From a virus (taxonomy: Duplodnaviria > Caudoviricetes), in the IMG/VR virus record IMGVR_UViG_3300017913_001550, positions 1 to 45,767 of that record: a DNA stretch of 45,767 bases; one strand, given 5' to 3'. This document shows, piece by piece, positions 1 to 45,767 of this stretch. The notes beneath the pieces were generated by a model, which was not told the origin of the DNA, searched no databases, and worked only from the letters and a program-made list of their open reading frames with translations. Positions within the stretch are counted from its first letter, which is position 1, and each line of letters starts with the position of its first letter. Position numbers and translations under genes: made by a program.

Positions 1-210
1 AGTTACGAAATACAGTTTCCACAAAGTATTAAATTCACACCTCAGGTATTTTTATACTTAGATCAATTTATTGATTGTCCATACTATGTTACAAGCAAAC
101 GAATCTATGTGCTAAGTGAAAAAATGGCACTAAACCTAATGATGTTTGCTGGTGATATCAAACAATACGGCCTAGCCAGAGCAATGGCTAGAGAACTAGA
201 CGAATCCTAG
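1..210 (+). CDS. 3' end of a hypothetical protein (partial, runs off window start)
   Basis: Frame +1 is open from base 1 to TAG at 208-210 (SYEIQFPQSIKFTPQVFLYLDQFIDCPYYV...RELDES*). Not in the ORF track because the start is missing. Confidence 0.75.
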   Translation, partial: SYEIQFPQSIKFTPQVFLYLDQFIDCPYYVTSKRIYVLSEKMALNLMMFAGDIKQYGLARAMARELDES

Positions 211-251
211 TCATTTTGGACAGTTTTTTTCCAAAATAATTACATATATGG

Positions 252-279
252 TTGACATATTTGTTAACGATGCTATATT
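252..279 (+). promoter_or_regulatory. sigma70-type promoter (TTGACA-16-TATATT, extended -10 TG)
   Basis: TTGACA 252-257, TGc-TATATT 271-279, upstream of a GAGG RBS and the ATG at 318. Confidence 0.7.
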
Positions 280-317
280 AATATTATAGTTAGTTAAACA
301 ACAAAACGAGGTACATT

Positions 318-1412
318 ATGTCAGCACAAGCAGTAGAAGCACGTACAGTTACTCCAAATGAGGCAAAACGTGCAATTTTAAAAGCAATGGAAACAAAACG
401 TCCTGTGTTCCTTTGGGGACCTCCGGGCATTGGTAAATCTGATATTGTAAGTCAGGTTACCGACACATTTGAAAAATCACATTTGATTGATATTCGTTTG
501 TCATTATGGGATCCAACGGATATCAAAGGTATGCCGTATTATGCCGCCAACGATAACACAATGAAGTGGGCACCACCTACTGAATTGCCAGACGAAGCAA
601 TGGCTAAGAAATATAAGACCATTGTTCTTTTCCTGGACGAACTTAATTCGGCGGCACCGGCTGTGCAAGCCGCGGCATACCAACTTATTCTAAACCGTAA
701 GGTTGGTACTTACAAACTTCCAGACAACGTTGTAATTGTAGCGGCTGGTAACCGTGAAACAGATAAAGGTGTTACGTATCGTATGCCTGCACCGTTGGCT
801 AATAGATTTGTACATATCGAAATGCGTGTTGATTTCGAAGACTGGTTGCAGTGGGCAACTGAAAACAAAATTCACCCAGATGTTGTTGGATACTGTTCTT
901 TTTCAAAGCAAGATCTTTATGACTTTGATCCTAAAGGCAGTTCAAGAGCATTTGCTACTCCACGTTCGTGGAGTTTCGTGAGCGAACTTCTCGACGATGA
1001 TCTACCTGAATCTACAATGATTGACCTCGTTGCAGGTAGCGTTGGAGAAGGTTTGGCAGTTAAGTTTGCGGCACACCGTAAGGTTGCTTCTACACTGCCG
1101 AATCCTACAGACATTCTTGCTGGCAAGGTTAAGACTATGGAAACTACAGACATCAGTGCTATGTACTCGTTGACTGTGTCCATGTGTTACGAATTGCAAG
1201 AAGCGTTCAAGAACAAGGCTAAAGACTGGAATAAGCAGGCCGATAACTTCTTTGGTTTCATTATGGATAACTTTGAAACTGAACTTGTTGTTATGGGTGT
1301 ACGTGTTGCAATCAGCACTTACAAACTGCCGTTCAGTCCTAAAGACTTGTCAAACTTTGATCGTTTCCATGACAAGTATGGCAAGTATGTCTCAGCCGCA
1401 ATGGCATCTTAA
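318..1412 (+). CDS. MoxR-like AAA+ ATPase
   Basis: Walker A GPPGIGKS, Walker B VLFLDELN, sensor-1 AAGN, Arg finger LANRF and TPRSW motif; a VWA partner lies nearby. Confidence 0.9.
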   Translation: MSAQAVEARTVTPNEAKRAILKAMETKRPVFLWGPPGIGKSDIVSQVTDTFEKSHLIDIRLSLWDPTDIKGMPYYAANDNTMKWAPPTELPDEAMAKKYKTIVLFLDELNSAAPAVQAAAYQLILNRKVGTYKLPDNVVIVAAGNRETDKGVTYRMPAPLANRFVHIEMRVDFEDWLQWATENKIHPDVVGYCSFSKQDLYDFDPKGSSRAFATPRSWSFVSELLDDDLPESTMIDLVAGSVGEGLAVKFAAHRKVASTLPNPTDILAGKVKTMETTDISAMYSLTVSMCYELQEAFKNKAKDWNKQADNFFGFIMDNFETELVVMGVRVAISTYKLPFSPKDLSNFDRFHDKYGKYVSAAMAS

Positions 1413-1421
1413 CTAACTATA

Positions 1422-1452
1422 GAGGGGGTCTTCGGATCCCCTCACTCTTTTC
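1422..1452 (+). terminator. Rho-independent terminator
   Basis: GAGGGGGTC-TTCG-GATCCCCTC stem (1422-1443) with a cUUCGg tetraloop, followed by a pyrimidine/T run, just after the ATPase stop. Confidence 0.75.
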
Positions 1453-1477
1453 CCACAGTTCTACAGAGGAGTAAAAG

Positions 1478-1885
1478 ATGTTTTCAGAACTGTTCGACAT
1501 CGACGAAGTGTCCGAATTAAATAACTTTGTTATGGACTTGGACAAACTTAAATTCCTACAACAAAATATCAGTCGTGCAAAAAATAGAGGCGATAAATCA
1601 TGGCCAATGGAAATAAACAAGTATGATGCATACCAAATTGGTGAAAAACAAAATTGGAGATGTGCTATTACAGGTGTGAAGTTAGAGTTCACTAGGGGAG
1701 GCACATACTGGCGTAATAATTGGTGTAATCCCAATAGTTGCACACTCGATCGCATTGATCCTGATCAAGGCTATACAAAAGGTAATGTTCAATTGCTTAC
1801 CCATCGTGCAAATATGTGGAAAAGTAATTTTACAAATGAAGAGTTGAAAGAACTATCAGAAAGTTTTATTCGCCAATTCAGTTGA
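1478..1885 (+). CDS. HNH-like (beta-beta-alpha-Me) endonuclease family protein
   Basis: RCAITG...TLDRIDPDQGYTKGNVQLLTHRANMWK matches the phage HNH-like DRID..GY..GNV....N..K pattern; GAGGAG RBS. Confidence 0.7.
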   Translation: MFSELFDIDEVSELNNFVMDLDKLKFLQQNISRAKNRGDKSWPMEINKYDAYQIGEKQNWRCAITGVKLEFTRGGTYWRNNWCNPNSCTLDRIDPDQGYTKGNVQLLTHRANMWKSNFTNEELKELSESFIRQFS

Positions 1886-1910
1886 CAGTATCCAAAACAG
1901 ATAGTATCAT
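1882..1910 (+). promoter_or_regulatory. sigma70-type promoter (TTGACA-17-TATCAT)
   Basis: TTGACA 1882-1887 (contains the TGA stop of the upstream gene) and TATCAT 1905-1910. Confidence 0.7.
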
Positions 1911-1936
1911 AATTACAGTTGCTAAAGGAGTATCAT

Positions 1937-2512
1937 ATGCAAACTGTAGAATTCGCAAAATGGCTACGTGAAAAAGTAGATTGGTCTAGATACGTTTCAC
2001 TTGTTAAACATGTAGACAAAGAACTTAATGCACGTAAATTGCGTTTTGATAAAAGCGATCTATTTGAACGTTCACTAGAAGTATTCAGCAATCGTGAACT
2101 TATCTATGTTGATTATGAAGGTGTAGATCATTGGGGTCCTGACGGTATCACAGTAGAAATGAAGTATACCGATGGTGCTCTTTTTACACGAGTACGCAAA
2201 GACAAAAAAGAATATGTCAGCGATCTGCAACTTATGAATACTCGTGGTAGCAGTGCAGGCCGTACACTTCCTGATACTTATGCACAGTTCTTGCTCATTT
2301 GTGATCGCGATGCGGTGGCTGTGATTGCAAAAGAAGACCTTCTTCCTTATGTAGTTGACGCAGGAGATGGGTTGAAAACCAGCAAACTTCCGTCGGATTT
2401 GGTACAATATGTATTCACTCCAGGAGAGTTCGTGGCACAAGATATAGCAGAATCTGTATCATACAAGCAGGCCAAATTGGACATGCAAACCGATTATCTC
2501 CAAAAATTCTAG
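1937..2512 (+). CDS. putative PD-(D/E)XK restriction-endonuclease-like protein
   Basis: E...GVDH.GPDGITVEMK resembles a D-x(n)-E-x-K catalytic motif. Start moved from 1919 (TTG) to ATG 1937, which follows the AAGGAG RBS at 1925-1930. Confidence 0.5.
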   Translation: MQTVEFAKWLREKVDWSRYVSLVKHVDKELNARKLRFDKSDLFERSLEVFSNRELIYVDYEGVDHWGPDGITVEMKYTDGALFTRVRKDKKEYVSDLQLMNTRGSSAGRTLPDTYAQFLLICDRDAVAVIAKEDLLPYVVDAGDGLKTSKLPSDLVQYVFTPGEFVAQDIAESVSYKQAKLDMQTDYLQKF

Positions 2513-2540
2513 TTGACAAATACCTATTTGATGCTATACT
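2513..2540 (+). promoter_or_regulatory. sigma70-type promoter (TTGACA-16-TATACT, extended -10 TG)
   Basis: TTGACA 2513-2518 directly after the TAG stop; TGc-TATACT 2532-2540. Confidence 0.7.
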
Positions 2541-2568
2541 TTAAATATAGTTAGAAAGAGAGGCAACA

Positions 2569-3852
2569 ATGAGTCAAGTAACCACAGAAGTAGAACAGAG
2601 CATGATGGACGGTAAGATCTATGAAAAAGATCCCAACGTCGATTCAAACAAAGTAGTAGAACAACTTGTAACTGCACGTATTGGTTTGTTGATTCGTCAG
2701 CCTTTCTTTGGTAACTTGGCAACACGTCTTAAAATTGTTGATGCAACAGATTGGTGTGCTACTGCCGCAACTGACGGCAAGAACTTCTTTTACAATGAAA
2801 ACTTTGTAAATAATCTTAATCAAAAGCAAACAGAATTTTTGTTTGGTCATGAAATTCTGCACTGTGTTTATGATCACTTTACACGTAGAGATGATCGTGA
2901 TCCGCAGATTTACAACATTGCCGCTGACTATTGTGTTAATGGTGATCTTATGAAACACAAGATTGGTGAGATGATTACACAGGTAAAATGTTTTCATGAT
3001 CCTAAATATTATGGCTGGGCATCAGAAGCAGTATATGATGACATCTTCCAAAAGTATGATCAAGAACAACTTGAGCAACTTGGTAAACTTCTTGACGAAC
3101 ACATCGACTGGGAAGGTGGTGAAGGACAAGGTCCTGCAGGTAAAACTAAAAAGGGCAAAAAAGGCAAAGACGGAAAAGGTCGTCCTACATACACAAAAGA
3201 AGAACTTAAGAAGATTCGCGATGGAATGAAAGAAGCAATGATCAGTTCAGCACAAGCGGCTGGTGTTGGTAATGTTCCTAAAGGTGTACAACGTATTATC
3301 AAAGAACTTACTGAGCCTAAAATGAACTGGCGTGAAATACTTAATCAACAGATTCAAAGTTCTATTAAAAACAACTATAGTTTTATGCGTCCTTCACGTA
3401 AAGGCTGGCATACAAGTGCTGTACTGCCGGGCATGGACTATGATGAAACTATTGACCTTTGCATTGCACTAGACATGAGTGGTAGTATTGGTAGCCAAGA
3501 AGCAAAAGACTTTATGAGTGAAGTAAAAGGCATCTGCGATCAATATGATGATTACAAGATTCGTGTATGGTGTTTTGATACAGAAGTATATAACGAGACA
3601 GAATTTACACCCGACGCAGGTAACGATATCGAAGACTATGAACTAGCCGGTGGCGGTGGTACAGACTTTGATTGTAACTGGGAGTACATGAAAGAACATG
3701 GTATTACTCCTAAGAAACTGTTGGTGTTTACAGATGGCTATTCATGGAATTGGGGCGATCCTAATTACTGTGATACAGTTTGGGTTATTCACTCAGATAA
3801 GTCAATCGAGGCACCACATGGTGTAACAACATATTATGACAAGGCGGCATAA
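2569..3852 (+). CDS. HEXXH metallopeptidase-like + VWA domain protein (DUF2201-like), MoxR partner
   Basis: TAATDG and HEILH in the N-terminal domain; MIDAS motif DMSGS, GGGGTDF and VFTDG in the C-terminal VWA domain. Confidence 0.88.
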   Translation: MSQVTTEVEQSMMDGKIYEKDPNVDSNKVVEQLVTARIGLLIRQPFFGNLATRLKIVDATDWCATAATDGKNFFYNENFVNNLNQKQTEFLFGHEILHCVYDHFTRRDDRDPQIYNIAADYCVNGDLMKHKIGEMITQVKCFHDPKYYGWASEAVYDDIFQKYDQEQLEQLGKLLDEHIDWEGGEGQGPAGKTKKGKKGKDGKGRPTYTKEELKKIRDGMKEAMISSAQAAGVGNVPKGVQRIIKELTEPKMNWREILNQQIQSSIKNNYSFMRPSRKGWHTSAVLPGMDYDETIDLCIALDMSGSIGSQEAKDFMSEVKGICDQYDDYKIRVWCFDTEVYNETEFTPDAGNDIEDYELAGGGGTDFDCNWEYMKEHGITPKKLLVFTDGYSWNWGDPNYCDTVWVIHSDKSIEAPHGVTTYYDKAA

Positions 3853-4163
3853 TGCGTTTATTAATTGACGATCCAAATCCATATAATGTTTTGGAAATTA
3901 GAAAATTAAGATTTATTCCAAATCATTTTACAGTTATCAAAGTCCATCATGAACAAACATATTGGACAAATAATCTATTGACTTCTTTAGACAAATGGAT
4001 CTATAATAACTGTAGTGGTAGATATTCTATCATAGAAGATTTGGATATTGTCGACAATAAAGTTGAAAAAGTTATCAAAATTGGTTTTGAAAACGCTTCC
4101 GAATCCTCGTACTTTTCACTTGGCTGTTCAGAACTAACAGGCCAAGAAGTAAGAGTATTATAA
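3852..4163 (+). CDS. hypothetical phage protein
   Basis: 103-aa ORF coupled to the upstream gene by a TAATG overlap; WIYNN..GRY...IGFE..SE.SYF pattern. Confidence 0.75.
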   Translation: MRLLIDDPNPYNVLEIRKLRFIPNHFTVIKVHHEQTYWTNNLLTSLDKWIYNNCSGRYSIIEDLDIVDNKVEKVIKIGFENASESSYFSLGCSELTGQEVRVL

Positions 4164-4195
4164 CTAATATAGCATATAAACATAAGGAGTTTAAA

Positions 4196-4525
4196 ATGGC
4201 TGAAGATAAAAAGACTGAAACACCTGCTACAGAAGCACCAGCGGCAACTACTGCACCTGAGGCTCCAGCAGAAGGTTTAGCACAAGCGGCACCAGCAGGA
4301 GCACCTGCGGCGGGCCAAGCACCTGCGGGTCCAGATCTTACTGTATCTGACTTACAGGCACTTAAAACTATTATTGACGTTTCAAGTTCAAGAGGAACTT
4401 TTAAAGCGGCAGAAATGGCTGTAGTAGGTAATACTTACAACAGACTAACACAGTTTTTAGAAGCAATTCAAAAGTCTGAAAACAAAGAAGGTGCACCAGC
4501 ACAAACTGATGCTCCTAAAAAATAG
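4196..4525 (+). CDS. hypothetical protein with Ala/Pro-rich N-terminus and short helical core
   Basis: AAGGAG RBS; core DLTVSDLQALKTIIDVSSSRGTFKAAEMAVVGNTYNRL. Confidence 0.8.
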   Translation: MAEDKKTETPATEAPAATTAPEAPAEGLAQAAPAGAPAAGQAPAGPDLTVSDLQALKTIIDVSSSRGTFKAAEMAVVGNTYNRLTQFLEAIQKSENKEGAPAQTDAPKK

Positions 4526-4536
4526 GAGAAAATAAT

Positions 4537-5097
4537 ATGGCAACACAGGTAAAACACGTTGGTAACATCGGCGATAAGAAAGTCGTTATTGCCTACCGTA
4601 CAATTCCAGGTGATCCATTTAGTGCATTAGTAATTCCTGCAGAAAAACTTCCAGCAATGTATCACGATGAGTTATTCAAAGTGGTAGAATCAAATGCTGG
4701 ACAAACAGCAGATGAATTAGCGAATGTACTAGCACCAAAAAAGTTTGGTGATGGAAACAACATGCTTTATACACTAAGCCAACAAGGCTTTTTGCAAAAA
4801 GTAGATACAAAGACAGTGACTGTTACACCTACACCCGTTAAAGACAATTGGATTCAATTAGATCAACTAAATGAAGAAATTGCAAAACAACGTGGTGTTG
4901 ATATTAGTGAACTTGCTGTTCAAGACGAAACACAGCCAACTGACACGGCTGAGTTTAAAGCACAAATGGCAGGTAACTATCGTAAGAGAGCAGATCAACT
5001 CTATAAGGAAGTTTTGGACTTACGTCGCAGAGCAGACGAGATTGATCCACCGGCTGAACCAAAAAAATCATCTAAGGCAAAAGCAGTAGATGCATAA
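4537..5097 (+). CDS. hypothetical phage protein
   Basis: 186-aa ORF with AGGAG RBS, in operon context. Confidence 0.8.
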   Translation: MATQVKHVGNIGDKKVVIAYRTIPGDPFSALVIPAEKLPAMYHDELFKVVESNAGQTADELANVLAPKKFGDGNNMLYTLSQQGFLQKVDTKTVTVTPTPVKDNWIQLDQLNEEIAKQRGVDISELAVQDETQPTDTAEFKAQMAGNYRKRADQLYKEVLDLRRRADEIDPPAEPKKSSKAKAVDA

Positions 5098-5459
5098 TGG
5101 TAAGAAAGAGCCAAAGCAGTAAGTCACTCCTTTCGAATTCAGATCTTGATTGGGAAAATGTTCTTGATGAAATTAATGTTGAGAAACTCCCAATCAAGTA
5201 TTTGACACAACTTCGCTTAAATCTTAAAAATGGTAAAGTTGCTATTGTTGATGTAAGAACAATCTTATTAGAAACAGGCAACGAAGACGCCACATCTAAA
5301 AAAGTCAACGAACTTTTAAGAATCAACAAAGACAAAATTGTATCTATGGATTTTAGCATAGATATTACAAGCCTTAAAAAGAGTGTAACTAGGGCAAGAA
5401 ACAAATTCACAAAAAAAGTAAATTTTAACATCAAGCGTGGAAAGAACAAAGATGACTGA
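5097..5459 (+). CDS. hypothetical basic protein
   Basis: 120-aa ORF with a TAATG overlap with the upstream gene. Confidence 0.75.
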   Translation: MVRKSQSSKSLLSNSDLDWENVLDEINVEKLPIKYLTQLRLNLKNGKVAIVDVRTILLETGNEDATSKKVNELLRINKDKIVSMDFSIDITSLKKSVTRARNKFTKKVNFNIKRGKNKDD

Positions 5460-6129
5460 CGTAAAACTTATTTCATACTCTAAAGCACCTGACAGTTTAG
5501 AACTAGAAGACGCACAGGAATTGATTGCTTATTGTGCTAGAGTAAGCAATCCAAGTAATCAGATGAACAAAGAAACGTCTGAAAAACTGATCAATTATTT
5601 GGTCAAACACAAACACTGGTCACCGCTCGAAATGGTTAGTGCATGTTTGGAAATCAATACCACTCGTGATATTGCACATCAAATTGTACGCCATCGCAGT
5701 TTCAGTTTTCAGGAATTCAGCCAACGCTATGCAGATCCTGCGGAGTTTGGTGATCAGTTTGTTCTTAGAGAAGCACGTTTACAAGATACAAAAAATAGAC
5801 AAAACTCAATTGTTTTAGGTACTACTCAACAAGAAATGAATCTAATTAACGACTGGGAATCTCAACAACAAAAAGTTATTGATGCCGCCAAAGAAGCATA
5901 TAATTGGGCAATCGAAAATGGTATTGCCAAAGAACAGGCTCGTGCTGTACTACCAGAAGGCTGTACAAAGACACGACTCTATATGAATGGCACACTTCGT
6001 AGTTGGGTACACTACATTGAACTTCGTGGTGCTAATGGTACTCAAAAAGAACACATGGACATTGCCCATGCATGTGCGTCTGTAATTGCTGAAATTTTTC
6101 CTATGGCATCAAACATACTAGCGGACTAA
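5452..6129 (+). CDS. thyX: flavin-dependent thymidylate synthase ThyX
   Basis: ThyX signature RHRSFSFQEFSQRY, plus H.SPLE and AKEQARAVLP. Start placed at ATG 5452 rather than GTG 5437. Confidence 0.95.
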   Translation: MTDVKLISYSKAPDSLELEDAQELIAYCARVSNPSNQMNKETSEKLINYLVKHKHWSPLEMVSACLEINTTRDIAHQIVRHRSFSFQEFSQRYADPAEFGDQFVLREARLQDTKNRQNSIVLGTTQQEMNLINDWESQQQKVIDAAKEAYNWAIENGIAKEQARAVLPEGCTKTRLYMNGTLRSWVHYIELRGANGTQKEHMDIAHACASVIAEIFPMASNILAD

Positions 6130-6159
6130 GATCACCGCTGTATGACGCTTAAAATGCGT

Positions 6160-7911
6160 TTAAACTACCACTTCTACTAGTTTAATACCGTTGTCTTGAT
6201 TGTCTTCTAATGATCTTCCAAGCACACAACACGCATGTGGTAAAGCACTATCTTTGGTTAATGCTGTAGCAATACCCGGTTTTGGACTTGTTACAATTAA
6301 ATCACCTTTGTTAACAGCACCTTCTACTTTGCAAGGAACTCTACCTCTTAGTGCTACTGCATTAACAAAGTCTCCGTATAGACTTGAATTCATAAGGTGT
6401 GCAGGTTCTGTGGATACAATGCCTGCAATTCTTGTATCACAAAATACACTAGTGGTTGTGACTTCGTTTGCGCCGCCAAAGATTAAAACTGTGCCTGGAT
6501 CATACTTGTTATCTCCAAGATAGTTTTCTGCCAAGTCAGCATATTGAGCGGCTGTTGCAGTACCTCTAAATACACGAGCAAACACATCTGAATTTCCGTC
6601 ACGTTTAACAATGGTGTTGTTTGCAGATGTAACACTAGCACTTGCATTATCTAATTGACTAGCATTAGTGGCTGTACCATTAAAATTGACAGCACTGATA
6701 TCACCGTCAGCATCTCTAGCCGCAATAGTATTACCTGTTGCTGTAGTTGCCGCTGGTCTTGCTGTACCACTTACAAATAAGTTTGTTGCAGTTGTTGATG
6801 TACCTGTTAGTGATGCTGTTAATGCACCTGTAACAGTTAAGTTATTGAATGAACTGGTTCCCGAACTTGTTACGTTACCAACAACGTTACCTGTTAAGTT
6901 TCCCGTAACATTACCTGTAACATTACCAGTTACATTTCCGTTTAAAGAACCGTTTTGATCTAGTGTCAAATCTGTAAAGAAACCGTTTGACCATTTAGTA
7001 TTAGTGTTACCTATCGTGCCTGTGTCATCAACACTAGGCAAAAATGCATTATCAATAAACTGTGCAACTTTTTGTGTTTGACCTGCGGTATTTAAATTGA
7101 AATTTAATACATTACCTACTTGGTTTGTTAAGTTACCTTGGTCACTGTTGGTAACATGTAATTTTAAATCACTACCGGCGCCAACTACTAAACCATCGTC
7201 GTTTCTAAAACTTACAACGTCAGCAAAACTCTGTAGTCCACTATTAAGGACATATTGTGCCGCTGGAATACCGCCTAGTTGATCAGCATCTTCTGCTGTT
7301 CCCCAATAACGCATACCAATATATGTTTGTTTGCTGGCTAGGTTTAAACCTTTTTTGATTGAACTAAAACCTGGAATAGGGTTGCTTTGTTCGTCTAAAA
7401 TAAATTCGTCTTTTGAAATAATGTTAATAACTTGGTCATTAACACTTGCTTGAAGCACTGTTCTGTTGTTTCCTAGTGTGTCTTTGTATACTTTACTAGT
7501 AAATGTACTAACACCTTCACCACCTGTTGCAACAGGACCTACAAGAACATAATCTTGACCATTGTAAACATATAACTGCTGGCCTTCATCTTCCCACCAA
7601 AAATCACCATTGGCTAATCCTACCGGAGCAACTGGTCCTACTTCTGCACCACCAGCAATTCTAAATCTACTACCGTCATAGAACTTGATAACTTTGTTAC
7701 CTGTATCATACCATATTTGTCCTGATACTGGTTTAGGCGGTTGATTACTGCCTGCAAAATTTTCTAGAATGTGTACTAGATTCTCATTTAGGATTTCACC
7801 AAAACCTGCATAGTTTTTACCGATAAGTTTTATATCAAGAGTTTGATCAATAGTACCATCGTTTACTACTGCAATTTGTTGTCCGTTGTATGTGTTTACT
7901 ATATATGGCAT
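6160..7911 (-). CDS. tail fibre with C-terminal intramolecular-chaperone (peptidase G2-like) domain
   Basis: Shared fibre N-terminus (LIGKNYAGFGE..NEN...LENFA...GQIWYD), GNVT repeats, C-terminal YADLAENY...GRVPCKV.G...KGD domain (~6160-6545). Confidence 0.75.
   Translation of the reverse strand: MPYIVNTYNGQQIAVVNDGTIDQTLDIKLIGKNYAGFGEILNENLVHILENFAGSNQPPKPVSGQIWYDTGNKVIKFYDGSRFRIAGGAEVGPVAPVGLANGDFWWEDEGQQLYVYNGQDYVLVGPVATGGEGVSTFTSKVYKDTLGNNRTVLQASVNDQVINIISKDEFILDEQSNPIPGFSSIKKGLNLASKQTYIGMRYWGTAEDADQLGGIPAAQYVLNSGLQSFADVVSFRNDDGLVVGAGSDLKLHVTNSDQGNLTNQVGNVLNFNLNTAGQTQKVAQFIDNAFLPSVDDTGTIGNTNTKWSNGFFTDLTLDQNGSLNGNVTGNVTGNVTGNLTGNVVGNVTSSGTSSFNNLTVTGALTASLTGTSTTATNLFVSGTARPAATTATGNTIAARDADGDISAVNFNGTATNASQLDNASASVTSANNTIVKRDGNSDVFARVFRGTATAAQYADLAENYLGDNKYDPGTVLIFGGANEVTTTSVFCDTRIAGIVSTEPAHLMNSSLYGDFVNAVALRGRVPCKVEGAVNKGDLIVTSPKPGIATALTKDSALPHACCVLGRSLEDNQDNGIKLVEVVV
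6868..6940 (-). repeat. degenerate 12-bp tandem repeat encoding (GNVT)n
   Basis: Encodes GNVTGNVTGNVTGNLTGNVVGNVT; tgtaacattacc/tgttacgttacc-type units on the + strand. Confidence 0.8.
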
Positions 7912-7916
7912 AGTAG

Positions 7917-7922
7917 TATTTA
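7917..7922 (-). promoter_or_regulatory. late promoter core TAAATA
   Basis: Minus strand reads GGTAAATACTACTATG directly into the start at 7911. Confidence 0.55.
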
Positions 7923-7924
7923 CC

Positions 7925-8398
7925 TTAATCTTCGTCTAGTAGTTTTCTGATGTCTTTCATTTCATCTTCTTTGCTGTTGAAAATGTATGGTGTGCCATCT
8001 TGCTTGTAAACGTCTTTACGTGCTTTGTTACGTGCTCTTTCGTCTTTAATGAAATTAATCATGTCTGTAAATTCTTTGGTGTTGCTAACGGCTTTGTTTT
8101 CATTCAGCATATCCATGATTATATTCAATTGTTTATAAATTGGATATTCAATGTTAATGTTTTGTTCCACATTAGCATTAAGAAGTTCTTCATCAATTAA
8201 TTGATTATCGCTTTGTTCAATTTTTACAAGTTTACCATTGTCGTATGTGCCAACCCAACAATATTCTTCTGGATCATATTCTTCTGTTCTAAACACTACA
8301 CTTTCAAAAGACATTGGTGGAACTTCATCAGCAGAGAAACCACCAATAAGTTCTCTGTTCTTCTTGTTAAACATTAATTTTAGTTTCTGTACTGCCAT
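7925..8398 (-). CDS. hypothetical protein, possible tail-fibre assembly/accessory protein
   Basis: 157-aa ORF between fibre genes. EYPIYKQLN motif and position suggest a fibre chaperone (inference). Confidence 0.6.
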   Translation of the reverse strand: MAVQKLKLMFNKKNRELIGGFSADEVPPMSFESVVFRTEEYDPEEYCWVGTYDNGKLVKIEQSDNQLIDEELLNANVEQNINIEYPIYKQLNIIMDMLNENKAVSNTKEFTDMINFIKDERARNKARKDVYKQDGTPYIFNSKEDEMKDIRKLLDED

Positions 8399-8402
8399 TT
8401 TA

Positions 8403-8894
8403 CTATTCCCATATCAAGCAAAGACTGTATTTAGGTGCTTCGCCTTGTTCAATTTTAGTTACTTCATGCCATGTATCAATTGGCATTTTAAACATTGCTC
8501 CTTTTATTTCCTGTAACAAAACTTCCTCATTATCTTTGTTCCAGTATTTAAAATGCGGTTTACCTTCAGTTAAAAATACTAACTTAAACTGCCAGTACCC
8601 GCCTGCACTGTCCTGGTGTTTGATTAACCAATCACCTGGCACATATTTGTTAATAACTATTTGGCTGACCCATTTTCTTTCTTCTTCGGGCACTGTTTTC
8701 CAAACAGTCTCAACTAATTCTTTGCTCATGTCTTTTTCAAATAGACTTGAAAAATGACTTTCACCGTATTTGGTAGCATGTTTCTCTTTGCTACCTAAGC
8801 CTCGAGCAGTAAACTTACCTTGTGCTTCATGACTATGAACTAAGTCCATAATCTCGTCTACATTAGTTATATACTCCTCAACCAACTCATACAT
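8403..8894 (-). CDS. 2OG-Fe(II) oxygenase superfamily protein
   Basis: INKY.PGD...HQD (HxD), distal WHEV histidine and terminal KYSL strand typical of the DSBH dioxygenase fold. Confidence 0.8.
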   Translation of the reverse strand: MYELVEEYITNVDEIMDLVHSHEAQGKFTARGLGSKEKHATKYGESHFSSLFEKDMSKELVETVWKTVPEEERKWVSQIVINKYVPGDWLIKHQDSAGGYWQFKLVFLTEGKPHFKYWNKDNEEVLLQEIKGAMFKMPIDTWHEVTKIEQGEAPKYSLCLIWE

Positions 8895-11290
8895 TATATA
8901 GTTCCATTATACACCCAAGCACCTGGAAACTCTAATGTATTGTAATCAATAGTGTAAAACTCTACTGACTGATCTGCTGGATTGTTCGGAGTAGCACCTG
9001 GGACTTTTGCGTTCCAGCCTACTGTAAACGGTCCGCTTACGAATGCATTTCTACCCACTGAACTTCCGTCCTTCAAACCATCAAATAATATACCATCAAC
9101 ATCAAACCCAATACCAATTACAACACCGTTCTGAAAACAAACAACTCTTGCACCTTGTGCTCCAGGAAATCCTAAGTAGTCTGCTGTTTTTTCATGCAAT
9201 CCATTTGTGTCTGTTGTAATACGCATCCAACCATTCAATGTATTGTTTTCCAATAAGTTAAAGAATTGACTGTTGTTTGCTGGAATGTTTGTAGTAATTG
9301 CTTCTAAATCTTGTGTTGCACCACCTACACCACGTTTAACAAATTTGTATCCTGTAATACTTGTTTTAGCATTTAACAAATCTGTAGCACTTCCCATTTG
9401 TGTAGTTTGGTTTACATATCTACCACCAATGTAACCAATACCTCTTCTAAGAACTCTATCAACACCGTATTTTCTAAAGTATCTTGGATTTCCGCGACTA
9501 TCTGTTCCATGGTTAGCATAATAATGAGAACCTAAAATTCTTGCTTCTGTACCATTAGCAAAATTTTCTGCAGGTGCTAGTCTTTCTAATTGTGCTTTTA
9601 CTCCGTTAGTATCTAAACCTTTTGTATCAAGATGGAAAGTAATTGTGTTAACAATACCACTGATCTTATTATCAATGTACTGTTTTGTTGCCAACGTTGT
9701 TGTTACTGTGTCGTTATCAGCATTTGAGAACGTCGGATCTTTGCTAATTGTGCTGAAACTTCTTCCGCCACTATCTGTAAACTTTGTACTTTTAACATTT
9801 GAAACAATACCGCCAACACCAATTGCTGAGTTGTTGATGTTTACCTGTTGAATAGTTCCGTCTTTAATTACAGTTCCTGATCCTTGAATTGTTGAATCTT
9901 TTATAGTAACACTGTCAATGGTTAAATCTGTAATGGCTCTGCCACTGTCTTGACTTGGAATAGCACCTTTACCAATTGTACCTTTTGAAACATTTCCATT
10001 GTAATGTTCTGAAGTTCCTTCAAAAGTAGCAGTGCTTCTAAATCTATTAGCACTGTCCATAAACGTATTGTTGCCTCTGAACGTAAAGTTACCTGTAATA
10101 TTATGTGCCGCAGTAATTGTCTGTGCTGTGGATTTTAGTACACCGTCATCTACAAAAGCCGCTGTTCCTTCAAAACGTTGATTATCTAAATCAACTAGTA
10201 CTGTCCCGCCTGTAGTTTGTACATTACCTGTTACGTTACCTGTTACGTTACCTACCACATTACCTGTGTTTGTTCCTACAGTATCACCTACAATATCACC
10301 AACAACATTTGCAAAAATGCTGTCAGCGTATATGTTTCTCCATTTTAAACTAGGAGAACCAAAGTTAAATTCTTCATCAACGCCAGGTAATACATCCTTA
10401 CCGCTGAATCCCATAACAGTTTTATCTTGCCCTGAACCTGCGTAGTTAACACCAATTGCTAAACTATCTGTGCCTGTTGCCCAAATTTTAGTATTATTAT
10501 TGACATGCTTGATTACAAGTTCATCATTTGGTCCAAAGTTTACACCGTCTGGATCATTTCTAAATTTATAATTTCCTGTTACTAGTTCAGCATCTGCTAG
10601 GTTAGCGTATGTATCTCCGTCACGTCCTTTTAACTTATCACTGTCAGTTGCTGTCCCTACATACTTGGTTGCAGTGCTTTGATCATTTGCAGTAGTTCCT
10701 TCAAGTGTAATACCTTTATGTAGATCTGTAAATCCTGTAATTGGTGTTTCTGCTTGATCGATTGTAAAATTGTCATCTGCTATAATTGCATAAATGCTTC
10801 CGTCAACATATCCAGCGGCTACTGCATGATCGTTGCCGTCAGTATCTGTAACTTTCATTGATACCCATTTTGTAATACCAAAGCCTGTTACGCCTTCTGG
10901 TCCAATTAATACGTGTTCGTCACCGTCATTGGACCAAGCATATAATTTATTATCGTCGGCGTCCCACCATAAATCGCCTTCTTTCCTTGATCCTGGTGCA
11001 GTGTTGCCTACATCTAAAATTGCAACTTGTCTCCATTTCACACCATCAAAAACAGCAGGACGAAGAACATCTACGTCTTTGTCAAACCAAAGTTGTCCTA
11101 CCAACGGCTTACTAGGTGGCGTAGTAGTACTAGCAAAGTTTTCTAATAACTTTACAAAGTTTTCATTCTGCGTTTCACCATATCCTGCAACATTACGTCC
11201 AACCAAGTTTAGGTCGGTTGTGGTATCGACTACACCATCTGCAAGTGTTACAAGAGTTGTTCCGTCTGTTCTATTAATTGTATATGGCAT
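8894..11290 (-). CDS. tail fibre protein (paralog)
   Basis: N-terminus MPYTINRTDG...LVGRNVAGYGE..NENFVKLLENFA...GQLWFD...GDLWWD; GNVT repeats at ~10220-10305. Confidence 0.75.
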   Translation of the reverse strand: MPYTINRTDGTTLVTLADGVVDTTTDLNLVGRNVAGYGETQNENFVKLLENFASTTTPPSKPLVGQLWFDKDVDVLRPAVFDGVKWRQVAILDVGNTAPGSRKEGDLWWDADDNKLYAWSNDGDEHVLIGPEGVTGFGITKWVSMKVTDTDGNDHAVAAGYVDGSIYAIIADDNFTIDQAETPITGFTDLHKGITLEGTTANDQSTATKYVGTATDSDKLKGRDGDTYANLADAELVTGNYKFRNDPDGVNFGPNDELVIKHVNNNTKIWATGTDSLAIGVNYAGSGQDKTVMGFSGKDVLPGVDEEFNFGSPSLKWRNIYADSIFANVVGDIVGDTVGTNTGNVVGNVTGNVTGNVQTTGGTVLVDLDNQRFEGTAAFVDDGVLKSTAQTITAAHNITGNFTFRGNNTFMDSANRFRSTATFEGTSEHYNGNVSKGTIGKGAIPSQDSGRAITDLTIDSVTIKDSTIQGSGTVIKDGTIQQVNINNSAIGVGGIVSNVKSTKFTDSGGRSFSTISKDPTFSNADNDTVTTTLATKQYIDNKISGIVNTITFHLDTKGLDTNGVKAQLERLAPAENFANGTEARILGSHYYANHGTDSRGNPRYFRKYGVDRVLRRGIGYIGGRYVNQTTQMGSATDLLNAKTSITGYKFVKRGVGGATQDLEAITTNIPANNSQFFNLLENNTLNGWMRITTDTNGLHEKTADYLGFPGAQGARVVCFQNGVVIGIGFDVDGILFDGLKDGSSVGRNAFVSGPFTVGWNAKVPGATPNNPADQSVEFYTIDYNTLEFPGAWVYNGTI

Positions 11291-11299
11291 ATTCTATCC

Positions 11300-13111
11300 T
11301 TATGGAGTAATCACGCTAGTGTACGTCCAAGTCCCTCCGCTGATTGTTAACAAGTGATATGTTCTGTTTACACCAAGTGAACTACCCGATAATGTAATAC
11401 CATTTGGTACACTGAAGTTTTTAACCACAGATACTGTAGGAGGTGTTCCTACATTTTGTACAGTTTGATAGTCTACTTCAATTTGGTTTGTTCCTGTAGC
11501 ACTTGTAACTACAGAAATAGGTGTTTGTGCACCAGCAAGTGTAATTTCTTCTGCTAAAATTCTAGCAGTAGTACCATCTTCAAAATTACTTGCAGGAGCA
11601 AGATTGTTCAATGCAGTTGGTAAGAAAGTACTTGCAGTTTCACCTGTTATGTTAATTGTAAAGAACAGTGTTCTAGATCTAATTGCTTCATTTACATGTG
11701 CTTTGTTTGCCGCATCAGTATCAACTACAGGTGCCGCAACATTTGTAATTTTGCTAGTATTAGCATTAATGCTACCTGTACCTGCTGGTCTTAATTCAAT
11801 ATCTGCATTTGAATCTAGCGTTTCAATTACATTGCCTTCAAGTTTAATTCCATCAACTTGTAATTCTTTTAATACACCAACCTGTTCTAAACTACTCTTT
11901 GTAACACCACTACCTAACGTGTCACCGCTTAATACACTTGCACCGGCAACAAAATATGATTTGCCACTTGCTACATTGTGTCCTTCTGAACTGGACCAAT
12001 ATCCTCCAGATTGACTCCAACTGAATGTATGATCAGTTGTACCTTTAAGTGTAATACCGCCGCCATCAGCAAGTGCATCAGTTGGGTTATCACTGTATGC
12101 AAGTTCAATATTTTTATCACCTACTCTAGTATTCTGTGTATCAACAAAAGTTGTTGTACCATTTACAGTAAGATTTTGTTGTACAACAACATCACCGCCA
12201 AATTCAGTTGTGCTGTTGGTTCTATTTTCAAATACTTTTACTTGTAGTGCAGAACTATCAATGGTTATTGCATCAATAATACCTAAACTACCACTAGTTG
12301 TGTTAATTTGTACTTTAAAATCTTTGTCTTGTAGGTTATTTTTTAGAACAGTGGTATCACCATCTACTTCAATATTAAGATCTTGTTCACCGCCTATAAC
12401 AATACCTGTGTCTGTTTGAATACTTAACTGACTTGTTGATGTACTCGCAATATCACCACGTAAGAAGTTACCCGGATCAACACCTGCAATATTATCAGCG
12501 TTGGTTGCTGTACCATGCAATTTTAAACCTGTTACATTAGTACTAAAGTTTAAACCTACCTTGATAGTAGAAAAACCAGTAATAGCAACTTTAGGTGTAA
12601 ATTCTACCTTACTTAAAATACCTACTAATAAATCATTTACAAATAATTTTGTGATAGGTCTACTGTTATTGTTTGTATCTAAAATGTTTTCAACAATCCA
12701 ACCGTGTTTACCTTGACCTGCTGTGTAAATAGGACCTGCCAGTCCTAGATCAACTCCATCATAAAAGTAAAGTTGATTGTTTAATGAATCTACCCAAAGG
12801 TCACCTTTAACTAAACCTGTTGGCTGTTCTTCTTGTACTAAAGGACCACCAGTTGGTTTAAATTCTGTGCCTGTATAAACTTTTAGTCTACCTTCTAGTT
12901 TATCATACCAAAGTTGTCCATCTACAGGATTTGTCGGAGCAGTTGTACTAGCAAAATTCTCCAACATATGAATTAGATTTTCGTTGAAGATTTCTCCATA
13001 GTTGGCATACTTTTTACCAACTAAACTTAGGTCAGTAGTTGTAGTATCTACTGTTCCGTCAACAATAGTTGCTAGTACTGTACCGTCTGTTTTGTTAATC
13101 GTATATGCCAT
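11300..13111 (-). CDS. tail fibre protein (paralog)
   Basis: N-terminus MAYTINKTDG...LVGKKYANYGE..NEN...LENFA...GQLWYD; P...TDAANKAHV fibre knot motif. Confidence 0.75.
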   Translation of the reverse strand: MAYTINKTDGTVLATIVDGTVDTTTTDLSLVGKKYANYGEIFNENLIHMLENFASTTAPTNPVDGQLWYDKLEGRLKVYTGTEFKPTGGPLVQEEQPTGLVKGDLWVDSLNNQLYFYDGVDLGLAGPIYTAGQGKHGWIVENILDTNNNSRPITKLFVNDLLVGILSKVEFTPKVAITGFSTIKVGLNFSTNVTGLKLHGTATNADNIAGVDPGNFLRGDIASTSTSQLSIQTDTGIVIGGEQDLNIEVDGDTTVLKNNLQDKDFKVQINTTSGSLGIIDAITIDSSALQVKVFENRTNSTTEFGGDVVVQQNLTVNGTTTFVDTQNTRVGDKNIELAYSDNPTDALADGGGITLKGTTDHTFSWSQSGGYWSSSEGHNVASGKSYFVAGASVLSGDTLGSGVTKSSLEQVGVLKELQVDGIKLEGNVIETLDSNADIELRPAGTGSINANTSKITNVAAPVVDTDAANKAHVNEAIRSRTLFFTINITGETASTFLPTALNNLAPASNFEDGTTARILAEEITLAGAQTPISVVTSATGTNQIEVDYQTVQNVGTPPTVSVVKNFSVPNGITLSGSSLGVNRTYHLLTISGGTWTYTSVITP

Positions 13112-15099
13112 TATTTGCTCGCCCTAATAATATAATTTAATGTTAAGTATGGATTCATTACAGGAATAGTTGAGAAAGGTCCATCATTACCTGCCGCTCC
13201 ATCAAACTGTGAACCTGAACCTACATCATCGTCTGTGATGTCATATGACTCAGCACCTGCTGAACCACCAAGTGTATCTGCTTGACCATCTGTAACCCTA
13301 TTAGAACTACCGCCGCCGCCGTCAACTGGATTGTTATCAGCGTCTTGCACTGTAAGTCCATTGTCCATGTTATCCTTACCTAGTGGGAATCTACCACGTA
13401 GGTCTGGAACGTTGAATGTGTTTGGATTTTGTCCTGAACCGTATGTTGTACCAATTACTGTAAACAAATCGTTGTACGTTGCAATCGGAACTTCACTACC
13501 ATCACATAATAAAAAACCTGCTGGTGCTGTTGCACCTGCGTATGGCATAATTGCGCCTACCGGTACAGTTGGTGCGCCTTCAAAGAAATCGTCATATCTA
13601 ATTTTCTTTAGACCTACGTTTCTTCTTGAAATCAATAGTGTGTCACTAATAACTGTATCAGTAACTGCATCTTGATCATCAATTGCGTCCTGTGTTACAG
13701 TTACGTTGAATGTTTTTTCAGTACCGCCTGTTTGTCCATCAAAACTGAAACCTGTTGCATCAGCCATGTGTCCACCAACTTTAAATGTAGTACTTGCTAC
13801 TAATCTGTCAGCAGTTCCGTTAACATTACCTGTAACATCACCTACCACAGTTCCAACTAATCTTCCTGTAAAAATTTGTGAATGAACATTGTTAAATCTT
13901 TTGCTGGTCGTACCAATTGTTAACTTGTTATCAACACTAGGAGCAATGCCTGTTGCACCTTCTACTGGATCATCTTCACCAATAGCAAGATGTCCGCCGA
14001 TGCTAGTGTCGCCACCTACAAATAGTTTTTTCTCAATACCTGCACCACCTGCAACTCTAAATGCTCCTGTTGTTGTAGAAGTAGCATCTGTAGTGCTTGC
14101 CGCCTGTAGTGTGTCAGTAAAGTGTCCGCCGCCTGTAACATCTAGTGCAACAGCCGGAGAAAGTTGATTAATACCCACACGCTGGTTAGCACCATCAACC
14201 CTTACTACAGTTTCGATATCACCTGTTGAGTTTGGAAATACTTTGAAATCAATATTACCGTCAGTTGAGTTGTTTTTAATTACAGCATTGTTACTTGCAA
14301 TTTCTAAGTTAAAGATTTGATTTGCACCAACAGTAACACCACCGTTGTTTCTTACAAACAACTGTCCGTTTGTTGTATCTGTAATGTCACTTCTTAAAAA
14401 GTTATTTGCATTTACAATTTCTACTGAAGGTTGTGTAACGCTAAGTGCATCTGCTTTTGTTGCACTTGCATGTAATTTGTTAAGGACAATACCGTTACCG
14501 TCAAAGTCTTTGTTTGAAATATTTACACCTGGAAAAATTTCAGTAAAGCCTTCGATGTCCTGTCTTGGAATAAATTGATCTTTTGAAATAATTGTTACAA
14601 CTTTGTCATCCACATAATTTTTTATAACTGTGTGATTTGCACCTGTTGTATCTGTAACCACTTCTGCTTCTGCACCTGATTTAAGTCCTCCGCTGAAGTT
14701 TGGCCCTACAAGTTGAAACTGTGATCCTGTGTATAAAAATACCTGAGTATTTGTTGTATCTGCCCAAAGGTCTCCTTTGATTGCATTTTCTGGTTCAGTT
14801 GCTGAAACATGAAGTCCACCTGCTGGTCTCCAGTTAGCACTGCCTGCTGTAGAATCATTAACTAGTAATCTACTTGTAGCACTATCATACCATAGTTGTC
14901 CTTCAATTGGATTTGCTGGTGCAGTGCCATTTGCAAAATTTTCTAAAATGTGTACAAAATTTTCTGCAATAGCCTGGCCATAAGTTGGTTCATTACGACC
15001 AATTAATGTTAATGACGTATCGCTTGTGTTCCTACTATTGTCGTCGACAGTAATAGGAGTCTTTTGAACTGCATTTGTAAAGTTTACTGTATACGCCAT
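13111..15099 (-). CDS. short tail fibre with phage tail collar domain (T4 gp12-like C-terminus)
   Basis: Collar motif PVGAIMPYAG..APAGFLLCDG......Y..LF.VIGTTYG....FNVPDLRGRFPLG (~13378-13563); same paralogous N-terminus. Confidence 0.85.
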   Translation of the reverse strand: MAYTVNFTNAVQKTPITVDDNSRNTSDTSLTLIGRNEPTYGQAIAENFVHILENFANGTAPANPIEGQLWYDSATSRLLVNDSTAGSANWRPAGGLHVSATEPENAIKGDLWADTTNTQVFLYTGSQFQLVGPNFSGGLKSGAEAEVVTDTTGANHTVIKNYVDDKVVTIISKDQFIPRQDIEGFTEIFPGVNISNKDFDGNGIVLNKLHASATKADALSVTQPSVEIVNANNFLRSDITDTTNGQLFVRNNGGVTVGANQIFNLEIASNNAVIKNNSTDGNIDFKVFPNSTGDIETVVRVDGANQRVGINQLSPAVALDVTGGGHFTDTLQAASTTDATSTTTGAFRVAGGAGIEKKLFVGGDTSIGGHLAIGEDDPVEGATGIAPSVDNKLTIGTTSKRFNNVHSQIFTGRLVGTVVGDVTGNVNGTADRLVASTTFKVGGHMADATGFSFDGQTGGTEKTFNVTVTQDAIDDQDAVTDTVISDTLLISRRNVGLKKIRYDDFFEGAPTVPVGAIMPYAGATAPAGFLLCDGSEVPIATYNDLFTVIGTTYGSGQNPNTFNVPDLRGRFPLGKDNMDNGLTVQDADNNPVDGGGGSSNRVTDGQADTLGGSAGAESYDITDDDVGSGSQFDGAAGNDGPFSTIPVMNPYLTLNYIIRASK

Positions 15100-15102
15100 C
15101 TA

Positions 15103-15765
15103 TTAAATCTCACTAATATTTGTTAAACTCTGTATTCTTACTGTGTAATCAATTTGAATAAGTCTATTCAATGATTTTTGTACAGGGTGGAAAATAACGT
15201 GTGTCAACAATCTACCCTCATTAGCACCTTCTGTGCTGTACGCTCTTAATCCTAATTCATCAAAGACATAGTTGCCATCTAAGTCATTGCTGTTATCAAA
15301 TGCTTCTTGCCCTGTAGGTTCACCATAGTCTAACAAACAACTAACGAGGATGTCTGTATATGTTGTTCCTAATGTATGTCTTGTTTCAATAAAGTTTCTA
15401 GCAGGATCAGTGTTGTTAACATTGTTATCATCAACTGTTTTATAGTATGTTTGATTGTATAACGATGCATTAACACCTGTGTTATTAGGTGTCAAGTACG
15501 TAATAATACCTGTTGGATCAACTGTAGTACCACCATTACCAAAAGCCATTTCAACAATATTACCCTTGCCTTCATTACCCAATGATTCAGCAAGTGAAAT
15601 ACTCATGTTTTCATAGTGGATAGCATTTCTTTTATCAATTAAAACTTCTCCTGTTTTAGGATCAAAGATTTTGATATGGCCTTCCATATGAATTCCTGTA
15701 TTTTCGTTAGGCTTTTCTGTATGTGTTACTTGTTTGTCCTGCACTGTGTTATCCTGTTCTGACAT
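15103..15765 (-). CDS. conserved virion (baseplate/fibre-attachment) protein
   Basis: 220-aa ORF in the structural operon; FGNGGT, FDELGL and THVIFHPVQKS motifs; TAAATA upstream at 15780-15785. Confidence 0.65.
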   Translation of the reverse strand: MSEQDNTVQDKQVTHTEKPNENTGIHMEGHIKIFDPKTGEVLIDKRNAIHYENMSISLAESLGNEGKGNIVEMAFGNGGTTVDPTGIITYLTPNNTGVNASLYNQTYYKTVDDNNVNNTDPARNFIETRHTLGTTYTDILVSCLLDYGEPTGQEAFDNSNDLDGNYVFDELGLRAYSTEGANEGRLLTHVIFHPVQKSLNRLIQIDYTVRIQSLTNISEI

Positions 15766-15768
15766 TGG

Positions 15769-18700
15769 TTATTCCTTAATATTTATTATAGGTAAACCAC
15801 TAGGTCTTTCAAGTAAGAAGTCACTTTGTGGTGTTTTTGCACGTTGTAGAGTCTGCCCGTTAGACGCCGTAGACGCTCCTTTTCCGTACCAAACCTTACC
15901 TTGACGCTGTATTACTTTTACTTCAGCACCTATCGCTGGTTCATCTCTTAATGTTAATTTATAGTAGCCCGCGGCATCACTGTCACCGACTGGCGTAATT
16001 GTGTATTCTGCTATCTGTACCACATCTGATGAGGTATTTGCACTGTTTACATCTCCAGAATCAAACGCTATTTCAGCATCATGAATAGTAATTTGGTTGG
16101 TAGATGGCGTAGGTTTTTGTAATTTCTTGCCGCCAACATATACCTCTACTTGATTATGTGCATCAACACCACTAGCAAAGTTAATTGTTTCAAGAACATG
16201 TACTTTTTTGCCATTTGGTAGATCATTTGATGTAATTGCTTCATAAACATTTAATGATTCCCTGTATGGTATTGTTTGATCTGGACCTTGATCGTCAACT
16301 CGTGTGCCTGCTTTATACAATGACTTGATGCTTGTACCAAGTGTTCCTCTGGTTAATTGTGATAATGTGTTGTTTTCAACCTTATAAAACTCAATTCTCT
16401 CCTGTCCAACGAATACAACACCTGGAATTCTGTTTTTTGGATCTGGTGTAGGTAGGAAACTAGCACTTACCAACGAAATTTCAGTGTCTGTATTTTTCAA
16501 ATCAGCGGCAAGTGTGGTTGTATCTGAAAGACTTAGACGTTTATAGTGTGTTCTGTTCAACATATCTTTGAATACTTTGTAACCAATACTGTCATGGCTG
16601 ACATCTTCTTGGAAACTTGTAACCACTACTCTGTCAGTTGTGTCTTGTGCAAATCTATTATCAATATATACAGTTTGTTGATCATCCAATACCTTGTAAT
16701 CAATGTCAGCAACCAATGGATTTCCATTTAGTTCTACCCAAACATAGTTACTGTCGACAACTTTTCTACCAAGACTGTAGTTACCGCCAAGTTGTCCTTT
16801 GTAAACTTCTTTACGCATCAAGTTATTATCATGATTACTGAATGTAGTAACTCTGATTGTGGATCCAACCACACCGTCGATGCTGGTAGAGTCACCAAAC
16901 GAATGTCTTAGTATTTTTAATCTGCCTGCACCTGTGCTATCAGCATCAGTTTCTTTTGTAATTTCATAATCATGATTTCTAAGAATAGTAATAGCAATAA
17001 CATCACCACTTGTTAATCTTCCACTATAGAATGTTAACAAATTAGTAGCAGTGTTAAACTGATAATCTTGAATTGGTACTAGTTTTACTCCGTTCTGGTG
17101 TACTTCTAGTTCTCCAAGTGCTAGACTAAATGCTGGATACTCAGGATCTTGGCTTACTAGGTAATCTAATGTTACACCATTGCTTACATAATAAACAGTA
17201 TCTGGTGCCTTTAGTCGCTTGCCGTCTATTTCTACAATAGCCATTGCATGGAACGGTTCAATTTTATCTGGTGTTTGTGATAAATTAAACTCTGTTGTAC
17301 TTCCATCTGTTGTGAAAACATCAGTTTTAATTTCACTAAATGTTTTGTCAGTGCCTTGTAAGCCTGTAATCTGTACAACTGCTCCTGATTCTACAGGCGG
17401 GTTAACAAGATCAACAATAGTGCTTCCAGTGTCTGCATCTTTTCTAAATACATAATCTCTTTTTACTCCATTAACAGTTACAAATGCACTTTGTACATCA
17501 CCAAACTTAGATGTTAACAAGAATTCAGTAGTACTTCCATCACCTGTAAATGTTTTTCTTTCTAATATTTTACTACCAGCAACGTTTAAAGTTTGAATAG
17601 TTACTACTTTACCATCATCTGGTGCATCTTCGTCTGCTGGGAAGTTAACAGTTTTATTTTGATAGTCTACTGAATAACGATCTGTTACACTATCGTCGTC
17701 TGTTCTTGTGTAATATGTTCCATCAACTGTAACATAGATACTATCTTCTGTACCAGGTAGTCTATTAAATGCAAATGACCTTGTTGTACCGTCTCCGAAA
17801 AATCTCACTGTTTCAATAATAGGTGAGCCATCTGATGGTGCGTTGTATACTTGCATCGACAACGTATCAAATACTTGTCCAGGCACTACTTCTTCAGGTG
17901 CATGTGAAGTATCAGGTGTAACAAAACCGTCACCATCTAAACTAATATCTTCTGCACTAGTACCTGTTGCTGTAGTATAAGCAAAATTTCCACCACTAAT
18001 TAGTGTGTCAATATTGTTTACATCAGTTGGAACAATACTACCATCTGAATCTTCTTGTCTAAACACAACCAATACACCATCTGCTGGTGTTGTTGCTAAA
18101 CTAAACTGTGTGGTACTACCATCGCCGACCAATGTTGGAGTATTTGTTGGGTCCTGTCTAACACCATCAAAGTATACATTCAATTTAACTTGATCTTTTG
18201 GTGTATAAGCGAGTGTAAATGTCGATGTGCTACCGTCTGCACGGAAAGCAAAGTCAGTATTAGTACCTGCGAAAGTATCCCAACCATGGCTAAACCACGG
18301 AAGTCCGTCCCAACCAACACTAATGCCAAAGTCTAAGCCTTGTACTTCTACACCTTCGTATTCCACACCAGTCATTAATTGCTTAGGATCTTTACCTGCC
18401 ATGCCTGCTGTTGGTTTGTAATAGTATTCAATTCTATCAACGGCGTGCATGAGATCAATATTCTTTTTGTACTTGATTGTTACAGTGCTCTTTGCCTCTG
18501 CAGGTAAAGTGAATACAACATAACCTTCACGTTTGCTGTATGTTTTTCCTGCAACATTGACAATTTGTATTTCAAAGTTTTCAATGTATAATGTTTCATT
18601 GTTTACGTCAATTTCAAACTGTCTTTTATCAAGTGTTGGTAAGAAAGTTAATTTGTACTTTAACTGTCCTGCTGTGCTGGTAAAAGTATCTGTCGCAGTT

Positions 18701-21700
18701 TCAGTTTGTATTGTTTTCTTACTCTGTAATCTATCAAATTTTAATTCAGTGGTAGCAGTTCTAATTCTGTTGTTTTCTAAAATTGCAGTTGCTTTTGCAG
18801 TTTCGGTAACAGTTCCGCCGCCGCCTGTGATTGTAACTGTTGGCGCACTTGTGTAACCAGCACCACCATTAGTCAATACAATGCTTCCTACACTTTCTCT
18901 ACTGATCAACGCTTCTGCTGTTGCAGGTACGTTGTCTGAATTAGGCATAGTAAATGCACCATTAGGTAGAATTGGCTGTGCATGATAAGTTGGTCCTACA
19001 AAGTAAGGATACACAGGTTTCGTAACATCATTAGGATCAACAGTTACAAAGTAAGCGTATGTTCCATTTGGATATTCTGGTGTAACAATAAATCTTCCAT
19101 TGTGTTGATCTAAATCGCCTGATCCTGGAACGTACTCATAGTCTTCAATAAATCTGCCATCAGCATTACTTCCGTCTGCCCTCGGTGCTGTACGAAGTTG
19201 ATAACTGCTTTCTTGAACTTTAATTGTTCTGTTATTACTTGCTGTATAACCATATGGACCGTAGATAGGATTACCATCAAAAGCAAAACCTATAATAGGA
19301 CTGTGTGTTTCTGCATCTTTTTCATATAAAAACTTTGGATCACTTTGATAATAGAACATTCCTTCTGGTGTTGCTTGTCCTGAACCATCTTCTTGTTCTG
19401 CTTCAAGTTTTGCAAACACATTATTCTTTGTATATTCTGTGCCGCCTAGTTTTTCTGTTGCAGTAATCATTGAACTGTAAATCGGTACACCATTAGTTGC
19501 AACACCCACTGCTCCTATTGGAGTGCTTGTTTTTTCATCTACTACATTTGGATTTCTTGCAAACTGGAAAACATATTTCTGTGCTTTAGCCTGTGGTTCA
19601 TTGTAAAAATGGTTAGGTAATCCTGTGCTAGCCACATATACATAGATGTTATTGTAATCTGTATCAACAATACTTGCAAAAGGTGCAGTTTGAGTAATCG
19701 TTGGTTTGTTTTCTCTACCGCCACTAACGATTACCTGTGGTTTTTGTGTGTAGCCTTTGCCGCCATTACTTACATCGATCCTAGCAACATTGAATTTGTA
19801 ATTGTTAAACCAATTTACATATTCAGGCTCGGTGACTTTGGTATCTGTTACTTTAACAGTTTTAAATTTTTGCTCAGTTTCGTCATAGTAACTAGGTAGA
19901 TCAAAGTCAGTAGTACCAATGCTGTTGTTTTCAACCTGATCATATCCTACAATGTATTCTCTGATTGTTGCACTGTATGGTTTGATTTCTTGTATGTATT
20001 GTTCTAAATATCCAGGGTCAGCAATGTTGTAATTGATTTTTCTGCTAAATCCGCCGAGATTATTTCTTACATTAATTAAACTTGTTTTGAATGCCCAATC
20101 AATAAATCCTTGTTCACTAATTGCATAACGCAAAGCAATAAAGAATAATTCGTTCCATGCATACTTAAGATCATCAACAAAAATATAATCCTTAATTGTT
20201 TCAAATACAATTCTAGTTTCGTCATTTGGTTGTTGATCAAATAAGTTTTGATCGTAATTTTCTTGTCCTGCAAATCCAAATGCATCTGCTGTGTAATTGT
20301 ATAAACTTTCTTTAAATTTAATTGTAGCATTTTGCTTATACATTAGATCATACTCATCGTTGAATGATCCGTTGCTTACTACACGCTGTAGAATTACTCT
20401 ATTGTTGTCTCCACCGTTTACAATATCAACAAGTTGGCCAACAGTGGTTTCAATTTTGTTTAATTCATAAGGTGCGTCAATTTTGTAATCAATTATACTA
20501 TCAATATCAAAGCCATCAACAATGTAATCTTTATATTCCCAGAAATTGTTTACATTGTAAATTTGTGTATTTGTTCTAGACCAATCTGTACCTACCCATT
20601 CGTACATAGTCCAAGCATTGTTTACAGTTTCATCTGCTGTGACTAAAACCTTGAAAGGTCTAACCGTAAGTGATGCTCTAGTATAGTTTTTACCTTCTTT
20701 TAAAACTTCAACTGCTGTGATTTCTCCACTAGCGTTAATTGTAGTTTGTAGTTTAGCACCATAACCTTCTGCACTAATAACAACTTCAGGAGCAATTTTA
20801 TAACCAAATCCCTTGTTTATAATGTTTACAGATTTTATTCTGCCGTTAACAATGTTTGCAGAAAGTTGTGCGGATACTAAGTCTTGTGTTTTAATTTCAT
20901 CTAAGTCAGCAAACTCATCTACAGTCATATCAAACTTGCCACTGGCTGTGTTTGGCTGTGGATCTTTTTCTGTCAATCTTGTGATATCTTTTAAATCTGC
21001 AATTCTATTTTTTGCACATAAATCATTTACATAAGTTAACAATACTTCTAATGCTTCTGTTCTGTTTACAAACAGTGTTTGTCTAGGACGTATCTGTGTA
21101 CCATAACGCTTTTGAGGCGGTAGGGCAGGATCAGGCACAGCATTACCGTTTGTGTCGAACCCAACTAAACTATCAAATAATTTTTTAATCAATAGATTAT
21201 TTTCAATTTTACTGTTTTGATTAGGACTTACCAACAACCATTCATTGTGTTGTGGAATATCAGTTTCAACAGTTCTATATTGAACACTTAAACTTACATC
21301 ATTATCACTGAGTGTAGTTTTGACATTTGTAATACTAAATGCATTTGTATCAATTAACTGAAGTGTTTTAATTCCATATGATCTAGGATTAGAAATAATT
21401 CTAGCAACTTCATTTGCAGGAATACTTCTATTGGTATTTTCAGAAGAAAGAACAACACTGTTTCTTACCCAATAATAATAACGACTTGTAAATGTTCCTG
21501 TGTTAGGATTGTAAACTCTTTTGATAACGTATGTGTTATCATCATACTTGGTTTGACCACTAAAGCCTAAACTGATACCTTCTGTTGTATCAGCAATATC
21601 ATTCCATTCACTAGGAGTTAGATCTGTTTCAACCCACTCATAAATGTCAATGCTACTGCCTGGGAATAGTTCGGCCCAGTTGTTTGTTCTATATTCAATG

Positions 21701-24700
21701 TCACCTTGTTCATACCAAATATATCTGAGACTGCTTAGATCCCACCAAAGTTCGCCTACATGGTTGTCTGTCCAATGGAAGTCAGAATTAACATAAACAT
21801 CTTTATCACTAACAGTGTAAGTTGCAGGATCTTTGGTTGACTTATATGTAAGTTCTGCATCTGCTAGATATGGAATCTTGCCTTTAACAGGATCATATGT
21901 TTCAATAAAATCAACAACCTGTTGTTCATCTGTGCGATATGTAAATGCTTTTTCCACGCTGTATGGATTTGTTAAACTATCTTGTTGTCTAATTCTATTC
22001 CAAGCACTTGTGCCAGTTTTACTGTAAACAAACAATGCACCAGTTGATGCTGACTGATAACCAACACTACCAGGTGATCCTACAAATAATGTTGTATCAC
22101 TATATGCTAATGCTCTACCAAACGCATCATTACTAGAAGCGCCTGCACTGCTTATATTTTGACCAAATACAAAGTTGTTGCCTAGTCTAACAAAAGTATA
22201 TACCGTACCAGTACCAATATTTTGATCTACAATTTTAGTTGTGCCGGCATCAAATGTTGTGTCATCTGACATTTTAATTTCAACCCTGTTAACACCGCCA
22301 CTGGCTGTGACTGCAATACCGTCACCTGTTGGATTAATTACAACTTTGTCTCCAAATCTTTCGCCGCCACTTGCTACTGGACTGTAAATTGTTTGTGTAA
22401 GTGTGTATTGATCTACAGTGCTGTCATCTTCCATATCAAACACAAACACCTTACCTTGATTAGTATAAGTGTCATCACCAAACGGTGATCCTACTGCAAT
22501 ACGTTTTCCGTCTTGACTAATTGCAACACTGTAACCAAACTCATCAAATGCATTTATTTTTCCTTGCATTAAAGTGTTTACGTTAATTGTTTGATGTAGT
22601 TCATACTTCTCGCCATCATTACGATACACATAAACTGCACCACTATTTTTCGTACTATCTTGGTTAGGATCAAATTCTCTTCCAGGGGCACCAACTACAA
22701 GGTATTCTAAGTTATTACTTGCGGCAATGCTGTAACCAAACAAATCATCTGCTCTGCCGTTGCTTAGACTAATTTCTTTTTGTCCTTCTGGAATATCCCA
22801 ATCAACCGTGCTACCGTCTGCTTGAGTTTGCCTGTCGTAGATATAAATTTTTCCTGCGTTTGAACTTGAACCTGGCGCACTAACAATAATTTTTTCATCA
22901 TTGTTAATCACCTGCCAACCAAATCTTTCATCCTGTGCTGGTACTTGTGATGCTAACACATATTCAACTTCATACTCACCTGTTGCACCATTTAGTTTAG
23001 AAATCTTAATCAATCCTTGATTGATTTTATTACTTGCAGATCCTGTAATTTTCGCTTCAATGAACCTAGCGTTTCTTTCATTAACAACTTCTTTTACAAA
23101 TGTTGCATAAGGTGCACCACCTACCACGTAGGTTCCGCTTTCACTTACTGATACACTGTGTCCTAAACTTGGCTTAGATCCTTGTGCTAGGTTATCAGAA
23201 GTATTTTCACTGATAGTATAACCTTGTACTTGTTCGAGTGATGCAGTATCAGTGTTAGTTTTTCTTCTAACAATGTTGATACTACCTTCGTCAATGTAGT
23301 TACTTGCGCCAACAACGATAAGTCTACCTTGGTCTCCTACTGCAACGCTAGAACCATATTCTAAACTCTGGCCTAATCTGATACCACTACCAAATCTATA
23401 TTCTTGGAATACATCTTGTTTATTGTAAATTGCCCAACCACTTCCGTTGTCATCTACATAAATTTTATTACCTGCGCCTAGCGTTCCAATATTTTTTAAA
23501 TTGTTTAACTCATCAATCTTTGCAACTCTAGTATTATCAAATTCAAGTATAGTTCCTGTTGCACTATCGTCTTGTAGATTTAAACTTAATAACTCTGTTG
23601 CAATTTTGAATGTTGTAAGTGTATCACTGCTTATTACAGTATGCACACCATTTACTTCAGGATCAAAATCCTTGATGCTGATGATGTCTCCTGCTTTTAA
23701 TCCATGTGGAATATCTGTGTTTAAAGTAAGTAGTCCAGCGGAAATACTTGCTTTAGCATCATCTGTCTGTACAAGTCTTGCTCTGTTAGCACTTACTCTA
23801 TAAATTGCCCAAGTGTCGTCCTTGTCTTTGGCTACCCAAACGCTGTCATCTACGTTTAGTGTTGGTATTGTTGTATCTGATAAAAATGTACTTTTGTCAA
23901 AGATAGTGTGACTGACATCTTCTAATGTAGCATAACCCGCATAAGGCAATTTCATAACACTTGAAACACTCACATCTTCTTTGGTCAAGTCATATTGTGG
24001 CCACGGATTGTTATCATAATCGCTAGGCTTAACACTTAGATCCTGTGGTAAAATTTTAATAACATTTGAACTTGTTTGTTCAGTGGATCTGTTTGCTACA
24101 AATTCGTAAGGCTGTGGATTTTCAACATTTAAGTTTTCATTTAATGCTAGTTCAATTTCTTTAATTGTTGCATTACTTCCAAGACTACCTACTTTGAACG
24201 CCCAGTTTTCTTCTAATCCAATATCATTTAATACACCGTCAATGTTTAGTCTTTGAATTTTTGTAAGTGCATCCTCGGTACCTTTTTGTTTGATGAACCC
24301 TTGATAGAACTTATACTGTGCTACTTCGTCTTGAATTAAGTTATCAAGGTATAAACGCTTTTGATAACCGATCAAGTGTTGAGCAAGTTTAGTTGCTTCT
24401 GTGTCAAAGTTTTCACTTTCAAGTGCATAAAAATCTTCGAAACTAAAGGCTTTGTAGTCGAGGTTAGGTAATAGTTCAGCAACAGGTTTATCACCAATAA
24501 ACAACCAGTCATCATATACAAAGTCTGTATCACCTGGCAAAAACTTTTTAGCACTGTAATATCTATTTTTAAAACGAACAACATCACCTAGGTTATAATC
24601 TTTTTTAGCAATCCAATCCTCTACAGTTGCTTCGTCATAGATAAATCCTGGACTTTGATAGTCACCGTCCCAGTCGCTGGTTTTGAATCCAATTAGTTTA

Positions 24701-27700
24701 ATACGTTTTTGTCTATATCCTGCTTCTTGATCATAGATAACATCTCCAAAGTTGCTTCTATCATCAAACACAATAACATGTTCATACTGCACAAGATTTA
24801 ACACTGCAAAGAAGATACCAAACTGTGTATCTCTAGTACCAAGTGTAAAGTTACCACCACTTCTAGAAGTTGTTAAAACATCTTTGCTTAGTGGGTTGGC
24901 GCTTTGGTTAAGGATGCTGTACTCGTAAAAACTATTTAGAACACTATCAACAACACCAGGTCTATATGAATATTTTAATTCTTTAGCAAATGGTGAAAGT
25001 GCTATAACACTGCCTGCATTGAAATTCTGTGTTGTCCAGAATAAAAATTCTGCGCCACTTAATCTCCAGTCTTCAATTCTTTTAGTTTCAGTTTGATAAC
25101 GATCAAACACAAATCCTTGTGCTTTTAACCATTCACCGTAGCCAAGAATTACATCATAAACTTCTTGTACCCTATTAAACTTAGTGCCATATTGCACCTG
25201 TGTTACTACATTTTCAAATCTTCTTGAACGTATGACTTCAGCGCCGCCGCTTACAGGAAGTTCGGGTAGAACTTGAAACTTATCATTTTCAAACTCACTA
25301 GATGTATGACTAGTCTTTGTTCTGTAATAGTTTCCGTTGTATTCTACAATTTGTCCTACACCATAGAACTTATCAGCCTGCCAAATTACAAACTTGGCTT
25401 CTTTGCCGCCAATGCGTTCTACAGGATCTTCATTGCTTTTAATCGGCGAGTAGATATTAAAGTAAGGTCTAAATCTATCATATCCTCTTACAATAAATCC
25501 ATCTGTGGCTTTTTCTACAATAATACCACTAATCCTTGCACTTTTTATAGGATTACTTTTGCGTAGCATTAGTTCATAGTTTTCTTGTGGAAGGAAAATA
25601 CTGTTATCAACAGCGTTAGGATTTGAACTTTCCGCTAAAATACGTAATCTATTTTTATTTGCAAACCCACCTAATTTATAGGTAATGTTCATGCTAGTGT
25701 TTTGTAAAAAGTCTAGGTAAACTTCTTTTACATTTTTTGCCTGGGTTTTCAAGTAATCACTAATAAAAGAATGATATCCTAATCCTTTAAATCTTACATT
25801 ATTATATAACAGGTCAGTGATTTTAAAATCGCTTGGACTTGGAATCTTGCCTGTATCTTTATATACAACGTTGTTGCTTGATGTTACAGTGTTTTGGTTT
25901 GTATCAAACAAAGCACCAAAATATCTTGCTGGCACAGTAATACCAAGAGCAATCTGTAGAGCAAAAGGATACCAACTACTTACTCTCCAACTGTTTTCTG
26001 CTGGTCCATGATCACCGTAACGCCATTTGTTTTTTACTTCAGTTATAGTTAGATCTGCTACAATATTAATTTTTGCAGGATCAACCAAGTCACCATATTC
26101 GTCTACAGGAATGTTAGTGCTGAGTCCTTTTCTAGCATAGTTACTGTTGATTACAGCGCCAGTTGGATATTTAATTTTACCTTCTTCTAAATCGTCCCAT
26201 AAAATTTTGTTACCACTTGTATAAGGTGCTGGACCATACGTATCTTCCCACCAAGTTGGTTTTACAGTCAACCCAAGCATTTCCCATGGATGTGTATGCG
26301 GACGATATGTATCAAAATATGATCTATAAATTGCTTTCCAATGGCCTGGTAATTTAGTGCCTTCGCGGTTTACAAAACTATTAAAGTTATAAGAAAAACT
26401 ATTTGTTTCGTTTGAAGTTGTATTTGTTTCATAGTCAACATCAAATGTGTGTTTCCAGTAACTAAAATCTTTTCTAAGCACATCATTAAATTCAGTGCGA
26501 GTGTAATCATTATTTCTATAATGCCCAGGTATAAAGTTATAGATATCAAAAACAGTTGGATTGTATTCAATCTTGATATTGTTGTAAATCCTTTGTTCTA
26601 ATTCTAGTAAAAGATCATCTCTATAATCACCAAATACTCTAGTAATGCTTCCGTCATGTCCTTGAATAACCTCAACTGGAGTTAGGTATGAATCGTCAGT
26701 AAACTTGCTTGGCATGTACTTAGGATATAAGCCAAGTTTAGTAGGTGTAGTCGGAATAACATTGCCTACAGTATCATAATCTACAATAACAATTTTATCA
26801 TCTACTTTAAGTGTTCTACTAATAGTAACAATATTATCTACACTATCGAATGTGTAGTCTGTTGAATACATTAACTGTTCTTCGTTTAGATAAACGTATA
26901 CAGCACGATCTTGAATTTTGTTAATATCAAAACTGTTGTCAATACCAAAAGTATTTTGTGTTGCAGTTCTTACAGTATATTCTTTTACAGTTTTCTTTTT
27001 ACCATAACCTGCCATGTCTGCATAGTAATAAGCAGAATTAATTTGTTTATTTGCACCTAGTTGATACAAAATATTATCAACATCTTCTCTGACGTTGACT
27101 GTACCTTCGGACTTTTTTAATCCTAATTCTAAAAACTGTTCCTTAAAGTTATTGTAGTCTCTAGCATTTGTTCTTACTGCATTAACAAAAGGTGCATCAC
27201 CTTCAACGAGATGCATCATTGCAGGGAAAATACTGCCTTTGTGTTTTACATACCTTGTACCATCGATGTAAATATCTTTTACATCACGTGAATTATTGAC
27301 ACCGTTGGCTGTGCCAGTTACTTTATTATTGTTTTCAAATATTGTTCTAAAATGATCAGTAACACTGCCCAAGGTAAAATATGTTAGGTCGTTGTTTTCA
27401 CTGTTATTAGTTAAGTTAATAGGTGGTTCGTAAAACCCGTTATCATTTGCAGGTTGATCTGTTAACACTTTTACAACTATTCTAGTATCTGCTGGAATAG
27501 GTGTTGTAAATAAAATTTTATATGTTTTCTTTAATTGATCAACTTCAGTTTTAAAACCACTGCCGTCTTTTAAAATATTATCTGCATATTCTACAACAAC
27601 ATCTAATGTATACTTGTAGGCATTATTAATAACATTAATTTCTAATTCATTTAATTCTACTGTAGTATCTAGTACTTGCTTGATTCTTTGTCTAGTTGTT

Positions 27701-29670
27701 TTGCCTGGCACTAACTGCCAACCACTAACATACTTTGCAGTACCATCGTCTTCAAAACGTTTTACCAAGCCACTTGCAGTATCAACAGTTGTGAATACTC
27801 CATTTGTTTCATGTTGGAATGTGTCATTATCCCAATTAAATTCAAATTGAATATCACCAACATTGTTGATATTTTGATATGCAATAGGAAAACCTAGCAC
27901 TGGATCGTTAGCACCATTGCCTGTGTTATAACTGACAAGTTTGTTTCCTGCGAATGTTGAACTAGAGTACGTTGTTGTGTCTGCAAATGAAACATTATTA
28001 GTATCATATAATTCAAACAACGGACTTACGTTTCTGCCTGACTTTTGCTGTCCTTTTGTAAGCACACCGGCTTTGACATACCAACTTGTGCCTTGTTCAT
28101 TTGTACCTTTGGTTACAACAATGCTATCACCTTCAACAGGTGTATAAACTTCTTCTAGATGAATACGTTTAACATCATTATGCTCTACAAAACTAACTTT
28201 GTAAATTTTTCCTCGCACTGTGATGTCAGGATCAGCAGTAAACGCTACCAACATGTTATCTTCAAGATGAACGCTGTCAACATAATAACCAATACTGCCT
28301 TCAACTTCGCTCATAGCATCTGTTGTAATTGTATCAATCAAGTCGATGTTATAAGCGTGTTTACTACCAAAGTTATGCAATTGAAGATTTGAATTAAATT
28401 CAACAATAGGTCTTACTGCTCTAAACTTTTCGTCCAACACTGCGGTGTTGCTGTTGTAGGTTGCACTTTTTTCAATAGCATCTTTGTGTACCCATCTGTT
28501 AAAGCGTGACCATGGATTTCTGTCTCTTGCTCCTCTATTAATAGTTACATAATCTGGAGTAAGCGGAGCATTGGCTACATCATCGAATGGCGTATCATCA
28601 AACGATTCTACATCAAATTCATATTCAGCGTTTTGTGCATAGCCTTCGGGTGTTTCTAATTCTGATTCCGGAATAAGTTTAATTTTATCTCCTACACCTT
28701 CTACATAAAAATTAGCATTTCTATATTTGCTTGGAGTAACATCTCCTACAAAATTAATTTTCATACCATTTGTAAGTGTAACACCGTTTTTACTTGTGTA
28801 TGAAGATTTGCCAACAAGTTCTTCATCAACGTTAATTGCTAGATCGTCTGAAGTGTTTTTTATTTCTAAACGTCCTTGCATTGTTTGGTGATGTGAACAT
28901 GCATAGAACAACTGATCCGGAGCGTCCAAAGGTACTGTAAATGTTACTGTGCCGTTGTCTTCACCGTTGTTTTCAACACCGGTGCTGTATCTGCCACCAA
29001 TACCAGTTGATAGTTCTGTTTTAATATTGAAAGGATGTCCTGGTGCATTAATATTAAATTTGTAAGTTGCACCCCTATACAAAATAAGCACAGGATTTTC
29101 TGTATAACCGTTAGGTGTGAACACATAACTGCCTGTGTCTTTGTTGGTTACTGTAAATTCACTAATTGCTCCACCTGGTGATCCGCTTACACTTACTGGC
29201 GCTGGACCATAAGGTAACCAATAATACTGCCTGTAGTTTACAAACTTATCAAAATCAATCAAAGGATTCCATGCATAGTATTCTGCTTTGAATAACCTAT
29301 CATGATTATCCGTTTTAGTGCCATAAAAATCTAACTGATTAATTAAATCATCATAAGTGCTTACCCATGTACTTTTACCTGTAGTGCTATGTGATCTAAC
29401 TGCACTAGGTAAAAGATTAAAGCGTTTTCTATTTTTGCTAGGTTCTGTAATATAAGTGTCTGACGTTTTAGCATTAGGAACATCTAATTGTCCTACAAAG
29501 CCATTCATTCTATCAAGATTGCCAGTGCTTATAAGGCTGTCAAGAGTAGAACCTAAAAACTTTTTGTTTGTTTCAGTGCGGAAAAACATAGGTAATAGTT
29601 CAGCACTATTACGTCTATTGTCCTTGTTTTCTTTGCTTACTGGTTCATTTGACTTATCGGTGTATGCCAT
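15769..29670 (-). CDS. giant 4633-aa multidomain baseplate/virion protein
   Basis: Uninterrupted 13.9-kb ORF directly downstream of the gp6-like gene. Contains cupredoxin-like (~28858-29160), CBM5/12-like (~25290-25383 and ~24505-24615), FG-GAP propeller (~22020-23370) and YHYH-like (~18980-19650) segments, plus repeated GDGSTT.F.L modules. Confidence 0.85.
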   Translation of the reverse strand: MAYTDKSNEPVSKENKDNRRNSAELLPMFFRTETNKKFLGSTLDSLISTGNLDRMNGFVGQLDVPNAKTSDTYITEPSKNRKRFNLLPSAVRSHSTTGKSTWVSTYDDLINQLDFYGTKTDNHDRLFKAEYYAWNPLIDFDKFVNYRQYYWLPYGPAPVSVSGSPGGAISEFTVTNKDTGSYVFTPNGYTENPVLILYRGATYKFNINAPGHPFNIKTELSTGIGGRYSTGVENNGEDNGTVTFTVPLDAPDQLFYACSHHQTMQGRLEIKNTSDDLAINVDEELVGKSSYTSKNGVTLTNGMKINFVGDVTPSKYRNANFYVEGVGDKIKLIPESELETPEGYAQNAEYEFDVESFDDTPFDDVANAPLTPDYVTINRGARDRNPWSRFNRWVHKDAIEKSATYNSNTAVLDEKFRAVRPIVEFNSNLQLHNFGSKHAYNIDLIDTITTDAMSEVEGSIGYYVDSVHLEDNMLVAFTADPDITVRGKIYKVSFVEHNDVKRIHLEEVYTPVEGDSIVVTKGTNEQGTSWYVKAGVLTKGQQKSGRNVSPLFELYDTNNVSFADTTTYSSSTFAGNKLVSYNTGNGANDPVLGFPIAYQNINNVGDIQFEFNWDNDTFQHETNGVFTTVDTASGLVKRFEDDGTAKYVSGWQLVPGKTTRQRIKQVLDTTVELNELEINVINNAYKYTLDVVVEYADNILKDGSGFKTEVDQLKKTYKILFTTPIPADTRIVVKVLTDQPANDNGFYEPPINLTNNSENNDLTYFTLGSVTDHFRTIFENNNKVTGTANGVNNSRDVKDIYIDGTRYVKHKGSIFPAMMHLVEGDAPFVNAVRTNARDYNNFKEQFLELGLKKSEGTVNVREDVDNILYQLGANKQINSAYYYADMAGYGKKKTVKEYTVRTATQNTFGIDNSFDINKIQDRAVYVYLNEEQLMYSTDYTFDSVDNIVTISRTLKVDDKIVIVDYDTVGNVIPTTPTKLGLYPKYMPSKFTDDSYLTPVEVIQGHDGSITRVFGDYRDDLLLELEQRIYNNIKIEYNPTVFDIYNFIPGHYRNNDYTRTEFNDVLRKDFSYWKHTFDVDYETNTTSNETNSFSYNFNSFVNREGTKLPGHWKAIYRSYFDTYRPHTHPWEMLGLTVKPTWWEDTYGPAPYTSGNKILWDDLEEGKIKYPTGAVINSNYARKGLSTNIPVDEYGDLVDPAKINIVADLTITEVKNKWRYGDHGPAENSWRVSSWYPFALQIALGITVPARYFGALFDTNQNTVTSSNNVVYKDTGKIPSPSDFKITDLLYNNVRFKGLGYHSFISDYLKTQAKNVKEVYLDFLQNTSMNITYKLGGFANKNRLRILAESSNPNAVDNSIFLPQENYELMLRKSNPIKSARISGIIVEKATDGFIVRGYDRFRPYFNIYSPIKSNEDPVERIGGKEAKFVIWQADKFYGVGQIVEYNGNYYRTKTSHTSSEFENDKFQVLPELPVSGGAEVIRSRRFENVVTQVQYGTKFNRVQEVYDVILGYGEWLKAQGFVFDRYQTETKRIEDWRLSGAEFLFWTTQNFNAGSVIALSPFAKELKYSYRPGVVDSVLNSFYEYSILNQSANPLSKDVLTTSRSGGNFTLGTRDTQFGIFFAVLNLVQYEHVIVFDDRSNFGDVIYDQEAGYRQKRIKLIGFKTSDWDGDYQSPGFIYDEATVEDWIAKKDYNLGDVVRFKNRYYSAKKFLPGDTDFVYDDWLFIGDKPVAELLPNLDYKAFSFEDFYALESENFDTEATKLAQHLIGYQKRLYLDNLIQDEVAQYKFYQGFIKQKGTEDALTKIQRLNIDGVLNDIGLEENWAFKVGSLGSNATIKEIELALNENLNVENPQPYEFVANRSTEQTSSNVIKILPQDLSVKPSDYDNNPWPQYDLTKEDVSVSSVMKLPYAGYATLEDVSHTIFDKSTFLSDTTIPTLNVDDSVWVAKDKDDTWAIYRVSANRARLVQTDDAKASISAGLLTLNTDIPHGLKAGDIISIKDFDPEVNGVHTVISSDTLTTFKIATELLSLNLQDDSATGTILEFDNTRVAKIDELNNLKNIGTLGAGNKIYVDDNGSGWAIYNKQDVFQEYRFGSGIRLGQSLEYGSSVAVGDQGRLIVVGASNYIDEGSINIVRRKTNTDTASLEQVQGYTISENTSDNLAQGSKPSLGHSVSVSESGTYVVGGAPYATFVKEVVNERNARFIEAKITGSASNKINQGLIKISKLNGATGEYEVEYVLASQVPAQDERFGWQVINNDEKIIVSAPGSSSNAGKIYIYDRQTQADGSTVDWDIPEGQKEISLSNGRADDLFGYSIAASNNLEYLVVGAPGREFDPNQDSTKNSGAVYVYRNDGEKYELHQTINVNTLMQGKINAFDEFGYSVAISQDGKRIAVGSPFGDDTYTNQGKVFVFDMEDDSTVDQYTLTQTIYSPVASGGERFGDKVVINPTGDGIAVTASGGVNRVEIKMSDDTTFDAGTTKIVDQNIGTGTVYTFVRLGNNFVFGQNISSAGASSNDAFGRALAYSDTTLFVGSPGSVGYQSASTGALFVYSKTGTSAWNRIRQQDSLTNPYSVEKAFTYRTDEQQVVDFIETYDPVKGKIPYLADAELTYKSTKDPATYTVSDKDVYVNSDFHWTDNHVGELWWDLSSLRYIWYEQGDIEYRTNNWAELFPGSSIDIYEWVETDLTPSEWNDIADTTEGISLGFSGQTKYDDNTYVIKRVYNPNTGTFTSRYYYWVRNSVVLSSENTNRSIPANEVARIISNPRSYGIKTLQLIDTNAFSITNVKTTLSDNDVSLSVQYRTVETDIPQHNEWLLVSPNQNSKIENNLLIKKLFDSLVGFDTNGNAVPDPALPPQKRYGTQIRPRQTLFVNRTEALEVLLTYVNDLCAKNRIADLKDITRLTEKDPQPNTASGKFDMTVDEFADLDEIKTQDLVSAQLSANIVNGRIKSVNIINKGFGYKIAPEVVISAEGYGAKLQTTINASGEITAVEVLKEGKNYTRASLTVRPFKVLVTADETVNNAWTMYEWVGTDWSRTNTQIYNVNNFWEYKDYIVDGFDIDSIIDYKIDAPYELNKIETTVGQLVDIVNGGDNNRVILQRVVSNGSFNDEYDLMYKQNATIKFKESLYNYTADAFGFAGQENYDQNLFDQQPNDETRIVFETIKDYIFVDDLKYAWNELFFIALRYAISEQGFIDWAFKTSLINVRNNLGGFSRKINYNIADPGYLEQYIQEIKPYSATIREYIVGYDQVENNSIGTTDFDLPSYYDETEQKFKTVKVTDTKVTEPEYVNWFNNYKFNVARIDVSNGGKGYTQKPQVIVSGGRENKPTITQTAPFASIVDTDYNNIYVYVASTGLPNHFYNEPQAKAQKYVFQFARNPNVVDEKTSTPIGAVGVATNGVPIYSSMITATEKLGGTEYTKNNVFAKLEAEQEDGSGQATPEGMFYYQSDPKFLYEKDAETHSPIIGFAFDGNPIYGPYGYTASNNRTIKVQESSYQLRTAPRADGSNADGRFIEDYEYVPGSGDLDQHNGRFIVTPEYPNGTYAYFVTVDPNDVTKPVYPYFVGPTYHAQPILPNGAFTMPNSDNVPATAEALISRESVGSIVLTNGGAGYTSAPTVTITGGGGTVTETAKATAILENNRIRTATTELKFDRLQSKKTIQTETATDTFTSTAGQLKYKLTFLPTLDKRQFEIDVNNETLYIENFEIQIVNVAGKTYSKREGYVVFTLPAEAKSTVTIKYKKNIDLMHAVDRIEYYYKPTAGMAGKDPKQLMTGVEYEGVEVQGLDFGISVGWDGLPWFSHGWDTFAGTNTDFAFRADGSTSTFTLAYTPKDQVKLNVYFDGVRQDPTNTPTLVGDGSTTQFSLATTPADGVLVVFRQEDSDGSIVPTDVNNIDTLISGGNFAYTTATGTSAEDISLDGDGFVTPDTSHAPEEVVPGQVFDTLSMQVYNAPSDGSPIIETVRFFGDGTTRSFAFNRLPGTEDSIYVTVDGTYYTRTDDDSVTDRYSVDYQNKTVNFPADEDAPDDGKVVTIQTLNVAGSKILERKTFTGDGSTTEFLLTSKFGDVQSAFVTVNGVKRDYVFRKDADTGSTIVDLVNPPVESGAVVQITGLQGTDKTFSEIKTDVFTTDGSTTEFNLSQTPDKIEPFHAMAIVEIDGKRLKAPDTVYYVSNGVTLDYLVSQDPEYPAFSLALGELEVHQNGVKLVPIQDYQFNTATNLLTFYSGRLTSGDVIAITILRNHDYEITKETDADSTGAGRLKILRHSFGDSTSIDGVVGSTIRVTTFSNHDNNLMRKEVYKGQLGGNYSLGRKVVDSNYVWVELNGNPLVADIDYKVLDDQQTVYIDNRFAQDTTDRVVVTSFQEDVSHDSIGYKVFKDMLNRTHYKRLSLSDTTTLAADLKNTDTEISLVSASFLPTPDPKNRIPGVVFVGQERIEFYKVENNTLSQLTRGTLGTSIKSLYKAGTRVDDQGPDQTIPYRESLNVYEAITSNDLPNGKKVHVLETINFASGVDAHNQVEVYVGGKKLQKPTPSTNQITIHDAEIAFDSGDVNSANTSSDVVQIAEYTITPVGDSDAAGYYKLTLRDEPAIGAEVKVIQRQGKVWYGKGASTASNGQTLQRAKTPQSDFLLERPSGLPIINIKE

Positions 29671-29681
29671 TCATTTAACCT

Positions 29682-32600
29682 CTAGTAACTGCTACCATAA
29701 CCACCTGAGCCTCCACTGCTACCACTGCTACCACTGCTACCACTGCTTCCACTGCTTCCAGTAGAAGTGCTTGCCGATGCAATCGTTGTTGTACCTGTGC
29801 CGGTTGTGCTCACAGTAATCTCTCCTTGGCTGTTAATTGCTGTAACAACATTACCTTGTGCTTTGAGGTTACTTGCTGTGATTTGATCAATAATATCAAC
29901 ATCAGATACCTGTGCGGTACTGATTAAAATTTCATCTGCTTTACTTGTAATTTGAAACAAACTACCAAAACTCTGTGCAGAACTTCTTGGTACAATTACA
30001 AGGTTTGCAATATCTGGTGCTACCTGTTGTTGCACATAAGTTGCTAATTCTGTAAAATAAAAACTATCGCCAAAATCCCAATTATCAATATTAAAGAAAT
30101 CATTAATTGCAGTTATGACGCGGCTTTTAATTTCATTGTCGCTGATTGTACTTCCTGTTGTTTTTACAATCTTAAAGTTTGCTTGTAGTGCCGTATCTGC
30201 ATCAACACCAAACAATGGTCTATATTTTACAGGATGATAAATTAATTCATCGCTGATTGATTTGACTCCATCTAAAACTGGACTTAAATCTTTTCTAATG
30301 CTTTCACTAGTAGGTGCTGTAGGAACTGTTCCTCCATTAGCAATGTAGGCTCTAAAATCAGTATCATAATTTCTATCTAGGATGAATAAATCAATAATAT
30401 TTGTTTTGCTTGGATCTAAACGTCTATCATTCTCAGCATTGTGAATATATTGGAACTTAAGATCATCTCTACCACTTCTTGCAAAGTATTCTGTAGCAAG
30501 ATCTAGTGTACCGGTTGCTGTGCTGTAGCGTTTTACTACATCTTCTGCATCGTCGTAAAAATAAAATAATTGTCCATCTTCATACTGTGTTAAATTAATC
30601 ACAGCATTTTCTTTATCAAAAATTTCAAACATGCCAGCATTTTGTTTTGTGGTAGTTGTGATTCCTTCTACAGTTGTTGTGCGGAAGAAAACAAATTTAT
30701 CTTTGTATCCGTCTGAATCTGTGTTTTCAGGTTTAACAATGTTGATAAAACTATCTGGATCATCAATCATGCCGTCGTCATCTGAATCATAAAAATTAAT
30801 TCTTACTTTGTTTGTTTCTTCAAATCCATCTGTGTTACGTACACTGCCTACAATTTCCCACTGGAAATCTTTTGCTAAAATAGCATCTGCTACAGGGTCT
30901 TCGTTAATTTTTAAAACTTTAATTTGGTCTTTGATAACTTTACCTGTTTTGTTATCATATTTCTTTTGACCTTTATCTACAAAAAATTGTACCAGTGCTT
31001 CACTTTCAAATCTATAATCTAATCCTCTATAGGTAATTGTATAAGTTTCACCGTCTGTCTCAAAAAGTACAAACCAACTTTTATCTAGTTTAGTACCAGT
31101 AGTATCGCCTTGACGTTCTAAACTAAAATCATCTTTTGTGTTTAGGTTAGCATTTGCAATAATTTTCCATCCTAGTGATTCTTGATCATAACGAATACCA
31201 AATGTTTTATAGTTAAACATAAGATCAACAATCTGTGTTTCAAGTGCTGTTGGCAGGTTTGTAACAATGTTAGGCATCACAGTGCTTGGAATAGCAGTGC
31301 TTGGAATATTTTCTGTAAATGTAATAGGTCCAGAGCCGTCATCAAGATTTCCTTGGCCTCCGTTTGACCCGTCACCAGCAACACCGCTTACTCTAGTCCA
31401 GATATATGTTGATGTTGTTTTGCTTTTTGTTGTTGTAAACTGTCCATTGGGTAAAAAGAATTTACCTTCTGGTGCTGTAAATTTAATTAATGTGTCAGGT
31501 AATACATATTTGAAGTTGTTACTTGTAAATGTACCAACTGTAATAGGTGCACCAGTTAAACTGTTTCTAAAATATCCTGTGCTACCGTCTGCAATTTCTG
31601 TGCTACGTACCCATTCAATGTTAATGTCCCCTGTGTTGATTCTTGGAAACTTATCATAGTAAAATGCTTTAGTAGGTAAACTATCTACCTGTGGTTCAAC
31701 GTTGTTTCTAATAATACCAAGAATATCATTTCTAGTTTGGAATGTATATGTTGCATCAGTTTCAAAATAATTTTTATAAAGGATACCGTCATCTGCTATA
31801 ATGTTTGTAGCAGAATATTTTCCCGTAGGATCAATAATTTCATATTGTCTAGATACACCACTGCTTACTCTGTTCACTGCTTTTACTTTAATTACATTAG
31901 GACTTGCTGTAAGAGGATATGTGTTGTAATCTTCACCTGTGATCATTCTATTCTGTGTGTAGAATGCTTGTGGTGCATTAATTCTTATATCATCTGTGCT
32001 TTCTGCTGTACTAGCATTTGTTACTGTACTTTGCAATGCCATTTGAATTGTAACAGTATTTGCCTGACCATTTTTATTAAAGTATGGAATACTCAACACA
32101 ATACCTTGCATGTCTGTAGGACGAATGCTGTATGACAAACCATTTGATGTTCTGTAATAAACTTCAAAGTTACCTCTTGGTAAATCGCCAAAATTACCAT
32201 CAGCAAAATTTAAACTTACTTGATCATTATCTCTTGTTACTACAGTATAAATTGTTCTTGTATTTTTGTTAATACTGTTATAAACAACATTGCTACCATA
32301 CACGCTGTTTAATTTTGTCCATTCAGTTTGAGGATTACCATTTCTATCCTTTTGCCATAACCAAACATCACTGTTGTTAATATTAGGAATATCAAGGTTA
32401 ATAATTTCATTTGGACTAGGCTCTGTAACTGAAAAATCTGAACTGTTTAAAACACCTTGTTTGAAATGAAAGAACCATCCTGTGTTAGGTGAACTGTTTC
32501 CTCTTGAATCATTTTGATAAACAAAGCCTAGGCTTCTACCTGGTAATGGTGCTTCTTCTGTTAATGCACCGTCAATAATGCCTGCACTTACAACTTCAAA

Positions 32601-33233
32601 GCCCATTGATCTTCCACCTACGTTTTTGCTGAAGTTATACAAAGGTACATCTGTGTTTTGTGTATTAAGTCTGTACTGCTCGGTTTGAACACCGTCAATA
32701 ACTGCACTTTGATCTGGCTTACCAAAAACTGTGGTTCCTGGCATGGCACTATTCATAATTGCTGTAAATTGTTCTAACCAGTTTGTGTTAGTATCGTCAT
32801 TCCAACTAATAAGTCTATTGCTTACATCATTGCCAAGACTGTCAACAATAGCCTCTGTGGTTTGAACACCAATTACTTTAAGTAAACCATTAGCAGGCAC
32901 ATTACGCTTTGGTTGGTATCCTACAAGTCTTGCTAGACGTAGCACACTTTCACGCTTCTGTGCAAGTTCAATAAAATTCTCTCTTGCATTTAGATCAAAT
33001 CTGTATGACAAACTTTGACCTAAAAAGGCAATTATATCAATCAACGCAAGATATTCACTGCTTTCAATATAGTCGTTGAAATCTTCTGGATAGTTGTTGC
33101 GTAGATATTGGATCATAGTCCTACGTAAAGTAGGAAAATCATAAGAACTAAAGTCTGCATTGCTGAATGCACGATAGATCTTATCCCAATCTTCGTTTGC
33201 TATCAGTGAATTCTGTCTGTTGTAAGTTGCCAT
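29682..33233 (-). CDS. baseplate wedge protein, T4 gp6-like
   Basis: YDF.TLR..MI.YL, ARENFI..AQ.RESVLRLA..VGY.P, F.DG.FG..P and E....IR.NAP..F.TQNR.IT..DY are gp6 hallmarks. Confidence 0.88.
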   Translation of the reverse strand: MATYNRQNSLIANEDWDKIYRAFSNADFSSYDFPTLRRTMIQYLRNNYPEDFNDYIESSEYLALIDIIAFLGQSLSYRFDLNARENFIELAQKRESVLRLARLVGYQPKRNVPANGLLKVIGVQTTEAIVDSLGNDVSNRLISWNDDTNTNWLEQFTAIMNSAMPGTTVFGKPDQSAVIDGVQTEQYRLNTQNTDVPLYNFSKNVGGRSMGFEVVSAGIIDGALTEEAPLPGRSLGFVYQNDSRGNSSPNTGWFFHFKQGVLNSSDFSVTEPSPNEIINLDIPNINNSDVWLWQKDRNGNPQTEWTKLNSVYGSNVVYNSINKNTRTIYTVVTRDNDQVSLNFADGNFGDLPRGNFEVYYRTSNGLSYSIRPTDMQGIVLSIPYFNKNGQANTVTIQMALQSTVTNASTAESTDDIRINAPQAFYTQNRMITGEDYNTYPLTASPNVIKVKAVNRVSSGVSRQYEIIDPTGKYSATNIIADDGILYKNYFETDATYTFQTRNDILGIIRNNVEPQVDSLPTKAFYYDKFPRINTGDINIEWVRSTEIADGSTGYFRNSLTGAPITVGTFTSNNFKYVLPDTLIKFTAPEGKFFLPNGQFTTTKSKTTSTYIWTRVSGVAGDGSNGGQGNLDDGSGPITFTENIPSTAIPSTVMPNIVTNLPTALETQIVDLMFNYKTFGIRYDQESLGWKIIANANLNTKDDFSLERQGDTTGTKLDKSWFVLFETDGETYTITYRGLDYRFESEALVQFFVDKGQKKYDNKTGKVIKDQIKVLKINEDPVADAILAKDFQWEIVGSVRNTDGFEETNKVRINFYDSDDDGMIDDPDSFINIVKPENTDSDGYKDKFVFFRTTTVEGITTTTKQNAGMFEIFDKENAVINLTQYEDGQLFYFYDDAEDVVKRYSTATGTLDLATEYFARSGRDDLKFQYIHNAENDRRLDPSKTNIIDLFILDRNYDTDFRAYIANGGTVPTAPTSESIRKDLSPVLDGVKSISDELIYHPVKYRPLFGVDADTALQANFKIVKTTGSTISDNEIKSRVITAINDFFNIDNWDFGDSFYFTELATYVQQQVAPDIANLVIVPRSSAQSFGSLFQITSKADEILISTAQVSDVDIIDQITASNLKAQGNVVTAINSQGEITVSTTGTGTTTIASASTSTGSSGSSGSSGSSGSSGGSGGYGSSY
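29713..29757 (-). repeat. 5 x 9-bp tandem repeat (ccactgct[a/t]) encoding a Ser-Ser-Gly tail
   Basis: ccactgcta x3 followed by ccactgctt x2, within the C-terminus of the gp6-like gene. Confidence 0.9.
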
Positions 33234-33238
33234 ACTAA

Positions 33239-33263
33239 TATTTATTTCCTGTATTAACTGCGT
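33239..33263 (-). promoter_or_regulatory. extended late promoter ACGCAGTTAATA-N7-TAAATA
   Basis: Minus strand ACGCAGTTAATA CAGGAAA TAAATA TTAGT ATG; identical 12-mer and spacing at 39836-39860. Confidence 0.65.
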
Positions 33264-33273
33264 GGTTTATTTT

Positions 33274-33705
33274 TTACAGCAGTGCGTTATTTTGATCAAA
33301 ATTCAACTGTAGAGTTTCGCTGATATTGTAAGCAATATACTTCAATGTAACAATGATCATGATACCATATTCTTTGCTGTCTATAGCAATATCTTCTAGT
33401 TCCACCCTTGAATCTTGTTGAATAACCCTTTTAACATCCGCTACTAAACGTTCTTTGAGTCCTGCTGTAAGTGGTTCGTATAAATGATCCCAAACAATAG
33501 TACCAACATTTGGTTGATAAATTTTTTCACCCTGCCTGATATTCATAGAATTGATAACATCCTGTCTAATCAAATCGATGTCATATCTGCTGGTATTTCT
33601 AGTGTTATCAACTGTTGAAATACCTCTGTATAATCTTGTAGCCTGCTGTGTTGTTTCTGCAGAATAAGAGTTAGGTTTAATTGTAATATCGTTATAACGT
33701 GCCAT
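33274..33705 (-). CDS. baseplate wedge subunit, T4 gp25-like
   Basis: D..LIRQD..N....RQGEK...P..G..VW..LYEP....DSRV pattern; lies between gp5- and gp6-like genes; TAAATA upstream at 33711-33716. Confidence 0.88.
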   Translation of the reverse strand: MARYNDITIKPNSYSAETTQQATRLYRGISTVDNTRNTSRYDIDLIRQDVINSMNIRQGEKIYQPNVGTIVWDHLYEPLTAGLKERLVADVKRVIQQDSRVELEDIAIDSKEYGIMIIVTLKYIAYNISETLQLNFDQNNALL

Positions 33706-33719
33706 ACCTATATTTACTC

Positions 33720-35531
33720 CTACGTTTCAATGTCGTTGTTAACTTTGTTGACCACAGTTGGATTACTATTTTCATGCTCGTCATATGGTTCGTGTGTTGG
33801 CACACGCTTCATAATACTAGTGAATTGGCTTGATGTGTAATAGTTGTATCCTGCCCAATCTGCACTAGAACTTTTTCCTGTATGTGTAAACACTCCTAAA
33901 TTTCTTACATGAGCGGCGACACTAGGACTTGCGGCATTAGCGCCTATGGCTGAACTTGCGCCTGGTAAGTTTAAATGCACTGCTTCAGTTCCGTCCACGT
34001 ATACAGTTTTGTCAGTTTTAACACTAATATTACTGCCGTCTGTTGATAAACGTATTTCTCCGTTAGCAGTTCCTATTTTATTAGTCGGGCCGCTTAATTC
34101 TTCCCAATAGTCTCCATTGTCTACTGGAATAAGTGACAAATCTTGTGGACTCTGTGTTCTAGTTTTGGCACGATAATATTTTCCTTCCACAGTGACGGTG
34201 TAGCCTGTGCTATATGCTTCAGTGGAAACAAATGTATCAGTTAAACTAGCACTTGTATTTGCTTTTAGATCTATGCTTGTTCCTGCACTTATACTTGTAT
34301 TGTTAATCGTAGCAAGGTCAATGTTACCACTGGTAATAGTTGTATCATATCTATTCTGTACATCAAAATTATTTGTAATTAAACTTAAATCTCCTGTATC
34401 TACAAGCGTGTTCAAACTTCTTAGATTATAATTTCCTTTTACTTCTGTACGCATACTGTTGTATGCCATGTTTCTTAAATTAGCAGACTCTGTTCTAACA
34501 AAACTACCTGCTTTAATGTTAACGTTTCTTTTTGCCTCAATGTTAACATCTCTATCAGCAAAAAAATTAAAGTCTGCTTCTGTGCGTAAACTAATACTGT
34601 CTTGTGCAAACACATCCATTTTACCATCGCTGGTCAATTCGATCCAGGCAGTACCTCTTTTGTTACCGATGTAAATTAAATCATCTGAATCATTTAGTAA
34701 TATTTGATGTCCACCTTGAGTTCGTAATCTTATTAAATTGTTTTTACCTTCAGTATCGCCGTCATCCATTACAAAAACATGTCCGCCTCGTTGCGTTACC
34801 TGTTTTGCATTTTTATCAGCACCTGTAATAACTTTGTCACCTGTGTATTTTCCTGGTGTGTTAACTCCAAAAATACTGTTTACTGATTCACGTTGCATAG
34901 AACTTGTGGTAAGTCCTCTAGCAGTATCATTTAAAAGGCCTTGTGTTTTTAGTACATTAGCAAGTGGATGCACAGGATATTTTATTTTTTCAGGTGTAAC
35001 TTGTCCTGCTTGTGCTTTCTTATTATAATTTCCAGTTGGCAAACCTTTAAGTGGTGGTCCGTACGCTTTGAATTCATCACTTGTTACTGCAACATCTGTT
35101 CTCGTTGCATAGTCAGGAATTTGATGATTCATTTCCTCTTCAACTATGCCGCCGAGCCAAATTCCTTTGTTAATGCTTCCTCCGATTAGAAGTACAAGAC
35201 CTTTTGTTCCAACTCTCGGTGCAGGAAACACCATGCCAGCACTCTGTTGTGTATCATCATATTTTTGTGGATTCTCTCCACTGTCTTTATAATCCTTCAC
35301 ACTATAGAAAGGCATTAATACTTGTACACTTATTCTATTGCTTTCAACACTTCTGTTTTGAGATACATTATCTTCTAAACTAACTTCTAGACTGCCTTTT
35401 TTTCTATAGTCAGCATTTTTTTCTACTGTTGCAATAAAAGGTCCTGTGCCTATGCCACTAGCATAACTGTCACTGCGGTGCGGTGAAATTTGTGCACCGC
35501 TTTTTTGTTTTCTATCGTAAAATGTTGGCAT
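33720..35531 (-). CDS. baseplate hub/central spike, gp5/VgrG-like
   Basis: N-terminal OB-fold-like segment (G.L.V...GM.FPAP.VG), GHVFVMDD...IRLRT.GGHQILL.D and beta-helix repeats; C-terminal RVPTHEPY..HEN. Confidence 0.78.
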   Translation of the reverse strand: MPTFYDRKQKSGAQISPHRSDSYASGIGTGPFIATVEKNADYRKKGSLEVSLEDNVSQNRSVESNRISVQVLMPFYSVKDYKDSGENPQKYDDTQQSAGMVFPAPRVGTKGLVLLIGGSINKGIWLGGIVEEEMNHQIPDYATRTDVAVTSDEFKAYGPPLKGLPTGNYNKKAQAGQVTPEKIKYPVHPLANVLKTQGLLNDTARGLTTSSMQRESVNSIFGVNTPGKYTGDKVITGADKNAKQVTQRGGHVFVMDDGDTEGKNNLIRLRTQGGHQILLNDSDDLIYIGNKRGTAWIELTSDGKMDVFAQDSISLRTEADFNFFADRDVNIEAKRNVNIKAGSFVRTESANLRNMAYNSMRTEVKGNYNLRSLNTLVDTGDLSLITNNFDVQNRYDTTITSGNIDLATINNTSISAGTSIDLKANTSASLTDTFVSTEAYSTGYTVTVEGKYYRAKTRTQSPQDLSLIPVDNGDYWEELSGPTNKIGTANGEIRLSTDGSNISVKTDKTVYVDGTEAVHLNLPGASSAIGANAASPSVAAHVRNLGVFTHTGKSSSADWAGYNYYTSSQFTSIMKRVPTHEPYDEHENSNPTVVNKVNNDIET

Positions 35532-38500
35532 TTATCTGTTTTCACCTCTGTTTATTCCTGCAATTCTTAGTGCTGATTCAAACTCTGCACGTTCTTCATC
35601 GGCCATTTTTCGCCCTAGCAAACTTGGTGGAGCGCCTTCAAACGGAGTGCCTGCATACGGATCTGCTTTAGTAGTTGATACTTTAATATTACTTTGTGCT
35701 TGTGTTTCTACATTCTTTTGTAGTTGTTCAGGTGTGTAAGCAGTTGCTCCACTTAACAGGTCTTTGCCTGTACTAACAATAGCATCAAAGGCTCCGCCTA
35801 CTGCATCTGTAAACGAACCTACTGCGCCTGTTAGTGTTAAACCTGCCGACTCAGTAATCGCACTTGCTGGATCTGAGACATATTTTTTAGACTTTTCTAG
35901 ATCAGCGGCAGATGCTGATACAGCAGGAGTCTTTTTCATTTTATCTTGATTTTCTTGGCTTGCGGCGCCTAATCTTGGATCTACTACTTCTACAACAATA
36001 TTTTCTCCGGTTCTTTTTTCAATATAATCATTTTCTTGGTTTGGCTTTCTAATTATAGTCAAGTCTTGTGTAAACACACCTTCATTAAAACTATTTTCCA
36101 CAGTGGTTACTTGATATACTCCACTGTAATAACTTGGAATAAGTTTCATAGCCGCTTCGCCTTCTTTAACTTCTTCTTGATTTGGATAATCAAGTGCTGT
36201 GCCAAAATTAAAAACTACATTTGCTTCTCTAGTAAAAGCGTTTGCTTCTCCTTGTTCGGTTTCGATTTCGTCTGCTTCCATTACTGCTTTACTATTGATA
36301 TTTGCACTAAGCAGGTAGACCGGATCGCCAACAATACCTAGTTCTGCCTTCAATAGTGCCTTTGCTCCTGGATTATTGTACAGTGAATCATGCAATGCTT
36401 TGGCAACTTGTGTTCTATTTGTAGGTCTAACCCCTACATCACTTGTGTTATTTTTTTGGTTAGCGTATGTTGATTTGGGAGTAGCAACTCTATTTTGTTG
36501 TACTGCTTCAAGTATATTTTCCGGATATGCTGACTGTGAAGTGGTCTCACTATCTGTTCCTGTTTGTCCAGGAGCAGTTTCACTCTGATTGAACATCATC
36601 GGAGTTGCTGTGAATAAATTGTCGAAATCTAGGTTAAATTTTAATACATCTAGATTTTTTCCTGTATAGATATAGTTGTATTCTCTAACACTCTCTTGTT
36701 TAAGTTTATCGTAATTGTATCCTACATTTTTAATGCCAGGAAATTGACTTACGTGCATTCTATAAGGGAAAATAAGAAAATGATAAGTGTATACTTCTTT
36801 ATTAATAGCAGTGTCGTAACCTATCAATTCAGGTATAATATCAATCTTGTACCAATCAAAATATCCTGTATTTTTATATTCTTTTTCTTTAGTTGGATTT
36901 GTTAGATTCATTGCATAATCACTATCTAACAAAATGTTATGAATATTGTCTGCTAGTGTTGTTCCTTTTTTGAACTGCCACTGTTGTGCACCTTTACCAA
37001 ATCTTCTATAACTTTTAGTATAGATCGTACCTTTGGCTTCTTTAAGATTCTTAATATTAGTTTTGATAATTTCCATTTCAGATCTTGTAAATTCAGCACT
37101 GTTTATTTTTTCATTATATTTTCTAATTAATTCGTCAATTTCATCTTTCTTTTTTTGGCTAGGATTACCTGAAGCAATACCTACTGGAGTATCACCTGTG
37201 TCAACTTGTTTATTGGCCACGTCGTCCCACATAGTCCAATCAATTTCTTTTGCTTTTGAAACTGTTACTGTGCCTGGTGGTCCGCCTTCTTTTTTAGGAT
37301 CATAATTTGGAACAACAGCCGCAAGTTCTTCGTCAGTAACATTATAGAAAGGTTTTAGTTCTTCCCTAATTTTAGCGGCATCTTTATCAAGTTGTTCTAC
37401 CTGTTTGGCTAGGTCTTTGATGCTATCACTTAGAAATTTCTTTTCGTCCTCAATGTCTTTGTCACTTTGCTCTGCTTGTTTATCATATTTGTCAAAGGCA
37501 TAAAATCCACTATAAGGTAATTCTCCTGTTTTCATTTTTGAATCACCAATTACGTTGCCAGTTGGGCCACCTTTGATAAATCCGTCTGCAAGTCCTTCCC
37601 AACTAGTATAAGCATGTCCTGCAATTTTCCAAGGCTCGTCTTTGGTTACAAATTTAATTGTAAACTTGTGAGGTTGAAATGGTGCTATTTTTTTACCTTT
37701 ATACTTTTGTTGTATTTTGTTTGGTGTTTTTATATCTGAATTACCCTTATCTCCAAACGCGGCTCTCATTTGTGCTTCTAGTAATCCATTATACTCCTTG
37801 AACAAATAATGAAGAACACTGCTTACAGTAGGATCCTCTTGCTCAGAAGGACTATTGATGTCATCTATAAGAGAAGTAGATGCAGTACCGCCTACATAAT
37901 TCATACCTGCAAATTTAACACTATATCTAGCACCGGCTTCGGTTACATTCATAGAACTACCTTGAATAATAATAGGAAAATGTCTTGTTGTTCTTGGTAC
38001 TACTTGAGTAATTACATCATCACCTTCTACCCTATGTCCAACAAATTGAACTGTTAATAGAAAGGGTGCTCCTAGATAATCTTGATGTCCACCAAATACA
38101 CTCGCCGCATATAATTCTTCATAAAAGCCAGCAACACTGTGTGGTTCGATTACTTCAAATGATCCTGTTGTTAGATTGCTTACACCTGCTCCGCCGAGAC
38201 CCATCACTGTTTTAAATTGCACATTATCTATAAACAAGTCTCTGTTGTGATTGCTTTTTACATTTCCTGAATTCAATCCTTTTAGACTATCATTGCCTTG
38301 TGTAGCCTCTGGAAAATCATAAGCAGGCACTTCGGTAGCAGAAATATTTGGTATTGCTACAGCAGTGAAGTTTTTCTCTTTTCTTTTGTAACCACCTGAT
38401 CTTAAAACAATATAGTGTTTGTCAGATTCCACACTGGTTCCTATTACATCTTTATAACTGTCTGGATCTCTCGCCTGATCAGCACTTAAACTACTCAGTG

Positions 38501-38723
38501 TAAAAATATAGTTGTAACTATTAAATTCATGCAACGGATTATAATTTTTTCCGCCAAAAAAGTTTTGTTGATTATGAAATCCTTGTATTACACCTTTTGT
38601 TGCAACTCCGCCCGCAACAGAATAAAGTCCATCCTCTGATTTTCGATAAAATCCTCTAGCCGCATCTTTTTTCTGTGCCGCTTGGTATACTTTTGTTACA
38701 TCAGTTATTCTATTAACTGCCAT
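35532..38723 (-). CDS. baseplate hub/tail protein (gp27/gp44-like)
   Basis: NPLH.F.SYNY.FTL start, YNYIYTGKN.DVL.F.L.F, I.GDP..L and YSG.Y.V..V...F..G.FTQ.L end; syntenic between gp53- and gp5-like genes. Confidence 0.65.
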   Translation of the reverse strand: MAVNRITDVTKVYQAAQKKDAARGFYRKSEDGLYSVAGGVATKGVIQGFHNQQNFFGGKNYNPLHEFNSYNYIFTLSSLSADQARDPDSYKDVIGTSVESDKHYIVLRSGGYKRKEKNFTAVAIPNISATEVPAYDFPEATQGNDSLKGLNSGNVKSNHNRDLFIDNVQFKTVMGLGGAGVSNLTTGSFEVIEPHSVAGFYEELYAASVFGGHQDYLGAPFLLTVQFVGHRVEGDDVITQVVPRTTRHFPIIIQGSSMNVTEAGARYSVKFAGMNYVGGTASTSLIDDINSPSEQEDPTVSSVLHYLFKEYNGLLEAQMRAAFGDKGNSDIKTPNKIQQKYKGKKIAPFQPHKFTIKFVTKDEPWKIAGHAYTSWEGLADGFIKGGPTGNVIGDSKMKTGELPYSGFYAFDKYDKQAEQSDKDIEDEKKFLSDSIKDLAKQVEQLDKDAAKIREELKPFYNVTDEELAAVVPNYDPKKEGGPPGTVTVSKAKEIDWTMWDDVANKQVDTGDTPVGIASGNPSQKKKDEIDELIRKYNEKINSAEFTRSEMEIIKTNIKNLKEAKGTIYTKSYRRFGKGAQQWQFKKGTTLADNIHNILLDSDYAMNLTNPTKEKEYKNTGYFDWYKIDIIPELIGYDTAINKEVYTYHFLIFPYRMHVSQFPGIKNVGYNYDKLKQESVREYNYIYTGKNLDVLKFNLDFDNLFTATPMMFNQSETAPGQTGTDSETTSQSAYPENILEAVQQNRVATPKSTYANQKNNTSDVGVRPTNRTQVAKALHDSLYNNPGAKALLKAELGIVGDPVYLLSANINSKAVMEADEIETEQGEANAFTREANVVFNFGTALDYPNQEEVKEGEAAMKLIPSYYSGVYQVTTVENSFNEGVFTQDLTIIRKPNQENDYIEKRTGENIVVEVVDPRLGAASQENQDKMKKTPAVSASAADLEKSKKYVSDPASAITESAGLTLTGAVGSFTDAVGGAFDAIVSTGKDLLSGATAYTPEQLQKNVETQAQSNIKVSTTKADPYAGTPFEGAPPSLLGRKMADEERAEFESALRIAGINRGENR

Positions 38724-38724
38724 G

Positions 38725-39018
38725 CTAGAATCCTACAACTTGTCTAATTGTATCAATGTTCGGTATACGAATTTCAACTCCACTTACAAAATCAAAAATA
38801 GGATCTTCTAGTTCATTAGGGTTTCTGCTTTTGAATACCCACCACAAGTTAGGATCGTCATATAAGTCACTCGCTAGTAAATCAGGACGATAATTGTATT
38901 GACTTTTAATTACATAAGGTACATCAGTATCAACAGCAGGAATTTGTCTATATGTTAGTACATCTAAACCGTTGTCGGTAACTTCAGTTGATCCATACAG
39001 ACTTGTGTTTTGGTACAT
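38725..39018 (-). CDS. baseplate wedge protein, gp53/LysM-like
   Basis: YRPDLLA.DLY.D..LWWVF...N......PI.DF..G..I.IP motif. Confidence 0.82.
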   Translation of the reverse strand: MYQNTSLYGSTEVTDNGLDVLTYRQIPAVDTDVPYVIKSQYNYRPDLLASDLYDDPNLWWVFKSRNPNELEDPIFDFVSGVEIRIPNIDTIRQVVGF

Positions 39019-39809
39019 TAGATTACTCCTCTAGCATTTAGGCTACCGTTTATATAAGAATCAAGATCGAAACTTGCTTGATCAATTCTTGAGTATGCTG
39101 GTAAACATTCTACTGTAAATTCTGCTCTAGTAGGACACTGTGTTTCACCAGGATATCCGCCTTGTGGTGTGACATTAATATAATCAACATCTTCATTTAA
39201 CGTGAAGAAAAAACTGCTGATTACAATTGGCATATCGTTAAACATGTAATCACCGAAACCACTTAGCAAACACACAATCGGAGGGGCACCCGCGTTAGTT
39301 CCTCCTCCAAAATGCATTTTAGTTGCTGATCTTAGTGCATGGATACTGCCAAGCACATATCTAGCCTCATCTTCATTTTGTGCTGTAAATGTTCCAACAA
39401 TAGTGATGTTGTCAAGAGCACTGTTCTGGTAAGCATGGAAAGCATAATTACTATGTGTTGGTTGAATTGCATTATAATTTGCTCTTGTTTGCACAACAAT
39501 CTGTGGTGTATAAGGAAAAAGCACAGGAGCATGATTTCCACCACCGGCTAAACGTAACAAATAGTTGGACGGGCCACCTAAGTAATCTTTTGGAATTTTA
39601 ATTTTGAGTCTTTTATCTTTAGTCATGCTAGGCGTAGGTTGTGGTTTTGGGGCTTCTGTTTTGCCGCCCTTTAATAATCCACCAAGACGTGCAAGTGGAC
39701 CACTTAATCCTGTGGCTTCACCTAATCCGTCAACGATACTGCCGCCTGCTCTGCCGGCAAAATCACCTATCTGTGTACCTAATTTGGAAAAATTAAAACT
39801 TCCTGCCAT
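39018..39809 (-). CDS. tail tube initiator / baseplate cap protein (gp48/gp54-like)
   Basis: FPYTPQI, HSNY....YQNS, GAPP.VC.LSG.G.YMF..MP.VI.SF; first gene of the baseplate operon. Confidence 0.65.
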   Translation of the reverse strand: MAGSFNFSKLGTQIGDFAGRAGGSIVDGLGEATGLSGPLARLGGLLKGGKTEAPKPQPTPSMTKDKRLKIKIPKDYLGGPSNYLLRLAGGGNHAPVLFPYTPQIVVQTRANYNAIQPTHSNYAFHAYQNSALDNITIVGTFTAQNEDEARYVLGSIHALRSATKMHFGGGTNAGAPPIVCLLSGFGDYMFNDMPIVISSFFFTLNEDVDYINVTPQGGYPGETQCPTRAEFTVECLPAYSRIDQASFDLDSYINGSLNARGVI

Positions 39810-39835
39810 ATCACTTTGGTTCCTTTTCTTACAAT

Positions 39836-39860
39836 TATTTATTGCAATTATTAACTGCGT
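39836..39860 (-). promoter_or_regulatory. extended late promoter ACGCAGTTAATA-N7-TAAATA driving the baseplate/tail operon
   Basis: Minus strand ACGCAGTTAATA ATTGCAA TAAATA; same motif and spacing as 33239-33263. Confidence 0.65.
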
Positions 39861-39870
39861 ATATTATAAT
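39842..39870 (+). promoter_or_regulatory. sigma70-type promoter of the late sigma factor gene (TTGCAA-17-TATAAT)
   Basis: TTGCAA 39842-39847, perfect TATAAT 39865-39870, GGAG RBS before ATG 39896. Confidence 0.6.
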
Positions 39871-39895
39871 GTGTGTATAACTCCTGGAGAAACCT

Positions 39896-40747
39896 ATGAA
39901 AAGACAAAAATATTTAACAAATAAGGACTTGTTGCGTGAAATTCACGTGAGCAAGAATACTTATTGCGAATTTGTCGAAGCGGAGCACAGCGAATATGAC
40001 ATCATACTACCAAGTTTAGAAAAAGTAAACAGATTATCAGTAGCAGAAGCAAAACGCAAACGTGCAGACAAAATTGGCAAAAAAGCATACGAAGAAGCAA
40101 AAGCAAACAAGAAAAAAGTAAAGTTAGCGGAAGTAACACCGGATTGGCGTAAGATTGATAAAAAGGATCTAGTTTTTAGAATCATGACATTTGATCATAT
40201 TCCAAAAGAGCCTGGACGTAAACGCAAAACCAAAACAATAGCAGACGAACACACAAAAGTAAACTTTCCTCCATTTCAGCATTGGAAATACAATGACAAT
40301 GATGAACTTATCTGTGTAGGGAAAAGCCATTGGGAAGGTGGTCTTCACAACGGTGCATTTAGAAAAGACCACGGAAGAATGACAGAAGACCTTGGACGCA
40401 TGTTTTTAAAACTTGCTGATAGATATGGCACTAGATCAAACTGGCGTGGTTACACTTACAACGACGAAATGCGAGCCCAAGCAGTATTACAACTTTCGCA
40501 GATTGGATTGCAGTTTGACGAATCAAAATCAGAAAATCCATTTGCGTATTACACAGCCGCGGTAACAAATAGTTTTACCCGTGTGCTGAATATTGAAAAG
40601 AAAAACCAAAACATTAGAGATGATATCTTGCAAGAGAACGGATTGAACCCTTCGTTTACAAGACAACATCAAGAAGTGTTCAAAGAGGACAAAGAAAAAC
40701 TTGCTGAGTTCTACAAGAACATGAGACGACCAAAGGCAGACTATTAA
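39896..40747 (+). CDS. late-transcription sigma factor, T4 gp55-like
   Basis: YLTNKDLL N-terminus, LG.MF..LA......NWRGYTY.DEM and FD..KS.NPFAYYT....NSF.R; sits upstream of gp47/gp46 as in T4-like phages. Confidence 0.88.
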   Translation: MKRQKYLTNKDLLREIHVSKNTYCEFVEAEHSEYDIILPSLEKVNRLSVAEAKRKRADKIGKKAYEEAKANKKKVKLAEVTPDWRKIDKKDLVFRIMTFDHIPKEPGRKRKTKTIADEHTKVNFPPFQHWKYNDNDELICVGKSHWEGGLHNGAFRKDHGRMTEDLGRMFLKLADRYGTRSNWRGYTYNDEMRAQAVLQLSQIGLQFDESKSENPFAYYTAAVTNSFTRVLNIEKKNQNIRDDILQENGLNPSFTRQHQEVFKEDKEKLAEFYKNMRRPKADY

Positions 40748-41172
40748 TGGAACTAGTTAAAATTGACGATGATTGGAGACTTGGTGCGTGTAAGGATGAT
40801 CCTGTTAGGGCTCATATTCCACTGCACTTTAGAGTCACCAACGGTAGAGAAGTATATGCACTAGAAAACGACGATGCAATCATTCAAGCAGTTATCTGTG
40901 TTGCATATACAGATGAAATTCCTACCAATGAAGATGATTTAAAATTTACAGGAGATAAAATTGCAGTGTTCTATACCGTATGGAGTTATGAAAAAGGCAT
41001 GGGTAGAGAAATTGTAAATCAAGTTTGGAATCATCTAAAAGCAACAAAACCTAGCGTAAAAAGATATGTTACTCTAAGTCCACTGACAGACATGGCTCGC
41101 AACTTCCATCTTAAAAATGGTGCAAAGTTTATCAGCAAACATGCTGACTGTCAAAACTTTGAATACGTATAG
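40747..41172 (+). CDS. GNAT-fold protein resembling the malonyl-CoA decarboxylase catalytic core
   Basis: AVFYTVWSY..G.GREIV, VTLSP and ARNFHLKNGA parallel the MCD motifs AIFYSIS, TLSP and ARFHL.NGA. Confidence 0.6.
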   Translation: MELVKIDDDWRLGACKDDPVRAHIPLHFRVTNGREVYALENDDAIIQAVICVAYTDEIPTNEDDLKFTGDKIAVFYTVWSYEKGMGREIVNQVWNHLKATKPSVKRYVTLSPLTDMARNFHLKNGAKFISKHADCQNFEYV

Positions 41173-41173
41173 G

Positions 41174-41203
41174 TTGACAATTACTACAATCTTGTAGTAT
41201 AAT
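41174..41203 (+). promoter_or_regulatory. sigma70-type promoter (TTGACA-18-TATAAT) with an internal palindrome
   Basis: TTGACA 41174-41179, TATAAT 41198-41203; inverted repeat TACTACAA-TC-TTGTAGTA at 41182-41199. Confidence 0.7.
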
Positions 41204-41215
41204 AATGGAGTAAGT

Positions 41216-42238
41216 ATGGCAAATTTATTCAAGAAGGCCGCAGTGTTTACGGATATTCACTTCGGATTGAAATCAAATAGTAAAACGCACAACGATGACT
41301 GTGAACGTTTCGTGGATTGGTATATTGAAACTGCCAAGGCCAACGGATGTGAAGTAGGCATTTTTTGTGGTGACTGGCATCACAACAGAAGTGCATTAAA
41401 TTTAACAACCATGGATGCAAGTCTGCGTTCGCTGGAAAAACTAGGTGCGGCTTTTGAACAGTTCTACTTCTTTCCAGGCAATCACGATTTATACTACAAA
41501 GATAAAAGAGAAATTCACAGTGTAATTTTTGGCAGACACGTGCCAGGTGTTACAGTTGTAAACAAGCCTATGGTCAAAGACGATGTAGGATTGATTCCTT
41601 GGCTGGTTGGAGATGAATGGAAAAAAGTAGGAGCCTTGCAGTGCAAATATATGTTTGGTCACTTTGAACTTCCTAACTTTAAAATGAATGCCATGGTTGA
41701 AATGCCCGACACAGGTGAAATCAAACCAGACGATTTTAAGGCACAAGAATTAGTGTTTACAGGACACTTTCATAAAAGACAACAACGCAACAACATTTAC
41801 TATATTGGTAATGCATTTCCACACAATTATGCAGATGCATGGGATGATGAACGTGGCATGATGACACTGGAATGGGGTGGAGAACCTCAATTTATTGATT
41901 GGCCGGATTGTCCAAAATACAGGACTGTAAAACTAAGCCGTTTATTGGATAAAACAGATGAACTTCTTTCGCCGGGTAACTTGTATTTGCGTGTTACACT
42001 AGACATTGACATTTCATACGAAGAAGCAAACTTTATTAAAGAAAACTTTGCACAACAATACGATATTAGGGAGATTAGTTTGTTACCTGATACAACAGAA
42101 TCAGATGAAGATTTAAGTTTAGATCGAGGAGATGTTGAATTTGAAAGTGTAGATCAAATTGTAACTGATCAAATAACAAAAATTGAAAGTGAGCAGTACA
42201 AGCCGAACACACTGCTGGACATTTATAGGAACTTATAA
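41216..42238 (+). CDS. recombination nuclease subunit, gp47/Mre11/SbcD-like
   Basis: Calcineurin-like phosphoesterase motifs DIH, GDWHH, GNHD, GHF and GHFH. Confidence 0.93.
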   Translation: MANLFKKAAVFTDIHFGLKSNSKTHNDDCERFVDWYIETAKANGCEVGIFCGDWHHNRSALNLTTMDASLRSLEKLGAAFEQFYFFPGNHDLYYKDKREIHSVIFGRHVPGVTVVNKPMVKDDVGLIPWLVGDEWKKVGALQCKYMFGHFELPNFKMNAMVEMPDTGEIKPDDFKAQELVFTGHFHKRQQRNNIYYIGNAFPHNYADAWDDERGMMTLEWGGEPQFIDWPDCPKYRTVKLSRLLDKTDELLSPGNLYLRVTLDIDISYEEANFIKENFAQQYDIREISLLPDTTESDEDLSLDRGDVEFESVDQIVTDQITKIESEQYKPNTLLDIYRNL

Positions 42239-44019
42239 TGTTTAATGTAAAAACAATAACTGTAAAAAACTTTATGAGTGTGGGTAACAGCACACAAGCA
42301 GTTGATTTTGATCGAGATCATCTAACACTAGTACTAGGTGAAAATATGGATCTCGGTGGAGATGATGCTGGTTCACGTAATGGTACAGGTAAAACAACAA
42401 TCATTAATGCACTAAGTTATGCACTGTATGGCGAAGCACTAACAAAGATTCGCAGAGAAAATCTTGTAAACAAAACCAACGGCAAAGCAATGTTGGTTAC
42501 TGTTGAATTTGAAAAAGGCGGCAAAACATATAGAATCGAAAGAGGCAGACGCCCTAACGTTCTTAAGTTTTATATGAATGATGCGGAAGTAACCGCAGAC
42601 GATGTTGACGAGTCTCAGGGCGACTCAAGAAAGACGCAGGAAGAAATTGAGCGTCTATTGAACATGAGCCATACTATGTTCAAACACTTGGTCGCCCTGA
42701 ACACATACACAGAACCGTTCCTGGCTATGACTCCAAATGGTCAGAGAGAAATTATTGAACAACTTCTGGGTATTACTATCCTCAGTGAAAAGGCTGAAAA
42801 ACTCAAAGAGCAACAAAAAAATATTAGAGATGCTATCACTGAGGAAGATGCAAAAATCAAAGGTATTGAAAGTGCAAACAAAGCAGTACAAGAAAGCATT
42901 GATAATCTTGAAATAAAAAGCAAAGCATGGGATGCCACACAAGCAGACGAAATTGCAAAACTAGCAAAAGCAATCAACAGTCTTATCACTGTTGATATTG
43001 ATGCAGAAATTAAAGCACATGATGATCTAAAAACATGGGAATCTGCAAACAGCGAAATACAAAGTTTACAAAAAGAAAAAGCAAGTTTAGACAGCAGTAT
43101 TACAAGAGCAGAACGCACACACAAAAAGTATGAAAAAGAACTAGAAGATATTTCAAGCAAGAAATGTTTTACGTGTGGTCAGGATCTGCACGGCGAAGCA
43201 CATGAAAAAATTCTTGCTGAAAAGCAAAATGATGTACAGGAAAGTCAAACATACATCGATGGGATTCAACTGCAACTAGATGAGGTTACACAAAAACTAG
43301 ATGCCATTGGTGACATTAATGGACGTCCTAACACATTTTATGATACAGCAGAAGAAGCATTTAACCACAGAAACAACTTGGCAAGTTTAGAAGATCGTAA
43401 AAAAGAACGTGAAGCAGAAACTAATCCATACAGCGAACAAATGGAAGAACTAACAACAACTGCACTGAAAGAAATCAGTTGGGGTTATATGAATGAATTG
43501 CAAAACATGAAGTCACACATGGACTTCTTGTACAAACTTTTAACCAGCAAGGATTCTTTTATACGTAAGCGTATTATTGATCAGAACTTGCTGGTACTGA
43601 ACAAGCGTTTACAATACTACTTGGATAGAACAGGACTTCCACATCAGGTTAAGTTTGGTAATGATCTAGCAGTAGAAATTACAGAACTAGGCAGAGACTT
43701 AGACTTTGATAATCTATCAAGAGGTGAACGCAATAGACTTATCCTAAGTTTGAGTTGGGCATTCCGTGATGTATGGGAAAACTTATATCAAAGCATCAAC
43801 CTACTGTTTATTGATGAGTTGATTGACAGTGGAATGGATACAGCAGGTGTTGAAAGTGCTATTGCTATTCTTAAGAAAATGGCAAGAGAAAGACACAAAA
43901 ACATTTATTTGATTTCACACAAAGATGAACTAAGTTCACGTGTGAACAATATTCTAAAAGTTGTTAAGGAAAATGGCTTTACCAGTTACTCAAATGACAC
44001 TGAGGTAACAAATGCCTAA
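42238..44019 (+). CDS. recombination ATPase subunit, gp46/Rad50/SbcC-like
   Basis: KNFMS, Walker A NGTGKT, coiled coil with zinc hook CFTC, signature LSRGE, Walker B LFIDE, H-loop ISH. Confidence 0.93.
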   Translation: MFNVKTITVKNFMSVGNSTQAVDFDRDHLTLVLGENMDLGGDDAGSRNGTGKTTIINALSYALYGEALTKIRRENLVNKTNGKAMLVTVEFEKGGKTYRIERGRRPNVLKFYMNDAEVTADDVDESQGDSRKTQEEIERLLNMSHTMFKHLVALNTYTEPFLAMTPNGQREIIEQLLGITILSEKAEKLKEQQKNIRDAITEEDAKIKGIESANKAVQESIDNLEIKSKAWDATQADEIAKLAKAINSLITVDIDAEIKAHDDLKTWESANSEIQSLQKEKASLDSSITRAERTHKKYEKELEDISSKKCFTCGQDLHGEAHEKILAEKQNDVQESQTYIDGIQLQLDEVTQKLDAIGDINGRPNTFYDTAEEAFNHRNNLASLEDRKKEREAETNPYSEQMEELTTTALKEISWGYMNELQNMKSHMDFLYKLLTSKDSFIRKRIIDQNLLVLNKRLQYYLDRTGLPHQVKFGNDLAVEITELGRDLDFDNLSRGERNRLILSLSWAFRDVWENLYQSINLLFIDELIDSGMDTAGVESAIAILKKMARERHKNIYLISHKDELSSRVNNILKVVKENGFTSYSNDTEVTNA

Positions 44020-44236
44020 GACCACACACGAACTTTTAGTACAGGCTATGATGGACTACTATAATAACAACGAGCGTTTTGAAGCAAAAAACTTCGACGA
44101 AACAGGACGCAAAGCAAGGGCAATACTCAGCGACATTAGAAGGCTATGCACACAGAGGCGATACGAAATTCAAGAAAAAAGAAAGCAAAACAAAGAGGCA
44201 AAAGCGGCAACAAAACTCAGTTCTGAGACTGAGTAA
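44012..44236 (+). CDS. small basic helical protein, possibly histone H1-like (Hc1-type) DNA binder
   Basis: 74 aa; F..KN....G.KAR..L..I..L...RR.EIQ..R pattern; Lys/Arg-rich C-terminus. Confidence 0.55.
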   Translation: MPKTTHELLVQAMMDYYNNNERFEAKNFDETGRKARAILSDIRRLCTQRRYEIQEKRKQNKEAKAATKLSSETE

Positions 44237-44259
44237 ATATAGGGCAGGTAACTACCTAT

Positions 44260-44691
44260 ATGGATTGGACCTATCAAGGCAAAGTTATCGACGAACTTCC
44301 ACAAGACTGTGAAGGCTTTGTCTATTTGATAACCAATCTCACAAACAACCGCAAGTATGTGGGCAAAAAACTAGCAAAGTTTAAAAAGACTCGCCCACCA
44401 CTTAAAGGCAAAAAAAATAAAAGGCGCTCAAAAGTTGAGTCAGATTGGAAAGATTATTGGGGTTCCAACGACCACTTGAAGGCAGATGTAGAAACACTAG
44501 GCCCAGAAAAATTCTCACGCGAAATACTTTATATTTGTAACAGCAGAGGCTTAATGAGTTATCTCGAGGCAAAGGAACAGTTTGACCGTAGGGTATTAGA
44601 GACAGACGAGTATTACAACGGAATTATTAATGTAAGGGTCGGCGGTTCCAAAATTCTAAAAGAAGCACTACAAAATCTAAAGGCAATATAA
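44260..44691 (+). CDS. stand-alone GIY-YIG nuclease (T4 endonuclease II/Seg catalytic-domain-like)
   Basis: GFVY...YVG, YWGS, catalytic-type E (YLEAKEQ) and YYN; 143 aa with no extra DNA-binding module; TAAATA at 44234-44239 upstream. Confidence 0.85.
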   Translation: MDWTYQGKVIDELPQDCEGFVYLITNLTNNRKYVGKKLAKFKKTRPPLKGKKNKRRSKVESDWKDYWGSNDHLKADVETLGPEKFSREILYICNSRGLMSYLEAKEQFDRRVLETDEYYNGIINVRVGGSKILKEALQNLKAI

Positions 44692-45085
44692 CAGCACCTA
44701 AGGTTGGCGGGCCAGTTTGCAAATACCGCTGTGGAAAAGGTTATAGAAATATAACACACGTACATGCTGATCAACCCCCTCTGGGAGATAAGCCATCAAA
44801 AGAATTGGGCTCACTGGTTGGCATAGATTGAATGCTGTCAATCAAACAACACTGTTCAGAAAACTCTTTGCAAAGGAACGAAGCAAGAGGTAGCGAAGCG
44901 ACCCGCGGTAGCGGTAAAGCGGTAAAGCGGTTTTTTCGTGATGTCGATGTAGGTTGGGAAAGGTCAGAGCCCATGAACAACAGTGCAAATACCTACTTCC
45001 AAGTCTTGGCTGTGGCGAACTCACATGATGCTGAGAAGGGCGGAACCAAAAATAGGTTCCGTCTGACTGAAACAATCTACATGAT
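44692..45085 (+). ncRNA. candidate large structured non-coding RNA (family unassigned)
   Basis: Longest intergenic region in the window and GC-richer than other spacers. Many local hairpins (including GTTATA-GAAA-TATAAC) and crossing long-range complementarities (see findings). Strand inferred from the GNRA loop and G-U pairs. Confidence 0.6.
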
Positions 45086-45088
45086 ACT

Positions 45089-45162
45089 TAAATGCTTCGC
45101 ATTTATTCATAAAGAAAATGTATTGAGCGTAAGCGATAATACATGTGATCTTTAGATCACAT
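45089..45162. terminator. three consecutive hairpins at a convergent junction (terminator/processing or ssDNA structure)
   Basis: TAAATGC-TTC-GCATTTA 45089-45105; ATGTATT...AATACAT 45118-45144; ATGTGATC-TTTA-GATCACAT 45143-45162. Confidence 0.45.
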
Positions 45163-45163
45163 C

Positions 45164-45343
45164 TTAATGTAAATCAGGATCACGTCCAAATCCACTTTTA
45201 ACTGCACTTACTTGAATTTCCTTTACTTCGTACTCTTTGTCTGGATTGTTTTGTTTGAGCATAGAGAGACAGACATCTACTTCTTCTGCTGAATTCAACA
45301 GTTCGATGTCATTTTTCTCAACTATTACATACTTCTTGATCAT
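45164..45343 (-). CDS. small hypothetical protein (59 aa)
   Basis: MIKKYVIVEK...GFGRDPDLH. Start moved to ATG 45343, which follows a TAAATA late motif at 45352-45357. Confidence 0.7.
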   Translation of the reverse strand: MIKKYVIVEKNDIELLNSAEEVDVCLSMLKQNNPDKEYEVKEIQVSAVKSGFGRDPDLH

Positions 45344-45432
45344 AGTAGATTTATTTAGAACGAGATTTTGCAAATAAAACTACACTATTTGGTTTTTGGC
45401 ACCTTACGACCATAAAGAAAATAAATAACTGT

Positions 45433-45767
45433 ATGAAAATAACGGAAATCACAGAAGCACCATACAGTTTTGCACAAAAAGCCGCGGATACAGTTAAAGG
45501 TTTAAACCCTTTTAGCAAGAACATGCGACAAAGTGCGGATGCTAACAGAGCACTGGGTGACTTTAAAAACAAACTAAAAAGAGATTTTAATGAGTTTGCT
45601 AAACTAAGCAAACAGGCGCCTACTCCGGAACTACTGCAACAGTGGTTACAGCAGAATTATCCGTTACAGGGTGCAAAAAAATCTGAGCCGCAGGCTACGC
45701 CTGATCAACAAAAGGCCCAACCTCAAGCACAGCAACAGAAAACAACACAGCAACCTCAAGCACAGCA
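45433..45767 (+). CDS. 5' part of a late (possibly head-internal) protein, runs off window end
   Basis: Open frame MKITEITEAPYSF...QPQAQQQKTTQQPQAQ from ATG 45433 with TAAATA at 45422-45427; 17-bp direct repeat at 45718-45734 and 45751-45767. Confidence 0.8.
   Translation, partial: MKITEITEAPYSFAQKAADTVKGLNPFSKNMRQSADANRALGDFKNKLKRDFNEFAKLSKQAPTPELLQQWLQQNYPLQGAKKSEPQATPDQQKAQPQAQQQKTTQQPQAQ

Follow-up and report, generated by a model that had tools for sequence, protein, structure and literature searches.

What is the long stretch without genes behind a small nuclease gene in a giant phage, and what does it do there? The question carries some weight, as the literature examined does not establish where or how replication starts in the ~350-kb phages of aquatic environments, and it is rare for a large structured phage RNA to have a suggested partner. 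The window analysed here is a whole 45,767-nt IMG/VR record (IMGVR_UViG_3300017913_001550) from an uncultured giant aquatic phage, whose relatives with the same element number in the hundreds. The gap runs from 44692 to 45163 (472 nt), much as in the original prediction, whose quoted sequence strings all lie where it placed them; the window has 28 other gaps between ATG-initiated reading frames, with a median length of 6.5 nt, the longest being 86 nt. A plus-strand frame of 107 codons at 44832 is not a gene, since it matches nothing in PHROG or Pfam and the spacing across it in 50 relatives uses all three frames (15/14/21). The element stands at the end of its operon facing a convergent gene, the flanking genes are intact, and a search of the window for tRNA and tmRNA found none.

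A single sequence cannot settle the fold, because complements of 5 and 6 bp are at chance (84 vs 78 and 24 vs 19; 300 shuffles) and the MFE z-score of -2.5 is alike on both strands; complements of 7 bp are in excess (13 vs 4.9 expected, 0/300 shuffles). Covariation in 50 relatives favours the sense strand, with 228 G-U pairs, spread over 49 helix positions, vs 5 A-C pairs, and reveals two pseudoknots, while the loops of the core are RNA-like (61 GNRA loops vs 9 on the reverse complement). The element is a conserved, doubly pseudoknotted, sense-strand structure. On the plus strand it opens with a 5′ domain (44691-44843) that is exchangeable between subtypes. This contains pseudoknot PK1 (44691-96/44833-38; paired in 99.3% of cells and changed on both sides in 4 of its 6 pairs), P2 (44706-10/44726-30), P3 (44731-33/44757-59), P3a (44740-55), P4 (44764-73/44815-24) and P5 (44826-30/44839-43), the last two with two-sided changes in 6 of 10 and 5 of 5 pairs, respectively. 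The core (44850-44996) consists of the long-range pseudoknot PK2 (44850-58/44974-85), P6 (44864-89) with an invariant loop at 44875-81, the variable arm P7 (44893-939), and the nearly invariant P8 (44949-54/44991-96) and P9 (44955-58/44970-73). PK2 rests on duplex energies, which across 66 distinct pairs are -11.4 kcal/mol for cognate vs -6.4 kcal/mol for non-cognate strands (0/10000 permutations). Beyond the core lie P10 (45004-08/45033-37) and the hairpin P11 (45038-45064), of which 99.1% of cells are paired, with one-sided (wobble) changes only.

The original prediction had listed twelve pairings by eye. Those backed by covariation or invariance are GGCGG/CCGCT, the GTTATA hairpin, GATTG/CAATC, the CTCTT/AAGAG stem, GTAGGT/ACCTAC and GGGCGGAACC/GGTTCCGTCT, together with the long-range pairing of CACTGTT in a shifted register. 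The other five, CAGCA/TGCTG (44765), CCAGT/ACTGG, TGGGCTC/GAGCCCA, AGCCA/TGGCT and TAGATTG/CAATCTA, do no better than shuffled sequence, being jointly 77.8% paired vs 77.8% (259/500). What 44691-96 truly pairs with is 44833-38, forming a pseudoknot that had been missed.

The prediction could place the RNA in no family, and Rfam 15 gives 0 matches at the gathering threshold in the window, with a best E-value of 0.46 in 44200-45450. GOLLD, ROOL, OLE and ARRPOF are large, pseudoknotted and partly phage-borne RNAs of unknown function that are included in Rfam 15; the element differs from them in giving no match at gathering score or at E up to 10, and we know of no twin-box signature, as described below, in any of them. 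When the RNA was compared by blastn with 50,697 records of cultured phages, one chance match of 30 nt came back. The literature searched holds no description of it, although Fremin et al. 2023 (PMC10690425) list candidates of 29-151 nt drawn from this virus collection, and fragments may be among them. Judged by its sequence, the element belongs to an RNA class not yet catalogued. The 5′ domain of subtype C is Polynucleobacter-1 (RF01718), which two of the 14 loci scanned match with 107.8 bits (L052) and 59.4 bits (L040) at a cut-off of 37, and which is listed as a probable cis-regulatory motif in excerpts of Weinberg et al. 2010 (PMC2864571). In subtype C it sits directly behind the GIY-YIG gene and ahead of the shared twin-box core, but the 5′ domain of the window gives no match to it, and the model of 141 positions covers neither core, boxes nor tail; if the reading favoured below is right, an orphan Rfam motif would be extended to a full-length RNA.

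The surroundings of the element are constant. Across a clade of ~350-kb phages the family ends the operon of gp47 and gp46, SbcD/SbcC-like recombination nuclease genes (41216-44019, plus strand; PHROG 100 and 77), with gp46 upstream in most loci of every subtype. In the window they are followed by the gene for a 143-residue SegE-type GIY-YIG nuclease (44260-44691, plus strand; PF19835, PHROG 447), ahead of which stand TAACTA (44249-44254, plus strand), a variant of the motif TAA[A/G]TA, and a second copy, TAAATA (44234-39). The motif occurs 4-8 nt before the start codon in 67 of 70 GIY-YIG and 43 of 77 PD-(D/E)XK genes, and in two whole contigs its distance peaks at 4-5 nt before ATG. We infer that it may act as a late promoter giving a nearly leaderless mRNA, and we take it to resemble the late promoter of T4.

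The nuclease had been described as a bare catalytic domain with a basic loop. The first part of this description holds, PF19835 matching residues 1-123 (E 3.8e-35) with an intact catalytic set (Y22, Y33, G35, R56, E103 and N120) whose residues are kept in 97% or more of the 115 homologs. The basic loop is likewise present, and is also found in RNA-less homologs (L077 and others). With the AlphaFold model (pLDDT 93), Foldseek found nothing at E ≤0.001, its top rows being a weak likeness to the I-TevI catalytic domain (E 0.12), and a sequence search against the PDB gave no real match. The GIY-YIG domain with intact residues is shared with SLX1, T4 Seg and I-TevI, but unlike T4 Seg and I-TevI the protein has no DNA-recognition domain and no intron, and occupies a fixed core-gene position. 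A group I intron with a GIY-YIG homing endonuclease was rejected, as there is no Rfam intron match and the flanking genes are intact and convergent.

Does the RNA serve this nuclease? On the model first proposed, the RNA would be a scaffold or guide for the minimal GIY-YIG enzyme, the two forming a ribonucleoprotein; the boxes described below could then be taken as a short guide. In the subtype of the window (A) the element lies directly behind the nuclease gene in 87 of 87 loci with a visible upstream gene, as had been expected, and 66 of the 72 top GIY-YIG loci with enough flank carry the pair; loci with too little flank were left out of such counts (32/119 for type A, 15/120 for type B, 51/123 for type D and 8/80 for GIY-YIG). 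PK1 overlaps the stop codon, so RNA and nuclease are probably co-transcribed, and on the model the basic β-hairpin could bind RNA. Against this, the gene before the element may encode a GIY-YIG enzyme, a PD-(D/E)XK resolvase or, once, endonuclease VII. PD-(D/E)XK precedes the RNA in 69 of 69 type-D loci, and the same box stands behind this unrelated enzyme as behind GIY-YIG (L203 vs L017). Eleven of 105 type-B loci have no nuclease within 2 kb. The 81 type-B loci scored as having GIY-YIG upstream include L258, probably a chance motif match, and L235, L245 and L263, with inserted or fused sequence, while the 61 type-D anchors include two, L345 and L349, whose match, at an early site, is provisional. 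The complete genomes G015 and G016 have the RNA and no PF19835; the complete genome of phage Melnitz encodes a 76% identical GIY-YIG protein and lacks the RNA. RNA subtype and protein lineage are uncoupled, proteins 89% identical having different subtypes and one subtype persisting down to ~50% identity, and no protein column tracks the box consistently across subtypes, the top columns being variable termini that differ between subtypes.

An obligate pair of RNA and GIY-YIG is largely refuted, and a dedicated scaffold or guide for this enzyme is highly improbable. HEARO, or omega-RNA, forms with IscB (OMEGA) an obligate mobile RNA-nuclease pair with a long variable guide. The present RNA also adjoins a nuclease gene and is large, but its locus is single-copy and fixed and its nuclease exchangeable or absent. 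The guide-like segment that the original prediction had suggested looking for comes down to the box of 7-10 nt, the only short variable matched segment, which has no consistent target in the loci or in two long contigs. Where this could be examined, genomes hold one junction-type nuclease each: PD-(D/E)XK only in the complete G015 and G016, GIY-YIG only in contig G017:C57 and endonuclease VII only in G003. PD-(D/E)XK was not found in nine partial GIY-type records and the window, nor GIY-YIG in five partial records (records 13-72% complete). The GIY-YIG protein would be a structure-recognising nuclease for branched DNA, not RNA-guided, and, judging only by its mutual replacement with PD-(D/E)XK and endonuclease VII, probably a junction resolvase of the phage. 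SLX1 is a GIY-YIG enzyme able to resolve Holliday junctions.

What sets the element apart is a pair of short boxes that differ between phages and match within one. Box 1 (45023-45032, plus strand; a 7-nt core and 3 nt) lies in the loop closed by P10, and box 2 (45079-45088, plus strand) ends at the foot of the first tail hairpin, with P11 between them. The two are identical in 50 of 50 aligned relatives, which carry 10 different heptamers, and box identity played no part in building this alignment. At least 24 different box hexamers occur, and even with nucleases 93-94% identical two phages may have different boxes. Variation at one box position is independent of that at the others, and the only position with which it covaries is its counterpart in the second box; the spacing of 49-68 nt is smooth, with no helical phasing. 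In a quick tree of the GIY-YIG proteins (149 columns, many open forks) the box types are clustered and recurring. Palindromic pairing of box with box was ruled out, many boxes not being self-complementary, as was a box acting as stop codon, start codon or anticodon, which has too many exceptions.

The boxes could belong to a structured 3′ UTR, or a terminator or stability element, in which they are kept alike by mutation, for example through local template switching, and the position at the operon end facing a convergent gene would suit this. Such an origin is scarcely probable, as box identity is confined to 7-10 nt, holds across subtypes that cannot be aligned and is as strict as base pairs, and 400 nt with two pseudoknots far exceeds the needs of termination.

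The mismatches between the boxes have a direction. Among transitions at box positions 6-8 in 115 distinct pairs, 74 are G/A or T/C (box 1/box 2) and 3 are A/G or C/T; the former are wobbles if box 1 pairs with the complement, that is the template strand, of box 2. Of the 49 pairs with G/A at position 7, 45 regain identity at position 8 (21.5 when shuffled), so the match runs through the wobble, although these 49 are not independent events, as G is nearly fixed at position 7 of box 1 (147 of 161 loci, a set in which identity at positions 0-4 was built in by box calling). The box loci share ancestry, and in 19 of the 115 pairs the mismatch at position 7 is a transversion. Duplex energy favours pairing of box 1 with the template of box 2 in 148 of 185 units from three subtypes. 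Upstream of the boxes C/T mismatches, of the opposite direction, exceed T/C (87:57, 95:60 and 59:26), for which a bulge of 1-2 nt in box 1 would account as an added assumption. The only perfect partner found for the box is the bottom strand of box 2. No same-strand complement lies within -450/+200 nt for 35 box types, and a third copy is not above chance in the window or in the 335-kb contig G017:C57 (2 ten-mers against an expected 3.4); G015 has 5 ten-mer copies vs 2.1 expected, none of 12 nt.

Direct repeats that flank a hairpin are used by template-jumping systems. The boxes flank P11 in just this manner, and together with the size, two pseudoknots and invariant core they might indicate a ribozyme or template RNA with successive docking or realignment sites for cutting, circularising or copying the hairpin between. 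This is very unlikely, in that template jumping predicts the opposite wobble direction, Rfam gives no ribozyme match and there is no internal guide complementary to the boxes. The reverse transcriptase domain PF00078 (RVT_1) is absent from five records, two of them complete genomes, and no joint of box 1 to box 2 occurs in the RNA-library contigs (contigs only).

A further reading sees a free, trans-acting large RNA, to which the nuclease gene only lends a late promoter, the boxes being twin sites for one outside partner, which might be a protein dimer of phage or host origin or else a host RNA, for instance a tRNA anticodon loop. The ornate fold with invariant unpaired loops would be at home here, as would the 11 loci in which the RNA was kept after leaving the operon; moreover, box positions 2-5 show a strong bias (A, T, R, A) for which pure self-pairing has no need. 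It is nevertheless unlikely, if still to be reckoned with: a shared outside partner gives no cause for the 74:3 direction of mismatches, and the boxes change while the nucleases hardly do.

The match between the boxes stops where hairpins of a DNA type begin. Tail hairpin 1 (45089-45105), on the minus strand, is a mini-hairpin with the loop C[GAA]G, and the 45.8-kb window has just one other such hairpin with a stem of at least 5 bp. At the position of hairpin 1, the loops in 161 loci are mostly bottom-strand GNA/GNNA. Tail hairpins 2 (45118-44, with tandem G-A pairs and a GNNA loop) and 3 (45145-60) are on the plus strand, and their GNA/GNNA loops lack the purine preference of RNA GNRA loops. 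Over the tail, GNA loops are found on both strands (91 and 82). Mini-hairpins of the GNA type are stabler in DNA than in RNA and occur at the priming sites of G4/St-1 and RSF1010, according to excerpts of PMC13037366. The tail resembles the G4/St-1 hairpins, RSF1010 ssiA/ssiB and the N4 promoter hairpins, as far as those excerpts describe them, in its GCGNAGC/GCGNNAGC-type hairpins, here on both strands, and differs in that they come after a large folded element.

Could the whole element then act as single-stranded DNA, its top strand folded and box 1 slipped over to pair with box 2's bottom strand, forming a structure for an origin, for primosome assembly or for the initiation of packaging, without any RNA? 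The DNA-type tail agrees with this, top-strand DNA would suit the wobble direction equally, and the evidence of expression does not show the strand. The 228 G-T pairs, the GNRA loops and the two long pseudoknots are typical of RNA, which makes the proposal decidedly unlikely. RNA-library contigs from two studies, a weak argument as DNA can occur in such libraries, contain the core, one 211-nt piece being identical to 44852-45062; depth there, from assembled contigs that cannot rank genes, is equal for conserved gp46 stretches and the core.

We favour, with a probability of roughly 40%, the reading that a transcript made late enters its own gene again, forming an R-loop from which replication or recombination would start. 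The RNA would be made from the late-type promoter ahead of the nuclease gene, being either a lengthy 3′ extension or a product of processing, and its fold would display box 1. Box 1 would invade at box 2, pair with the template strand and hold the DNA open, so that the tail hairpins might extrude on both strands. The opened, branched site could prime DNA synthesis or be cut by whichever junction nuclease is present, and could feed recombination-dependent replication by gp46/47, to which a link is plausible, as first proposed. The more specific form of this idea, in which a self-targeting RNA of ribozyme size serves the whole clade, with an internal guide of 9-10 nt invading its own gene at the matching box and marking the site for priming or cutting by any junction nuclease, we regard as possible but doubtful. 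Against the R-loop, a hybrid of 9-10 bp is short for unaided invasion of duplex DNA, and the promoter looks late.

ColE1 RNA II works by the principle proposed here, a transcript hybridising with its own template, but its hybrid forms during transcription and along a long stretch; in the present element, unlike in ColE1 and T4, a short internal duplicate would pair 50-68 nt downstream of the place of its synthesis. According to excerpts of PMC3016281, the oriE, oriF and oriG origins of T4 lie near direction switches and oriF uses a persistent R-loop. The proposal shares with oriF and oriG, as described there, a transcript that hybridises with its own template and leaves the displaced strand open for primosome loading, a place near a switch in transcription direction, and a phage with T4-like replication genes. 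By the same account, the T4 R-loops differ in needing no specific sequence and no folded RNA, and in using middle or early promoters. The locus lies 5-6 kb from a main gene-direction switch in G015 and G017:C57, which is one syntenic observation. Base skew follows gene direction in both long contigs with no origin visible; GC skew was dropped as an origin marker, being confounded with the coding strand.

Were the R-loop reading true, it would represent a new way for RNA to address DNA, by a built-in guide for its own template. In its more specific form, the origin or break site would be specified by RNA, with an address that drifts freely as long as the boxes match, and each phage lineage would gain a specificity of its own without a protein initiator. 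On this reading the boxes would have to match and to pair in a set direction, which is a sharp prediction. Replacement in the nuclease slot also suggests a resolvase-like role for PHROG 447, a very common protein that bears the label "NAD synthetase" or "homing endonuclease".

The window, a 45.8 kb fragment that CheckV rates as 13% complete, comes from a T4-like giant phage whose complete relatives measure 352-364 kb. Its operon runs from a late sigma factor through gp47, gp46 and a 74-aa basic protein to a GIY-YIG nuclease, with the element at the operon end and a small convergent ORF (45164-45373) facing it. Every string quoted in the original prediction was located at its position, and the spacer it had singled out is exceptional, at 472 nt against a median of 6.5 nt for the other ORF gaps in the window. 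The 74-aa protein (44012-44236) matches no PHROG or Pfam entry; it occurs in many GIY-type loci and was not found by tblastn in the PD-(D/E)XK loci examined. The late sigma factor and gp47 are separated by a 141-aa ORF (40747-41172) that matches PF05292, the malonyl-CoA decarboxylase C-terminal domain (E 6e-6).

Taken alone, the window sequence says little: complements of 5-6 bp occur at chance and those of 7 bp in excess, with an MFE z of about -2.5 for the element on either strand. Relatives were therefore gathered, 80 loci via the protein and 119 via the RNA motif, and a structure was derived from mutual information and pair counts in an alignment of 50 distinct full-length members of type A, the window's own subtype. 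In this structure 87.7% of cells are paired, compared with 79.7% in shuffles (0/500) and 35-42% in slid controls, and two-sided changes affect 41 of 84 pairs against 28.9 in shuffles (0/500). This covariation bears out the predicted conserved pseudoknotted fold, with two pseudoknots on the + strand, while five of the pairings originally proposed were no different from shuffles. PK1 joins 44691-96, beginning on the last base of the nuclease stop codon, to the P5 hairpin loop (44833-38); PK2 pairs 44850-58 with 44974-85, within P8. Indels throw its strands out of register, so it was tested alignment-free, giving -11.4 kcal/mol for cognate strands and -6.4 for non-cognate ones (0/10000 permutations). 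Counted over 49 well-aligned positions, G-U pairs number 228 and A-C pairs 5, which fixes the + strand as the structured one. In several type A loci (L082, L084, L086 and others) the nuclease frame extends into the first pseudoknot strand, so that the 5' end of the RNA overlaps coding sequence. The variable arm P7 (44893-44939), which carries a short tandem repeat in the window, ranges among relatives from a tetraloop hairpin to AT-rich hairpins of ~80 nt. A near-invariant 10-mer (44941-44950), its invariance partly imposed by its use as the search pattern for many loci, is self-complementary if G-U is counted and could mediate dimerisation.

Several subtypes with differing 5' domains have the same 3' core, built of a G/C helix that contains an internal loop, a long-range pseudoknot, a hairpin flanked by two boxes and a tail of small hairpins. 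The window itself matched no Rfam family. Among these subtypes, one 5' domain (L040, L052) is Rfam Polynucleobacter-1, which a 2010 paper lists as probably cis-regulatory (PMC2864571). For three subtype motifs, the IMG/VR scans put the number of stored stretches at about 800, 780 and 220. The type A RNA was found in no cultured phage record searched, and no description of the RNA was found in the literature searched, the data of one large candidate screen lying outside that coverage. A bacterial genome collection yielded three matches in the same gp46-GIY context, on metagenome-bin contigs; one of these, the 335-kb G017:C57, was examined whole and resembles these phages in size and operon. That contig also carries a permuted tmRNA (42056-42400) and 10 tRNA calls; it was assigned to a bacterial MAG (L405), which contains a near-identical second locus copy (L406). 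The element is judged to be real, large, structured and as yet uncatalogued, and its signature is both unusual and testable. At one locus (L263) a 409-aa GIY-YIG protein with C-terminal repeats precedes a divergent member of the RNA family, in which boxes could not be called.

The conserved linkage to the nuclease stood within type A, where GIY-YIG lies upstream in all 87 loci with a visible upstream gene (32 too short were left out), and failed in the wider family. Among 105 type B loci whose upstream sequence spans 600 nt or more, GIY-YIG is present in 81. In the other 24 the slot is filled by a PD-(D/E)XK protein (PF24608; PHROG 244, 'RusA-like Holliday junction resolvase') in nine, with one further case carrying an inserted gene and one divergent; a divergent GIY-YIG and a divergent endonuclease VII account for one each, and at the remaining 11 no nuclease lies closer than 2 kb. 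No GIY-YIG was found within 4 kb of the PD-(D/E)XK protein at any of 80 loci, of which 16 have the type B core and 61 of the remaining 64 the anchor of subtype D; the latter shares its 5' domain with some type B members, has the twin boxes, hairpin and tail, and adjoins PD-(D/E)XK in 69/69 loci with enough flank. Conversely, among 72 close GIY homologs whose flanks were long enough, 6 lack both the RNA and gp46, and a search for the core in the complete genome of Methylophilales phage Melnitz, which encodes a 76%-identical protein, gave no trace. These swaps and absences show that the RNA belongs to the core of the clade and that the adjacent nuclease is exchangeable. The element is not a GIY-YIG-specific RNA-guided system as first proposed, occurring as it does with PD-(D/E)XK, endonuclease VII or no nuclease; a ribonucleoprotein with the nuclease is very unlikely.

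The three enzymes appear mutually replacing, one per genome where testable: two complete genomes (G015, G016) have one PD-(D/E)XK and neither PF19835 nor endonuclease VII, G017:C57 has GIY-YIG only, and in G003 endonuclease VII adjoins the RNA with neither of the others. Representative genes are the window's GIY-YIG (44260-44691; PHROG 447, labelled 'NAD synthetase'), a PD-(D/E)XK resolvase (L217:1380-1886) and an endonuclease VII (L223:2361-2990). The simplest reading would be that all three do one job on branched DNA, and this pattern suggests that PHROG 447, with homologs in 779 cultured-phage records, may be a junction nuclease. The catalytic residues of GIY-YIG are intact, its confidently predicted fold weakly resembles the I-TevI catalytic domain, and SLX1 exemplifies GIY-YIG domains able to resolve junctions.

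The motif TAA[AG]TA, which we take to be a late promoter by likeness to T4, lies 4-8 nt upstream of 67 of 70 GIY starts (44249-44254 in the window) and 5-13 nt upstream of 43 of 77 PD-(D/E)XK starts, with a genome-wide peak 4-5 nt before ATG. It also precedes window ORFs starting at 1532 (+), 7911, 33233 and 33705 (-), and its distance of 4-5 nt from many starts implies that late mRNAs in this clade may be nearly leaderless. RNA libraries from two studies contain core contigs, including a 211-nt piece identical to 44852-45062; such contigs give neither strand nor ends nor level, and coverage is equally deep over conserved stretches of gp46. Transcription of the element is plausible.

Among the strongest covariation signals are the two boxes (box 1, 45023-32; box 2, 45079-88), whose first seven positions (45023-29 and 45079-85) covary by identity rather than complementarity. 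They are identical in 50/50 sequences with 10 heptamers, in an alignment not built on box identity, and 24 hexamers occur across 161 distinct loci, where the box call itself forces identity at positions 0-4. No other alignment column or nuclease residue follows the box sequence, no same-strand complement was found nearby, and long contigs show no conspicuous third copy. Such identity might reflect twin sites for an outside partner, which is somewhat unlikely, or a stability element whose boxes are alike through mutational homogenisation, which is hardly to be expected. Identity covariation can also be a one-strand view of base pairing between opposite strands, and this predicts directional mismatches. 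Of the transitions at positions 6-8, outside the box-call constraint, 74 are G/A or T/C (box 1/box 2) and 3 are of the reverse kind; pairing of box 1 with the box 2 complement would turn the former into G-T and U-G wobbles. After a G/A at position 7, identity resumes at position 8 in 45/49 pairs against 21.5 shuffled; the window boxes themselves show seven identities, then G/A, then two identities. Purine mismatches in symmetric alignments run 83:1 (A), 89:7 (B) and 168:27 (D), and the forward duplex is more stable in 148/185 units; p-values overstate independence because the loci are related. Counting against the proposed direction, C/T exceeds T/C upstream of the boxes in all three subtypes, which the pairing can accommodate only if box 1 bulges by 1-2 nt; position 7 carries an almost fixed G, and a transversion is seen at this position in 19 of 115 pairs. 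In three loci (L135, L147, L180) box position 3 has changed together with C-to-G changes located ~15 nt upstream of each box, which hints at a possible repeated tertiary contact.

We prefer, at a probability of roughly 0.4, a reading in which a late transcript pairs box 1 with the template strand under box 2, and the site primes synthesis or is cut. The transcript would fold so that the P10 loop displays box 1, this would pair with the template DNA, and hairpin extrusion on both strands would help to keep the site open; the opened structure would then prime synthesis, or pass to gp46/47 after cleavage by whichever junction nuclease is resident. Promoter-made R-loops are used at T4 oriF, and three T4 origins are described near switches of transcription direction (PMC3016281). 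In two long contigs the locus lies 5-6 kb from such a switch; the skew is uninformative. A ribozyme or template RNA is quite unlikely; no reverse transcriptase was found in the complete genomes searched.

The box match stops at the foot of a tail hairpin with a GNA or GNNA loop on the bottom strand, and further tail hairpins carry GNA/GNNA-type loops on the top one. In the core, loops are of GNRA type on the top strand (61 vs 9), and tail loops are GNA on both (91 and 82). GNA-type mini-hairpins are described as much more stable as DNA, and as occurring in N4 promoters and in priming sites of phages and plasmids (PMC13037366). A structure that is purely single-stranded DNA would suit such loops and is unlikely, given the G-U pairs on the + strand. 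Only one other such mini-hairpin occurs in the window, and it lies within a coding region.
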